DNA from: Alphaproteobacteria bacterium
GTDB lineage: Bacteria; Pseudomonadota; Alphaproteobacteria; UBA2966
Direction of reading: 5' to 3'
Assembly (NCBI GenBank): GCA_964291395.2
Contig: OZ219856.1
Coordinates: 1,760,001-1,824,000 of the forward strand
DNA length: 64,000 nucleotides
The notes below the pieces were generated by a model. That model did not search any database. It saw only the letters and a program-made list of their open reading frames with translations, and was not told where the DNA came from. A program made the position numbers and the translations under genes. The stretch's first letter is position 1, and every line of letters begins with the position of its first letter. Of the stretch, positions 1 through 64,000 are shown piece after piece.

Positions 1-68
1 CGCTGGGTGCGGAAATCATGTGCACGGATTTGATCGCCTGAGGCCGTTCGGATTCCAAGGAGATATCG

Positions 69-1262
69 ATGCGGAGCGCATACGGTCTGGAAATTCCGGC
101 AGAAGACCCCGAACTGACGCACGTCGGACCGGGTACGCCCTGCGGAGAGCTGATGCGGCGTTTCTGGCAGCCCATCTGCCTCTCGGAGGACCTGAAAGAC
201 GTGCCGAAGCGGGTGCGCATCCTGGGCGAAGACTTGGTGGCATTCCGGGATGGAAACGGGCGCCCAGGTCTGCTGTTCTTCCGTTGCAGCCATCGGGGCG
301 TATCCCTCGAGTACGGCCGTATCGAGCCCGAGGGCATCCGCTGCTGCTATCACGGATGGCTCTACGACGTCGAAGGCAACTGCCTCGAGATGCCGCTCGA
401 GCCGGCCGACAGCACGCAGAAAGAGCGCATCCAGCAGCCCGGCTATCCGGTGCAGGAGTTCGGCGGCCTCCTCTTCGCCTACATGGGGCCGACGGATAAG
501 GTCCCCGAGTTTCCCAAGTACGACGTCCTGGTGCATGACGGCGGGACGCTCAACGCCTGGATCGGCCCACGGGTCGGCGGCGCATCCGAGTGCAACTGGC
601 TCCAGAGCCAGGAAAACATCATGGACATCTTGCACGTCTATTGGCTGCACATGCGTCACGGAGAGCCGCAGTTTCCCTCGGAAATTTATGCCGCCATGCC
701 GACACGACTCGACTACGAGGAGATCGACCTCGGCATGCGAGCCGTCATGGCCTACCCCCTGCCCGATGGGCGTGAATTCGAGATGACTTGGGAAATGCTG
801 ATGCCCATGGCCTTCGTGCTGTGGACGGACGAACCGGACCTCGACGGGCCGGAGTCGGCAAGGCCCCGGTGCGTTTACTACTGCATCCCCATCGACGATA
901 CCCACCAGTGGCAGGCCTGCATCTACTGGATGCCGGAAGGCGAGCACGAAATCGCCGATGCCGAGCGAATCAGGCTGTCGGCGCTCTCGCGCGAGGAAGT
1001 GGACTACGAGTACACACAGCGAAACCCGGACGACAAGGAAGCCCAGGAAGGTCAGGGACCGATCGCCATCCACGACCTGGAGAATCTCGCCACGTCGGAT
1101 CAGGGAGTCGTCATGTTCCGCAAGATCCTGAAGGAGCAGATCCAGGCGGTTCGCGAAGACCGGGACCCCAAGGGCATAATCCGCGATCCCGAACTGGCAA
1201 GCTGCGTGCCCACGACCGCAGGGATGGCGATTCGCGCGCCACGGGCCAACCGCGTCGCGTAG
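69..1262 (+). CDS. Rieske non-heme iron oxygenase alpha subunit (phthalate 4,5-dioxygenase-like)
   Basis: Rieske motif CSH...CCYH; N-terminal LTHVGPGTPCGELMRRFWQP; mononuclear Fe site ENIMDILHVYWLH; GGAG upstream of ATG. Confidence 0.85.
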   Translation: MRSAYGLEIPAEDPELTHVGPGTPCGELMRRFWQPICLSEDLKDVPKRVRILGEDLVAFRDGNGRPGLLFFRCSHRGVSLEYGRIEPEGIRCCYHGWLYDVEGNCLEMPLEPADSTQKERIQQPGYPVQEFGGLLFAYMGPTDKVPEFPKYDVLVHDGGTLNAWIGPRVGGASECNWLQSQENIMDILHVYWLHMRHGEPQFPSEIYAAMPTRLDYEEIDLGMRAVMAYPLPDGREFEMTWEMLMPMAFVLWTDEPDLDGPESARPRCVYYCIPIDDTHQWQACIYWMPEGEHEIADAERIRLSALSREEVDYEYTQRNPDDKEAQEGQGPIAIHDLENLATSDQGVVMFRKILKEQIQAVREDRDPKGIIRDPELASCVPTTAGMAIRAPRANRVA

Positions 1263-1312
1263 GGACCCACACCGGCCGCAGTGCGCCCAAAGGCGAAATG
1301 CCGGAGGGACCT

Positions 1313-2116
1313 TTAAATCGCCTCCTTGGCGGCCTCCTTCTCGTACTTTTTCTCGACCATGCGCGCACATAGAATCGAGATCTCGTAGAGCAGGACGATG
1401 GGCACGGCGAGGCTGACTTGGCTCAGCGGATCGGGCGGAGTGAGGATGGCGGCAGCAACAAATGCGAGGACGATCGCGTAGCGCCGTTTGCTCTTGAGGC
1501 CATCCGACGTGGCAAGGCCGACGCGCGCCAGAAGAGTGATCAGCACCGGCAGCTCGAAGCTGATCCCGAAGGCGAAGATGAGCCGCATCACAAGGCTCAG
1601 GTATTCACCGACCTTGGGCAGGAGCTCTATAGGAAGCGCCCCCTCGGCACCGAATTGCTGGAAGCTCGCGAAGAACTGCCAGGCCACGGGCATGACGATG
1701 TAGTAGACCATTGCCGCGCCGAGAAGGAAAAGAATGGGAGTCGCCACCAGAAACGGCAGGAAGGCCATCTTTTCGTTCCTGTAGAGGCCCGGCGCGACGA
1801 ACAGCCAGACCTGACTCGCCACCAGCGGGAACGAGAAGAACAGGGCGGCGAAGAAGGCCACCTTTATGTTGGTGAAAAATTTCTCGTGCAGGGCCGTGTA
1901 GATGAGACGACGCTCCTCTTCGCCCTCCCACAGGGCTGCCAGCGGCTCCACCAGGAAATCGAAAATCGGATTCGCGAAGTAAAAGCAGATCAGAAACGTG
2001 ATCAGCAGCGCGATCAGGGAGTGAAAGAGACGCCGGCGCAGTTCGATCAGATGATCGATCAGCGGCATGCGCCGTTCTTCGATCCGTTCCTCCTCGGCGT
2101 CCGACTCGGCCATCAT
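1313..2116 (-). CDS. tatC: Twin-arginine translocase subunit TatC
   Basis: MPLIDHLIELRRRL, FVAPGLYRNEK, AILTPPDPLSQ motifs; follows tatA-tatB. Confidence 0.97.
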   Translation of the reverse strand: MMAESDAEEERIEERRMPLIDHLIELRRRLFHSLIALLITFLICFYFANPIFDFLVEPLAALWEGEEERRLIYTALHEKFFTNIKVAFFAALFFSFPLVASQVWLFVAPGLYRNEKMAFLPFLVATPILFLLGAAMVYYIVMPVAWQFFASFQQFGAEGALPIELLPKVGEYLSLVMRLIFAFGISFELPVLITLLARVGLATSDGLKSKRRYAIVLAFVAAAILTPPDPLSQVSLAVPIVLLYEISILCARMVEKKYEKEAAKEAI

Positions 2117-2652
2117 GTCCCCGACCGATGCTCGGCCGCGTCCTCAACCGGCGGTTCGGCGTCGTCCAACACCGCGGGCTCCGCGTCGGTCCGAGCCGCC
2201 GCATGTTTCTCGTCTCCTTCATCGAGGGCCTCCGGCACGGGATCCACGCCGCCCTCCACGGCTCCGCTTACGACGTCCGCAACCGCCTCATCCGCGGGCG
2301 GTTTCTCCCGGTCGTCGTCCGCCAAGATCGAATTCTCGACATCGCCGGAGCCCACGGGAGACGGCTCGTCGAGATCGAACGCCCCATCCATGGTGCCGGA
2401 CGGATCGACCGCGGCCTTGAACTCGTCCTCCACGTCGACCTTGCTCACCTGCTCGATCTCGTTCTTGATATCCTCGAGATCGGCTTCGCGCGCCATATCG
2501 TCGAGAGTCGACTGGAACTCCCCGGCCAAGCCACGCACCTTGCGGATCATGCCGCTCACCGTGCGCACCACGCGCGGAAGTTCCTTGGGTCCGACGACAA
2601 TGATCGTGACCACAGCGATCAGGAAGAGCTCGGGCCAGCCGATATCCAACAT
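2113..2652 (-). CDS. tatB: Twin-arginine translocase subunit TatB
   Basis: MLDIGWPELFLIAVVTIIVVGPKELP signature. Confidence 0.95.
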   Translation of the reverse strand: MLDIGWPELFLIAVVTIIVVGPKELPRVVRTVSGMIRKVRGLAGEFQSTLDDMAREADLEDIKNEIEQVSKVDVEDEFKAAVDPSGTMDGAFDLDEPSPVGSGDVENSILADDDREKPPADEAVADVVSGAVEGGVDPVPEALDEGDEKHAAARTDAEPAVLDDAEPPVEDAAEHRSGT

Positions 2653-2700
2653 CGCGCCGCACGGGAACCGCCGCGCCGGGCGAGTCCCAACCTCGCGGTT

Positions 2701-2937
2701 CTAGCCGCTGGCGGCCTTGTCTTTTTCGGCCTCCGAACGGACAGCCCCGGAGGTGTCTGCGTCGATGACCTTGGCGTCGTCACCGTCGGCGACGGCTTCC
2801 TCCTTCATGCCCTTCTTGAAACTCTTGATCCCCTTGGCGATGTCACCCATGAGCGCCGGGATCTTGCCTCTGCCTCCAAACAGAATGAGCACGACCGCGA
2901 GGACGATCAGCCAATGCCAGATACTGAATGTTCCCAT
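2701..2937 (-). CDS. tatA: Twin-arginine translocase subunit TatA
   Basis: [42 protein letters not shown]. Confidence 0.97.
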
Positions 2938-2975
2938 TGTCTCGTCCGCCTTGCCGGTGGTGAATTGCTCTTACA

Positions 2976-4034
2976 CTAGCCGGATGACAATGGAAATACG
3001 AATGTTTGCGAGGAATCCAAGGTTAGCCGGCACTTCGCGTCCGGTTTCGGAGGATGCGTTCCCGTCACGCGCGCCTCGAACACCGGCCCTCCGACCTCGG
3101 TCCTGACATAGACCAAGCTGTATGGCCCGAGGACACGGCTTTCGACCACCGTCGCGATGACCGAATCCGACTCCGACCCGCCGATACCGCCGAGCCGTAT
3201 CGCCTCGGGTCGCACGAGAATCTGCGTGGCGGTTCCCTCGGGAAGATGATCGGCGTCAAGCCTCCCCAACTGCGTCCGTACGGATCCATTCTCAACAATT
3301 CCCTTTAAGCTATTGACTTTACTGAAAAATGTACAGCAGAACGGACCGTCAGGTTCTCTGTAGACGCGGTCCGGCGCACCTTCCTGGACGAGTCGGCCTT
3401 CGCGCATCAGGGCGATACGGTCAGCCATGCGCATGGCCTCCTCCGGATCGTGAGTAACCAGAAGCGTCGCCGTGCCGAGTTCCTTGAGCAACGACAGCGT
3501 GTCGTCGCGAATGCGATCGCGCAGTCCGATGTCGAGACCGGAAAACGGCTCGTCCATCAACATGAGAGCAGGTTTCGGTGCGAGCGCGCGGGCCAAGGCG
3601 ACGCGCTGCTGCTCACCTCCCGACAGCGTGTGTGGAAAAGCGTTCGCGAGATGCGCCAGTCCGACCCGATCCAGCATTTTGTTCGCCGCCACGCGGCGCG
3701 CGCGGGCCGGCGGACCATCGGTCATACCAAAAGCAACGTTCTCCAGTACCCGAAGGTGGGGGAACAGCGCATAGTCCTGGAAGACGAGACCGACACCCCG
3801 CATCTCCGGAGGCACATGACGACCGTCGCCGCCGACCAAGCGGTCGTTGACGGTGACCCGGCCGCTCTGCACTTCCTCGAGACCCGCGGCGATTCGCAAT
3901 GTCGTCGTCTTGCCGCAACCGGAGGGGCCCACCAAGCACACCACTTCTCCCTTGTCGACTTCGAGGCTGACGTCGTCGACGGCAACCTTGCCGTGGAAGG
4001 CGTGGGTGATGTGTTCAAGGCGAAGACCGACCAT
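2976..4034 (-). CDS. ABC transporter ATP-binding protein (Fe3+/polyamine FbpC/PotA type)
   Basis: Walker A GPSGCGKT, VFQDYALFPHL, LSGGEQQRVALARAL, LMDEPFS, C-terminal TOBE-like domain. Confidence 0.9.
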   Translation of the reverse strand: MVGLRLEHITHAFHGKVAVDDVSLEVDKGEVVCLVGPSGCGKTTTLRIAAGLEEVQSGRVTVNDRLVGGDGRHVPPEMRGVGLVFQDYALFPHLRVLENVAFGMTDGPPARARRVAANKMLDRVGLAHLANAFPHTLSGGEQQRVALARALAPKPALMLMDEPFSGLDIGLRDRIRDDTLSLLKELGTATLLVTHDPEEAMRMADRIALMREGRLVQEGAPDRVYREPDGPFCCTFFSKVNSLKGIVENGSVRTQLGRLDADHLPEGTATQILVRPEAIRLGGIGGSESDSVIATVVESRVLGPYSLVYVRTEVGGPVFEARVTGTHPPKPDAKCRLTLDSSQTFVFPLSSG

Positions 4035-4110
4035 GACTCAAGCCAGTGACTGCCCCGGCCATACCTGCGCCGCGGCCGTCCGTGGAACGAACAGTTCCCG
4101 GCCGACAGCC

Positions 4111-4147
4111 GCTGCAGAGGTTCCAGTTCGGCTGGAACCTCTGCAGC
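4111..4147. repeat. Perfect 16-bp inverted repeat (hairpin; possible + strand terminator)
   Basis: GCTGCAGAGGTTCCAG-ttcgg-CTGGAACCTCTGCAGC followed by ATTCCTTTTC. Confidence 0.75.
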
Positions 4148-4357
4148 ATTCCTTTTCACCCACGGCAACGGACCGGCGAGCCGCATCGCGGCTTCTATGG
4201 CGGTTCGAGTTGGGCTCGAACCACCAAGGCGACGTACGAACGGTTTCACCAACCGTAGTCACGGTTCATTCCAGCCCGACATTCTTGTTGCGGGAGAGGC
4301 TCCACGGCTATCGCGCTACGGACCCTATGACGATGAACATATAGAATTACTTCGTTC

Positions 4358-4380
4358 CTGCAAATTACTATTACTTGCAG
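4358..4380. promoter_or_regulatory. Putative Fur/Mur-family operator overlapping a possible minus-strand -35
   Basis: AT-rich dyad CTGCAA-ATTACTATTAC-TTGCAG upstream of an iron-type ABC ATPase; minus strand TTGCAG-N16-TATGTT. Confidence 0.4.
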
Positions 4381-4496
4381 CGATTGAAATGTCAGGAATG
4401 AATCGAACTCCAAGCGGCACGCCCCCTCTCGCTCACCCGACTGCGCCGGAGGTTACGCCGAGGCGAGGCTTCGGATACGCAAATGTAAAGACCGCC

Positions 4497-5138
4497 CTAA
4501 TCGACCGGCCGCGGGAACTCGGCGATCTCGGCATCACCTCCCGGCTCGTCGCCATCCTCCCTCTCACGCGCCGCCTGGACCCGCGCCTCCTCGATCATCG
4601 AAGACGGAGGACGCGGCTGAAGCAGGCCCGATGCCTTGAGCTCGTCCAGTCCCGGCAATTCGTCGATGGCGTTGAATCCGAAATGCACCAGGAACTCGTC
4701 CGTGGTCCCGTAAGTCACCGGCCGGCCGGGGGTACGCCGGCGTCCTTTGGGCCTGATCCAGCCGATCTCCAGCAGCAGGTCCAACGTGCCGCGGCTCAGC
4801 CCCACGCCCCGAATTTCCTCGATTTCGGCCCGCGTCACGGGCTGGTGATAGGCGGTGATAGCCAGCGTCTCGACAGCGGCACGGCTGAGGCGCCGGGTCA
4901 CTTGAGTCTCCTTCTGGAGCAGGAATTTAAGATCGGGCGCCGTGCGCAAGGTCCACTTGCCCGCTACCTGCACGAGATTGACGCCCCGCTCGCGGTACGC
5001 CTTCCGAAGCGCTTCGAGCGTGGCCGGCACATCAATGTCCTCGGGCAGGCGCGCGGTGAGGCTCGCCTCGTCCAGCGGCTCGGCCGCCGCGAACAAAAGG
5101 GCTTCCATCATGCGGAGGTGCTGCGGGTCGATACTCAT
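4497..5138 (-). CDS. scpB: Segregation and condensation protein B
   Basis: EALLFAAAEPL, LSRAAVETLAITAYHQPVTRAEIEEIRGV, GRPVTYGTT; start set at MSIDP. Confidence 0.95.
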   Translation of the reverse strand: MSIDPQHLRMMEALLFAAAEPLDEASLTARLPEDIDVPATLEALRKAYRERGVNLVQVAGKWTLRTAPDLKFLLQKETQVTRRLSRAAVETLAITAYHQPVTRAEIEEIRGVGLSRGTLDLLLEIGWIRPKGRRRTPGRPVTYGTTDEFLVHFGFNAIDELPGLDELKASGLLQPRPPSSMIEEARVQAAREREDGDEPGGDAEIAEFPRPVD

Positions 5139-5152
5139 CCCGCCGCGAGTCC

Positions 5153-5962
5153 TCACGCCTCATCCGGGGTGCTCTGCCCCGGTCGCTTGCGCCGCATGTA
5201 GATCGGGCCGAAGGTCTGAGCCTGACGCAACTCCACCTGCCCTTCCTTGGCCATCTCGAGACCGGCGCCGAGCATAGCGGAGACCGCGGAACGGTAGAGC
5301 ACGCTTCCCTTGATCTCAGGCGGCAAGAACGTTTCGAGGCGCTCCCAGCCCGGAAGGTCGCCGAGAACCCGGCGCAGGCGTTCGTGCGCCTGTTCCACCG
5401 AATAAAGCTCGCGCGCCGCAATGCTGAGCGGCTCGTTCGCGGCCCGTGCCCGATGACCCGCATAGGCGCGGAGAAACTCGAACACCGAAACCTCGTAGAC
5501 CGAATTCCGGATGATCCGAACCCCCTCCGGCTGTCCACGTTGGATAACGTCGCGGCCCAGCCGGTCGCGATCCATGATCCGCACCCCGGCCTCCCGCATG
5601 GCCCTGAGGCGCTGCAACTGGAACGACAGATGGGCGGCGAGCTCCGGCCCGGTGGGTACGTCTTCATCATCTACTTCGGGAAGCAGCAGGCGGGATTTGA
5701 GGTAGGCCAACCAAGCCGCCATAACCAAGTAGTCGGCGGCAACTTCGATACTGAGACGCCGCGCTTGGGCGATGAACGCCAAATACTGCTCGGCGAGCTG
5801 CAGAATCGAGATCCGGGTGAGATCAACCTTTTGGGACCGCGCGAGGACCAATAGAAGGTCCAGCGGACCCTCGTAGCCGTCGATATCGACGACCAACGCC
5901 ACATCGTCCGGGTCATCCCGAACGGGGTCAGACCAAACGTCGTCTCCAAGATCAGCGTTCAA
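5153..5962 (-). CDS. scpA: Segregation and condensation protein A
   Basis: YEGPLDLLL, AADYLVMAAWLAYLKSRLLLP. Confidence 0.95.
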   Translation of the reverse strand: MNADLGDDVWSDPVRDDPDDVALVVDIDGYEGPLDLLLVLARSQKVDLTRISILQLAEQYLAFIAQARRLSIEVAADYLVMAAWLAYLKSRLLLPEVDDEDVPTGPELAAHLSFQLQRLRAMREAGVRIMDRDRLGRDVIQRGQPEGVRIIRNSVYEVSVFEFLRAYAGHRARAANEPLSIAARELYSVEQAHERLRRVLGDLPGWERLETFLPPEIKGSVLYRSAVSAMLGAGLEMAKEGQVELRQAQTFGPIYMRRKRPGQSTPDEA

Positions 5963-5967
5963 GGTAC

Positions 5968-6654
5968 CTATACGTGCCCAGCCAACACGATGATCAGACT
6001 ATACAGCAACTCGACAGGCGGCCAAATCACGACGTCGAACAGGTTGACCCCCATACCGAACTGGCCGCTCAACGTGGGCAAAATGAAGAGCAGCAGAATC
6101 AGGATCAACATGCCATAGCGCTCGAGTCTGGCAAACGGCAATGCCAGGGCGCGCGGAAGCAAGCCGACCGCGATGCGACCGCCGTCGAGTGGCGGCAAGG
6201 GCAACATGTTGAAGACGGCGAGGACGAGATTGAGGAGCAACGATCGGCGCAGGGTCTCCGCCAGCCACATGCTGACGTCATGCGGAAACAACTCGAGGAA
6301 ATGGAACAGAACGGCCGAAACGAATGCCAACGCCAGATTCGTCGCTGGTCCCGCCAGGGCAACCAGGATCATGTCCCGCCGTGGGCTGTTGAGCCGACCG
6401 AAATCGACGGGAACGGGTTTGGCGTAGCCGAACATGATCCGCCCGCCGGACAGGAACAGCAGGAGAGCCGGCAGCAGGACCGTGCCGAAGGAATCGATGT
6501 GACGGAACGGATTGAACGACACGCGGCGCATGCGATAGGCCGTATCGTCACCGAGCTTCCAGGCGACATAGCCGTGGGCGGCCTCATGGAAGGTGATGGC
6601 GATCAGGACGGGTACGACCCAAACCGATGCCTCGTAAGCGAGATCCGCGATCAC
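5968..6654 (-). CDS. Site-2 protease family (M50) membrane metalloprotease
   Basis: HEAAH, VALAGPATN, FNMLPLPPLDGG. Confidence 0.92.
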   Translation of the reverse strand: MIADLAYEASVWVVPVLIAITFHEAAHGYVAWKLGDDTAYRMRRVSFNPFRHIDSFGTVLLPALLLFLSGGRIMFGYAKPVPVDFGRLNSPRRDMILVALAGPATNLALAFVSAVLFHFLELFPHDVSMWLAETLRRSLLLNLVLAVFNMLPLPPLDGGRIAVGLLPRALALPFARLERYGMLILILLLFILPTLSGQFGMGVNLFDVVIWPPVELLYSLIIVLAGHV

Positions 6655-7682
6655 AATGGTCCGCTTCTTTCCGCCCGGTTCAATGCTTCTTCGATGCGCG
6701 AAACGGCAGCCGGGACATGGAGGAATTCCGGCTCACTCAGTCGCCCTAGGGCTGCGTCGAGCCGCTGCCGTCCGGCCTTATCGAGCGGACCGGCATGCTC
6801 AGCCACCGACGCCATCTCGTCCGCGTCCCCATTGCAATGCAACGCCACATCACAACCGGCCGCCCGGGCGGCCAGGGTGCGGTCTCTCATGTCACCCGGC
6901 AAAGCATTCATAGATAGATCATCGGTCATCAACAAGCCGCCGAACCCGATGTCATCGCGAATGAGCCCGATCACGTCAGGAGAGGTTGTAGCGGGGCGGT
7001 TCCTGTCAAGGGTGGTGAACACGACGTGCGCGGTCATGGCAAGCGGCGCGTCCGAAAGCGAGCGGAAGGGCGCGAAATCGAGGCGGTCGAGGTCCTCTCG
7101 GTCCGCGGTGACGATGGGGAGCGCCTCGTGGCTGTCGACTTCGGCGCGGCCGTGTCCCGGGATGTGCTTGATGACGGGCAGCACGCCGCCCGCCTCGAGC
7201 CCGTCGCAGGTCGCATGGCCGAGCGCCGCGACAAGGTCGGGGTCGGCGGCAAAGGCCCGATCCCCGATCACGTCGTGGGCACCGGGTACCGGAACGTCCA
7301 AGACGGGAATACAATCGACATTGACTCCAAGGGGTCGTAGGTCCGCGGCGATGAGCTGTGCGTTGAGGCGGGCCAGCTCTGCAGCGAGACCGCTGTCTTC
7401 CGCTGCGAGACGACCAAACTCGGCCGCGGCGGGCGGCGGGCGCCAATGGGGCGGCCCCAGCCGGCGCACGCACCCCCCTTCCTGGTCGATCAGCACCAGG
7501 CCATCGTCCGTTCCCACGGCGTCGCGCCACGAATCGGTCAGACGACGTACCTGCTCGGGCGAGCGGCAATTGCGTGAAAACAGGATCAGGCCGACCGGCC
7601 TCGTCTCACGAAACAAGACCTGCTCGGGTTCGGTAAGTTCCTCACCGGCACACCCCAGTATGGCGGCGAGCCGTTCGGTCAC
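6651..7682 (-). CDS. nagZ: Beta-N-acetylhexosaminidase (GH3)
   Basis: IDQEGG, KHIPGHGRAEVDSH, MTDDLSM; GTG start overlaps the stop of the upstream gene. Confidence 0.92.
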   Translation of the reverse strand: MTERLAAILGCAGEELTEPEQVLFRETRPVGLILFSRNCRSPEQVRRLTDSWRDAVGTDDGLVLIDQEGGCVRRLGPPHWRPPPAAAEFGRLAAEDSGLAAELARLNAQLIAADLRPLGVNVDCIPVLDVPVPGAHDVIGDRAFAADPDLVAALGHATCDGLEAGGVLPVIKHIPGHGRAEVDSHEALPIVTADREDLDRLDFAPFRSLSDAPLAMTAHVVFTTLDRNRPATTSPDVIGLIRDDIGFGGLLMTDDLSMNALPGDMRDRTLAARAAGCDVALHCNGDADEMASVAEHAGPLDKAGRQRLDAALGRLSEPEFLHVPAAVSRIEEALNRAERSGPL

Positions 7683-8635
7683 CTGGCGGCGGGACGGACA
7701 ACCAGACAGCCGAGCTTTCGTTGCTGGAGCCTGTCGCACATGGCGCGGGCGGCTCCTAGACCATCGAGCGGACCCGCTTGCAACCGATAGTAGATTCCCC
7801 GGTCCCCGAGATCGACGCGCACCACGACGTGATCGAGGGAGCCGAGGAGCGACTCCTCTCTTGCGATCAACCGGTTCCACCCGCCTTCGGCGGCGTCGGC
7901 GCTTCGGTAGGCGCCGAGCTGGACGCGAAAGCTCGACAAGATCGCGGGATCAGAGGCGCTGGTCTGGACCGCCGCTGTCCGTTGCGGCCGCCGTGGTGCG
8001 GCCGACGGTTGCCGCGTGGGTTCTTGCGCCGTTTCATCGGAGACCCGGGGAACCGGCGGAGGTGAACGCACGGCCCGACCGGCCGGCGGTTCTCCGGCAG
8101 CCGTTTCCACCGTCTTCGCGGCCGCCGGTCCAGCAGATGAACTCCCTAACCCGGCGTCAGTCGATTTTGGCGGTGGTGGGAACGGCACGATTGCCTTCCC
8201 CACCGAATTCTCATCGGCAACGGACGACCCGAGCAACTTCTCCCTTGATACGGGCTGCTCGGGTTCCGGCCGCAGGCGGACCTCTTCTTCCTCGGTTGCC
8301 TCGCCGCCCGCCATGCGCTCGTAGATTTGCTTGTCCTGATGCGGAACCTCGAGCCCACCCGGATCGTCAGGAGGAACCTTGACCGGACCAGGGTCCGCCC
8401 TGACCAACGGAGGTGCCGTTTCCACACCTTTGCGGACACCCTGTTCGTAGGCGAACCAAAGCGCGCCGGCAATGGCGGACAGCGTGACCCAAGCGATCAA
8501 AGCGGGGACGCCCCAACGGCGGCCTACCGTATCTTCCGGTGCGGAACGCTCTTCCTGTTCTGGCGGCTCGGTCCGGCCCTCGCGTAGGTAGGCGGGGGGC
8601 GGACCATGCGGAGGCTGGGTGGAATCGGAGGCCAT
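7679..8635 (-). CDS. SPOR domain cell-division protein (FtsN-like)
   Basis: Single TM, Pro-rich linker, C-terminal SPOR (VQLGAYRS...YYRLQAGP...C...C); argS-SPOR-nagZ synteny. Confidence 0.85.
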   Translation of the reverse strand: MASDSTQPPHGPPPAYLREGRTEPPEQEERSAPEDTVGRRWGVPALIAWVTLSAIAGALWFAYEQGVRKGVETAPPLVRADPGPVKVPPDDPGGLEVPHQDKQIYERMAGGEATEEEEVRLRPEPEQPVSREKLLGSSVADENSVGKAIVPFPPPPKSTDAGLGSSSAGPAAAKTVETAAGEPPAGRAVRSPPPVPRVSDETAQEPTRQPSAAPRRPQRTAAVQTSASDPAILSSFRVQLGAYRSADAAEGGWNRLIAREESLLGSLDHVVVRVDLGDRGIYYRLQAGPLDGLGAARAMCDRLQQRKLGCLVVRPAAR

Positions 8636-10387
8636 CTAGCGCATTTCCTCCACCGGCTCCACGCCCATCACCTGGAGCCCGCTGGCAATCACCGTCGCCA
8701 CGCCTCTCACCAGCGCCGCCCGCGCAAGGGTGAGTTCCGCGTCTTCATCGACAATGAAGCGCAAAGCCGGGTCCTCCTTGCCCCTGTTCCAGAACTGATG
8801 GAACGCCGACGCGACGTCGTGGATATAGAACGCGATGCGATGAGGCTCATGGGCCTCCGCCGCAGTCTCGATCAGGCGGGGCCAACCGCCGAGCAATTTG
8901 ATCAAAGCAAGCTCATCTCCATGGGTCAAGCGACCAAGATTGGCCCGACTCAAGGCCTTACCGTCGATTTCACACTGCAGGATTCCAGCCGCATTGCGTA
9001 GGACAGAGCAGGCCCGGGCGTGCGCGTACTGCACGTAGAACACCGGGTTGTCACGGGATTGCTCGGTCACGGCCACGAAGTCGAAATCGAGCGGAGCGTC
9101 GTTCTTCCGCGTCAACATGATGAAACGCACCACGTCCTTTCCAACCTCGTCGACGATGTCGCTGATCGTCACGAAGCTTCCGGCTCGCTTCGACATATGA
9201 ACCGGCTCACCGCCACGGCTGAGCTTCACCAACTGATATAGCTTGACATCCAACTCGGCAGCATTTCCGGACAAAGCCGCCACGGCCGCTTTCATACGCT
9301 TCACGTGGCCCGCATGGTCCGCTCCCCAGACGTCGATCATGGTGTTGAAGCCACGCGCGATCTTGTCGCGGTGATAGGCGACATCGCTCGCGAAGTAGGT
9401 CCAATTGCCGTCTGACTTCTTGAGAGGCCGATCGACGTCGTCACCAAAAGCCGTAGATCTGAACAATGTCTGTTCGCGCGGCTCCCAATGTTCGGGCAAT
9501 TTTCCTTTGGGCGCTTCGAGCACTCCTTCGTAAATCAAGCCTTCGTCAGCCAACAGGCTCTCTGCCTCATCCACCCTGCCGGACTCTACAAGTTCGCTTT
9601 CCGACGAAAACACATCGATGTTCGCACCCACGGCATCGAGATCGGTCCGGATCAAATCCATCATCGCGTCCGTGGCGGCCTTGCGAAGGTTCGGCAACCA
9701 TTTATCTTCGTCTTCCTTCAGCCATCTGTCTCCGTACTCGGCCGCCAGCCGTTCACCTACGGGAAGCAGGTATTCGCCGGGATAGAGGCCTTCAGGTATC
9801 TCTTCGATGTCTTCGCCAAGCGCCTCGCGGTAACGGAGATGCGCCGATCGGGCCAGGATATCCACCTGGGTTCCGGCATCGTTGATGTAGTACTCGCGGG
9901 TCACGCGAAAACCCGTCTTCTGCAAGAGGTTGGCGAGCGCGTCCCCAAATACCGCGCCACGGGCATTCCCCACGTGCAACGGGCCCGTCGGATTCGCCGA
10001 CACATACTCCACGTTGACCGCCTGGCCCTGTCCGAGATCGGAGTCGCCATAGGACGTCCCCGCATCCAGTACATCGCGGAGGCGGTCGTGCAGGAAGGCA
10101 TCACTAAGTCGAATGTTGACGAACCCGGGGCCAGCCACGCTGACCTCCGACAACTCCGAAGCGCGGTCCAAGGCTGCGGCCAAAAACTCCGCGACCTCGC
10201 GGGGTTTGAGCCCTGTCTTCCCGGCCAACACGAGGGCCGCATTGGTGGCCACGTCGCCATGCGACGGATCCCGTGGCGGCTCCACATTTATCGACTTGAG
10301 ATCGAGCCCCGTCGGCAACGCGCCGGAAGAAATCAAATTCTCAACTGAATTAAGAATAATATATCTTAAATATTTGAAATAATCCAT
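8636..10387 (-). CDS. argS: Arginine--tRNA ligase
   Basis: [42 protein letters not shown]. Confidence 0.98.
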
Positions 10388-10389
10388 TT

Positions 10390-11601
10390 TTATTCACAAT
10401 GCAATAGACGACGATGCTCCGAAAGTGCATAACGGTCCGTCATTCCAGCAATGAAATCACAGACGAGGCGAGGGAGTCCCGAGGGTCGGCACTCGCGTGC
10501 ACTTTCCCGCCATTCCTCCGGCAATGCCTCCGGTTTCTCAAGGTATTCCTGGAATATCTCGGCGACGACTCGCCGCCCATAGTCCGACATCTCGTTGACC
10601 CTCACGTGCCGGTACATATTGCCGAACAGGAAATCCTTCAAGGCGCGATCTCCTTCGATAGTTTCCGCACTCATCCCGATCATCGCCCGATCGCTCTGCC
10701 GAATTGCGTCGACGTTCCGTGGAGCAGCCGCATCGAGGCGGAACCGCGACTCCGCGACCACGTCCGCGATCATCAGCGATATCAGGCGTCGGATGGTCTC
10801 GTGAACGGTTCGCGACCGCTCAGTCTCCGGATACAAGGTTTGAACCTCGGCAAGCACCGGCCCAACGAGGGGAACGTCCCGTAGATCGGCAAGATCAAAG
10901 AGGTCCGCACGGAGACCGTCATCCACATCATGATTGTTGTAGGCGATATCGTCGGCAATCGCGGCAACCTGGGCTTCGGCGCTGGCGAACGTGGAAAGCT
11001 CGAGATCATGAACCGCGACGTATTCCGCGAGAGTTTCATGCAGTGAATCATCGTCACCGGGCTCAGCTGCACGGGAGCCCGTCAACGGTCCGTTGTGCTT
11101 AACCACGCCTTCCAAGGTTTCCCACGTCAAGTTGAGACCATCGAACGCGGCATAGCGCCGCTCCAGCTTGGTCAGGACCCGCAGAGTCTGGGCGTTATGG
11201 TCGAAGCCGCCGTAGGGAGACATGACACCGTCGAGCGCCTCCTCCCCCGCGTGCCCGAAGGGTGGGTGCCCGAGATCGTGCGCCAGCGCCAGTGTTTCCG
11301 CAAGGTCTTCGTTCAGACGAAGTGTGCGGGCGATGGTTCGCGCGATTTGTGCGACTTCCAAGGAATGTGTCAAACGCGTGCGATAGTGATCGCCTTCGTG
11401 ATAGACGAACACTTGGGTCTTGTGCTTGAGCCTTCGGAACGCCGTCGAATGGAGTATCCGGTCGCGGTCGCGCTGAAACGGTGTCCGGGTTTCGCTCTCC
11501 GGTTCCGCGTGAAGACGCCCCCGGCTCGCTGCCGGATCGCATGCGTATGCTGCCGGCGACGGCGCGCCGATACGCGAAACGCCGTTCATGAGCCGGGACA
11601 C
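10390..11601 (-). CDS. dgt: Deoxyguanosinetriphosphate triphosphohydrolase (HD family)
   Basis: [43 protein letters not shown]; exact start uncertain. Confidence 0.95.
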
Positions 11602-11734
11602 TACTCCGGGCTCCGGTCACCTGCAATGCTGTTTGCACCGCCACTAACGCTTACGGCAAGGTTGGTAATTGCTCCAGGTTTCTTATATACATGGAGCACA
11701 TGATGAGAATCTTTCTCGGCAGGTTAAGCGACGC

Positions 11735-12082
11735 ATGATGAGCGATCGTGAACTGACACCCATGACATTGAGCGAGAATGCGGCCCGGCGCATCCGTTTC
11801 CTCATGGAGCGGGAAAACCAGCCCGACGCGGCCGTCCGGGTCACTGTGAGCGGCGGCGGTTGCGCCGGCTTCCAGTACGGCTTCGACTTCGACGTGACGG
11901 TGGCCGAGGACGACTTCGTGTTCGAGCGGGACGGGGCTTGCATCGTCGTGGATCCCCTGTCGTTGAGCTTTCTTCAGGGCTCCGAAGTCGACTACGTCGA
12001 AGAACTGATCGGCGCGTCGTTCCAGATCACGATTCCCAAGGCCTCCTCCTCCTGCAGTTGCGGAACGTCATTCGCGATGTGA
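11735..12082 (+). CDS. erpA: Fe-S cluster insertion protein (ErpA/IscA/HesB family)
   Basis: GGGCAGFQYGF and C-terminal CSCGTSF; dgt-erpA-xth synteny. Confidence 0.9.
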   Translation: MMSDRELTPMTLSENAARRIRFLMERENQPDAAVRVTVSGGGCAGFQYGFDFDVTVAEDDFVFERDGACIVVDPLSLSFLQGSEVDYVEELIGASFQITIPKASSSCSCGTSFAM

Positions 12083-12166
12083 GGTACAGGCGGGCTGTCG
12101 GCACATCTACACTGTGCTAAGAACAGGCTCGGGCTTCCGGGCCTTTCTTGATTCGCAAGGAACCCT

Positions 12167-12937
12167 ATGAAGATCGCAACCTGGAACGTCAACTCGGTGA
12201 AGGCACGGCTGCCTCACGTCATCGACTATCTGCGTGAGAAATCGCCCGACGTGATCCTGTTGCAGGAAACCAAGGTCGTCGATGAAGCCTTTCCCGCCTT
12301 CGAGATCGAGGAGCTGGGTTACAACGTCGCCGTCCACGGCCAGAAGACCTACAACGGGGTCGCCATCCTCAGCAAACGGCCGGTCGACGACGTGGTGCGG
12401 GGTCTCGGAGGCGACAAGTTGGATGAGCAGGCACGCTACATCGAAGGAACGGTCGGAACAGTCCGCGTGGCGTCGATCTATCTTCCCAATGGAAACCCCG
12501 TCGGAACCGAGAAGTTCACATACAAGCTGTCGTGGATGGCCCGCCTCAGAGACCGCATGAAGGAGTTGCTGGAGACAGAAGAAGCCTGTGTGTTCGGGGG
12601 CGACTATAATGTGTGCCCCTCCGACATCGACGTCTACGACCCTTCGGAATTCGCCGGAGATGCGCTTTGCCAGTCTGAGTCCAGGAACCTTTTCCGATCC
12701 ATGATCTATCTGGGCCTGACCGACGCCTTGCGCGTGTTCCATCCCGAACCGGGCGTCTATTCCTATTGGGATTACCAGCGGGGCGCCTGGCCCAAAGATC
12801 ACGGACTGCGTATCGATCACCTGTTACTGACTCCGCAGGCAGCAGACCGTCTCGAGGCTGCTGATGTCGATCGTCGTCCGCGCGGCAAGGAAAAAGCGTC
12901 CGACCATACGCCGGTATGGTGTGAACTCGAGGAGTGA
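12167..12937 (+). CDS. xth: Exodeoxyribonuclease III
   Basis: MKIATWNVNS, LQETK, GDYN, GLRIDH, SDHTPV. Confidence 0.97.
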   Translation: MKIATWNVNSVKARLPHVIDYLREKSPDVILLQETKVVDEAFPAFEIEELGYNVAVHGQKTYNGVAILSKRPVDDVVRGLGGDKLDEQARYIEGTVGTVRVASIYLPNGNPVGTEKFTYKLSWMARLRDRMKELLETEEACVFGGDYNVCPSDIDVYDPSEFAGDALCQSESRNLFRSMIYLGLTDALRVFHPEPGVYSYWDYQRGAWPKDHGLRIDHLLLTPQAADRLEAADVDRRPRGKEKASDHTPVWCELEE

Positions 12938-12942
12938 ATGGC

Positions 12943-15612
12943 ATGGCCCAAGCAGAGGCAATCCAACTTCGGCACACCGTCTTGCATGACTGGCACGTGG
13001 AAGCCCGAGCCCGGATGGTCGAGTTCGGCGGATGGGACATGCCGGTCCAGTACCCCACCGGGATCGTGCAGGAGCATCTCTCGACCCGCCGGGCCGCCGG
13101 ATTGTTCGACGTCTCGCACATGGGCCGCTTCCGGATCAGCGGCGCCGGTGCCGAAGCTTTTCTTATGTACGCCCTGACCAACAACGCGCAGGCGCTCGAT
13201 CCGGGTTTGGCGCAGTATACCCTCATCGCCAACGAGACCGGCGGTGCGGTAGACGACGCCTATCTCTACCGGCTCGCAAAGAACGACTTTCTGCTCGTCG
13301 TGAATGCGGAAAACCGAGGCAAGGACTGGATTTGGCTGGAGGGTCTCAAATCCGGGGAGGTCACGTTCGCCGATGAGAGTGAACGCCTCGGCATGATTGC
13401 GCTCCAAGGTCCGGAAGCCTCACATATCCTGGAGCGAATCGTTGACGGCAGCGAACTCCCGGAAAACAAGCGCAATCGGCTTCGCGCAATCCGAATCGAT
13501 GGCCACGAGGTGATCATCGCGCGCACGGGCTACACCGGCGAGGCCATCTGTTTCGAGATCTTTCCCGAACGCGATTTCACGGTCGAGCTGTGGCAAAAGT
13601 TGGTCGATGCGGGTGCCGTTCCCGTCGGGCTCGGTGCCCGCGACTCGTTACGTCTGGAAGCAGGTTTACCGCTTTACGGACATGAGCTCGGTTTGGATCC
13701 GGAGGGACGCGAGATCCCGATATTTGCCAACGGTCTAGCCCGTTTCGGCGTCCGGCCCCTGGGCAATCAGGATTACATCGGACGGGCCGAACTCGAAAAA
13801 CAGCAGGATGAATACGTTCACATCATGCGCCGGGAACTCGACGCGCCGGTGGAGCGGCGCCTGCTCACCCATATCATTCAGCCAATCGCCGTCTTCGGGG
13901 ACCGCAAGCCGCTGCGCTCCGGATTCAAGGTGTATTTCGACGGGGCGCACGCCGGATACGTGACATCGGGGACCAGCGTTCCGTTCAGCGGCTTCCGCGG
14001 TCAGGGAATCACGGCGGCACCGTCGGACTCCCATGAGTTGCGGCCCATCGGTCTCGCCCTGCTGCGCTCCGACATCCTCTACGTGGCCGATCGCCCGGTA
14101 ACCCTAGAGGTCGAGGATGCCCGCGGCAACCGGACGACGGCCGAACTGGTAGAGCGCAACCTCTGGCCCGTCACTCCTTACAGCCGTCCCTATACCGGCT
14201 TTCGGCACGTTCCCGAGCCACCACGGACGGACCTCTCCGGCTTGACCGAACTCGCCCGGGACTTAAGGAGGGAGTCAGCCGCGAACAATCGCTGGCGGCG
14301 GGCGGAATGCATCAATCTGATCCCATCCGAGCAACCGACCTCAAGCTTTGTCGACTCACTGATGACCTCCGACCCCGCGGGCCGATACAACGAGCACAGC
14401 CGGGTCAAGGCGCTCGGACCCGCTGCTCCCGACGTGCGTTACTACAAGGGCACGTCGTTCATCATGGATAAGGAGGAGGAACTCTGCGCCGCCCTGCGGA
14501 CGTTCTTCGGCTGTCATAACGTGGAGCCGCGGGTGGTTAGCGGCCAGATGGCCAATGACACCGTGTACGATGCGCTCAAGCAGTACCGCAACCGTTTGCG
14601 CGGTGGAGACCCGAAGCCCATCGGCCGGATCCTCGTGCACGACCTCAACAAGGGTGGCCACCTCAGCGCCCAGGTGGCGGGCGCCCTCAAGAACTACATC
14701 GATCTCGACCCCCGCACCCGCCGGCCCGCGGTCGAACACTTTCCGTTTCAGAAGGAGAACCCCCACCGCATCGATGTCGGCGCGACCAAGGAATTGATCG
14801 CCCGAACCCGGCCGGAGCTCATCGTTTTCGGACGTAGCGTCATCATCCACACGGAGCCGATCCGCGAGATCGCGGAATTCGTTCACGCGCAGTTCGGAGC
14901 CGACAACCCTGCACGGCCGATCATTCATTATGACGCGGCCCACGTGCTCGGCCTGCTCGGCCCATATTTCCAGGATCCGTTCGCGGAGGGGGCTGACCTC
15001 GTCACCGGCTCCACCCACAAGACATTCTTCGGACCACAACGGGGAATCGTGCTAGGCAACATTCCGCCGGGGTCGGTATTCGAGCCTCTGTGGGACTACA
15101 TCAGTTCGCGAACCTTTCCCGGCCACGTCAGCAATCATCATCTCGGCACGATGCTGGGCCTCCTCGGTGCCACGTACGAAATGCTTGCCTTCAAGGACGA
15201 CTATCCGAAGCAGGTGATCGCCAACTCGAAGGCCTTCGCACACGGGTTGGTGGAGAACGGCATGGCGCTCGAAGGTGATCCAGAATGCGATTATACGGAT
15301 ACCCATCAGGTGCTGATCCGTACCGCCCGCAGCCGCGGGGAGTTCATCGCCAGCCTGTTCGAGGCCAACAACGTCATCACCAATCCACAGGCCTATTGGG
15401 ACGACGCAAGTTTCGCCGTCGCCAGCGGCGTACGCACCGGCACCCAGGAAATGACGCGCTACGGCATGAAGGAGTCGGACTTCGTCGAGTTGGCCGCACT
15501 CGTCGCCGACATCGCCCGCAACGGCGAGACCCAGCCTGACGGTCACTGGAAGGAGCAGGTGAAAGCGTTCCGCGCCCGCTTCAGCGAGATGACCTATTGC
15601 CTGGGGTGCTAG
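12943..15612 (+). CDS. Fusion: aminomethyltransferase (GcvT) + serine hydroxymethyltransferase
   Basis: N-half: FGGWDMPVQY, GLFDVSHMG, RTGYTGE, GLGARDSLRLEAG. C-half: INLIPSE, GGHLS, DAAHVLGL, GSTHKTFFGPQRG (PLP Lys), SNHH. One open frame. Confidence 0.93.
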   Translation: MAQAEAIQLRHTVLHDWHVEARARMVEFGGWDMPVQYPTGIVQEHLSTRRAAGLFDVSHMGRFRISGAGAEAFLMYALTNNAQALDPGLAQYTLIANETGGAVDDAYLYRLAKNDFLLVVNAENRGKDWIWLEGLKSGEVTFADESERLGMIALQGPEASHILERIVDGSELPENKRNRLRAIRIDGHEVIIARTGYTGEAICFEIFPERDFTVELWQKLVDAGAVPVGLGARDSLRLEAGLPLYGHELGLDPEGREIPIFANGLARFGVRPLGNQDYIGRAELEKQQDEYVHIMRRELDAPVERRLLTHIIQPIAVFGDRKPLRSGFKVYFDGAHAGYVTSGTSVPFSGFRGQGITAAPSDSHELRPIGLALLRSDILYVADRPVTLEVEDARGNRTTAELVERNLWPVTPYSRPYTGFRHVPEPPRTDLSGLTELARDLRRESAANNRWRRAECINLIPSEQPTSSFVDSLMTSDPAGRYNEHSRVKALGPAAPDVRYYKGTSFIMDKEEELCAALRTFFGCHNVEPRVVSGQMANDTVYDALKQYRNRLRGGDPKPIGRILVHDLNKGGHLSAQVAGALKNYIDLDPRTRRPAVEHFPFQKENPHRIDVGATKELIARTRPELIVFGRSVIIHTEPIREIAEFVHAQFGADNPARPIIHYDAAHVLGLLGPYFQDPFAEGADLVTGSTHKTFFGPQRGIVLGNIPPGSVFEPLWDYISSRTFPGHVSNHHLGTMLGLLGATYEMLAFKDDYPKQVIANSKAFAHGLVENGMALEGDPECDYTDTHQVLIRTARSRGEFIASLFEANNVITNPQAYWDDASFAVASGVRTGTQEMTRYGMKESDFVELAALVADIARNGETQPDGHWKEQVKAFRARFSEMTYCLGC

Positions 15613-17156
15613 GCTTGGCCGCGTGCCGGCATGCGGATCAGAGCGAGAACGGGCAGACACAGGAGACTGGCCACCGCCAGCCACAGAAAGTCGTCGCTGT
15701 AAGCGACGGCCGCGGCCTGTCGGGTCGCCTCAAGATTAAGCGCCGCCGCACCGGCGGATTCGGCCAAGCTCCAGAAGTCGGGAAGCGGCAGGTGACGCAG
15801 GGTTTCGTTGAACGGTGAGGCATAGTCTCGGAGCACGCTCCGGTTGGCCTGAGTCTCCCTCACCACGTAGGCCACGGCCAGGGAAACTCCGACACTGCTG
15901 CCAAAATTCCGGCTGAGGGAAAACAGTCCTGTCCCTACGTCCCGATACTGCCTGGGCAATGTCGAGAATGTCACCACGCTGAGCGGCACGAAATAGAACC
16001 CGACGCCGAACCCGTGGGCAAACACCGCGGCGTAGAACAGCCAGCGCTCGAATTCGGGCGTGAACAAGGACATCTGCCAGTTGGCCCAGACGAGGGCGGC
16101 GATGCCGACGGCCATCAGGGGCACCGGATGGACGCGCCCGACCAGCCGTCCGCCCGACATCGAGCCCACCGCATTACCGGCGGCCTGCGGCACCATGACG
16201 AGGCCCGTCAGGAACACCGGATAGCCCGCCAGCGACTGCAGGTACGGCGAAATCAACGCCAAGAACGCCAGCCAATGGATGCCCAGCATGAACATCAGCA
16301 GCAGGCCAACCATGAAATTGCGATCGGCGAAGACGGTCCGGGGAATGAAGGGTCGGGAGGAGTAAATGCTGTGGACGACGAAGAAGTACAGGGCGACGGC
16401 GGCGAGCATTGAGGCCATCACGATCTGGGGCGCCGAGAACCAGTCCATCCGCTCGCCGCGGCTCAGTACGATCTGCAAAGACACCAGTCCCACCGACAGG
16501 ATCAAAAAGCCGACCAGACCGAAGGGTTGAACGCCGGGTCGCCGTGCCCGAGTCGGTGCGAAGATATAGATGATGGCGAAGGCGACAACGCCGAACGGTA
16601 CGTTGATGTAGAAGGCCCAGCGCCAGCTGTGGAATTCCGAGAGATAGCCTCCCAGCGCGGGTCCCAGGACGATGCCCACCATGACCCCAAGCGACCACCA
16701 ACCCATGGCCTTGCCCCGCTCCTCGGGCGGGAACGCGTCGAACACGAAGGATTGGGAGATGGGGACCAGGGGCGATGCGAACACGCCCTGCAAAAACCGA
16801 TACATGACGATTTCCCGCAGGCTTTCCGCCGAACCGGTGAACACCGAGGTGACGCAAAAGCCGACGGTGGTGATCAGGAACAGGCGCCGGCGACCCAAAT
16901 GACCGGTCAGCGTCCCCGTAAGCGGCATGAAGATCGCGACCGCGATGAGATAGGCGGCCAGCACCCAAGCGATCTCGTCCTGGGTCGCCGAGAGCGATCC
17001 CTGGATGCGGGGCATGGCCACCGTGGCCATGGTGGTATCGAGTACCTGAAGATTCGCTCCCAGCACGACTCCGGCAAAGATCAGCAGACGGTAGCGCATG
17101 GGCGCATCTGGAGGGATGGACTCCGGGGTCGCGGGCGAGGATTCCTGAACTGTCAT
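15609..17156 (-). CDS. DHA2 (EmrB/QacA) family MFS efflux permease
   Basis: LDTTMATVAMPRIQGSLSAT, WRWAFYINVPFG, many TM segments. Confidence 0.92.
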   Translation of the reverse strand: MTVQESSPATPESIPPDAPMRYRLLIFAGVVLGANLQVLDTTMATVAMPRIQGSLSATQDEIAWVLAAYLIAVAIFMPLTGTLTGHLGRRRLFLITTVGFCVTSVFTGSAESLREIVMYRFLQGVFASPLVPISQSFVFDAFPPEERGKAMGWWSLGVMVGIVLGPALGGYLSEFHSWRWAFYINVPFGVVAFAIIYIFAPTRARRPGVQPFGLVGFLILSVGLVSLQIVLSRGERMDWFSAPQIVMASMLAAVALYFFVVHSIYSSRPFIPRTVFADRNFMVGLLLMFMLGIHWLAFLALISPYLQSLAGYPVFLTGLVMVPQAAGNAVGSMSGGRLVGRVHPVPLMAVGIAALVWANWQMSLFTPEFERWLFYAAVFAHGFGVGFYFVPLSVVTFSTLPRQYRDVGTGLFSLSRNFGSSVGVSLAVAYVVRETQANRSVLRDYASPFNETLRHLPLPDFWSLAESAGAAALNLEATRQAAAVAYSDDFLWLAVASLLCLPVLALIRMPARGQA

Positions 17157-17396
17157 GGCGTGTTCATCCGCTCTACCATAAGAGCGGAACGATCTGATTT
17201 GCCTCTTCCTCAGGTGACCACTTTTCGCGCCTGAATAGCCCGTTGATCTCGAGCTGTAGGAACTCGGGTCGTATGAATGAGCGCCCGAGCGGACGCAAGC
17301 AGCGTTTGACGGCGGCGGCTACCTCATCGCTGCTCCGCCAACACGTGGCGAGCGGGCGACAAGGGATGCGGGAGCGGTCGTCGAACCGGAATCACT

Positions 17397-19121
17397 TCAG
17401 ATGTCGGCGTACTGACGAACCTCCGCGTGACCGCCGGGATGGGTCACGGCGCCCTTCTCCGCCGAGCCGACCGTCTGGGCATACTTCCACAGCGTGCCCG
17501 ACTGGAAGTCAGTGGTTCTAGCAGTCCACGACTCCCGACGTTTGTCGAGCTCATCTTCCGACAACTCGACGTCGAGCGTTCCCTTCTCCGCATCGATATG
17601 GATGATGTCACCGTTTTCGAGCAGACCGATCGGCCCACCCACCGCCGCCTCGGGACCGATGTGACCGACGCAGAAGCCGCGCGTCGCGCCGGAAAACCGG
17701 CCGTCCGTGATGAGCGCGAGTTTTTCGCCCATGCCTTGGCCGTAGATCGCAGCCGTCGTCGACAACATTTCGCGCATTCCGGGACCGCCACGAGGTCCTT
17801 CATAGCGAATGACAATGACGTCACCCTCCTCATACTCCTTGTTCCGCACCGCGTCGAAGGCTTCCTCCTCGCAGTCGAATACCCGTGCGGGACCCGAGAA
17901 CTGGAGACGCGCGAGGCCCGCGATCTTCACGATTCCGCCCTCCTGCGCGAGATTGCCCTTGAGGCCGACCACGCCACCGGTCGGGCTGAGGGGGTTCGAG
18001 ACCGGGCGGATCACGTCCTGGTCATCACGGAACGAGAACTCCTCGAGATTCTCGGCAACGGTCCTCCCCGTCACCGTCAGACAGTCGCCGTGCAGGAACC
18101 CGCCGTCCATGAGAGTCTTCATCAACACCGGCACGCCTCCCGCCTCGTACATGTCCTTGGCGATGTACCTGCCGCCAGGTTTGAGGTCCGCGATGTAAGG
18201 CGTTCGCCGGAAAATCTCACAAACATCGTGCAGGTCGAAATCGATTCCCGCCTCGTTGGCGATCGCGGGCAAATGGAGACCGGCATTGGTCGACCCACCC
18301 GACGCGGCGACCACGGTCGCCGCGTTCTCCAACGCCTGCCGTGTCACGATGTCGCGCGGACGAACGTCGTTCGCCAGAAGATTCATCACGGCTTGGCCCG
18401 ACGCTTCGGCCAAAGCGTCCCGGGATTCGTACGGAGCCGGCGCCCCGGCCGACAGCGGCAACGCCAGGCCCATCGCTTCCGACACACAGGCCATAGTGTT
18501 GGCGGTGAATTGCCCGCCGCACGAACCGGCAGACGGACAGGCCACGCATTCGAGCTCGTGCAGCGTTTCGTCGTCCATATTGCCGGCGCTGTGCATACCG
18601 ACGGCCTCGAACACGTCGACCACCGTGACATCCCGGTTTTGGAAGCGCCCCGGCAGGATCGAGCCGCCATACATGAACACGGCAGGCACGTTGAGACGCA
18701 CCATCGCCATCATCAAACCCGGCAAAGACTTGTCACATCCCGCCAGCCCCACAAGGGCGTCGTAGGCATGTCCGCGCATGGTGAGCTCGGTCGAATCGGC
18801 AATGACTTCGCGACTCACCAGGGAAGACTTCATCCCCTCGTGACCCATCGCGATGCCATCCGTCACTGTGATGGTGGTAAACTCTCGTGGGGTGCCGCCA
18901 TTTGCGGCGACACCCTTCTTTGCCGCCTGAGCCTGGCGGGACAAAGCGATATTGCACGGGGCGGCTTCGTTCCACGTCGTCACCACGCCGACCAAAGGCT
19001 GATAGATCTCCTCTTCACTGAGACCCATCGCGTAGAGGTAGGAGCGATGCGGTGCCCGCTCCGGCCCGACCGTCGAATGACGGCTCGGCAGTTTCGATTT
19101 GTCGAAGGTCTTGACGTCCAT
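17397..19121 (-). CDS. ilvD: Dihydroxy-acid dehydratase
   Basis: [46 protein letters not shown]; start set at MDVKT. Confidence 0.96.
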
Positions 19122-19376
19122 CTCGCGATCTCCCTGGTCGCTCTCGGTACAAGCCGGCAGCCGTTGGTCCACCCGCGCGTAGGCCGCCTTTTCGGCCATG
19201 CCTCGGTGGCAAATTTTCGACGGTCCCACCCCACGAATGGGATGCCTAACGTTTCACGGGTATGCCCGAAAATCAATTCCTGCAATCAACGATGCAGGAT
19301 GGCCCGACCACCGACAACTCTCGACACCGAGACGAGGCGTTCTCACCTGCCTCTATCCGCGAAACCGCCTCCGGCA

Positions 19377-19766
19377 TCAGCCGTCCATCTCCACCGTGGG
19401 TTCGATCTCGAGGACCATGTCCGGCGACGCAAGCCGCGAAATCTCGACCAGGGTCGCCGCGGGGCGGCTGACGTAAAGCTCCTGGATGGCATCCCTCGCT
19501 TCCTGAAAGGCGTCCAGATCGGTGGTGTATATCGTCAAGCGGACGATGCCCCTGATGCTGGCGCCAGCGGCGTCGCAGACATCTTTGATGTTCTGGACGA
19601 TCTGCTCCGCCTGCTTGCGCATGTCGGCGGGACCGTTGATGGAGCCGTCGGGCAACCGCGCCGTGATGCCCGAGATGTGCAGCAACTTTCCCGTCGAGAT
19701 ATTACCCGGCGCGTGCGGGACGTCTTGCTCCCATGGCTTGCCCGTGAATACGGTATTCTGACCCAT
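19377..19766 (-). CDS. RidA/YjgF family protein
   Basis: LLHISG, QAEQIVQNI, RPAATLVEISRL, LEIE. Confidence 0.85.
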   Translation of the reverse strand: MGQNTVFTGKPWEQDVPHAPGNISTGKLLHISGITARLPDGSINGPADMRKQAEQIVQNIKDVCDAAGASIRGIVRLTIYTTDLDAFQEARDAIQELYVSRPAATLVEISRLASPDMVLEIEPTVEMDG

Positions 19767-19811
19767 GTTTTTCCTCCTTGCTTCCGGCGGCTACCATTCG
19801 TTTGTCCGCGC

Positions 19812-20402
19812 ATGAGCGAATTTCGTTCGCGTTACCTCACATGGACACCCGAACCTGGTTACACCTCTGGTTCGGCCAAGGCAATCTGGCGTAGATGGGG
19901 ACTCGCAAGAGTCATCACGGGTGGTCAATCGGGCGTCGACCGGGCCGTGCTGGATGTCGCGGCCGAACTGGGTCTGCCTTGCGGAGGATGGTGTCCCCGT
20001 GGGCGCTGGGCGGAGGATGGCCCCATCGATACCTGCTATCCACTTCGCGAGACGCCGCTCCGCCGCGCCATCCAGCGTACACGCTGGAACATGCGCGGCT
20101 CAGACGGAACGCTCATCCTGGCGCGGAACAGGCCGCGCGGCGGGAGCGCCGTCCTACCGAGGCTGGCCGGCGTAAGCCATCCACGCACCGTAGTGAGTCC
20201 TGGAGACCCACGCGCGCCGGGCCGCGCGATCCGCTTCGTGATGACAAACGGAATACGGGTGCTGAACATCGGTGGTCCTCGGGAAAGCGAAGACCCAGGA
20301 ATCTATCTCGCCGCGAGGGCTTTTCTCCTACGGCTTTTCTCCCCATGCTGGAACCCGGCGAAGGCCACCGCCAAACACAGAACGAGAACAGGTCGACCAT
20401 GA
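19812..20402 (+). CDS. Putative molybdenum-cofactor carrier-like protein (SLOG fold)
   Basis: VITGGQSGVDRAVLD, GGWCPRGRWAEDG, SDGTLIL, VLNIGGPRES at the 3' end of the long 17427-20402 frame; start uncertain. Confidence 0.75.
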   Translation: MSEFRSRYLTWTPEPGYTSGSAKAIWRRWGLARVITGGQSGVDRAVLDVAAELGLPCGGWCPRGRWAEDGPIDTCYPLRETPLRRAIQRTRWNMRGSDGTLILARNRPRGGSAVLPRLAGVSHPRTVVSPGDPRAPGRAIRFVMTNGIRVLNIGGPRESEDPGIYLAARAFLLRLFSPCWNPAKATAKHRTRTGRP

Positions 20403-21106
20403 CATTCACCATCATCGGGCGCTGCCAACGAACGGGCCGGTTGGGGATCGGGATCGCAACCTACTCGCTTGCGGTCGGATCCTATTGTCCGCACGTCAAG
20501 CACGACGTGGCCGCGCTCTCCAATCAGGCGTTCGTCAATCCGCCGCTGGGCCCAATTGCCATGGACCTTCTGGAAGAGGGCATGGCGCCGGAAGACGTCC
20601 TCGAGGACCTCAAGGCTCGCGACCCGCTGCTCGACTACCGCCAGATTGGCATCGTGAGTCGCTTCGGCGCGACGGCGTGCTGGTCGGGGGACAACTGCCG
20701 ACCCTATGTCGGACACGAGATCGGGGACGGATACGTCGCCATGGGCAACGCGCTGGCGGGACGTCAGGTCGTCGAAGCCATCGGTGATACTTTCCGGGGC
20801 GGCATGGACAATGACCTCGATGAGCGTCTGATGAGGGCGCTCGAAGCGGGACGCGACGCAGGCGGTCAGGCAACCGCCGACGGCGAACACATGGCCGAAC
20901 GCTCGGCAGCCCTTTACGTAGCGCAGCCGGACATGGCGGAGATCGTCGACCTTCGGGTCGACGTTCACGACACGGCCGTGGAGGAATTGCGGCGAGCGTT
21001 CGATGCCTACAAGCCGTACGTGGCCCACTATCTGTGGCGCTCGCTGGATCCGGCAACACTGCCGCCACAGGATGTGTGGGCCGCGGAACAGGGACTCGCT
21101 CCTTGA
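20399..21106 (+). CDS. DUF1028 family (Ntn-hydrolase-like) protein
   Basis: MTFTIIGRC...LGIGIAT..LAVG, RQIGIV, GNAL, LEAG..AGG, DLRVD. Confidence 0.85.
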   Translation: MTFTIIGRCQRTGRLGIGIATYSLAVGSYCPHVKHDVAALSNQAFVNPPLGPIAMDLLEEGMAPEDVLEDLKARDPLLDYRQIGIVSRFGATACWSGDNCRPYVGHEIGDGYVAMGNALAGRQVVEAIGDTFRGGMDNDLDERLMRALEAGRDAGGQATADGEHMAERSAALYVAQPDMAEIVDLRVDVHDTAVEELRRAFDAYKPYVAHYLWRSLDPATLPPQDVWAAEQGLAP

Positions 21107-21122
21107 AGACTTATTCCGGCCG

Positions 21123-22124
21123 ATGAACACATCGCTCGACATGGCGGTGATCGGGGTTGGTCACTTCGGCCAATTCCATGCCGAAAAGATCGCGACTCTT
21201 CAAAGCGCGAATCTTGTTGCCGTCGCGGACACGGACACCAAACGGGCGCACAGGATCGGCAAGAAGTTCGATGCCGAGGCAGTATCGGATTTCCGAGACC
21301 TTTTCGGACGGGTGGACGCCGCCTGCGTCGTCGTGCCGACGAAACACCACTTTGACGTGGCCAGCGCTTGCCTGGAGAACGGCATTCACGTTCTGGTGGA
21401 AAAGCCGATCACCGATGATTTGGAGACGGCGAAGAGCCTCGTGAATCTGAGCGATCGGTACGGACGGGTGCTCCAGGTCGGCCACCTCATACGGTTCTCC
21501 GGCATCGTCGAGGCATTGCGCCGCCGAGTGAAACGTCCGCTCTACATCGACTCGGTGCGTATCGCGCCGTACAAACCGCGCGGCACGGACGTGAACGTAA
21601 TCCTCGACCTCATGGTGCATGATCTTGACCTGATTCTGTCGCTCGTGGATGCACCGCTGATCGGCCTCGATGCCGCGGGAGCTCCCGTGATCTCGCCGTC
21701 CGAGGATATTGCGAGCGCCCGGCTCAAGTTCGCGAATGGCTGCATCGCCAACATCACCGCGAGCCGCATCAGCCTCAAGACCGAACGAAAGATGCGCATT
21801 TTCGAGCCCGATACTTACATCACCATCGATTTTGATGCCCAGCGCATCCGGACACTCCGCAAGGGCAAGAAGTCGATGCTTCCGGGCATCCCCGAGATCG
21901 ACAGCGACGAGCGGCAATACGATGAGGGCGACGCGCTAGAGCGGGAAATCCGGTCGTTTGTGGACGCCATCCTGTACAACCGAGCGCCGGTCGTGTCGGG
22001 TGGGGACGGCGTAAAGGCACTGATGGCAGCCCTTCAGATCAACGAAAGCCTTCGCGCGCACTTGGAGTTCGTGCGCCAAGCCGACTCGCACATGCAGAGG
22101 GGCACCTCACTCGCGACGGAGTGA
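21123..22124 (+). CDS. Gfo/Idh/MocA oxidoreductase (GnnA / UDP-GlcNAc 3-dehydrogenase-like)
   Basis: VIGVGHFG, HVLVEKPI, LQVGH, RGTDVNVILDLMVHDLD, TASRIS. Confidence 0.85.
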   Translation: MNTSLDMAVIGVGHFGQFHAEKIATLQSANLVAVADTDTKRAHRIGKKFDAEAVSDFRDLFGRVDAACVVVPTKHHFDVASACLENGIHVLVEKPITDDLETAKSLVNLSDRYGRVLQVGHLIRFSGIVEALRRRVKRPLYIDSVRIAPYKPRGTDVNVILDLMVHDLDLILSLVDAPLIGLDAAGAPVISPSEDIASARLKFANGCIANITASRISLKTERKMRIFEPDTYITIDFDAQRIRTLRKGKKSMLPGIPEIDSDERQYDEGDALEREIRSFVDAILYNRAPVVSGGDGVKALMAALQINESLRAHLEFVRQADSHMQRGTSLATE

Positions 22125-22220
22125 GAGATCGGCACTGCGGATCATTCGGCAGGTGCGCTGCCGTACCACGAGACCAGGGAGGGCTATCCCAGTAAGGACT
22201 CCATTGGCCCCTGCGGGGTC

Positions 22221-22889
22221 TCAGTTCTTCCGCCAGACAGTGGCCAGCCAAGGCTGTTTGTGGCGAGGCATCCCGGGCGGCCGGTAATAGTGATTCAGTT
22301 CGGCAAATTTCGCAGCTGTCAGATAGCCACGCCACGTCTCGAGATCATGGAAACAGTTGTAACGGTTTCCATACAGGCCCTCTTCATTGTTCCCTCGCGG
22401 ATTGGAGCAGAAGAGGACACCCATGGTCTTCAGAGTGGCGTGAAGCTCACTCAGGACGCGCGGTAATTCCTGGCTCGGTACGTGGAACAGGGCAGCGTTC
22501 GCGAATATGCCATCGAACTCCTCAGGAGGCAGGTCCATCGCCAGGAAGTCCTGGTGCAGAACTTCACAGCCCGAGTGGTCGCGGGCCATTTCGACGAATT
22601 CCTTCGCTCCCTCGAGCCCGACCGCTTCATGTCCTTGTGAGTGGAAGTAGGCCAGATCACGGCCCGGGCCGCAGCCGAGATCGAGAATGGTGTATGGAGG
22701 CACTGCCTCGATGGCGTCCAAAAGGACTGCATAGTTCTGACTGACATCGTGATCGCGCGTCCCTTCCCAGAATTGGCGGGACAGCCGACCATAGTCTTCG
22801 ATCGTTAATCGCGTGTAGTACTGCCATTCGCGGACATCCCCGCCCGCCGACTTCTGTTCCAGTGATTCTTTGGGCCCGCTCGTATTCAT
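22221..22889 (-). CDS. Class I SAM-dependent methyltransferase
   Basis: ILDLGCGPGRD, FDGIFANAALFHVP, QPWLATVWRK. Confidence 0.88.
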   Translation of the reverse strand: MNTSGPKESLEQKSAGGDVREWQYYTRLTIEDYGRLSRQFWEGTRDHDVSQNYAVLLDAIEAVPPYTILDLGCGPGRDLAYFHSQGHEAVGLEGAKEFVEMARDHSGCEVLHQDFLAMDLPPEEFDGIFANAALFHVPSQELPRVLSELHATLKTMGVLFCSNPRGNNEEGLYGNRYNCFHDLETWRGYLTAAKFAELNHYYRPPGMPRHKQPWLATVWRKN

Positions 22890-23590
22890 GATCTCGCGCG
22901 ATTCGACCCCGCATGGGCGCCGATCCGATTGTCGACTTGCTCGAGCAGCCGCTCCAATCGCCGATCCCTCACGCCCAACGCATCGAGATTGGACAACGTG
23001 TCGGCAAGATAGTCGCGGCACGAGCCCCGTCGCCCGTGTGCCTTGGCAATGTGGAAGGCAATCATCTCGGGTGCAAGGCCCGTCGCGTGTTGAAGGTGGC
23101 CCTGGCGCGCCACGAACGCCAGGGTATTGACCGTTCGATCACACAACCGAGCGGTGGTCCAGCGCGGCTCATAGCACGCGGTGTACATCTCGCGTCGCCA
23201 GACCAGATCGAACGCCGCCCTGGCTTCCCGGCGCGCGATTCGAAACGCGATACCCCGGCATGACCCCCCGGGCTCCAGGCCGAGGGACAGTCCCGGCATC
23301 TCCGGTGATCCCCTGGCCAATACCGTCCAAATGCAGAAACGCCGGCGATAGCCGTAGAGCAGCGCCGATGCGAATTCCTGAAAAGGGAAGACGCCACGGT
23401 CCCACATGAGCGACCCATACGTGAAGAGCCAGGGATCACCGGGCGGCATGCTGTCCATGGACTCGTCCAGCGAAGCATCTCGAACCTCGTCCGCAAGCGG
23501 TTCGAACGGCCCATCGAACCGGACGTGTGCCCCTGCCGTGGCAATCGTTCCCAAGGATCGGACCGATCGCCAGGACACAGCCTCACTCAT
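22886..23590 (-). CDS. ChaC-like gamma-glutamylcyclotransferase
   Basis: WLFTYGSLMW, RGSPEMPGL, GSCRGIAFRI, WRREM. Confidence 0.85.
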   Translation of the reverse strand: MSEAVSWRSVRSLGTIATAGAHVRFDGPFEPLADEVRDASLDESMDSMPPGDPWLFTYGSLMWDRGVFPFQEFASALLYGYRRRFCIWTVLARGSPEMPGLSLGLEPGGSCRGIAFRIARREARAAFDLVWRREMYTACYEPRWTTARLCDRTVNTLAFVARQGHLQHATGLAPEMIAFHIAKAHGRRGSCRDYLADTLSNLDALGVRDRRLERLLEQVDNRIGAHAGSNRARS

Positions 23591-24758
23591 TCGACGAACG
23601 AGCACCGGTAACCGCATCGAGCACCGCTTTCGCCGCGCGCTCACTGGGAGCCGGTGTTCCGGAACCGAGCGCCTCGACGGCCTCGGCAAGCCCTATCCGC
23701 TGCCGTGAACGAGCGGCCTCATCGCCGATGAGACGGTCGAGTTCCTCGGCCAGCCGGTCGGGACGGCAATCCTCCTGCAGGCATTCGGGCACGAACTCCC
23801 GGTCCACAAGGAGGTTGACCATCGCGACGTTGTCTACCGTGATCAACCGCCGCGCCAGAAAGGCCGTGATCGCGCTGACCTTGTAGGCAACCACCATCGG
23901 CACGCCCGCGAGCGCCAGTTCAAGGGTGGACGTTCCGGACTTCGAGATCGCGGCATCGCTTCCCGCAAATGCATCCGCTTTCTCTTCGGCGTCACCAATC
24001 ACGATCGTAGGCAAACCCCAGTTCCGTGTCACGTCCCTGACGACATCGGCCGTGGTGACAACGGTCGGAACGACCGCCGTCAGGTCGGAATAAGAGTCCT
24101 GTAGCCGCTTCATGGCCGCCCCGAACGTCGGCAGCAATCTCCGTACCTCCGTCGCCCGGCTGCCAGGCATGGTCACGACGACGGGACTTTGGTCGCCGAT
24201 ACCATGGCGCCTGCGAAACGCCGCCCCGTCGCCCCTATCCAATCCGGACTCCACAATCGGATGTCCGACGAAAGTACAATCGACATTAAACTGCGCGAAG
24301 AACTCGGGCTCGAATGGCAAGAGAGCCAGCACATGGTCCACTTGCGATGCGAGTTTTCCGCCCCGTTCGGGATGCCAAGCCCAGAGTTGAGGTGCCACAT
24401 ACTGGATCGTCGGGATGCCGAGACGGCGGACCCGCTCTGCCACGCGGAGAGAGAAGCCCGGCGAATCAATGGTGACGACGACGGACGGCCGAAGACGCGC
24501 AACGGCGGCGACGGTCTCTCGCAGCCGACCGATCAACCGCGGCAGATGGGGAACGATCTCCGCCAGTCCCATAAGCGCGAGATCACGCATCGGAAACAAG
24601 CTGTCGAGCCCCTGCTCGATCATGGTGGGGCCGCCGACCCCGGAAAAGCGAATATTGTTGCCGGTTTGCCGCTTGAGGGCCGCCATCAGCCGGGCGCCGA
24701 GATTGTCTCCTGACGCTTCTCCGGCGAGAACAAAAACGTGTGGAGAAGGCTTCGCCAA
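23583..24758 (-). CDS. lpxB: Lipid-A-disaccharide synthase
   Basis: AGEASGD, IDSPGF, YVAPQLWAW, LLPFE, FVGHP, PGSR, SGTSTLE. Confidence 0.95.
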   Translation of the reverse strand: MAKPSPHVFVLAGEASGDNLGARLMAALKRQTGNNIRFSGVGGPTMIEQGLDSLFPMRDLALMGLAEIVPHLPRLIGRLRETVAAVARLRPSVVVTIDSPGFSLRVAERVRRLGIPTIQYVAPQLWAWHPERGGKLASQVDHVLALLPFEPEFFAQFNVDCTFVGHPIVESGLDRGDGAAFRRRHGIGDQSPVVVTMPGSRATEVRRLLPTFGAAMKRLQDSYSDLTAVVPTVVTTADVVRDVTRNWGLPTIVIGDAEEKADAFAGSDAAISKSGTSTLELALAGVPMVVAYKVSAITAFLARRLITVDNVAMVNLLVDREFVPECLQEDCRPDRLAEELDRLIGDEAARSRQRIGLAEAVEALGSGTPAPSERAAKAVLDAVTGARSSNE

Positions 24759-24766
24759 CTCTCCGA

Positions 24767-25762
24767 TCAGCCGTCGACCTCTACCACGACGCGGCCCGTC
24801 ATCTTCGATTCGATGAGACTGTCGAACACGGTGGGGAGATCGTCAAAAGGTGTCATCCGGGCAACGTTCTGCAACTGCGCGGGTTTCAGATCCGTCGCGA
24901 GGCGATCCCAGATGTGGCGACGCAAGGGCATGTCCATGGCGCTTGAAATATTGATGCCGAGATAATCCACCGCCCGCAGGATGAACGGCATCACGGTTAC
25001 AGGAACATGAGTGCATTCGGCCAATCCGCACAACGCAACGGCAGAATGCGGCTGCATGGCCTTGGTCAGCCACAAGAGGGTCGCGCCGCCAAGATTATCG
25101 ACCGCGCCCGCCCAAAGCGTGTCTCCGAGAAAGCGTCGCTGTCTGGGCAACTCCGAGCGCAACAGGATGTCCGAGGCACCAAGGCCTTTGAGATATGCCA
25201 ATTGGTCGGCCTTGCCGGTGATCGCCGTAACCTGATAGCCGAGCCCGGCCAGGATATCGATAGCGAAGCTTCCCACCCCGCCGGTAGCTCCGGTCACGGC
25301 GACCGGGCCGTTGCCAGGGGCCATTCCATTCTGCTCCAGACGTTCGACCGCGAGCGCGGCGCAGAGGCCGGCGCTGCCGAGGATCATGGCTTCACGCAAG
25401 TCGAGACCGTCCGGCAACGGAACGATCCAATCAGCCGGCACCCGAACGATCTCCGAATATCCGCCGTCGTGATCCACACCGAGTGCGTAATTAGTTACAA
25501 TAACGGGATCGCCGGGACCGAAGCGTTCATCCCCGGAACTCTCCACGACGCCCGACATATCGACCCCACCCACGCACGGCGGATGGGGCCTGATATTACG
25601 GCCCAAACCGTGGGCGGCCATCGCGTCCTTGTAGTTGACGCTCGAGTATGCGGTGCGAATTACAACATCGCCCTCGTCGATGTCCTCAAGGCTCAGTTGC
25701 TCGAAGCGCTGGATAACGGCAGACCCTTCCGTATATGTACGTAGTGCCTTGAAGGAATCCAC
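24767..25762 (-). CDS. YhdH/AcuI family MDR oxidoreductase (acrylyl-CoA reductase-like)
   Basis: YSSVNYKDA, VAVTGATGGVGS, WAGAVDNLGG, VMPFILR; GTG start. Confidence 0.88.
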   Translation of the reverse strand: MDSFKALRTYTEGSAVIQRFEQLSLEDIDEGDVVIRTAYSSVNYKDAMAAHGLGRNIRPHPPCVGGVDMSGVVESSGDERFGPGDPVIVTNYALGVDHDGGYSEIVRVPADWIVPLPDGLDLREAMILGSAGLCAALAVERLEQNGMAPGNGPVAVTGATGGVGSFAIDILAGLGYQVTAITGKADQLAYLKGLGASDILLRSELPRQRRFLGDTLWAGAVDNLGGATLLWLTKAMQPHSAVALCGLAECTHVPVTVMPFILRAVDYLGINISSAMDMPLRRHIWDRLATDLKPAQLQNVARMTPFDDLPTVFDSLIESKMTGRVVVEVDG

Positions 25763-25787
25763 GTCGGAGCCGTTTTCAGTAGCGATT

Positions 25788-27029
25788 CTATTCGGCCGCT
25801 GCGGCGGCCGGGAGTTGGTCCGCACAATAGATGATCCCGTCCGCCTCCAGTCGGGAGAGTTCAGCGTCATCGAGATCGCACAACTCTCGGAGCACCGCCC
25901 GCGTGTCCTGTCCCGGCCTGCGTCCCGCCCAGCGCACGTCGCCCGGCGTAGCGGAAAGCTTGGGCACGACACCTGCGAGCGTGACATCGCCAAGTTCGGC
26001 ACTCGGAACATGAACCAACATGTCGCGGGCCGCGAAGTGCGGGTCCTCATACACCTCGGCCATCGTGTAAATACGTGCCGAGGGCACCCCGGCTTCGTTG
26101 AGACGGTCCTCTATCTCTTTCGAATCGATAGCGGCAGCCCACGTGCTGATGATCCCGTCAAGCTCGTCCACGTGCTGCCAGCGGACAGCATGCGTGGCAA
26201 ATCGTTCGTCCTTCGCGAGCTCGGGCTGACCCATGACCTCGGCCATTCTCTTGAAGATTCGATCATTGCCCGCCGTGACTTGGACGTACAATCCGTCCTT
26301 ACCGCGGTAGAGATTGTTTGGGGCATTGCCCGGAAGGCGCGGGCCAGCACGCATTCCGGCTTCCCCCGTCTTTTCGTACTGCGGCACGAACGGTTCCGTG
26401 ACGCTGAACGCGCTTTCGTAAAGCGCGGTATCGACGCATTGTCCTTCACCGGTCTTTTCACGATGTGCCAATGCGGCCAGAGCTCCGTAGGCGCCGAACA
26501 GGCCGCCGATGTAATCAGTGAGTGGGATGGCGACCCGGGACGGAGGCCTGTCGGGATCGCCGGTAATGTGACGCAGGCCGCTGACCGCTTCGGCGACGAT
26601 GCCGTAGCCAGCGCGCCCGCTGTACGGACCGGTCTGACCGAACCCGCTAACGCGGATCATGATGATTCCGGGATTGATATCACGGAGACCTTCATAGCCG
26701 AGTTCCCAACGCTCCAATGTCCCCGGACGGAAGTTCTCGATCACGAAGTCGCATTTGGGGATCATGCACCTGACCAAGTCCTGACCGGCAACTTCTCTCA
26801 GATTCAAGGAGATGTTGCGCTTGTTGCGCATGATGCTAGCGCTGTAGAGCGATTTCCCCTCGAAGCGGCGGCCGTAATCACGAATTGGATCGCCCTCGAC
26901 CTGCTCCACCTTGAGAACCTCCGCGCCGAAATCGGCGAGCAGTCGCCCGACGAAGGGACCCGCCGCCATGCTCCCGAGCTCCAAAACGCGATAGCCGACG
27001 AGAGGTCCTTGAGCAGTTTCTTCAGGCAT
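25788..27029 (-). CDS. Family III CoA-transferase (CaiB/BaiF)
   Basis: AGPFVGRLLADFGAEVLKVE, RNKRNISLNL, ENFRPG, SGFGQTGP. Confidence 0.93.
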   Translation of the reverse strand: MPEETAQGPLVGYRVLELGSMAAGPFVGRLLADFGAEVLKVEQVEGDPIRDYGRRFEGKSLYSASIMRNKRNISLNLREVAGQDLVRCMIPKCDFVIENFRPGTLERWELGYEGLRDINPGIIMIRVSGFGQTGPYSGRAGYGIVAEAVSGLRHITGDPDRPPSRVAIPLTDYIGGLFGAYGALAALAHREKTGEGQCVDTALYESAFSVTEPFVPQYEKTGEAGMRAGPRLPGNAPNNLYRGKDGLYVQVTAGNDRIFKRMAEVMGQPELAKDERFATHAVRWQHVDELDGIISTWAAAIDSKEIEDRLNEAGVPSARIYTMAEVYEDPHFAARDMLVHVPSAELGDVTLAGVVPKLSATPGDVRWAGRRPGQDTRAVLRELCDLDDAELSRLEADGIIYCADQLPAAAAAE

Positions 27030-27118
27030 CGTCTCCAAATCCAATGGCTTGCAAGGTGGATGCTTACATCTTTGACAAATAACGCGGTATCCGCGCGTGG
27101 GCATTATTGCTGATCTGC

Positions 27119-27874
27119 TCAGTCCTCCATGAGGAAGCGCAACACAATCTGATTGAAGATCCCAGGTACCTCCGCGTGCGCTGCGTGGGCACTGTTCGGC
27201 AGGATGCAGAGTTGAGCATTCGGGATGTTCTCCCACAGCTCGATGGAGTGACGCGGGTGGGTCGTCCGATCCATGTCACCGCAGATGATCAACGTCTTGG
27301 CCTGTACCTCGCCCAAACGCTCGCGGACGTCGAAGCCTGCCATCGCGCGCACCAGTCGCTTCGCGCCTTCCTGATTGGAGTTCACGCCGCAACTCCTCAT
27401 GAACTCGTAGAGCGGGTGCCGGGCGCCGGCATTGGTCCACGTCGTGGCGATGCGAGCCGCCGTGGGCACGATGCCGTCCGTGTCGATCCGTCGGATCGAC
27501 TCCTCGTATGACTCGTAGCGCTCCGGAAGATCCGCCGGACAGCCGCCGTAAAGAACCAGCTTTTCGACACGTTCGGGAAAATCCATGGCGAGATGAAGCG
27601 CGGTCTCCGAACCCAAGGAATGGCCAAGGATGGAGAACCGGTCGACATCCAGCTCGGTGAGGGTTTCCACCAGCATCTTCGCGAGTTCGCCGACGTCGTC
27701 GGGGGCCGGAATGTCGGCGCTTCCACCCAAACCGGGAAGATCCGGGGCGATCACGTCGAAATTCGGAGCAAGTTGCGCGCTGAGAGGCGCGAAGATCTCC
27801 CCACTTCCGACAAAACCGTGTTGCAGAACGACAGTCTTGCCCGAGCCGAAGCGCCGGTAATGCAGCATGGACAT
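27119..27874 (-). CDS. Alpha/beta fold hydrolase
   Basis: LQHGF, DLPGLGGS, GHSLG nucleophile elbow, C-terminal His. Confidence 0.88.
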   Translation of the reverse strand: MSMLHYRRFGSGKTVVLQHGFVGSGEIFAPLSAQLAPNFDVIAPDLPGLGGSADIPAPDDVGELAKMLVETLTELDVDRFSILGHSLGSETALHLAMDFPERVEKLVLYGGCPADLPERYESYEESIRRIDTDGIVPTAARIATTWTNAGARHPLYEFMRSCGVNSNQEGAKRLVRAMAGFDVRERLGEVQAKTLIICGDMDRTTHPRHSIELWENIPNAQLCILPNSAHAAHAEVPGIFNQIVLRFLMED

Positions 27875-27963
27875 GCCTCTCCCCACCAGATCGTAAAACC
27901 AGCAACCGCCCCAGTCATGCCATGAAGCGATGAGGGGCGCCCCGGGGGCGCCTGATTCCCAAC

Positions 27964-28365
27964 CTACTCCGCGGCTTCTTGCCGGGCAGCAGCGAGTCTC
28001 GGTTCGCCCGTATAGACCTTGGAAATGATCCGCCAGCGCCCGTCCAGCTTCAGCAGGTTCAAGAAATCGGTATAGAGCTGATCACCGAGTGCAATCTGCA
28101 CCTTGGCGATGGCAGCCTCGGGGCCGGACTGGTCGATCGACAATATCCTGTCGAACCGCTCGAAACCGCGGGACGCCGACGATTGCCGGCTTCGGACACC
28201 TTCGTAGACCTGTTCCATATCGCGATCGGTGAGCGGACCTTCCGTCGCAGCGTAAAGATGAGCGCTCGGATGAAATATCTTCTCCAACGTCTCGACATCA
28301 CCTTCGTAGAAGCCAGAGAAGTAATTCTCCAAGGCTTCGGCGATTTCCGCATAAGCTGAACTCAT
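27964..28365 (-). CDS. NTF2-like (lumazine-binding type) protein
   Basis: YFSGFYEGD..L..IFHP, YTDFLNLLKLDGRWRIISKVY. Confidence 0.85.
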   Translation of the reverse strand: MSSAYAEIAEALENYFSGFYEGDVETLEKIFHPSAHLYAATEGPLTDRDMEQVYEGVRSRQSSASRGFERFDRILSIDQSGPEAAIAKVQIALGDQLYTDFLNLLKLDGRWRIISKVYTGEPRLAAARQEAAE

Positions 28366-28676
28366 CCTTCGTCCTCCCCATGATGGGCTGGTTCGTTTCC
28401 CAAACAGAGCGTAGGGGAAGCGCGGTGATTTTTGAAGTACGTCCGGCGGTCCCGGTTACCACGACAGGACTCGCGCAGCACGTTTCGCCACACTCTCTTC
28501 ACCTTCGACTTCGCGGGAACAAGTGTCCATCACGCATCGAAGTAACTCTGAGCCGAAAACGCCGCGCGCGGGCCCAACAAGTAATCACGACGGCGACCAA
28601 CCCCGTTTCGGAAGCAGACCCGCTGATGGCTAGGAGATTGTCCGGCAGCCTCGCATCCGCGGCCCTCCGCGCCGTC

Positions 28677-28877
28677 CTAGAGACCGTAGATCCGACGAAG
28701 CGCGGTTACCTCCTCCCGCATGACATGGTACGTGCGCGCAATATCGGCATCACTCTCGCCGCCCATCACATGGGATTCCATGACGATTTCATTGATAGGC
28801 CAGTGATAACCGTCTTCGTGAACCTTATTATTCACCGTCGACACCGGGGAAGGCTTGACCTTCTGTAACTGAGTCAT
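28677..28877 (-). CDS. Small hypothetical protein with HTH-like C-terminus
   Basis: 66 aa; SDADIARTYHVMREEVTALRRIYGL; preceded by GGGAA and an AT-rich promoter region. Confidence 0.55.
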   Translation of the reverse strand: MTQLQKVKPSPVSTVNNKVHEDGYHWPINEIVMESHVMGGESDADIARTYHVMREEVTALRRIYGL

Positions 28878-28942
28878 GAAAGCAGTTCCCTATAAAACCA
28901 AGTGTTCGGTTTCCCAAATACGATCAACGTCTTACGGGCGGT

Positions 28943-28958
28943 GTTAATAAATGGTTAT
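28943..28958 (-). promoter_or_regulatory. CtrA-box-like site
   Basis: Plus strand TTAA-TAAATGG-TTAT (minus ATAACCATTTATTAAC); one mismatch to TTAA-N7-TTAA. Confidence 0.45.
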
Positions 28959-29042
28959 CAAAACTGTAACAAGAACTTTTTATTACGGTTTTCGCAAAAA
29001 ATTGCGACGAGTGTCACAAACGAGGTGAAGGTCGACTCCACG

Positions 29043-29918
29043 TCAGAGATGCGAGTCGAACCAAGCAACCGTTTCAGTACACGCCTGATCGAACGGTTCG
29101 CCAGAGTAAATCTCGAAGTGTCCGCATTCCGGAATCATCACGAGCTTCTTAGGATCTCCGGCGAGTTCGTAGAGCGACCGGCTCTCTTCGGGCGGCGTCA
29201 CGCCGTCTTTCTCCGTCGCGATCAGCAACAGCGGCCGTGGTGCGATCTTGTCGACAACCCACTCAGGGTGGAACGCCATGGTCTCGTCGATGAATTCAAG
29301 GGGCACCGGTGCCGGCACGACGGCGCTGCCCGCGCGGGCGGTGGCCCAGAGCTCTTTCTCACGCGCGCTCATATAAAGAACTGTCGGAGGCGGCGCCGCC
29401 TCGGATTCACCCGTTTGCACACGGGCGAGGCGATCTTTGGCGGCGCGCTCGCGCAGCGCGGCGACTTCCTCCTCGGACCGCACGCCCTCCATCCAACGCC
29501 GTCCATTGCCGATCGTCACGACGACGGCGACGCAGCGAATGCGCGGATCCGTCGCTGCAAGCCAGATCGCCGTGGCGCCCCCGTAGCTCCAGCCGAGCAC
29601 GCCAACCCGCTCCGCATCAACGTCGTCGCGCTCACTGAGCATGGTTGCCGCCGCAAACGAGTCCCATACACGTCCGTATGGATCCAGGCGGTTTGCGGGG
29701 CCATCGCTTCCACCCCACCCCTTGTAGTCGAACGCGATGCAGACATATCCCGCATCGGCCAGTCGGGCAGCGAAGTCCGGCGCGTAGACTTCTTTCACGC
29801 CGGTGTACCCTCCACACAGGACGACACCGGGACGCAGGCCGTCATATGGATCATCTGGTACATAGATGTCGCCGGCGAGTTTCATCCCCTCACTGTAGAA
29901 CGCGACCGATTCCTTCAT
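29043..29918 (-). CDS. Alpha/beta hydrolase
   Basis: FDYKGWGGSDG, GWSYGG, PLLLIATEKD, GHFEIY; start set at MKESV. Confidence 0.88.
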   Translation of the reverse strand: MKESVAFYSEGMKLAGDIYVPDDPYDGLRPGVVLCGGYTGVKEVYAPDFAARLADAGYVCIAFDYKGWGGSDGPANRLDPYGRVWDSFAAATMLSERDDVDAERVGVLGWSYGGATAIWLAATDPRIRCVAVVVTIGNGRRWMEGVRSEEEVAALRERAAKDRLARVQTGESEAAPPPTVLYMSAREKELWATARAGSAVVPAPVPLEFIDETMAFHPEWVVDKIAPRPLLLIATEKDGVTPPEESRSLYELAGDPKKLVMIPECGHFEIYSGEPFDQACTETVAWFDSHL

Positions 29919-30181
29919 GACTCTCCCAATTCCACCTCTCCGAAGCCATGGCCCGACAACCCGGCAGGGTGCGGACAAACGTAACTCGGCAAGATAGCGG
30001 AAGTTCGCTTCAGGCGCAGGAAACCCTCTGTACAACGCGTGCCGCCACCTTGCTCCTCATGGGTTGCCCGTTCCGAAAGCACCATCGAGGCCCCCTGTTC
30101 GCGGGCCGATACCGCCGCCGACAGTCCCGCGACCCCACAACCGACCACAACGACATCAAATTCGTTCCCGTGGTTCGCCAT
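29915..30181 (-). pseudogene. N-terminal remnant of FAD-binding dehydrogenase (TcuA-like)
   Basis: FDVVVVGCGVAGLSAA...ER...GGGTRCTEGFLRLK aligns with the first ~58 aa of ORF 40820-42283, then similarity ends. Confidence 0.75.
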
Positions 30182-30246
30182 CGTCGCTATCCAAAATGGA
30201 GAGTTGATGTACCTGGGCTCAGTCTATGGCAGTTTCGGAATCAGTG

Positions 30247-31170
30247 TCAGATCTCACGTTTGTCGTTTGTCGTCGTTTGTCCGCCCGGCACCGATTCCCC
30301 AACCGTCTTGGAGGCTGCGATGCGGCCCGTCGGTACCAGTACGATCACGCCCAAACCGGATATGACCAGGATTCCCCCCAGCAAGAGCCGCCACGTGATG
30401 ACGTCGCCCAGCAGGACCACCCCGCCCAGCACGGCGAAGACGGGTGTCAACAGCATGAGCGGCGCGACCATGCTGACGGGATAACGCTGCACGAGGTAAT
30501 AGCGTCCCGCCTGGGCCAGAACGGCACCGAACAAACCGGCGAATACTACCGACAGCACCGCCGGCCAAGTCGGGTTGAGAAGCGCGTCGATCTGACCCTC
30601 CTCCGTCGCCATGGTGAGGAGGAACATCGGTACGACGCCATAGAGACACACCCAGAATTGTAGCGACAGCACCGAGATCCCTGCGGTGCGCCGCGCCTGC
30701 ACCACGCACAAACCGCCGGCGAACGCCGCCGCGATGGCCAGAAAAAACGCATCGAGGTGATGAAACACGTTGGGCTCGAAGCCGATCACGATGACGCCGG
30801 AGAACGACACGGCCATGCCGATCCAGCGTCGCGCACCCACCGCTTCCCGGTAGACCACAGCCGCGATGATGGTGGCGAAGGCGACGTAAAGCTGATGCAC
30901 CAAAGCCATGGATGAAGCGTCCCCGGATTTGGACAGTGACGAGAACATCAAGATGTATTGCGCGGTCATGCTGACGGCGATGCCGATCACAGGCCGGCGG
31001 CGACCCTCGGGCACCCACCACCAGGCGGCGAGGCACACTCCGACCAGCATATAGCGAACTGCCCCAAAGAGAACTGGAGGGAAGTGAGCGACACCGATCT
31101 TCACGATGGCATAGGTGATGCCGGCAGAAAACGCGACCAGGACCGCGAGCAGGAGGTGGTGGAATCTCAT
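30247..31170 (-). CDS. DMT/EamA family transporter
   Basis: About 10 TM; PPVLFGAVRY, LLTPVFAVLGGVVLLGD. Confidence 0.88.
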   Translation of the reverse strand: MRFHHLLLAVLVAFSAGITYAIVKIGVAHFPPVLFGAVRYMLVGVCLAAWWWVPEGRRRPVIGIAVSMTAQYILMFSSLSKSGDASSMALVHQLYVAFATIIAAVVYREAVGARRWIGMAVSFSGVIVIGFEPNVFHHLDAFFLAIAAAFAGGLCVVQARRTAGISVLSLQFWVCLYGVVPMFLLTMATEEGQIDALLNPTWPAVLSVVFAGLFGAVLAQAGRYYLVQRYPVSMVAPLMLLTPVFAVLGGVVLLGDVITWRLLLGGILVISGLGVIVLVPTGRIAASKTVGESVPGGQTTTNDKREI

Positions 31171-31324
31171 TGGTGGCCCGCGCCCTGCCCCTTTCCCAAA
31201 GCAAGAGAGAACCTTCGGATCACGTTCGCTTCATGGACCCCCCTTCCATCGGAAGAGGGTGGGGAGAGGTGCCGCCCCGAGCCGAACGGGTGAAGAATGG
31301 TCGGGACGTGGATCGGAACCCCGT

Positions 31325-33964
31325 CTACAGGCGCGCCAACGCGGCGGCGAGCCGCAACTCAGCGGATTCCGCATCGCGCTTCCGCTCGTGCTGTTCCTCG
31401 ACCACGTGTTCGGGTGCCTTCGCCAGAAATCCCCTGTTGCTAAGTTTCATGTCGAGCTTGGCGATCTCCCCACGCGCCTTGTCGAGCTCCCGGGACAAGC
31501 GTTCCCTTTCCCGAGCGATATCGATGATTTCCGAGAGCGGCAGCACGATGGTGGCATCGTCCAAAACGATCTGCACCGCGCCGGTCGGAACTTCCCGATC
31601 GCCCTCCAGAATCCTCTCAAGTCTCGCGAGACGAATGATCGCTTCCGCGTGATCTTGAAGGCGCCGCAGGTTCTCTTCCCCAGCCCCGTTCAGCCACAGC
31701 CCGATTTGCGCCTTCGCCGGCACGTTCATTTCCGCACGTACGGCGCGAACCTCGCTGATCAGACGAATGACCCAATCCATCTCGGCATCCGCCGAGAGAT
31801 CGACGAGGTCTTCTGAAAGTTCCGGCCAAGCGGATTCGATGAGCATGGCCTCACGCTTACCCGTTTGCTGCCACAGCTCCTCGGTCACGAAGGGCATGAA
31901 CGGATGGAGCAACTGCAGGATACGGTCCAGAGCCCACCCCGCCACGACGCGCGTCTCCGCCTTCGCTTCTGCGGTCCCGTTTTGCAGCTCGGACTTGATG
32001 AATTCGAGATACCAGTCGCAAAAGGTTCCCCACGTTCCGCGATAGGCAGCGCCCGCCGCTTCGTTGAAACGGTATGCCTCGATCTCCTCGGCGACTCTTC
32101 GGCTGAGGCGGCCGACCTCACCGACTATCCATCTGTTGACGGTCAAGCGGCATGCCGTGGGGTCGAACCCGTTCACGTCGCAGCATTCGTTCATCTCGCA
32201 GAAGCGCGCCGCATTCCAGAGTTTGGTGGCGAAATTGCGGTAACCCTCGATGCGGCTGTGTGACAGCTTGACGTCCCGGCCTTGCGCCGCCATGGCTGCC
32301 AGGGTGAAGCGCAGGGCATCGGCGCCCGGACCGTCCGCGACCGCCAGGGGATCCATGATGTTCCCCTTGCTCTTCGACATCTTTTGGCCTTTTTCGTCGC
32401 GCACGAGCGCGTGGATGTAGACCGTGTGGAAGGGAACCTCGTCCATGAAGTGCAGGCCCATCATCATCATCCGGGCGACCCAGAAGAAGATGATGTCGAA
32501 ACCCGTGACCAGAACGTCGGTCGGGTAGTGGCGCTCAAGCTCGGGCGTCTCGTCGGGCCAGCCCAGCGTGGAGAAGGGCCACAACGCGGACGAGAACCAC
32601 GTGTCGAGCACGTCTTCGTCTCGTGTCAGCTCGACGGACTTGCCGTAATGAGCCTCGGCGGCAGACCTAGCCTCCTCTTCCGTGCGCTCGACGAAGATCT
32701 CACCGTCGGGGCCATACCACGCAGGGATCTGATGTCCCCACCACAGCTGCCGTGAAACACACCACGGCTGGATGTTCTCCATCCACTCGAAATAAGTGCG
32801 CTCCCAGTGTCTCGGGACGAAGACGGTGCGCCCCGACCTCACCGCCTCAATCGCAGGTTTGGCGAGCGTCGCCGCATCGACGTACCACTGGTCGGTCAGC
32901 CAAGGCTCGATGACCACGCCCGACCGGTCCCCATAGGGCACGACGTGCGTATGCTCCTCCACCTTCTCGACAAGATCCCGCGCTTCCAGATTCGCAACGA
33001 CCTTGTCCCGCGCGTCATAGCGATCGAGACCGCGATAAGCCTCCGGCGCGGCGTCGTTGATCACTGCGTCCTCATCGAGGACGTTCACCAGCTCGAGATC
33101 GTGCCTTCGGCCCACTTCGAAATCGTTGAAATCGTGTGCCGGCGTGATCTTGACCGCGCCCGAGCCCTGTTCCGGGTCGGCGTGCTCATCCGCGACGATC
33201 CGCAGCAGTCGTCCCACCAAAGGCAGCACGGCGTACCTGCCTATCAAATCCCTGTATCGGTCATCATCCGGATGTACCGCGACGGCCGTATCGCCGAGCA
33301 TCGTCTCGGGCCGGGTTGTGGCCACCACGATGACGCGCCCCTCTTCTCCCTCGATGGGATAACGTATGTGCCAGAGGTGCCCTCGAATTTCCCGCTGCTC
33401 GACTTCAAGGTCGGAAATCGCCGTGTGCAGCTTCGGGTCCCAGTTGACCAGACGCTTGTCCTTATAGATAAGCCCCTGTTTGTAAAGGGTGACGAACACC
33501 TGCAGCACCGCCTGCGACAGGCCCTCGTCCATCGTGAACCGCTCGCGTTCCCAATCGCACGAGGCACCCAGCCGGCGCAGTTGATTGGCAATCGTGCCGC
33601 CTGATTCGGCTTTCCACGCCCAGACACGGTCGATAAAGGCCTCGCGCCCAAGATCGTGTCGGCTCACACCCTCGGCGTCCAATTGTCGCTCGACCACCAT
33701 CTGAGTCGCGATACCGGCATGGTCCATGCCCGGTTGCCACAACGCGTCCCGTCCCCGCATGCGTTCATAACGGATCAGAACGTCCTGCAACGTGTTGTTC
33801 AGAGCATGCCCCATGTGGAGGCTGCCCGTGACGTTGGGAGGCGGTATGACGATCGTATAAGGGGCGGCGTCGTGACGTTTGCCCGCCGCGAAGGCACCCG
33901 CCTCTTCCCAAAGCCGGTATTGCTTCTCTTCGATCTCCTGCGGTCTGTATGATTTCTCCAGCAC
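31325..33964 (-). CDS. valS: Valine--tRNA ligase
   Basis: [30 protein letters not shown]-terminal coiled coil. Confidence 0.98.
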
Positions 33965-34076
33965 CGCCTACCACCTTTCGCGCACACGACGCTTGCGGCG
34001 GAACCCCTTTGGCCCGGACGAACAAGCGTCAGATCACAAATACGATTGAGGCCTTAAGGCCCCGGCAGGCGGAAAT

Positions 34077-34691
34077 CTAATCTTCGTCGACAGGCCCGGC
34101 AAGTTTCGCGATTTCACGTTCCACCGTCCGCGAAACGATGGGTTGCAGGTTGTTATCGAGCCAATCCTTCAACATCGGACGGAGGAGTTCTTTAACCAAG
34201 TCCTCCAGCGTCCGGTGCGCCGCTCCAAGCTGGAGTCCTTGAGCGCTCGACACCGCACTTGTAAAATTCGCCAAGTCCTCCGTGGTTTGCTCCTCGGCTT
34301 CACGCGAGATCAAACCTTCGCTCTCCGCATCCGTCGTGGCCGGGGCACTCGAAGCGAAAGATTCAGGCTCCGGCTCGTATTCGGATCCCGTTTCGAATAC
34401 AAGCCCGGGCTCTTCCTCGATCACGTCATCGAGAATCAGGAACTCCGGTTCGTCCTCTTCTTCGAGGACCTCGGTGAGCTCGAAGACCTCTTCTTCGTGT
34501 TCTTCTCGGGAAAGCTCGAGAATCGGCTCGAGTTCGGCTTCAGGTGCGAGCTCCTGCAAAACCAGGACGTTCTCGTCGTCAACCTCGTCCCCGGACTCTT
34601 CTGCCGCCTCGTCGTCCTCCGAAATGATACGGCGGATCGACGCGAGGATCTCCTCCATTGTCGGTTCTGACTGGTCTTCCGCGTCGCTCAG
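34077..34691 (-). CDS. popZ: Polar organizing protein PopZ (DUF2497)
   Basis: EPTMEEILASIRRIISED, acidic/Pro linker, TLEDLVKELLRPMLKDWLDNNL; tolC-popZ-valS synteny. Start either CTG 34691 or ATG 34658. Confidence 0.9.
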   Translation of the reverse strand: MSDAEDQSEPTMEEILASIRRIISEDDEAAEESGDEVDDENVLVLQELAPEAELEPILELSREEHEEEVFELTEVLEEEDEPEFLILDDVIEEEPGLVFETGSEYEPEPESFASSAPATTDAESEGLISREAEEQTTEDLANFTSAVSSAQGLQLGAAHRTLEDLVKELLRPMLKDWLDNNLQPIVSRTVEREIAKLAGPVDED

Positions 34692-34786
34692 CGTTGAATC
34701 TCCGGTCTATCGCCGACCCCGGCGAAATCGGCTGGGAGCGCACGGCCCTCTACCGACGCAGGCCCCATACATTGAAAGTCCGATGT

Positions 34787-36145
34787 TCATTGCCATGGAC
34801 GGTCCGGACCCCATCGCACACTCCGCACGTTACGGTAATGCGCTTCTGCGTCGTACAGTTCCACGGGAAGCTCCAAATTGGTGGCGGTCAAACCTCCGAC
34901 CGCTGCGGCCAGCTCGAACGAAGCGACAAATTCGTCCCGCTCGGCGACAACTAACGCGACACGCGCGTCGAGGAGTTCCTGTTCGGCGTCGAGCACATCG
35001 AGCGTTGTCCGCGCACCAACGATCGACTCCTGGCGCACGCCTTCCAGAGCGATCTCCGCGGCGCGCACTTCATCCCGCCGCGATTGAATTTCGGCGCGCG
35101 CGGTATTCAGGGCCTCCCAGGCCTGGGTCACTCCTTCAACTATCTCACGACGCGTTTCCTCAACTTCGACGCGACGCCGTGAATTGATTTCGCGGCTTTG
35201 GCGGATCTCCGAATACGCGGAACCGGCTTGATAGAGGGGAATCGTGACCTGCGCGGAAATTCCGTAGTCGTCCGTCTCGTCCACCGTGATCGACACGTCT
35301 TCCCGGTGACTGATGTCTCCTTTCAGCCGCACCTCCGGGAGCAGACGGCCCCGGGAAACATCGATCGCATGGCGCGACGCTTCTTCACCGGCCCGCGCGG
35401 CATGAAGCAAAGGATTGTTCTCCATCGCGATGTCGATCGCAATCGCCTCGTTTTCCGGCAAATCCAGCAATCGCGGTGCCGGCTCCAGTGTTCCGGGTGC
35501 GTTGCCCACAAGCCGAGCATAGGCGGCCCGTGACGACACGAGGTTGCCCTCGGCCTGCACGCGGTCCGACACTGAACGAGAGAGCCGGGCTTCGGCTTGC
35601 GCGACATCCGTGCGGGTAATCTCGCCTACTTGGAAGCGATCTCGCGTCGCTTCCAGCTGACGCTCCAGGACCTGAACGTTGCTCCGGTTGAGCCCTACCA
35701 CTGCTTCGTCGCGGAGCACATTGATGTACGCGATGGACGTCGACAGGAGCACGTTCTGTTCGACCGTCAGCAAACGCGCCCGTTCCGCCCGTACCTCGCT
35801 CTCCGCCCGCTGCGTTCCGGCCATGGTACGGCCGCCGCGATAGAGCGGCTGAATCACCGACAGCTCCCCCGACCATGGCGTAAGAGTCTCGGCGCCGAGC
35901 TTGTCACTTTCGCTACGGTCAACGCCAACACTGCTGTGGATCTCGACCGTAGGCCGCCACCCCGAGAGCGCCTGAGGCACATTTTCGTCAACCGCGCGAA
36001 GCTGCGCCCGACCGGCTTCCAAGGTGGGATTGTTCAAGTAAGCAGCCACCAATGCATCAACAAGCGTCTCGGCCGAGACGGGTACCGCCAACACGGCCGC
36101 CAACACCCCAATTCCCGTGGCAAACGAATGCCTTAACATTGCCAA
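34787..36145 (-). CDS. tolC: TolC family outer membrane protein
   Basis: Signal peptide, NNPTL, VPQALSGWRP, GEITRTDVAQAEAR, RTTLDVLDAEQEL. Confidence 0.92.
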   Translation of the reverse strand: MAMLRHSFATGIGVLAAVLAVPVSAETLVDALVAAYLNNPTLEAGRAQLRAVDENVPQALSGWRPTVEIHSSVGVDRSESDKLGAETLTPWSGELSVIQPLYRGGRTMAGTQRAESEVRAERARLLTVEQNVLLSTSIAYINVLRDEAVVGLNRSNVQVLERQLEATRDRFQVGEITRTDVAQAEARLSRSVSDRVQAEGNLVSSRAAYARLVGNAPGTLEPAPRLLDLPENEAIAIDIAMENNPLLHAARAGEEASRHAIDVSRGRLLPEVRLKGDISHREDVSITVDETDDYGISAQVTIPLYQAGSAYSEIRQSREINSRRRVEVEETRREIVEGVTQAWEALNTARAEIQSRRDEVRAAEIALEGVRQESIVGARTTLDVLDAEQELLDARVALVVAERDEFVASFELAAAVGGLTATNLELPVELYDAEAHYRNVRSVRWGPDRPWQ

Positions 36146-36319
36146 ATCCTGTCAAGCGAGACGTGGAAGAGTTCCAAATTCACCGTGCCGTGAATGACCT
36201 GAAACCGGCACGGCGGAAAGCCCCGATACCCCCATATTGGCACATCGTCTGGCCCATGCAAGCACCGTTTCGCACTAGATATAGAACGTGGGCGGGGTAC
36301 TCTCCGCGGCTCAGACGAC

Positions 36320-36973
36320 TCAAAATATGAACCTGCCCAAGCGCTCGAATCCGGTGAGATAGGGAACCTGCCCGTCGAATAAGGTGATTGAATCGACTTG
36401 TCCGTCGTGCCGAATTACCAACGTCCCTTTGCCGACTGCACTGCTTCCTACGACGGTAACGAGGCGCCCCCCCTCCGCTAACTGATCGACCAATGTGGCA
36501 GGAACTTCGGCGACGGCACCGTTGATGACGATCACGTCATAAGGCGCTTCCGTCGCGTATCCCTGGGTTAAGGTGCCGGCGACGACCGCCACGTTGTCGA
36601 CCGAGAGGCGTTCGAGATTTCCGGAAGCCCAGTCGCGCAATTTCTGATCCGATTCCAAAGCCACGACCGTGCCCGCGAGGCGTGCGATCACTGCGGCGGA
36701 GTACCCGCTGCCGCAGCCGACGTCGAGGACCATGTCGCTCGCATCGATGTCCGCTGCCTGCAACAGACGCGCGAATACGCGTGGTTCCATCAGATAGCGG
36801 CCGGACGCGATTTCCAGGTCTTCGTCGACATAGGCCACGGCCTTGAGCTGTTCGGGCACGAATTGCTCGCGGGGAACGTCCCCCATCGCCTCTCGAATAC
36901 GCCCGTCGGAAACACGGTCCGGTTGCAGCTGGCTGAGGATCATGCTTTCGCGAGCAGCGGCGAAGTCGCTCAT
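36320..36973 (-). CDS. pcm: Protein-L-isoaspartate O-methyltransferase family
   Basis: ARESMILSQL, VPREQFVP, VLDVGCGSGYSAA, APYDVI; pcm-tolC synteny. Confidence 0.88.
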   Translation of the reverse strand: MSDFAAARESMILSQLQPDRVSDGRIREAMGDVPREQFVPEQLKAVAYVDEDLEIASGRYLMEPRVFARLLQAADIDASDMVLDVGCGSGYSAAVIARLAGTVVALESDQKLRDWASGNLERLSVDNVAVVAGTLTQGYATEAPYDVIVINGAVAEVPATLVDQLAEGGRLVTVVGSSAVGKGTLVIRHDGQVDSITLFDGQVPYLTGFERLGRFIF

Positions 36974-37163
36974 GGAATCTGGCTCCAAGGCATCCGGTCC
37001 GCCGTATATACAAGCCGCTCTTCAACGTTGGCAACACGCCGATTGAACTCAAGCGCATGCAGACCGCTCGGGCAGCGCAGGTAGCGCATTCATGGAGCGA
37101 CACGACTTCGTTCTCGCTCCGGAACGCGCGGTCTGCTACACACGCATCTGCAAAGCCATGTGA

Positions 37164-37237
37164 GGCCAGGTGGCGGAGTGGCTACGCACCGGCCTGCAAA
37201 GCCGTGTACACCGGTTCGATTCCGGTCCTGGCCTCCA
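37164..37237 (+). tRNA. tRNA-Cys (GCA)
   Basis: GGCCAGG/CCTGGCC acceptor stem, anticodon loop CTGCAAA, GGTTCGATTCC T-arm, encoded CCA. Confidence 0.97.
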
Positions 37238-37525
37238 CTCTTCCGATCCGGTGAATTCAGCAGTATCGCACTCCGCACGAACTTCTTCTCCGCTGGCAAA
37301 TTACGGATAATCGAACCAGGCCGATTTGAGGCTGGTCTGTTTGAGAATCGGTTGAAGTTTGAGACGCTGGAAGCTTTCTCGATATCCTCCGCCCTTGGTA
37401 TGCAGACCGTGATGTCGCTCACGCAGTAGTTTCCACCGGGGGCGAGGCCGATTTCAGAAAACCAACACGGCGGTGCTTGGGATTCCGGGGAGCACATCGA
37501 TTCCCGCGTTGCCAACCGAGGCGGC

Positions 37526-38620
37526 ATGGACATCGTGAGCGCCGCCGCCGAAGGCAGCGTACCCGAACCGCAAAGAATTCAGTTCGCTGGGCGCGGGTCC
37601 GAATATTTCGGCATCTGGATCGTCAACGTGCTCCTGTCTGTCGTCACATTCGGCATTTGGACCGCCTGGGCCAAGGTCAGGCGCGTGCAGTACTTTAACG
37701 GTCGCACTCTTGTTCTGGGCGATCCGCTCGAATATCACGCAACGGGATGGATGATTTTCAAGGGGCGCTTTCTTGCGTTCCTCGTGCTCATCGCATTTTC
37801 CATCCTGTCCAATGTCCTCGGAACCGTTCACCCTGCCGCCCCAGCAATCCCAACCCTGACTCTGTTCGCCCTTTACCCTTGGGTGATCAATCGGTCGTTG
37901 AGATTCTCCGCCCGCATGACTTCCTGGCGGAACGTGAGGTTCAATTGGCAGGGGACCTATTGGGGCGTGACCAAGATTTATTTCGTTTGGCCATTGCTTG
38001 GCCTCTTGACGTTAGGTGCCTGCTTCCCCTTGGCGGCCCGAGCCTTGCGCCACTACGTGGCCAACAACTATCTGTTTGGGACCACGCGGTTCTCCGCCCG
38101 TACACCCATCGGGCCCTATTACGTCGCCTTTGGCTGGAGTCTGCTGTTCTTCCTCTCCGTCGCGGTTGGCGCAGCGGGATTGCTCTTGCTCTTCTCGATC
38201 GCGAGTGGTGCCAATTCCTCGATAGACGAAACGGGCTTGATCATCGGGATCGCTCAAGGGGCCGGAGTTCTGCTGGGTATACTGTCCGTCATCTTGCTCA
38301 TGTTGTCTGGCTTGGTATTCACCGCCCTCACGCGGAACATCATCGTCAGCGCCCTTCGTCTCGGAGGTGCCGCGACATTCGAATCCGACCTCAAACCCCT
38401 GCGATTTGTTTGGATTGCGTTCTCCAATCTCATCATCTCGGTGGCCACCTTCTTCCTTTTGCTGCCTTGGGCGCAGGTCCGGGCATTTCGATATCAAGCC
38501 GAACACGTGACGGTGGCGCCGAAGGTACCCGTTTCGACCTTCGTCGACCGAGAAACACAGCAAATCGCGGCCTTTGGAGAGGAGTTTGCCGAATTGGAAG
38601 GTCTTGACGTGACGATATGA
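37526..38620 (+). CDS. YjgN/DUF898 family membrane protein
   Basis: F.G.GSEYFGIWIVNVLLSVVTFGIWTAWAKVRR. Confidence 0.9.
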   Translation: MDIVSAAAEGSVPEPQRIQFAGRGSEYFGIWIVNVLLSVVTFGIWTAWAKVRRVQYFNGRTLVLGDPLEYHATGWMIFKGRFLAFLVLIAFSILSNVLGTVHPAAPAIPTLTLFALYPWVINRSLRFSARMTSWRNVRFNWQGTYWGVTKIYFVWPLLGLLTLGACFPLAARALRHYVANNYLFGTTRFSARTPIGPYYVAFGWSLLFFLSVAVGAAGLLLLFSIASGANSSIDETGLIIGIAQGAGVLLGILSVILLMLSGLVFTALTRNIIVSALRLGGAATFESDLKPLRFVWIAFSNLIISVATFFLLLPWAQVRAFRYQAEHVTVAPKVPVSTFVDRETQQIAAFGEEFAELEGLDVTI

Positions 38621-39651
38621 TCGTTGATGGATACCTCTACGATCGAGCCTCCTCGAACCGCGTCACAGCTCACCTGTCCAGTCGCCAGAATGGATATGTT
38701 CTGATGACGGACGGCGACAGCTTTGAAATGACCATCGATATCGTCTCGGCGTCCCCCTTCATCAATGGCATCCCCCAACGATTGGTCATTTCGACCGGCC
38801 AGACCTTTGTACCTTTCGACGAACTCCCGGAAGGATTCCTCAAAGCGAAACCAAGTCGATTCTGGCGCGCGCTCTCCAAAGCGGAGCGGTTCTCGCCACG
38901 AAATGTCATCATCTGCATCGCACTTCTGGCGGGGGTTGTCCTTTCCGCGCGGGCCGCGCTTCCCACGCTGGCTGACGCGGCCGCGAACCTCGTTCCGGCT
39001 TCTCTCGAGGCCGCCGTCGGTCAGAGCACGTTTGAATACTTCGAGCGCTGGCTGTTGGAGCCGAGCGACCTGAGTCCAGCGCGAAGAGCCGCTCTGAGAA
39101 GCGCGGCGGAAACGCTGGCCGATCTGCGAGGGATGCCCGAACCGCCGGCGGTTGTATTCAGAAGCGCGCCGAAGATCGGCGCGAATGCCTTCGCGTTTCC
39201 CGGCGGACCGATCGTCGTGACCGACCGGCTCGTAGATGTCGTAGGTTCGGATGACCGGATCCTGGCGGTGATGGCACACGAGTTGGGTCATGTCGAAGAA
39301 CGGCATGCCGTGCGACAAATCCTCAGGGCGGCCGGATTGCTGATTCTGTTCAGCACAATCCTCGGCGCCGACGAAGTCGTCGTCGAGGAACTATCGGCGT
39401 TCGCCCTGTCCTTGGGGACATCCGGCTATTCAAGAGAGTTCGAAAGCGCCGCGGACGACTATGCCGTTCGGTTGCTAAGCGACGCCGGTCACTCACCCGA
39501 GGCCTTCATCGCGGCCCTGGAATCCCTGGCGGCGGAATGCAAACCGCAGTGCGGGGAAGAGAGTTGGTTCTCCACCCACCCGAGTATCGAAACACGCATC
39601 AAGGCCCTCAGAGAGTTCGCCAGGGAACCCAGCGGCAACACGAGGCGATAG
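38617..39651 (+). CDS. M48 family metallopeptidase
   Basis: NAFAFPGG, HELGH, YSREFESAAD, STHPS; usual partner of DUF898. Confidence 0.9.
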   Translation: MIVDGYLYDRASSNRVTAHLSSRQNGYVLMTDGDSFEMTIDIVSASPFINGIPQRLVISTGQTFVPFDELPEGFLKAKPSRFWRALSKAERFSPRNVIICIALLAGVVLSARAALPTLADAAANLVPASLEAAVGQSTFEYFERWLLEPSDLSPARRAALRSAAETLADLRGMPEPPAVVFRSAPKIGANAFAFPGGPIVVTDRLVDVVGSDDRILAVMAHELGHVEERHAVRQILRAAGLLILFSTILGADEVVVEELSAFALSLGTSGYSREFESAADDYAVRLLSDAGHSPEAFIAALESLAAECKPQCGEESWFSTHPSIETRIKALREFAREPSGNTRR

Positions 39652-39973
39652 TGTGATGAGTCGATGCTTCGGAAGCCGACTGAGCTTGAGGTGGTTCAAG
39701 TTTGACTTGAACTGCCCTGGCATTGTTCGTCGCCTATGGTGGTGGTGGATGTGGTCGTGCGGAGTAAGACAAAGTCGGCATCGAGATGGCCTGTCTCCTA
39801 AAGTGTCAGACCGCTTAGCTGGGCCGGGCCACAAAGAGTATCTTGCTCGATACGCAGCCGGGGAAACCCCGCCGTCTCGTATGCCCTGAGCTGGGATACG
39901 GGGTTGACGCCGGACACCCCCTGCTCCGAAGCTGCCCAAAAGCGGTCTCGATTCCCGCCTCCTCCGAGGTTCC

Positions 39974-40711
39974 GTGGCTCCAGACGACCTGTTCACTTCC
40001 GGGCTCCTGCTCGCTGCCGCGATCGCGGCGGTGGGAGGTGTCTTGCGGGGGTTCACCGGCACCGGGAATTCGATGCTAATGACCCCGCTGTACGCTCTCA
40101 TCTTCGGACCCGTGCCGACGGTGGCGCTCATCGTCCTGTTCGACGTCGCCGTGGCAATCCCGCTCATGCGGCACGCGTTTCGTCTTACGCGCTGGCGTAT
40201 CGTCCTGCCGCTGGCCGTCGCATCGTGGATCACCATGCCCATCGGCACGTGGCTGCTCATTCACCTCGACCCCGACATCATGAAGAAAGTCATGGCCTTC
40301 GCCGTACTGGTCTTTTCACTCGTTCTGCTGACCGGCTGGCGTTACCGGGGAAGCGTTGGCACGCCGGTCACCCTTGCGGTCGGAGCCGTCACCGGGGTGT
40401 CCGTGGGCGCCACTGCGATGGGCGGGCCGATCTACAACCTATACATCCTCAATTCCCCTGGCGATCACCACGCCCACCGGGCCGCCTTCAACAGCCTCAT
40501 TTCTCTGACCGCGGCCGCCGTACTGCTGTTGCTGATCCTTAACGACGCAGTTGCCGTGCTCACGCTGTGGCAGGCCGCCGTCATCTTCCCGGTGTTCGCG
40601 TCGTTCATCTGGGTCGGAAGTCACCTCTTCCGACGTGCCGACGAACAAATCTTCCGCCGCACAGTGTTGATCGTGCTGGCGGGCATGGGTGTCGTGATCC
40701 TTTTCGCATGA
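39974..40711 (+). CDS. Sulfite exporter TauE/SafE family protein
   Basis: GGVLRGFTGTG, duplicated G..VGATAMGGP, about 8 TM. Confidence 0.85.
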   Translation: MAPDDLFTSGLLLAAAIAAVGGVLRGFTGTGNSMLMTPLYALIFGPVPTVALIVLFDVAVAIPLMRHAFRLTRWRIVLPLAVASWITMPIGTWLLIHLDPDIMKKVMAFAVLVFSLVLLTGWRYRGSVGTPVTLAVGAVTGVSVGATAMGGPIYNLYILNSPGDHHAHRAAFNSLISLTAAAVLLLLILNDAVAVLTLWQAAVIFPVFASFIWVGSHLFRRADEQIFRRTVLIVLAGMGVVILFA

Positions 40712-40819
40712 CGCACCACAAATCCGCACGTCGTTGATAGGAACGGGGAACGGCCTATAGACTTTGCCGGCGGTCGCATCAAGCTCGCCGCTGGGTCGAC
40801 CGTTCGCAGGGAGGGCTTC

Positions 40820-42283
40820 ATGGCCGTCGAAAGCCACCGATTCGATGTCGTTGTAGTAGGGCACGGCGTTGCCGGGATGTGCGCGGCGTTGACCGCACAC
40901 CAACAAGGCGCCTCCGTGTGCGTCCTGGAGCGAGCCCCAAAGGAGGATCGCGGAGGCAACACCCGGTGGACCGAGGCGTTCTGGCGCATGAAATCCCATG
41001 AGGAGGTCGCGGACGACCTCGAAGATCACATCGCGGAACGCACGGGTGGCTACCTCGAGCCCGAACTCGTCCACTCGATGAATCAGAGTTCCGAAACGTG
41101 GCCCGGGTACCTGCGCGCCATGAGCTTTCCCGACCCCGAATTGATCTCCATGTTCGCAGAACAGGCCCCGCCTACCCTGGCGTGGCTCGAGGACCAGGGA
41201 TTACGCTTCGATTTCCTGCCTATCCACCAGATCGTCCAATCCTTTCCCAAGCTCGCCCCCGTCGGCGGCGGATTGCAGATCGTTGAATCCCTCGTTGAAA
41301 AGCTTGAGGCCGACGACGTGCCCATCTTTTACCGGACGACCGCCCGCGGCCTGATCCAGGACGGGGACGGAGCGGTCATCGGGGTCAACGCCGTGGAACG
41401 GCGCAACAAACCGATGCAATTCCGCGGCCGCGCCGTCATTCTGGCGTGCGGCGGGTACGAAGGAAATCCGGAGATGATGACGCACTACATCGGCCGCAAC
41501 GCCGTCAACGTGCGTCCGGTGGCGCGTGGGGGCTACTACAACAAGGGTGAGGGCATCCGCATGGCGCTCGACATCGGAGCGGCACCCGCCGGCGAGTACG
41601 GCAACTTCCACGCCGAGCCCATCGATCCCCGCGCTAGCGGTCCGGAACCCGCCGTCATGATCTTTCCCTACGGCATTCTGGTGAACAAACATGGCCAACG
41701 GTTCATCGACGAATCACCGGGCCCGGTTGACCGGACCTACGAGCCGATCTGCTACCGCCTCCTCAACGAAGACGATGGCATCGCCTACATCATCTGCGAC
41801 GACAAGCTCGAGGACGTACCCAACTACCAGCGCGCCATCCGCAGCGAAGTCCCGCCGGTAACCGCGAACAGCATCGGGGCGCTGGCGAACGAACTCGGCA
41901 TACCCGGCGACGCCTTGCAGGAGACCGTGACGCTCTACAATGCCGCCTGTCCCGCCGACGGCGAGTTCAAGCCCGAAGAGGTCGATGGCCTCGCGACCCG
42001 GGGGCTGCAGCCCCGCAAATCGAACTGGGCGCGGGCACTGGACAGGCCCCCTTTCCGCGCCTGGCCGATGAGCGTCTCCAACGTTTTCACCTTCGGGGGA
42101 CTCAAGGTGAACACCAAGGCCCAGGTCCTGAATAGCGATGGCGAGGTGATCCCGGGGCTTTACGCGGCGGGCGAGGTCGTGGGCATCTACTACCGCTATT
42201 ACACGGGCGCGACCTCCGTGATGCGGGGCGCCACCTTCGGCTGCATCGCCGGGCGCGACGCCGCCCAACTGCAAGCACCCTGA
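40820..42283 (+). CDS. FAD-binding dehydrogenase (tricarballylate dehydrogenase TcuA-like)
   Basis: GHGVAG, RGGNTRWT, VILACGGYEGN, HAEPIDPR, FTFGGL, PGLYAAGE. Confidence 0.85.
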   Translation: MAVESHRFDVVVVGHGVAGMCAALTAHQQGASVCVLERAPKEDRGGNTRWTEAFWRMKSHEEVADDLEDHIAERTGGYLEPELVHSMNQSSETWPGYLRAMSFPDPELISMFAEQAPPTLAWLEDQGLRFDFLPIHQIVQSFPKLAPVGGGLQIVESLVEKLEADDVPIFYRTTARGLIQDGDGAVIGVNAVERRNKPMQFRGRAVILACGGYEGNPEMMTHYIGRNAVNVRPVARGGYYNKGEGIRMALDIGAAPAGEYGNFHAEPIDPRASGPEPAVMIFPYGILVNKHGQRFIDESPGPVDRTYEPICYRLLNEDDGIAYIICDDKLEDVPNYQRAIRSEVPPVTANSIGALANELGIPGDALQETVTLYNAACPADGEFKPEEVDGLATRGLQPRKSNWARALDRPPFRAWPMSVSNVFTFGGLKVNTKAQVLNSDGEVIPGLYAAGEVVGIYYRYYTGATSVMRGATFGCIAGRDAAQLQAP

Positions 42284-42303
42284 CCGGCTCTATGGAGCCC
42301 CGC

Positions 42304-43068
42304 ATGAGACTCGAAGGTCGAACCGCCCTGATCACCGGCGCTGCCGGCGGAATCGGCAGCGCGACGGCCAGGGCGTTCGCCCGCGAAGGGGCGGACCTCT
42401 GCCTTTCCGACATCGGGGACACCGCTACCGTCACATCCGAGGTCAAGGCACTCGGACGGCGAGCGATCGAAACTCGGACGGACGTGACCAGCCGCGCCGA
42501 AATCCGGAACATGGTCGACAAGGCGGTCGAAGCCTTCGGCCGTATCGACGTTCTCGTGACCGTGGCCGGGGTGACATCGCTCGGTGATGCCGAGTCGCTC
42601 GGCGAGGCGGAGTGGGACCGCGTTATCGACATCAACCTCAAGGGCACATGGCTGTGCTGCCAAGCGATCATTGCCCAGATGCGCCGGCAGCAGTACGGCC
42701 GTATCGTCACGGTCGGCTCTCTGATCGGAAAGAACGGAGGTAACCCCCGCCCGTGGATCAACCCGGAGGAACAAGCGGGATCATCCAACGTCGCCTATGG
42801 CGCCTCAAAGGCCGGCGTTCACGCTGTGACCCATTTCTTGGCGAAGGAACTCGCGGCCGACGGGATCACCGTCAATTCGGTTTCGCCGGGACCCATCGCC
42901 ACGAAGATGACGGCGAATATCAGTCTGCAGCTTGACGAGATCATTCCGGTGGGCCGTATGGGGACGACGGACGAAGTGGCGGACGCCATCCTGTTTCTGG
43001 CCAGCGAGTCGAGCGGCTTCATCACGGGCGAAACCCTCGACATCAACGGCGGCATCATGGTCGACTGA
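42304..43068 (+). CDS. Short-chain dehydrogenase/reductase
   Basis: TGAAGGIG, INLKG, YGASK, VNSVSPG, DINGG. Confidence 0.92.
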   Translation: MRLEGRTALITGAAGGIGSATARAFAREGADLCLSDIGDTATVTSEVKALGRRAIETRTDVTSRAEIRNMVDKAVEAFGRIDVLVTVAGVTSLGDAESLGEAEWDRVIDINLKGTWLCCQAIIAQMRRQQYGRIVTVGSLIGKNGGNPRPWINPEEQAGSSNVAYGASKAGVHAVTHFLAKELAADGITVNSVSPGPIATKMTANISLQLDEIIPVGRMGTTDEVADAILFLASESSGFITGETLDINGGIMVD

Positions 43069-43115
43069 CGGTCGGTCTTCTGCATTCACACATCGCACCG
43101 GGCGTGGGAGGACAT

Positions 43116-43892
43116 ATGGGCGATAGAGTAACCTTGGGGAGGGATGGCGCGGTCGCGACGGTCATCCTGTCAAATCCCAAGCGCCTCAACGCGATGACGC
43201 CGAAAATGTGGCGTGAGCTCAAGGCCTGCATGGACGAGGCGTCCGCCGCTGACGACATCCGCGTCGTGGTGCTGAAAGGGGACGGCACGAACTTCGTCTC
43301 CGGCGCCGACATCTCCGTGTTCGACAAGGAGCGCACGAACGGTGCACAGGCCCGCAAGTACAGCGCGCATACGCACGGTGCCATGGCCTCCGTACGCGAT
43401 TGCCGGCATCCCACCATTGCGCTGATCGAGGGCGTCTGCGTCGGCGGCGGCATGGAGATCGCCTGCGTGTGCGATATCCGCGTCTGCGGCGAATCGAGCC
43501 GCTTTGGCATCACCAGCAACCGCCTGGGCCTCGGCGTGGGACACGACGAACTGAACGCTTTGATCGCCGTGTGCGGCAGGGCGTTCGCCCTCGAGATCAT
43601 GCTCGAGGGCCGGATCTTCGGCGCGGAGGAAGCGGCCGCCAAGGGATTCATCCACAAGATCTGTCCGGATGGCCAAGTGGCCCAAGAAGCCTATGAGCGC
43701 GCACGGCATATCGCTGGCCGAGCGCCCCTCGCCAACCGCTGGCACAAGGCGGCGATCCTCCGTCTCGACGATCCCACGCCCATGTCGGCGAACGAAGCCG
43801 ACCCCGGCTTCGACCTGTTCGACTCGGAGGACTACCGGGAAGGCGTCCGCGCGTTCATGGAGAAGCGGCCGCCGGAATTCAAGGGGCGTTGA
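43116..43892 (+). CDS. Enoyl-CoA hydratase/isomerase family
   Basis: NPKRLNAM, FVSGADI, CVGGGMEIA, SEDYREGVRAFMEKR. Confidence 0.9.
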   Translation: MGDRVTLGRDGAVATVILSNPKRLNAMTPKMWRELKACMDEASAADDIRVVVLKGDGTNFVSGADISVFDKERTNGAQARKYSAHTHGAMASVRDCRHPTIALIEGVCVGGGMEIACVCDIRVCGESSRFGITSNRLGLGVGHDELNALIAVCGRAFALEIMLEGRIFGAEEAAAKGFIHKICPDGQVAQEAYERARHIAGRAPLANRWHKAAILRLDDPTPMSANEADPGFDLFDSEDYREGVRAFMEKRPPEFKGR

Positions 43893-45136
43893 CGATAGCC
43901 GGAAACTCGCACGGGCCCCTCACGGGCCTCAAGGTCGTCGACCTCACGCACCATCTGGCGGGACCGACGTGCGGGCTCATGCTCGCCGATCTCGGTGCCG
44001 AGGTGATCAAGATCGAGAAAATCCCCGGCGGTGACGATTCGCGCCGCTCCGTGCCGCCCAGGATCGGCGGCGAGTCCGCCGCCTTCATGATGATGAACCG
44101 CAACAAGCGCGGGGTCGCCGTCGACCTCAAGACGGAAGGCGGCAAACGGATACTGCGGCGCCTCGCGGCGGACGCCGACGTCCTAATCGAGAATTTCCGA
44201 CCGGGCACGCTCGACCGTCTGGGAATCGGTTACGAAACGCTGAGGGAGAACAATCCCAAGCTGATCTACGGGGTGATCTCGGGCTTCGGCACCACAGGTC
44301 CCTACCGGGGCCGTGGCGGCTTCGACCTCGTCGCCCAGGGCATGAGCGGCCTGATGAGCATCACGGGCGACGCCTCGGGCACCGCGCCGACCAAGGTCGG
44401 CGCGCCGGTCACGGACATCACGGCGGGACTGCTGTTGACGATGGGTGTGCTGGCGGCCCTCCACGAACGTGAGCGGACGGGCGAAGGCCAGATCGTGGAC
44501 ACCTCCCTGTTCGAGGCCGGCATCACGCACACCTTCTGGCAGTCGGCCATCGCCTTTGCGACCGGCGTGGCGCCGCTCGCCATGGGAACACGGCACCCGT
44601 TGAACGCGCCTTATCAGGCCTTCCGGACGGCCGACTCCTGGATGTGCATCGGAGCCGCTTCGCAGCGCAACTGGGGACGGCTGATGACTTTGCTGGACAA
44701 GCCGGACATCGCCGAAGATTCCCGCTTCGCCGACAACGCCGCCCGCATGGCCAACACCGACGCGCTGGATGAGAAACTCAGCGCCGTCTTCCGCACTGCG
44801 ACGACGGACGAATGGCTCGCCCGCTTCGAGGAGGCCGGCATCCCCGCCGGGCCGATCAACACCATCACGGACATGCACGCCGATCCCCAGACGGCGGCCC
44901 GCAACATGACTCCGGAGGTCACCCACCCGGCAGCCGGTACGGTGAAGACGCTCGGACCGCCGGTGAAGTTCTCTCGGACCCCGGCCACCGTACGATTGCC
45001 GGCGCCGCTTTACGGCCAGCATACCCGCGAGGTTCTGAGTCGACATGGCTTTTCCGATGCCGAGATCGATGCATTCCTGGACGAAGGTGCCGTGACCGCA
45101 ACGGATGACGACCCGGCGGCGGGAACTCGAGCCTGA
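43889..45136 (+). CDS. Family III CoA-transferase (CaiB/BaiF)
   Basis: LAGPTCGLMLADLGAEVIKIE, NRNKRG, ENFRPG, GFDLVAQGMSG. Confidence 0.93.
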   Translation: MTIAGNSHGPLTGLKVVDLTHHLAGPTCGLMLADLGAEVIKIEKIPGGDDSRRSVPPRIGGESAAFMMMNRNKRGVAVDLKTEGGKRILRRLAADADVLIENFRPGTLDRLGIGYETLRENNPKLIYGVISGFGTTGPYRGRGGFDLVAQGMSGLMSITGDASGTAPTKVGAPVTDITAGLLLTMGVLAALHERERTGEGQIVDTSLFEAGITHTFWQSAIAFATGVAPLAMGTRHPLNAPYQAFRTADSWMCIGAASQRNWGRLMTLLDKPDIAEDSRFADNAARMANTDALDEKLSAVFRTATTDEWLARFEEAGIPAGPINTITDMHADPQTAARNMTPEVTHPAAGTVKTLGPPVKFSRTPATVRLPAPLYGQHTREVLSRHGFSDAEIDAFLDEGAVTATDDDPAAGTRA

Positions 45137-45255
45137 GTACCGCCGGGTGGGGTTGAAGGCGGCGGCGACACCGATTAAGTAAGGGCTCACGGCCTCGCGG
45201 CCGGGCAAGACATACGGATTCACCGGCACGGCAGCAGACGCGCTTGCCGGCGTGA

Positions 45256-45331
45256 TCCCCGGTAGCTCAGTTGGTAGAGCGGGTGGCTGTTAACCACTAG
45301 GTCGCTGGTTCGAGTCCGGCCCGGGGAGCCA
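45256..45331 (+). tRNA. tRNA-Asn (GTT)
   Basis: TCCCCGG/CCGGGGA acceptor stem, TAGCTCAGTTGGTAGAGC D-arm, loop CTGTTAA, GGTTCGAGTCC, encoded CCA. Confidence 0.97.
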
Positions 45332-45368
45332 AATTTCAGACCAAGAAGACCTATCCTGTTCTCAGGAA

Positions 45369-45406
45369 CTCAACTAAAGCCCTGCTGGAGCAGGGCTTTA
45401 GTTGAG
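45369..45406. repeat. Perfect 18-bp inverted repeat downstream of tRNA-Asn
   Basis: CTCAACTAAAGCCCTGCT-gg-AGCAGGGCTTTAGTTGAG. Confidence 0.8.
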
Positions 45407-45692
45407 ACGGGTCTTGCCTAGCTGAGGGGGCATTGGAGCGTGCTGCCCGACCACCCGCTCGCTTCTTGCAACGCTCGCGAGTCCGGATTCGCCTGCATTG
45501 AAGGGGGAGAGCTACGGCCGAGGACCCGGGCGACGAGATACGGAAGCACGAAGACGCTGAGGTAGATCGCCGCCCCGCGGGCGTCCAGGCCGCCGACACA
45601 CGCCGCGGGAAACAGCATGCGATCCGTCACTCCGCACCGTGACGATACTCACCGGTCGCGGCTGCGCTCCAGAAACTCACCTTCCGCCGGAA

Positions 45693-47975
<2,283 letters not shown>

Positions 47976-48006
47976 CTATATGATGACGGCGCGGCCCGGT
48001 CAATAG

Positions 48007-48023
48007 CTTGGAATTGTTCTAAT
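48007..48023. promoter_or_regulatory. Iron control element (Irr box) upstream of katG
   Basis: CTTGGAA-TTG-TTCTAAT versus ICE consensus TTTRGAA-N3-TTCYAAA. Confidence 0.65.
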
Positions 48024-48053
48024 GGCGGCCGTCCGCCGTCGGCCGAAGACCCG

Positions 48054-48470
48054 TCAGTCCGGGCTGCCGGTGACCCGGATGACCAGATCGACTCGGCTGA
48101 TGGTCGTTCCGGCGGGTGGATCGGGAAGCTCTCCGATATGCACGGCGCCGGGCTCAAGGTCTTCGAGGCGACCGGTGTCCTGGAAATATAGGTGATGGTG
48201 ATCGGTCGTGTTGGTGTCGAAATAGGACAGGTTCGGATCTACCATCACCTCCTGCAGCAGGCCCGCGTCGGTGAACTGATGCAAGGTGTTGTAGACGGTC
48301 GCCAGCGAAACGCTCGCCCCGTCGCGCAACGCCTCCTCGTGCAGGCTCTCGGCACTGACGTGGCGGTTGCCGCCGACGAACAGTAGCCGCGCCAGCGCCA
48401 GACGTTGGCGCGTCGGGCGCAAGTTGTGGCGCCTGAGCATCTCGATCAGCGGCGTGTAGGATCGTTGCAT
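48054..48470 (-). CDS. irr: Fur-family iron response regulator Irr
   Basis: LRPTRQRLAL, VSLATVYNTLHQFT, YFDTNT.DHHH (HHH motif, no CxxC). Confidence 0.88.
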   Translation of the reverse strand: MQRSYTPLIEMLRRHNLRPTRQRLALARLLFVGGNRHVSAESLHEEALRDGASVSLATVYNTLHQFTDAGLLQEVMVDPNLSYFDTNTTDHHHLYFQDTGRLEDLEPGAVHIGELPDPPAGTTISRVDLVIRVTGSPD

Positions 48471-48530
48471 CGCCGAGTCCCGCCTGCCGGACATGTCATT
48501 TCACTTCCATTACAATAGCGACGGGCTCAG

Positions 48531-48547
48531 TTTGGAACAAGTCGAAC
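48531..48547. promoter_or_regulatory. Degenerate ICE-like box upstream of irr
   Basis: TTTGGAA-CAA-GTCGAAC; perfect left half-site, degenerate right half. Confidence 0.35.
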
Positions 48548-48569
48548 AAATCGCGCCGCCGCCAGCCGC

Positions 48570-49178
48570 TCACAGGGCGCATCGCCCCGCGCGCGGGGCC
48601 CGAGGCAGTGGACTACGGGAACAAGCTGCCGCCGATGCCCATGGTACATCTGTGGACGCTGTGGACGCCCCCTTGGGATGCAAGCGGTTTTCGGCCAGGT
48701 AGGTTTGGTATGCGGCCGGGTGCTGACTTATGTCCGGCCTCCTGATGCCGATGGACACGGTCAAGCCCGCCACCATGGCGTAGCGCTCGGCGGGAAACCA
48801 ATTGACGGCAAGATGTAAGACCGTGATGAGATTAAGTCCTGCACCGATATCGAGCAGCACTCGACTTGCGTAAGCCACCGGCAGCGTCGCTGTCATCGCG
48901 AACGCCAAGGCGCCCAGCGCACAGGCAGGCCGAGGCAGTGAGTACGCACGGGAGCCCCATTTGTCTACAATTATTCCCACCGGAATCTGCACTAACGCAT
49001 ACGCCCAGTAGAAGAAGGCCGGCAGCTTGCCCGGGATGACCGCGGTCGCATCAAAGGAACGCATCAGGTCGTCGACCATAGCGCTGGGCGCCACACGCTG
49101 GAACGTCGCGAAGAAAAACAGCGATGCCGCGAGGCCCCCACGTGATCCAGGCACGCGCTTGTTGAGGCCCGAGGCCAT
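48570..49178 (-). pseudogene. Truncated MFS transporter
   Basis: FQRVAPS, FYWAYALVQIPVGIIVDKWG.R, WFPAERYA cover only the N-half, then the sequence turns non-hydrophobic. Confidence 0.7.
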
Positions 49179-49469
49179 CCGATGAAAATTTTGGGGACGC
49201 GTCAGTCATGAACCCTGTTAGTCAGCACGACGACCACTCCGTGAGTTCACACTGTCATGCATGCGGGGACATCACGTCTATGATCGACATCTTGGGATCG
49301 AGGCATGCTGTGCCCACGGGGAATCGGATTTTTTTGGCGTCACAGACGCGGACAAAAATTCAGAATTCCCCGAAGGCAGAAGCCAACGACGACTTACCAG
49401 TATTGCATTGGTTCGATCGGCGACAGGCGATTCGGGACTGTGCACCCCTGAGGTGAATGGAGGAAGGGT

Positions 49470-50915
49470 ATGGATGAATTCGACCTCGTGGTTCGTGGAG
49501 GAACTGTCGTGACGGCGGCCGATAGCGTGCTCAGTGACGTGGGCGTGTCCGATGGACGGATTTGTGCCTTGGCGAACAACCTCCCTCCGGGTCGGAAAGA
49601 AGTCGATGCCTCCAGGCTGTTGATCCTTCCCGGTGGAGTTGACGGACATTGCCACCTAGATCAGCCGTTGAACGACGGCGCTGAAATGGCTGACGATTTT
49701 TTCAGTGGCACCCGTTCCGCGGCCTGCGGAGGAACCACCACGGTGATTCCGTTCGCCTGCCAAATGAAAGGTGACTCACTGCGCGCGGCCGTCGAGGACT
49801 ACCACCAGAGAGCTGAAGGCAAAGCAGTCATCGATTACGCCTTTCACCTTATCGTTTCCGACCCCACCGAGCAGGTGCTTGGCCAGGAACTCCCCGCACT
49901 CATCAAAGACGGTTATACGTCGTTCAAGATCTACATGACCTACGACGATCTGAAGCTCAATGACCGGCAAATCCTCGATACCCTTGCCGTGGCGCGTCGG
50001 CACGGTGCAATGGTCATGATGCACGCCGAGAATTCGGATGGGATAGCCTGGTTGACCGAGCGCCTCGAATTGGAGGGCCGTACCGCACCAAAATACCACG
50101 CGGTCTCACGTCCCATCTCAGTGGAGCGCGAGGCCACGCAACGGGCCATCATGCTGGCCGAGTTGGCCGAAGTTCCAATCCTGCTGGTTCACGTTTCCAG
50201 CAAGGATGCGGTTGAGCAGATCAGGTGGGCCCGGGGCCGCGGTCTCCGCGTCTATGCGGAAACCTGTCCTCAATATGTGCTCCTTACCGCCGAGGATCTC
50301 GATTTGCCTGGGTTTGAAGGCGCAAAGTGTGTTTGTAGTCCGCCGCCCCGCGATGCGTCGAGCCATCAAGCCATTTGGGACGGTCTGACCGACGGCCTAT
50401 TTCAAGTGTTCTCCTCGGACCACGCGCCATTTCGATACGACGATTCCAAGGGGAAGAAGTTGAAGGGTGAAACGGGATCATTCGCCTACGTGCCTAACGG
50501 CATTCCAGGGATCGAGACGCGAATGCCCTTGTTATTTTCTGAAGGTGTCAACGGCGGAAAATTAGATCTCAGCAGCTTCGTCGCGTTAACGGCAACGAAT
50601 CCGGCAAAGATGTACGGTCTCCACCCGCGTAAAGGGACGATCGCCATCGGCAGTGATGCGGATTTGGCGCTATGGGATCCGAATCGAGAAGTAACCATCA
50701 CCAACGACATGCTGCACCACAACGTGGATTACACGCCCTACGGCGGAATGACGGTTCGTGGTTGGCCTGTGATGACGATTTCCCGCGGCGTGACGGTCTG
50801 GGGCGACGGTAATTTCTTAGGTGAACAGGGTTTCGGCCGATTTCTGCGCTGTGAGCGACCTGATCCAGCACGGCCAGTCCATACGAGTGATGGCAAACGT
50901 GCTCCAAAATCGTGA
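49470..50915 (+). CDS. hydA: Dihydropyrimidinase / D-hydantoinase
   Basis: PGGVDGHCH, SFKIYMTY, HAEN, ETCPQY, SSDHAPF, NGIPGIETR. Confidence 0.9.
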   Translation: MDEFDLVVRGGTVVTAADSVLSDVGVSDGRICALANNLPPGRKEVDASRLLILPGGVDGHCHLDQPLNDGAEMADDFFSGTRSAACGGTTTVIPFACQMKGDSLRAAVEDYHQRAEGKAVIDYAFHLIVSDPTEQVLGQELPALIKDGYTSFKIYMTYDDLKLNDRQILDTLAVARRHGAMVMMHAENSDGIAWLTERLELEGRTAPKYHAVSRPISVEREATQRAIMLAELAEVPILLVHVSSKDAVEQIRWARGRGLRVYAETCPQYVLLTAEDLDLPGFEGAKCVCSPPPRDASSHQAIWDGLTDGLFQVFSSDHAPFRYDDSKGKKLKGETGSFAYVPNGIPGIETRMPLLFSEGVNGGKLDLSSFVALTATNPAKMYGLHPRKGTIAIGSDADLALWDPNREVTITNDMLHHNVDYTPYGGMTVRGWPVMTISRGVTVWGDGNFLGEQGFGRFLRCERPDPARPVHTSDGKRAPKS

Positions 50916-51038
50916 TCGCACGCGAATGAACGTCAACGCTCTCGGGGTTCCATGTTAAGCTGCCTCAGTCATAGACCGTAGAGATGGGCTGACGTCAGCC
51001 TGACAATCCGGCTCGCGCAAGGCGAGGGGAAGCACACC

Positions 51039-52265
51039 ATGTCACGCTCTGCCACCGAATGGGAAAGACCGCCCAACCTGCCGGAAGAGTACTACGTCAG
51101 CGCCCTCGTCTATAGCAACGAAGAAATTTTCCAAGAGGAGCAGGAGAAACTGCTGCGCAAGACATGGAAGTTTGCCTGTCACGAAAGCGAGGTCCCCGAA
51201 ATCGGAGATTACCGCACATTTGACTGGACAGGCATTCCCCTGGTCACGGTCCGTGGTGCAGACAACAAAATCCGGACATTCATCAACTCCTGCTCGCACC
51301 GGTCGGCCAAAATCGCTTACGGCGTCACCGGCAATGTGAAAAGCTTCGTCTGCTTCTTCCATCTCTGGGCTTACAACCTGGAAGGCAATTGTATCGGGCA
51401 GACGCGCGATCTGGCCTACGAAAAATGCGGCCCGTCGAAGGATCAATGCGGACTTCGGGAGGTCAAGACCGAAACTTGGTGCGGCATGATCTTCATCAAC
51501 CTTAATGACGGAAGCCCCAACCTTCTCGAGGACATGGGCGAGACTCTCACTCAGTTTGAAGACGTGCTCGAACAAACGGAACTCGAGGTCTTCCACTTCC
51601 ACCGCATTCTGATGACCGCCAACTGGAAACAGTGGCACGAGACTAACATGGAGCTTTACCACGAGTGGGGACACCCGGTTAACCGTCGGACCAGCGTTCA
51701 TGCCGACGGCTATTTTGATCGAGAATGGACATTTGACTCCAATGGACACGGGGTGTTGGCACCCTTCAAGGTCCAATACAAAAACTATAGAGGTTGGCAA
51801 AATCGTGACAGTAAGACTTTCCCGGGAATGGGCCCTGGAGAGTTCCGCATCATGAACCTGTTCCCAAACACGTCGTTTATCTTGCGTACGACCTGCATGC
51901 GTATTCACACGACAACGCCGATCGCCCCAGGTCTCACGCATATGGAGGATCGCGGACTGGGCATCAAGGGAGAGTCGAGACAAGACCGCCTAATGCGCGA
52001 ATCCGACTTTCACGGTACGTGGGGTCCGTTCGGCCGCAACACGGCGGAGGATGTCGCCTTTGTGGAGGCAGCGGAGCAGGCCAACCGTCATGGGGCCGCC
52101 AAGTACAGCATCATCTCCCGAATTGAAACGAGCGAACGTGGATTGCCTCTCACCCAAGATGAAGAGCACATCCGTCTCTTTTTCGCGTTGTGGAACCGGT
52201 ATATGGGCCGCCCGCCCCATAACCCAATGAATGTGGAACGCCACGATCTCAAGGCGGCGGAATGA
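51039..52265 (+). CDS. Rieske oxygenase alpha subunit, methanesulfonate monooxygenase MsmA-like
   Basis: CSH-X17-CFFH, NWKQWHETNMELYHEWGH; N-terminus MSRSATEW; adjacent MsmB-like gene. Confidence 0.8.
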   Translation: MSRSATEWERPPNLPEEYYVSALVYSNEEIFQEEQEKLLRKTWKFACHESEVPEIGDYRTFDWTGIPLVTVRGADNKIRTFINSCSHRSAKIAYGVTGNVKSFVCFFHLWAYNLEGNCIGQTRDLAYEKCGPSKDQCGLREVKTETWCGMIFINLNDGSPNLLEDMGETLTQFEDVLEQTELEVFHFHRILMTANWKQWHETNMELYHEWGHPVNRRTSVHADGYFDREWTFDSNGHGVLAPFKVQYKNYRGWQNRDSKTFPGMGPGEFRIMNLFPNTSFILRTTCMRIHTTTPIAPGLTHMEDRGLGIKGESRQDRLMRESDFHGTWGPFGRNTAEDVAFVEAAEQANRHGAAKYSIISRIETSERGLPLTQDEEHIRLFFALWNRYMGRPPHNPMNVERHDLKAAE

Positions 52266-52325
52266 CCATCACCGAATACCCAGTGACTGGGAACCTGTTA
52301 ATTCGGATCCGCGCGGGAGAGTGAA

Positions 52326-52793
52326 ATGGCGGATACCGATGCCGCCGTGCGTGATCTGATCTACCGGTCGTGCTTGCTGTTGGATGAAGAAGACTTCAAC
52401 GGTTACCTCGATCTCTGTACGCCGGACTTTCATTACAAGATCACGGCCTATGGTCAGGAAATTCGTAGGGAGATGACTTGGCTGGATCTGACAAGGGAGA
52501 AGATGTCCGTTCTGTTCGATGAAATTCCCGACCACATACGTCTGCCCGGCACCTTCGTACGCATGGCGAATGTCTACACCGTGGATCGGCAACGGGAATC
52601 CGACCGACGCTTGGTCGCGGCAACGACACTGATCACGGTCTATTACACGACACCCGAGGGGTCGACCCGCGTTTTTGCGGTGGGCAAGTACCATGACCTG
52701 ATCGAACTCAACGGAGTCCGACCGCTGCTGGCGTCACGCCACGTAAGGCTGGAGACGCGGGATATCGGCAAGGGTTGCCACGTACCCTTGTAA
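52326..52793 (+). CDS. Oxygenase beta subunit (NTF2/SnoaL fold), MsmB-like
   Basis: DLIYRSCLLLDEEDF, AYGQEIRREMTWLD, VGKYHD, VRLETR. Confidence 0.78.
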   Translation: MADTDAAVRDLIYRSCLLLDEEDFNGYLDLCTPDFHYKITAYGQEIRREMTWLDLTREKMSVLFDEIPDHIRLPGTFVRMANVYTVDRQRESDRRLVAATTLITVYYTTPEGSTRVFAVGKYHDLIELNGVRPLLASRHVRLETRDIGKGCHVPL

Positions 52794-52858
52794 CGAATGC
52801 CCAACGTTGTTTGGAGAGGATACGCGGCGCTCTGTCGGCATGGGAGGGGGAGGAGCGA

Positions 52859-53845
52859 GTGTCTTTCCTAATCACCGGTGGTCACGGATTCATTGGTCTC
52901 AACATCGCAGAAAGATTGTTGGCAGAAGGCGAATACGTGGTGCTATTCGGCCTTGACTCACTACCGGTGTCGGCGCGTGCGGAATTTTCATCACTGCCGG
53001 GAACTCTGATCACTGCGGAAGGCGATGTATGTGAACCGGCTAAGCTCGATCGCGTATTCGCCGACCACGGTGTCGAAGACGTGGTGCACGGCGCAGCGAT
53101 TACAGCAGGTCCAGAGCGCGAGCGTAGCGATCCTACCACCATCATGTACGTCAATCTGACCGGAACAATCACCGCTCTGGAGGCGGCCCGAAGGCACAAC
53201 ACTCGACGATTCATTTGCCTCAGTTCGTGCTCGATCTACGGCGAAAGCGACTACGATGTGCTTGAGTGCGATGAGGCGACGACACTTCCCGTGCCTGTCA
53301 ACCTTTATGCCATCAGCAAGTATGCTGCGGAACGCGCAGCCCTGCGATACGGGAGGCAGTGGGATATGGACGTGCTGGTAGCCCGGCCCACCGAGGCGTT
53401 TGGGCCCTGGGAGCGCGATACCGGTGTTCGAGATACCTTAAGCGCCCCTCTCCAGGTGACGCGGTTGGCAATACAGGGAAGGCAGGCGGTCCTGCCCCGC
53501 GCAGGTCGGCGTGATTGGGGATATAGCCGGGATATAGCTCGGGCCGTTGTCGCGCTCCTTCGCGCTAAAAATCCGAGCTTCGACGTGTACAACGTAAGTT
53601 CAGGCACGCAATGGGCGATCGCCGCATGGTGCGACAAGCTGGTCGAGAAGTATCCCGAGTTCAGTTATCGGTTGGCCGCCGAGGACGAATCTCCAAACGT
53701 GGACTATTACGACCCGCGCGACCGCTCACCGTTGGCCATCGAGCGCTTGACAGAAGATATCGGTTTCACACCCGAATTTGCATTGGAGTCGTCCTTCGAC
53801 GACTACATAGGCTGGATCACAAGTCACACCGATGACATCGGATAA
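52859..53845 (+). CDS. NAD-dependent epimerase/dehydratase (extended SDR)
   Basis: TGGHGFIG, HGAAIT, YAISK; GTG start after AGGAG. Confidence 0.88.
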   Translation: MSFLITGGHGFIGLNIAERLLAEGEYVVLFGLDSLPVSARAEFSSLPGTLITAEGDVCEPAKLDRVFADHGVEDVVHGAAITAGPERERSDPTTIMYVNLTGTITALEAARRHNTRRFICLSSCSIYGESDYDVLECDEATTLPVPVNLYAISKYAAERAALRYGRQWDMDVLVARPTEAFGPWERDTGVRDTLSAPLQVTRLAIQGRQAVLPRAGRRDWGYSRDIARAVVALLRAKNPSFDVYNVSSGTQWAIAAWCDKLVEKYPEFSYRLAAEDESPNVDYYDPRDRSPLAIERLTEDIGFTPEFALESSFDDYIGWITSHTDDIG

Positions 53846-53904
53846 ACGTCTTGGAGCAAGAGTTCTCCCATTGGCGACATGCCTGCGCTGGAAAGGACGG
53901 GATA

Positions 53905-55137
53905 ATGAGTCGAAGCGATCAGGACGGCAACAAGTATCGAGTCATCGATGCCGACGGTCACGCATGGGAGATACCGCTGCGTTCGTGGGACCGCTTCCTA
54001 CCCGAGGAGTTAAGGGGCAAGCTGTTCAACTCCGGCATCGATGCCAACGGCAATCAGAGATTCCTGTTTGACGGCAAGCTATTCATGGCATGTGACACCG
54101 GAAAGATTCCGGACGACGTCATCGTCCAAAACCATCCCCTAACATCGGGGAAAGATTACCAATCCAAGGATGGCTCGGAAGGCCTTCCCGGAATGCCCAC
54201 GGGCACGCGTACGACCTTTGGCAGGGTGCCGAAGGGCCATCCCGAAGATCCAGATTTGCATCTTCAAGATCTCGACGCCGAGGGTATCGACGTCGCTGTG
54301 GTCTTCCCAAGTATGGGGTTGATGCTGCTTTCGACGGACAAGCTCGATCTCGCCATCCCCTGCGTCCGAGCCGAAAATATGTGGCTTGCCGATCATGCAC
54401 AGCCCCACGCCGACCGGATGAAGCCTTGCATAAGTCTTCCGCTAGTGGCGCCGACCTCCGAATGCGTGAACGCGTGCCTCCGTGAACTGGACTACGCAGT
54501 AAATGAGCTTGGGCTGACAACGGTTGTGCATATTCTGCCCTGCGTGGGCCCGAAGGAAAAAGCGAATCTGGATGAGCCCGTGTTCTTTCCCTTATTCGAA
54601 GAAATCGAGCGCATGGGCCTTCCCATCGGCATCCATTGGTCGGCGGGGACTCATCTGCCTGGCATGGAGGATCGGTTCAAGCCAGAGCAGTTTTTCATTT
54701 ATCACACGCTGGGCTTCCCATTCGAAAATATGATCGCGCTGAGCTCGATCGTCTGTGGCGGACTGCTCGAGAAATTTCCAGATCTCAAATGGGCAATTCT
54801 CGAATCAGGTTGTGGGTGGGTGTACTATTTGATGGAGCGATTGGACGAGCACTACGAGCTGCTATCGTATCTCATGCCACAGATGAAGAAGTGGCCGCAC
54901 GACTACATGAAGAGTGGCCTGATCTATTACTCGTGCGATCCCGATGAGCAATCAATACCGTTCTTTCTGGAGATGGTGGGTGACGATTACCTGTTGTACG
55001 CCAGTGACTATCCTCATTGGGATGGCCAATATCCGGGAACAGTGGATACGATCTGCAACAACCCCAAGCTGACACCAACACAGAAGCGCAAGGTGCTGGG
55101 CGAGAACGCCGCCCGGTTCTACGGCTGGGATGCTTGA
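53905..55137 (+). CDS. Amidohydrolase_2 family protein (decarboxylase/hydratase-like)
   Basis: IDADGH, GIDVAVVFPS, LESGCGW, YASDYPHWD, LGENAARFY. Confidence 0.88.
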   Translation: MSRSDQDGNKYRVIDADGHAWEIPLRSWDRFLPEELRGKLFNSGIDANGNQRFLFDGKLFMACDTGKIPDDVIVQNHPLTSGKDYQSKDGSEGLPGMPTGTRTTFGRVPKGHPEDPDLHLQDLDAEGIDVAVVFPSMGLMLLSTDKLDLAIPCVRAENMWLADHAQPHADRMKPCISLPLVAPTSECVNACLRELDYAVNELGLTTVVHILPCVGPKEKANLDEPVFFPLFEEIERMGLPIGIHWSAGTHLPGMEDRFKPEQFFIYHTLGFPFENMIALSSIVCGGLLEKFPDLKWAILESGCGWVYYLMERLDEHYELLSYLMPQMKKWPHDYMKSGLIYYSCDPDEQSIPFFLEMVGDDYLLYASDYPHWDGQYPGTVDTICNNPKLTPTQKRKVLGENAARFYGWDA

Positions 55138-55176
55138 GGGTTGACCGCAGCAGCTCTGTCTCAGGTTGTGAAGGCG

Positions 55177-56154
55177 TCATGTGTTGAGTACTGATTCGTG
55201 AAATAGGTCCTCGACCGGAATGGGTTTTTCGATCAGACCTTGGTCAACCATGTACTCGATAAATATCTCGATATTGCGACGATTCGCTGCCACGCCGGAC
55301 GGAAACAAGTCCGCGCCCAACCTGTCGCGCTGCCATTCGTACTCATTGCGAGCAAACACGAGCAACGAATAACCCGGGTCCTCGTAATATTCCTGAGTCT
55401 TACGCTTCGCTGCTTCCCACAGATCGATCATGACGGCGGCGAGGACGGGCTCGTTCTCCACGAGTTCGCGGCGAAAAACCAATAGGTGCATGATCGGACA
55501 ATAGCCGTATTTGTCGTAGTAACGCAGCGACTCTTGGCGAGAATCGCTGAACAGGCGGCGAACACGATCAGGTCGATCGAGGACGGCTGACGGGGGGTGC
55601 GGATGAAAGATGGCGTCGAGCGACCCATCGACCAGCATTTGCCCGGCGTCTTGACCTTCCGGGATATTCTCGATCGACACTCCCTCACCTTCCCACGGGA
55701 GTTCCTCGTAGTACTGCACACACCAGTTCACATCTTGCCAAGGCAAGTCGTACTCGCTTTTGAGATCGCCTTTTGCCAGAACGCACAGCGTCGTTTGGAA
55801 GGACCAAACACCGACCTTCTTGCCGATCAGGTCCATGGGCTTCTCAATTCCTGAATCAACGTTCACGAATATGCCGTTTTGACTGAAGAGCCGCCTGGGA
55901 AAAACGGGTGTGGCAATGAATTCATCCGACTGGCTCCTCGACATGATGAACGACGAGAGCGATTGCTCGCAGACGTCGAATTCGCGATCGTGGAACATAC
56001 GGCCATGCCGATTGGTGCCGTCCCGTCGGCCCGCGTCGGTTCCCATGCCCACTTCTAGCGGCCGCAGCTCGAAGCCCTCCGGTGGAGTCACAGAATCCAT
56101 ATGGAAGGGAATATGTCGGTCGTACCTTTCGAGCGCGATGGTCAGGCTACGCAT
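55177..56154 (-). CDS. 4,5-dihydroxyphthalate decarboxylase-like protein
   Basis: ERYDRH, EFDVCEQSLSS, PVFPRRLF, PIMHLLV, YMVDQGLI. Confidence 0.75.
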   Translation of the reverse strand: MRSLTIALERYDRHIPFHMDSVTPPEGFELRPLEVGMGTDAGRRDGTNRHGRMFHDREFDVCEQSLSSFIMSRSQSDEFIATPVFPRRLFSQNGIFVNVDSGIEKPMDLIGKKVGVWSFQTTLCVLAKGDLKSEYDLPWQDVNWCVQYYEELPWEGEGVSIENIPEGQDAGQMLVDGSLDAIFHPHPPSAVLDRPDRVRRLFSDSRQESLRYYDKYGYCPIMHLLVFRRELVENEPVLAAVMIDLWEAAKRKTQEYYEDPGYSLLVFARNEYEWQRDRLGADLFPSGVAANRRNIEIFIEYMVDQGLIEKPIPVEDLFHESVLNT

Positions 56155-56279
56155 ATCATCCTCGAAACTTTGTTGATGAACGGGGCGGTGCGTGACGCCA
56201 TTACACCGCACGAGCTAAGGTGGCTGCAGTGGACGTTCTCTGAAAATGTACAATGGGAAATTCCCGGGAGGCGAGTACC

Positions 56280-57326
56280 ATGTTCTTGCGAAACTATTGG
56301 TACGTCGCGGCTTGGTCTAGAGAGATCACCCGCGAGCCATTTGGTCGCATCATTCTTGACAAGCCCGTAGTCATGTTTCGCCGGGAGGACGGAACACCGG
56401 TGGCCTTAGAAGACCGCTGCATTCATCGGCGCCTTCCGTTGTCGATGGGCAAGTTGATCGGAGACAACATCCAATGTCACTACCACGGCCTTGAATTCGA
56501 TGGCTCGGGCATATGCGTCCGAATTCCCGGCCAGGAGAGAATTCCACCCACTGCAAGGGTGAAGAGCTATCCGGTAGTCGACCGCCACACCTGTATCTGG
56601 ATCTGGATGGGCGATCCGGAGAAGGCAGATGAATCGCTGATCACTGACTTCAGTGTGCTAACGCGGGAGGGTTGGACATTCACTGGGGATTACACGCATA
56701 CGCCAGCGAACTATCTGCTCATCGTCGACAATTTGCTGGATCTCTCGCATCTAGCTACGGTCCACAACTCGACGGTCGGAACGCAGCATGTCGCGGACCT
56801 TGCGGAGGTCGAGACCAAGCGCAATGGTAACAATGTGCTCGTCGAACGCTGGACCCTGGACGTGCCTCCAGCCCGCACATACCGTGAGTTTGGCAAATTC
56901 GAAGGCAATGTCGACCGTTGGCAGAAGTCGGAGTTCTCGCCCCCATCATTCTTCCGCATCCACAACGGGGCCGCTTCTACGGGCACCGGGGCGCGCGAGG
57001 GCAAGGGTGGGAATCATTGGAGCTTCAGGGTTTGCCACGGCATCACTCCCGAAACCGAGACAACTACGAATTATTTCTGGGTCGTCGCACACGAGCTCTG
57101 GGTGGACGATGCCGAGGCGATCGCCGAGTTTCACCGTCAGGTCCATCAGGTCATTAGCGAGGATGTAGCCGTGTTCAGCGAACAACAACGGAGCATCAAT
57201 CTCGACCCGTCGGCACCGACGCTAGACATCCGCTATGATGCCGGTCCAAATTTGGCACGGCAGATCGTCGACGATTTGCTCAAGGAAGAGGCAGCACAGA
57301 TGGTGTCTGGCACGCAAGCCGTGTAG
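56280..57326 (+). CDS. Rieske oxygenase (VanA/TsaM-like O-demethylase family)
   Basis: MFLRNYWYVAAW, CIH...CHYH, DNLLDLSHLATVH, ITPETET. Confidence 0.88.
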   Translation: MFLRNYWYVAAWSREITREPFGRIILDKPVVMFRREDGTPVALEDRCIHRRLPLSMGKLIGDNIQCHYHGLEFDGSGICVRIPGQERIPPTARVKSYPVVDRHTCIWIWMGDPEKADESLITDFSVLTREGWTFTGDYTHTPANYLLIVDNLLDLSHLATVHNSTVGTQHVADLAEVETKRNGNNVLVERWTLDVPPARTYREFGKFEGNVDRWQKSEFSPPSFFRIHNGAASTGTGAREGKGGNHWSFRVCHGITPETETTTNYFWVVAHELWVDDAEAIAEFHRQVHQVISEDVAVFSEQQRSINLDPSAPTLDIRYDAGPNLARQIVDDLLKEEAAQMVSGTQAV

Positions 57327-57357
57327 CGACTTTTCGCCGACAGCCGAGCGCAGCCAA

Positions 57358-59319
57358 ATGGTTGAAGTCGTCTGGCATCCCGACGAAGAAGTCGTCGTGA
57401 ACTCCAATCTCGCAAAATTCATGAACGTCCACGGCGTGGACGACTATGCGGCACTGCGGTCGCGGGCTCTGCAGGATCCCGCCTGGTATTGGTCCGCCGT
57501 CATCCAGCATTTCTCCATCGAATTTTACGAACCCTACGACCAGGTGATGGACAATTCAGATGGAAAGGCCCGGACAAAATGGTGTGTAGGCGGCGTCACC
57601 AACTTGGTCCTCAACTGCTTGGACATTCAGGGCGACGAAGATCGGGAAGTCATCGTTTGGGAGGGCGAGACAGGCGAAACGTGTTCTTGGACGGTTCGAG
57701 ACCTACGGAACGAAGTCTCCGACCTTGCCGAAGGATTGCGCTCTCTCGGCGTAGGCAGGGGAGATCGAGTGGGTATCTTCATGCCGATGCTACCCGAAAC
57801 CGCGGTCGCGTTTTTTGCCATCATCAAGATCGGCGCCATCGTCGTTCCGTTGTTCTCTGGCTTCGGTCCCGACGCCATCCGCTCTCGTCTCGTCGACAGC
57901 GGCGCGGTGTCCGTGATCACGGCCGATGGCACGCCTCGGCGGGGCCGCACGATTGCCTTGAAGAGCACGCTGGATAAGGCAATCGCCTCCATCCCTTCGC
58001 TACAGCATGTGATCGTCCTTAAACGTCTCAATATTGGGGTCGCCTGGCATCCGGGTCGCGATCATTGGTGGCACGACATAGCGACGGGTGACCATGGGGA
58101 ATCGCCGACCGAGAGGATGGAAGCCGACGCCCCCTTCATGCTGGCTTACACATCCGGGACGACGGGCAAACCGAAAGGCACCGTTCACACTCATTGCGGC
58201 TTCCTGACGATGATGGCGGCAGATTTCGGGCTCTGCATGGATTTCAAACCCGATGATCGGTTCCTCTGGCTCTCCGATATGGGCTGGTTGGTAGGGCCGA
58301 TCACGGTCGTGGTGTCCACATTCTTGGGCGGAACGGTCATCATGGCGGAGGGTGTCCCCGATTATCCCGATCAAGGCCGGCTGTGGCGATTGATCGAAGA
58401 ACATCGCGTCAGTTACCTCGGTGTCTCGCCGTCACTGGTTCGCGGCATGATGAAATACGGTCTGGAGGGGGTGGGCGAGCGTAAGTTCACCGATTTGCGC
58501 ATCACGGTCTCCGGTGGCGATCCTTGGACGACCGATGCGTGGCTCTGGTTCTTCAACCATATATGCAACCAGCGGGTTCCCATCCTGAACAACAACGGCG
58601 GCACTGAATTCGGCGGACCCGTCATCACGGCCACTGTTCTACATCCGTTGAAACCGAACACGGTGGGCGAACCCATGCCGGGTATCGATGCCGACGTCGT
58701 AGACGAATTCGGCGATCCGGTTGCGCCGGGTGAACTTGGGGAATTCGTCGTGCGGCAGCCGCTGATTGGCATGACCCGGGGCCTGTGGAACGATTTCGAG
58801 CGGTACATGAATACTTATTGGAACGTCATTCCCGGTCTCTGGGTGCACGGTGACTGGGCCTCCATCGACGAGGATGGTCACTGGTTCATCCATGGAAGAT
58901 CCGACGATACCATCAAGCTCTCTGGCAAGCGTACGGGCCCGGCGGAAATCGAGACGCTACTAATCGAGTCGACCAGAGTCATGGACGCCGCCGCCATCGG
59001 CATCCCAGATCCCGTCAAGGGTCAGGCACTAATTTGCGCTTGCGTGCCTGCGACGGATGTGAACCCTGACGGTGAGCTTGCTGAGCAGCTGGCTCGTGCG
59101 GTGGTTGAAGGTCTGGGGCATGCATACCGACCTCAGGAAGTAATCTTCGTCTCTCAGCTGCCGAAGACCCAATCCATGAAGACCATGCGGCGTGTCGTGC
59201 GCGCGGTGTATACGGGTGACGACCCCGGCGATCTCAGTGCACTGGTAAATCCGGATGCCGTTGCGGAGTTGCGGGAACTCCTATCGGAGGTAAGCGCAGA
59301 GCCCAAAACCCGGCCATGA
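57358..59319 (+). CDS. Acyl-CoA synthetase (AMP-forming, Acs-like)
   Basis: YTSGTTGKPKG, GGTE, WVHGD, GRSDDTIK, LPKT. Confidence 0.9.
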   Translation: MVEVVWHPDEEVVVNSNLAKFMNVHGVDDYAALRSRALQDPAWYWSAVIQHFSIEFYEPYDQVMDNSDGKARTKWCVGGVTNLVLNCLDIQGDEDREVIVWEGETGETCSWTVRDLRNEVSDLAEGLRSLGVGRGDRVGIFMPMLPETAVAFFAIIKIGAIVVPLFSGFGPDAIRSRLVDSGAVSVITADGTPRRGRTIALKSTLDKAIASIPSLQHVIVLKRLNIGVAWHPGRDHWWHDIATGDHGESPTERMEADAPFMLAYTSGTTGKPKGTVHTHCGFLTMMAADFGLCMDFKPDDRFLWLSDMGWLVGPITVVVSTFLGGTVIMAEGVPDYPDQGRLWRLIEEHRVSYLGVSPSLVRGMMKYGLEGVGERKFTDLRITVSGGDPWTTDAWLWFFNHICNQRVPILNNNGGTEFGGPVITATVLHPLKPNTVGEPMPGIDADVVDEFGDPVAPGELGEFVVRQPLIGMTRGLWNDFERYMNTYWNVIPGLWVHGDWASIDEDGHWFIHGRSDDTIKLSGKRTGPAEIETLLIESTRVMDAAAIGIPDPVKGQALICACVPATDVNPDGELAEQLARAVVEGLGHAYRPQEVIFVSQLPKTQSMKTMRRVVRAVYTGDDPGDLSALVNPDAVAELRELLSEVSAEPKTRP

Positions 59320-59474
59320 AAGCCTGGGTGCTGCGAGAGACCAGAGGCTTCGACGGTCTCCATCTGGTTGATCTCCCGGAGCCCGAACGGCGACCTAGAG
59401 AACTGCTGGTGCAGGTCACCGCCTCCGCGCTGAACTATCGCGACACACTTCTCCTGAAAGGCGGATACGGGTCT
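59316..59474 (+). pseudogene. 5' part of MDR/zinc-type alcohol dehydrogenase-like gene, interrupted by IS630
   Basis: MKAWVLR...LVQVTASALNYRD..LLKGGYG; continues at 60584. Confidence 0.8.
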
Positions 59475-59565
59475 TAGAGCATTTTCGATCTTATAGAATC
59501 TTTAAAATTTCCAACTGCTTGGATTTGTGATTCAAGATGTGGGCTGGTGAAGGAGGCCAGCCTGC

Positions 59566-59946
59566 ATGACACGATCTCTTTCGCATGATCTACGTCGGCG
59601 GGTGGTGACGGCGGTTGTTGATGGCGGCATGTCTCGCCGGGGCGCGGCAAGGCGTTTCGGCATCGCGCCGTCGACGGCGATCAAGTGGGTCGACGCCTGG
59701 CATCGTACTGGGAGCTATCGTCCGGAGGCGCAAGGCGGCGACAGGCGCTCACAGCGGATCGAGGCCCGTGCCGAGGTGGTGTTCGCACTGGTGGACGAGA
59801 CCCCGGACATGACGCTGGCGGAGATCGCCGCCCACCTGGAAGACGAGCACGGTCTGCAGGTCTCCCAGAGCACCGTGTGGCGCTTCTTTCACCGCCGCGG
59901 CATCACCTTCAAAAACGGCGCACGCCAGCGAGCAGCAGCACCCTGA
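59566..59946 (+). CDS. IS630 transposase ORF A (HTH)
   Basis: [41 protein letters not shown]. Confidence 0.88.
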
Positions 59947-59947
59947 C

Positions 59948-60568
59948 GTGCTGCGACGAAGACGCGCCTGGGTCAAAGACCAGCCCGACCTCGAGCCTGA
60001 GAAGCTCATCTTCGTCGATGAGACAGGGGCGTCCACCAAGATGGCGAGGCGCTCGGGTCGGGCGCTGCGTGGGCATCGCTGCAGGGCGCCGGTGCCTCAT
60101 GCCCATGAAGAGATAGTTCTTGCGGCCGAGCGCTGCAGGGCGCCGGTGCCTCATGGGCACTGGAAGACCACAACCTTCGTCGACGCACTGAGGCTGAGCG
60201 GAATGACCGCTCCCATGGTGCTCGACGGCGCCATGCATAACGCCGCTTTCCTCGCCTACGTCGAACAGCTGCTGGTGCCCTCGCTCAAGCCCGGCGACAT
60301 CGTGGTGATGGACAACCTCCCGGCCCACCGTAGCGCCGCCGTGCGCGACGCCATCCGCAAGGCCGGAGCCAAGCTGCGCTTCCTGCCGCCATACTCACCC
60401 GACTTCAACCCGATCGAGATGGCCTTCTCCAAGCTCAAGGCCTATCTCAAGCGCCGCGCCGCTCGCTCCGTCGACGAACTCTGGGACGCCATCGGTGAAG
60501 CCACGGACAACTTCTCGCCAGCCGAGTGCCAAAACTACTTCGCTGCCGCAGGATATGACCGTGTCTGA
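59948..60568 (+). CDS. IS630 transposase ORF B (DDE domain), with 18-aa insertion
   Basis: [33 protein letters not shown]. Confidence 0.88.
60077..60155 (+). repeat. 25-bp direct repeat flanking a 29-bp insert
   Basis: CGCTGCAGGGCGCCGGTGCCTCATG at 60077-60101 and 60131-60155. Confidence 0.9.
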
Positions 60569-60583
60569 TCGGATAGTGCTCTA

Positions 60584-61015
60584 GCAGAAGAGAGCAAACC
60601 TCATTCCCGGCGGCGATGGGGCGGGCCGAGTCGCGCTTAGCCCCAGGGTAACCCAATTTGCCGTGGAGGATCGTGTCATCGGCAATCTCTATCAGAAGTC
60701 GTCGCGCTTAGCCCCAGGGTAACCCAATTTGCCGTGGAGGATCGTGTCATCGGCAATCTCTATCAGAATTGGGTACCGGGACGGCCGACCGAGGAATTGC
60801 TACGAGTTGTCATTGGCGCGCGTGGTCCTGCACAACGTCCGTTTGGAGAGTGTCACCGTGGGCAACCGCGAGGGTCTGGAAACAATGATTCGCGCCATCG
60901 CCTCCGGTTAGCTCAGGCCGGCGGTGGACCGGGTCTACCCGTTCGAGGAAATCAGGGCGCGTCGAACGCTTAGGCGCGCCGGACCTCTTTGGCAAGGTCT
61001 TGCATCAGCGTCTGA
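60584..61015 (+). pseudogene. 3' remnants of the dehydrogenase gene (duplication, internal deletion, stop, frameshifts)
   Basis: LIPGGDGAG...DRVIGNLYQNW, then C-terminal ESVTVGNREGLETMIRAI*LRPAVDRVYPFEE...FGKV. Confidence 0.75.
60630..60768 (+). repeat. Tandem duplication of 68 bp (period 71)
   Basis: GTCGCGCTTAGCCCC...TCTATCAGAA at 60630-60697 and 60701-60768. Confidence 0.9.
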
Positions 61016-61028
61016 CGCGGGCTGCACT

Positions 61029-62477
61029 CTACTCCGCTGCAAGATCCTCAAGGGCTTCGTGGGCGAAGGCTCCGAGGCGAGCTGGAACATACTGCCCGTC
61101 ACCGTCTCCACCGACGTAGAGCCCGTCCTTGAGGATCACCTTACCGCGCAACATCGTCAGGGCCGGGCGCCCGACCAGTGATTGCCCCATGTAGATCGAG
61201 ATGCGCGGCTCGAAGCCGTGATAGAATTTCTCGTCAACGACGTGTTCAGTAGTGTCGTCAACTATCACGATATCGGCATCAGCCCCTGCTTGGATGGCGC
61301 CTTTTCGCGGATACAGCCCAAACAACCGAGCGGCATTTTCTGAACACAAGCGCGCTACATCCTGAACGCTGATGCGTCCCGTCCGCACGCCGTGGGTCCA
61401 CAACACCGGGAGCCAGTGCTCCTGGACGTTGCTGATGCCTGGCGGGATGTCCCAGATCGTGCCGTGCTTGGGCAGCCCGTGGGTCTTCTCTTCCAAGGAA
61501 TAGCAACAGTGATCGGTTGCGATCGTGTCTATGGTACCGGTGTGGAGTCCGCGCCAGACGGCGTCGATTTCCCTCCGCTCCCTGAGCGGGGGTACGAATT
61601 TGCCCCAGATCCCGACCTCATCGTCCTGGTCATTGCTAACGGTCAGCGTGTGGATGACGGCCTCTGACGCCAACCTTGCCCCTAAATCCTTATATTTGCG
61701 AACGGTCTGCACGCTCTCATTCGTGCTCAGATGAACGAAGTAGAGAGGGCCATTGGTTTCGAGAGCCAATCGTGCGGCCATCTCGATGCGAACTGCCTCC
61801 GTGAAAGGTGGCCGCGCTTCTGCCCAACCCTTCAGGCCATCGTTGCCCTTGGCGCGTTCCCGATCGATAAGCACCGAATAGAGTTCACAATCCTCCGCAT
61901 GGCACATAGCAATCGCCGGGGCGCCCAGATCACGGATACGCTCCAGGGATCGGAACAAATATCCTTCGTTAACGTCGGAGAGGCCTTCCCAATATCCCTC
62001 GCCGTCCTTGAACGCGGTAAAGAAGTGCTTGAATGAGGCGACTCCCCTGTCGAACACTGCCGCCATGTCGTCTTGATGCTCTTCCGTGAAGATGATGAGC
62101 GTGAAAGCGAAATCGATCGGTGAGCGTTCGTTCCCCCAGCCGATCAGCTCCTCGATCACCGGCCGGTAAGAGTCGTTCGACTGCAGCATCGGCAAAACGG
62201 TTGTGACCCCGCCGTATGCGGCGCCGACGGCATCCGCCTTCCAATCGCGCTTGCAGTTCTCGACGAAATTCGGCTGACACATGAGCCCGTAATGGACGTG
62301 CGGATCGACGAGGCCGGGAAGCACGAAGCGGTCCTCGGCGTCGATCACCTCGCGGCTCTCGGGCATGAGGAAGCGCGGCCCTACCAACTCGATGCGGCCA
62401 CCGTCTATGGCGATGCAGCCATACGTGATGTCACGCGGTGTGACGATCTTGGCGTTGATGATGACAGTATCGATCAT
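61029..62477 (-). CDS. Cyclic amidohydrolase (dihydroorotase/allantoinase/hydantoinase family)
   Basis: PGLVDPHVH, GGVTT, SFKHF, CHAED, VHLS, ATDHC, YPRKGAIQAGADAD. Confidence 0.88.
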   Translation of the reverse strand: MIDTVIINAKIVTPRDITYGCIAIDGGRIELVGPRFLMPESREVIDAEDRFVLPGLVDPHVHYGLMCQPNFVENCKRDWKADAVGAAYGGVTTVLPMLQSNDSYRPVIEELIGWGNERSPIDFAFTLIIFTEEHQDDMAAVFDRGVASFKHFFTAFKDGEGYWEGLSDVNEGYLFRSLERIRDLGAPAIAMCHAEDCELYSVLIDRERAKGNDGLKGWAEARPPFTEAVRIEMAARLALETNGPLYFVHLSTNESVQTVRKYKDLGARLASEAVIHTLTVSNDQDDEVGIWGKFVPPLRERREIDAVWRGLHTGTIDTIATDHCCYSLEEKTHGLPKHGTIWDIPPGISNVQEHWLPVLWTHGVRTGRISVQDVARLCSENAARLFGLYPRKGAIQAGADADIVIVDDTTEHVVDEKFYHGFEPRISIYMGQSLVGRPALTMLRGKVILKDGLYVGGDGDGQYVPARLGAFAHEALEDLAAE

Positions 62478-62569
62478 TACCTTTCCTTTTCGTCCGTGAC
62501 TGCCTCGAATAGCACTGGGGCCATGACCGGTGAGCATTCACCGCCTGGCGCACGGTCCCCATTTAGGCG

Positions 62570-63943
62570 TCATGATGGTGATATCCCAGACCTACGAGGG
62601 CCTTCCGACTCCTCCGCGACGACCCGTCTGGCCTTGAGCGCAGCCCGGGGAAAGCTACCTGAGGCGACGACCTGCACCGGAATGCGGACGCCCGTGACGG
62701 CCTTCACTTTCTCCTCCGCGGCTCTCCGTAGCCCCGCCGTTCTATCGTCCGAGCCCGTTTCGGCGAGATCGGCATCGCGTTCCACTTCGATGCGCACATC
62801 GTCGAATGGTCCGTTCTTTCGGGTGTAGACGCGGAATTCGGTTCCGGTACCGGGAGTGTCCCGAAGGGCCTGTTCGATGGCAGAGGGATATAGATTGACG
62901 CCACGAACGATGAGCATGTCGTCGAGGCGGCCAAGGACCCCTTGCGGCAACCGCGGATAGGTCCGCCCACAGGAGCAAGGATCGTCGGTCATGATCGTTT
63001 CGTCGCCTGGCCAATAACGGATCATCGGCTGGGACTCCCGCCATAGGCTCGTGTAGACGATGGCGCCCCGCTCACCCATGGGAACGAGCGCATGGGGGTC
63101 GTCCTTCGCCACGACTTCCGTGTATACGACGTCCGAATAAACGTGCATGCCCCGCCGGGCTTCGCATTCCATGTTGGAAGGCGGGTGCACCTCGGCACTG
63201 TTGCCGAAGTCGATCGCGTTCATGCCCCAACCGTCCTCGAGACGTCGCTTGATCTCGGGCAGTCCGGCACCCGGTTCTCCGCCAAAGATACCAATGCGAA
63301 ACGGCGAAGACGGCGTGTCGCGGCCCGCCTGTCGGGCCGCTTCCAGAAGATGCAAGCAATAGGAGGGTGTCGCGCATATGACCGACGACTCCAGATGATA
63401 CATGAGGTCGACGTGGCGCCGCGTTTCCCCTCCTCCGATAGGAAGGATGGTTGCCCCAAGTCGTTGCGCGCCGCCGAGCAGCCCCCATCCGCCGACAAAC
63501 AGGCTCATGGGAAACGCCAGTTGGACGATATCGTCGGGACGCACGCCGGCGCCCCACAACAGCATCGCCGCTACGTCGGAGCACATGTCCCAGTCCTTGC
63601 GGGAAAATCCGAAGACCGTGGGCAATCCCGTGGTTCCCGATGTCCCCTGGACGTGAAATATGTCGGCCGGGTCGATGCCGAGGAAATCGCCGAAAGGAGG
63701 ATGTCGGGCCTGGGACTCTCGTAGCATCTCCTTAGTGACGATGGGGATCTTCTCAGTGAAGTCTTCCAGATGACGAATGTCGTCGGGCTTGACGCCGTGC
63801 CGATCATAGAGTTCCCGGTAAAAGGGAATCCCTGGATAGACGTACTCAAGCTGATGTTTCAGCTTCTCGAAGATGAACCGCCGCCGCTTACCGGACGGCA
63901 TGGTCTCGCGCTCTTCGTTCCAATAGCGCTTGAATTCGGACAT
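62570..63943 (-). CDS. Phenylacetate--CoA ligase family protein
   Basis: TSGTTGLP, ATPSY, GGEPG, PMIRY..GD, GRLDDMLIVRGVNLYPSAIE. Confidence 0.9.
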   Translation of the reverse strand: MSEFKRYWNEERETMPSGKRRRFIFEKLKHQLEYVYPGIPFYRELYDRHGVKPDDIRHLEDFTEKIPIVTKEMLRESQARHPPFGDFLGIDPADIFHVQGTSGTTGLPTVFGFSRKDWDMCSDVAAMLLWGAGVRPDDIVQLAFPMSLFVGGWGLLGGAQRLGATILPIGGGETRRHVDLMYHLESSVICATPSYCLHLLEAARQAGRDTPSSPFRIGIFGGEPGAGLPEIKRRLEDGWGMNAIDFGNSAEVHPPSNMECEARRGMHVYSDVVYTEVVAKDDPHALVPMGERGAIVYTSLWRESQPMIRYWPGDETIMTDDPCSCGRTYPRLPQGVLGRLDDMLIVRGVNLYPSAIEQALRDTPGTGTEFRVYTRKNGPFDDVRIEVERDADLAETGSDDRTAGLRRAAEEKVKAVTGVRIPVQVVASGSFPRAALKARRVVAEESEGPRRSGISPS

Positions 63944-64000
63944 CTCGTAGAGCCATGCCGGGATCTATCGCGTGCAGGGCGAGAACCACGCCAAGTCCTC

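Follow-up and report, generated by a model that had tools for sequence, protein, structure and literature searches.

The stretch of DNA analysed here, which we call the window, comprises 64,000 nucleotides inside a 2.6-Mb contig of a sponge-associated alphaproteobacterium. Between positions 12943 and 15612 of its forward strand lies a single GcvT-SHMT fusion gene of 889 codons plus stop, whose direct translation yields 889 residues followed by one terminal stop. The frame has an alternative GTG start at 12934 (+) and is stop-free from either start to its end at 15612, and a Shine-Dalgarno-like GAGGAG at 12929..12934 (+), read from the sequence 8 nt 5′ of the ATG, is a putative ribosome-binding hexamer. 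The fusion follows, on the same strand, an exonuclease III-like gene, xthA (12167..12937, +; Exo_endo_phos, PF03372, 113.1 bits), whose stop, as seen in the sequence 12901-12960, precedes the ATG at 12943 by 5 nt, so that both genes are probably co-transcribed. On the other side, a convergent MFS transporter gene (15609..17156, minus strand; MFS_1, 190.7 bits) overlaps the fusion stop by 4 nt with its end, and its gene cluster (c38) adjoins the fusion in the window and in four close kin (L029, L030, L032 and L036). No Rfam family reaches its gathering threshold within 11482-15192 and only two tRNAs do so in the whole window; no glycine riboswitch was found near the fusion at these thresholds.

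The polypeptide is made of a T-protein half with a folate-binding domain and a C-terminal barrel (aa 1-415; 12943..14187, +), a joining segment that leads from this barrel to the first SHMT helix (aa 416-435; 14188..14247, +) and an SHMT half of the Methanocaldococcus jannaschii type (aa 436-889; 14248..15609, +). A single-chain AF2 model of the whole fusion reached a mean pLDDT of 91.1 and a pTM of 0.88, and both halves match solved GcvT and SHMT folds. In this model the joining segment shows no secondary-structure element between a strand at 397-402 and a helix at 434-455, with a pLDDT of 83-93 in 10-residue blocks. The single-chain pTM suggests that the halves adopt a defined arrangement. 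When they were predicted as separate chains, the complex obtained an ipSAE of 0.38, the best of three controls being 0.00; of 157 solved complexes, 116 attain the mark used for this score, as do 2 of 215 mismatched pairs, but when scores of 0.60 or lower are considered, no more than 18 of these solved complexes attain it, along with both mismatches. Partner pLDDT was at least 91 and contact agreement at least 0% in these runs, and the disagreement of the three runs on the contacts counts against the bifunctional reading. On the whole, the complex prediction lends weak support to a contact between the separate halves.

From the letters alone, the first 415 residues or so had been read as a full GcvT, and the profiles, the fold and the catalytic residues agree with this. 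A GCV_T domain (Pfam PF01571) spans aa 14-250 with 263.2 bits for a cut-off of 25.6, and the fusion passes the GcvT equivalog TIGR00528 (251.1 bits, cut-off 235.85); with NF010093 it obtains 225.2 bits, below the cut-off of 459. In the region of the C-terminal barrel, the AF2 model shows strands at aa 310-402. True T-proteins are the nearest solved chains: Foldseek aligns the modelled T half with the full length of 1YX2 and 1WOO at TMt 0.87-0.89, and the sequence scores are 216 and 172 bits, respectively. In a family alignment of 40 members (35-88% identity), D104, Y197, E205 and R233 are each present in 40/40 rows. D104, encoded at 13252..13254 (+), aligns in 3A8I with D97 of the E. coli T-protein, which we take to be the catalytic Asp, and Y197, E205 and R233 correspond to Y188, E195 and R227 of the T. 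maritima protein, presumably folate-binding residues. A PDB entry, 3A8K, is titled ETD97N.

The gene neighbourhoods of the relatives point in the same direction. Among 80 sources (79 related loci plus the window), there are 10 in which the sequence retrieved around the fusion, at most 8 kb per side, contains gcvH, and in 9 of those 10 it contains gcvPA/PB as well. Such gcvH-gcvPA-gcvPB operons with the fusion are found in anaerobes, and some of the gcv-linked sources also carry lpdA-like, LplA, lipoyl-synthase and serB-like genes. Since in four out of five operon-type genomes the fusion is, in addition, the only GCV_T match genome-wide, the T half is best understood as a true T-protein. No single gene family was found to accompany the fusion across all clades of these 80 sources. 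A possible lead is a LIV-type ABC transporter ATPase family, members of which lie near the fusion at 8 loci.

In the host genome the situation is more crowded. The sequence-only reading saw neither gcvH nor gcvP in the window, and both do lie elsewhere: with the window at C1:1760001-1824000, the GCV_H matches map to C1:129273 and C1:1208125, and the only GDC-P match to C1:127896. One gcvH-gcvP pair is controlled by a tandem glycine riboswitch, and no gcvT adjoins it. A survey for separate copies, proposed in the same reading, also recovered a canonical glyA (G000:C1:230317-231447) and a GcvT scoring better than the fusion with NF001567 (357.6 against 297.1 bits), and there is a second fusion, GcvT-GcvH-like, elsewhere in the genome. 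Two other fusion-bearing alphaproteobacterial genomes keep a canonical gcvT-gcvH pair as well. The T-SHMT fusion is therefore an extra paralogue here and not the sole T-protein, which weighs against the bifunctional reading. With three candidates at hand (T-SHMT, T-GcvH-like and a third, GcvT-like), one may ask which of them serves the gcvT-less, riboswitch-controlled gcvH-gcvP.

The alternative that survives best, which we nevertheless regard as unlikely, concerns the T half: it could work without H-protein, loading tetrahydrofolate with a C1 unit taken from a different donor, methylated or aminomethylated, and the SHMT half would build this unit into serine. Donor-specific T-like proteins of this kind are DmdA, the T-domains of sarcosine and dimethylglycine oxidases, and TMAO demethylase, and most of the 16 GCV_T matches of this genome are demethylase- or oxidase-type paralogues. 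Moreover, none of the loci in the clade of 24 Pseudomonadota rows that holds the window's gene has gcvH or gcvP beside the fusion, which also counts against a glycine cleavage role, as does the lack of Rfam matches near the fusion, and a long stem (0.5) separates this clade from that of the operon-linked anaerobes. Two profile scores fall short too: NF001567 is missed narrowly (297.1 bits, cut-off 300), again to the detriment of a bifunctional T-protein and SHMT enzyme, and GCV_T_C (PF08669) is weak, at 18.6 bits for a cut-off of 25.9. However, the demethylase models lie far below their own cut-offs (TMAO demethylase 126 versus 1100, DmdA 55 versus 410), and the passed equivalog, the solved T-proteins as nearest chains and the operons of the relatives all favour the genuine T-protein over another donor.

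The SHMT half had been described as complete, fused in frame and in possession of the PLP lysine within STHK, all of which holds. Pfam places SHMT (PF00464) at aa 448-853 with 106 bits (cut-off 27), covering profile positions 14-398 of 399, and every motif picked out by eye was located: INLIPSE at aa 457-463, GSTHKTFFGPQ at 689-699, FPGHVSNHH at 725-733 and RTGTQEMTR at 831-839. The PLP-binding lysine of the second motif, K693 (codon 15019..15021, +), is K in 39/40 family rows, and the alignments pair it with the lysine of THK both in 4BHD and in the GlyA of this genome. In the same 40-member alignment, S462, Y482, Y501, D664, H692 and R831 are present in 40/40 rows, E484, H573 and H667 in 39/40 like K693, and E463 in 38/40. 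S462, Y482, E484, Y501, H573, D664, H667, H692, K693 and R831 align with the own GlyA and 4BHD, and we take them to match, in this order, S35, Y55, E57, Y65, H126, D200, H203, H228, K229 and R363 of E. coli SHMT, the PLP lysine and the catalytic or substrate residues.

The nearest solved SHMT is by far that of M. jannaschii (4BHD/4UQV, 178.1 bits), the next among 81 matched PDB sequences scoring 81.3 and E. coli 1DFO 70.8; the AF2 model fits 4BHD at TMt 0.89 and bacterial SHMTs at 0.86-0.87. The half had been called archaeal-looking, and this stands as far as the resemblance to the M. jannaschii type and not to GlyA is concerned. An archaeal origin does not follow from it: among the 10 rows shown of the nearest Atlas clusters, 6 are mainly bacterial and 4 mainly archaeal. 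The term archaeal thus fits the nearest solved structure, and the wider subfamily spans bacteria and archaea.

This divergence leaves some room for a second alternative, quite unlikely in our view, in which the SHMT-like half is no SHMT in vivo and would instead split threonine or a different beta-hydroxy amino acid by aldol cleavage without folate, act as a transaldolase, or serve mainly as a dimerising scaffold for the T half. The half is only 29% identical to the genome's own GlyA, and the curated SHMT model NF000586 gives 223.8 bits, under its cut-off of 335, a shortfall that weighs against the bifunctional reading even if this model is apparently geared towards enzymes of the GlyA type (the own GlyA scores 546.9). 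Likewise adverse is a Q, in 38/40 family rows, at the site placed at the presumably folate-contacting N347 of E. coli SHMT, the second N of the NKN motif by the numbering that we assume for that enzyme. An L-threonine transaldolase, 7K34, appears among the PDB matches with 78.7 bits, and a canonical glyA co-exists with the fusion here and in four of the five operon-type genomes. In the remaining one, a 2.1-Mb assembly as it stands, there is no SHMT match besides the fused copy, which, together with the checked PLP and catalytic residues kept in 38-40 of 40 rows and a characterised SHMT as by far the best solved match, speaks for an SHMT. A folate-independent role is also unlikely because the half is fused to a folate enzyme.

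The fusion is widespread, not rare. The suspicion that it might not be unique and might be present in some anaerobes was borne out in related loci, and the domain-architecture search, also suggested beforehand, returned the GCV_T plus SHMT build in all of the best 120 database clusters (64-98% identity), a strong conservation that favours the bifunctional reading. Of 600 candidate stretches in species genomes, 536 encode relatives, in many phyla; overall the family comprises at least a dozen phylum-level labels and thousands of database sequences under the sole database name ‘GcvT’. Within the class, carriers are patchy (6/401 genomes, with none in two genomes of the same family or one of the same order), and in the phylum-level sample the only carrier among 401 is the window's own genome (0/400 others). 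Alpha- and gammaproteobacterial rows interleave in the family tree, which, along with the patchy distribution, makes an old lateral spread of the fusion likely.

A recent arrival is another matter. The gene had been thought to be horizontally acquired, an idea that found no backing as regards any recent event: GC is 0.58-0.65 over the gene and its flanks, and four close kin assemblies (84-88% identity), in which the fusion is likewise preceded by an erpA-like gene on its upstream side and followed by the MFS gene, form with the window one starred clade of 5 rows. It is accordingly very improbable that archaea or another phylum recently donated the SHMT half or even the entire gene, despite the archaeal nearest structure, the scattered carriers and the interleaved labels, since composition shows no anomaly, the synteny is common to the kin, none of the 79 related loci kept is archaeal, and the fused family constitutes a single clade, starred (99*) and of 22 rows, which lies within a set of free-standing relatives of mixed or unlabelled domain. 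Of 10 clusters of free-standing SHMT relatives, 3 contain a named member, and one of these names is that of an organism, Candidatus Schekmanbacteria. In the genome G228 (71% complete), an SHMT-like gene begins 381 nt away from the end of a contig; a ‘long’ T gene to match it was not found in that genome, the best T match being 41% identical.

Free-standing proteins of both kinds do exist (SHMT-like of about 459 aa with 65-71% identity, T proteins of about 407 aa with 72-78%), and a few related loci have either two ORFs (L068, L076 and L105) or one that is shortened; yet an artefact of assembly or gene calling that joined two neighbouring genes can be regarded as refuted, given 889 codons without a stop, a single uninterrupted ORF of at least 855 aa in 57 of the 66 sources (the window and 65 related loci) that have a family member, the 2.6-Mb contig, and contigs of two further sequencing runs that cross the junction free of indels. 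One of these (from run X2; 13,535 nt), which may come from the source sample or a nearby one, covers 12500-16000 with 6 substitutions and no indels, and the other (from run X3) is identical to the window over 14124-14368; the stop or misassembly that might have been feared at about 14190-14280 was not seen in these contigs. An apparent joint 13124>13520 that would have been a deletion was rejected, as it consisted of 24-30-nt matches of deep, otherwise ill-fitting contigs, read as paralogues from other organisms. Contigs from RNA libraries (X18 and X19) closely resemble parts of the fusion gene; such libraries may contain DNA and therefore cannot prove transcription.

Taken together, the two domains, their folds, the catalytic residues and the gcv operons of relatives make it probable that the fusion is a bifunctional T-protein and SHMT enzyme. 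The N-terminal half, as a genuine T-protein, would take the aminomethyl group from lipoylated H-protein, release ammonia and form 5,10-methylene-tetrahydrofolate. The C-terminal half, as a PLP-dependent SHMT, would then join this methylene-folate to a second glycine, giving serine and freeing tetrahydrofolate. In concert with P, H and L proteins from genes located elsewhere, the enzyme would on balance convert 2 glycine reversibly into serine, CO2, NH3 and NADH, with folate as a catalytic carrier cycling between two sites of one polypeptide. Both activities, the dependence on H-protein in this organism and a direct hand-over of folate are what we infer from these comparisons. Channelling of C1 units between the halves is plausible, as it agrees with the chemistry and with the operons that hold the fusion in other genomes. 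If the flux ran in the reductive direction, methylene-folate would be consumed by each of the halves, so that a hand-over would be sensible only for a glycine-to-serine or serine-to-glycine flux.

A bolder version of this scheme is possible, although rather unlikely. The enzyme could be a self-contained glycine-to-serine converter, in which one bound (polyglutamylated) folate moves back and forth between the T and SHMT sites within a dimer, so that glycine cleavage would be coupled in fixed stoichiometry to the formation of serine and shielded from the pool of free C1 units. In the Pseudomonadota, the clade unlinked to gcv operons and riboswitches would represent a constitutive housekeeping version in aerobic marine and sponge-associated bacteria.

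The T-protein and SHMT link glycine, serine and the folate C1 pool, and their coupling underlies photorespiration; the same two enzymes act in the reductive glycine pathway, now engineered for growth on formate and CO2. A protein in which nature has joined the two on one chain would lend itself readily to tests of folate channelling and would be a candidate part for these pathways. Furthermore, as the family is named only ‘GcvT’, its predicted SHMT activity is missed when the metabolism of the many uncultured carriers is reconstructed from annotations. The fusion appears to be unstudied: we found no description of it in the full-text literature outside subscription journals, nor any measured activity for a family member, which counts against the bifunctional reading.

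Compared with the free-standing T-protein (GcvT/AMT, EC 2.1.2.10; 1YX2 from B. subtilis, 1WOO from T. maritima and 3A8I, the E. coli T-H complex), the N-terminal half has the same three-domain fold. It is, however, some 50 residues longer than the solved chains, with insertions in the region of the C-terminal barrel, continues covalently into SHMT, and does not lie beside gcvH here. With M. jannaschii SHMT (4BHD, 4UQV; 32-33% identity, TMt 0.89), the C-terminal half has in common YD(A/G)AHVLGL, GSTHKTFFGPQ, FPGxVSNHHL and SG(V/I)RxGTQExTRxGMKE; it differs in the attached T-protein, in additional segments such as those near aa 545-562 and 583-600, and in the Q at the second N of the NKN motif. 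The archaeal enzyme was reportedly described by Angelaccio et al. in 2003 as tetrahydromethanopterin-dependent. The hosts of the fusion are bacteria, and its carrier is therefore presumably tetrahydrofolate. Bacterial GlyA (1DFO and the own glyA) belongs to the same Pfam family and shares fold, PLP and catalytic residues, whereas the Pfam SHMT score is 106-108 bits for the fusion and 491 for the own GlyA.

Some bifunctional enzymes, such as DHFR-TS and formiminotransferase-cyclodeaminase, hand folate between their sites. The likeness to them lies in the idea of a folate cycling between two sites, which for the fusion is a proposal. Finally, glycine decarboxylase and SHMT are coupled in plant mitochondria, where they act in photorespiration, a role also described in passages of PMC6451014. 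The net conversion of 2 glycine into serine, CO2 and NH3 proposed for the fusion is the same, although the plant enzymes are separate proteins.

The fusion protein combines two very well known enzymes in a variant form that is widespread and apparently unstudied: a full-text literature search, with most subscription journals outside its coverage, returned no published description of a GcvT-SHMT fusion. The sequence-only reading had proposed that both enzymes lie in a single chain, and this is confirmed by an open frame on the + strand that runs from a GTG at 12934 or an ATG at 12943 to 15612. Translation from the ATG gives 889 residues with a single stop at the end, in which Pfam recognizes GCV_T at aa 14-250 (263.2 bits) and SHMT at aa 448-853 (106 bits), while the C-terminal barrel, GCV_T_C, stays below its cut-off (18.6 versus 25.9). 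The frame has no internal stop, and the junction was crossed without an indel by contigs of two public sequencing runs, X2 and X3, which speaks against a misassembly. The X2 contigs show 6 substitutions and 0 indels across 12500-16000, and this run may derive from the source sample or a nearby one; those of X3 show zero differences over the junction (14124-14368). In all, 17 of the 24 runs listed, from 16 studies, hold the gene (12943-15612) or half or more of its sampled words. These 17 runs are mostly labelled as sponge metagenome; the organism, or strains close to it, appears to live in association with sponges. Contigs of two metatranscriptomic libraries cover part of the gene, which is no proof of transcription.

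Among the NCBIfam models, the T half (aa 1-415) passes the gcvT equivalog TIGR00528 (251.1 versus a cut-off of 235.85) and falls slightly below NF001567 (297.1 versus 300); all scores of the demethylase paralogue models on the fusion protein are far from their cut-offs. HMMER alignment to 3A8I and 1WOO places D104 at the position of E. coli D97, and Y197, E205 and R233 at those of T. maritima Y188, E195 and R227, which are T-protein positions with known roles; none of the four residues varies across the 40 family rows. The SHMT half (aa 436-889) remains far below the curated SHMT cut-off of NF000586 (223.8 versus 335). In alignments, its residues S462, E463, Y482, E484, Y501, H573, D664, H667, H692, K693 and R831 match their counterparts in the GlyA of the window's own genome and in 4BHD, and these 11 positions are conserved in 38-40 of the 40 family rows. 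The second N of the NKN motif, presumably equivalent to the folate contact N347 of E. coli, is replaced by Q816 in 38 of the 40.

The same half is archaeal-looking in one defined sense, that of sequence similarity, as had been claimed. When it was compared with the PDB (81 sequences matched at E <= 1e-10), the two Methanocaldococcus jannaschii entries 4UQV and 4BHD, identified as SHMT of that species by their titles and by PMC9876860, reached 178.1 bits, followed by 81.3 for the next entry and 70.8 for E. coli 1DFO; identity to the genome's own GlyA is 29%. Judged by its members, this M. jannaschii-type subfamily is not purely archaeal: among the 10 rows shown of the nearest ESM-Atlas clusters, six are mainly bacterial and four mainly archaeal. 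A 59-row tree, rooted on the genome's own GlyA, groups the fusions with the free-standing forms closest to them in one starred clade (99, 22 rows), nested among free-standing relatives of 410-450 aa, most of them without a name.

The caveat that the fusion may not be unique was right. In a species-genome collection, at least 536 of 600 candidate stretches code for relatives, and in a collection of 5.8 billion proteins 7852 of 8000 candidates scored at E <= 0.001. Each of the 120 best clusters listed combines PF01571 and PF00464 (865-1050 aa, 64-98% identity) and, where named, is called "aminomethyltransferase" or "glycine cleavage system aminomethyltransferase GcvT". The 79 loci retained belong to Alpha- and Gammaproteobacteria, Nitrospirota, Thermodesulfobacteriota, Spirochaetota, Chloroflexota, Planctomycetota, Bacillota, Actinomycetota and candidate phyla. 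Family ORFs are present in 66 sources, 57 of which have a single ORF of at least 855 aa; two ORFs are seen at three loci and a shorter ORF at six, partly because of contig ends. Free-standing SHMT-like proteins (~459 aa, 65-71% identity) and T-proteins (~407 aa, 72-78%) also exist. Two loci of Candidatus Falkowbacteria encode a free-standing T-protein 47-48% identical to the T half (aa 8-416), followed by a class I/II aminotransferase gene in place of the SHMT half. Closer to the window, the family was found in six of 401 sampled genomes of its class (its own counted), in neither of two same-family genomes nor the one same-order genome, and, in a phylum-level sample, in one of 401, the window's own.

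Horizontal acquisition had been suggested at first; a recent one is not shown. GC content is even (0.58-0.65 across 8-22 kb of the window, with no step at the gene), and synteny is common to four kin assemblies, which have an erpA-like gene upstream and an MFS gene downstream. The wider surroundings are housekeeping: argS, a dGTPase-type HD protein, an erpA/IscA-like gene and xthA, with ilvD downstream. The exonuclease III-like gene xthA (12167-12937) ends 5 nt before the ATG, so the two genes are probably co-transcribed; a GAGGAG hexamer (12929-12934, +) lies 8 nt ahead of the ATG. On the other side, a convergent MFS transporter gene (15609-17156, -) overlaps the fusion stop by 4 nt. Farther on, a 991-codon open frame (17427-20402, +), antisense to ilvD (17397-19229, -) and followed by a DUF1028 gene, has a family match only at aa 829-970 (cpYpsA SLOG); probably cpYpsA itself is a short gene and the 991-codon frame a product of high GC.

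ORFs clustered from the 79 loci plus the window (80 sources) revealed no family-wide neighbour. In 10 of the 80, gcvH lies within the flanks (up to 8 kb a side), usually directly adjoining the fusion, and in nine of these the split P-protein genes gcvPA/PB also flank it; some carry an lpdA-like dehydrogenase, an Lrp regulator, a serB-like ACT-HAD protein, LplA or lipoyl synthase. The fusion is the sole GCV_T match in four of five gcv-linked genomes checked, and four of the five also have a canonical glyA (512-555 bits); in the fifth (2.1 Mb, completeness not known) the fused copy is the sole SHMT match. Of all the evidence that the T half works as the T-protein of a glycine cleavage system, this linkage and the genomes with a sole GCV_T weigh most. 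A full-length tree of 57 fused proteins separates an anaerobe clade (33 rows), where every gcv-linked case falls, from a Pseudomonadota clade (24 rows, starred at 100, stem 0.5) with interleaved Alpha and Gamma labels; the window protein sits there in a starred 5-row subclade with the four kin assemblies (84-88% identity). No Pseudomonadota locus has gcvH or gcvP beside the fusion. At eight loci, from distant clades of Pseudomonadota and Spirochaetota, the fusion has the ATPase of a LIV-type amino-acid ABC transporter in its vicinity, with the binding protein and two permeases in five; as a partner, this transporter may take up glycine or serine.

The window's own genome (4.16 Mb, 98.1% complete, 9.0% contamination; the window lies within a 2.6-Mb contig) was checked for separate glyA, gcvT, gcvH and gcvP. 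Its glyA is normal (491 bits Pfam, 546.9 bits NF000586), and it has a single gcvP and a single canonical gcvH. The last two (126324-130051 of the same contig, -; loci L028 and L116) follow a tandem glycine riboswitch ~200 nt upstream of gcvH (L028 215-422, 69 and 42.5 bits). No gcvT adjoins them, so the T-protein serving that operon must be encoded elsewhere. The top-scoring GcvT (L015; NF001567, 357.6 bits) is joined in a 516-aa single frame (1208077-1209627, -) to a GcvH-like domain that is under its cut-off (96.4 versus 117 bits) and has Arg where canonical GcvH has the lipoyl-lysine, with Lys as the next residue. In the window's genome this gene lies amid housekeeping genes (purM-like, hda, ppk, ppx, rnd), and the same arrangement of T and H-like parts occurs in three kin genomes. 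Two other alphaproteobacteria with the T-SHMT fusion retain gcvT and gcvH as an ordinary pair of neighbours. In this genome the T-SHMT fusion is therefore an extra paralogue, not the sole T-protein. GCV_T matches number 16 in the genome. Among them are a TMAO demethylase (1200 bits), two sarcosine oxidase alpha subunits (soxA), two DmdA-like genes and about six fusions of an FAD oxidase with a T domain, of the dimethylglycine or sarcosine dehydrogenase type (DMGDH-like), a large repertoire for the catabolism of methylated amines.

An AlphaFold2 model built on the 40-row family alignment (mean pLDDT 91.1, pTM 0.88) superposes, by Foldseek against the PDB, on whole T-proteins 1YX2, 1WOO and 1WOS (TMt 0.87-0.89) and on M. 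jannaschii SHMT 4BHD (TMt 0.89); no PDB chain spans both halves (top TMq 0.44). Predictions, among them the single-chain pTM of 0.88, give limited backing to the idea that the halves are fixed relative to each other. Run as two chains, the halves were graded "weak support" (ipSAE 0.38; runs 0.42, 0.21 and 0.38; best of three controls 0.00), with contact agreement of at least 0% and partner pLDDT of at least 91. Of 157 solved complexes, 116 attain that mark, as do two of 215 mismatched pairs; among scores up to 0.60, only 18 of the 157 and both mismatches attain it. These counts apply only roughly, since our own alignment was supplied.

The fusion may channel C1 units. The chemistry to be expected of each half follows from its family: the T half would take the aminomethyl group from lipoyl-H-protein to give methylene-THF and ammonia, and the SHMT half would add that C1 unit to a second glycine, giving serine and returning THF. 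The two sites may exchange the folate directly. In the reductive direction both halves would consume methylene-THF, so a hand-over would have a point only where flux runs from glycine to serine or from serine to glycine. Once P, H and L are included, the overall reaction would be 2 Gly -> Ser + CO2 + NH3 + NADH, the reaction of plant mitochondria, where the GDC/SHMT conversion of glycine to serine is treated in PMC6451014.
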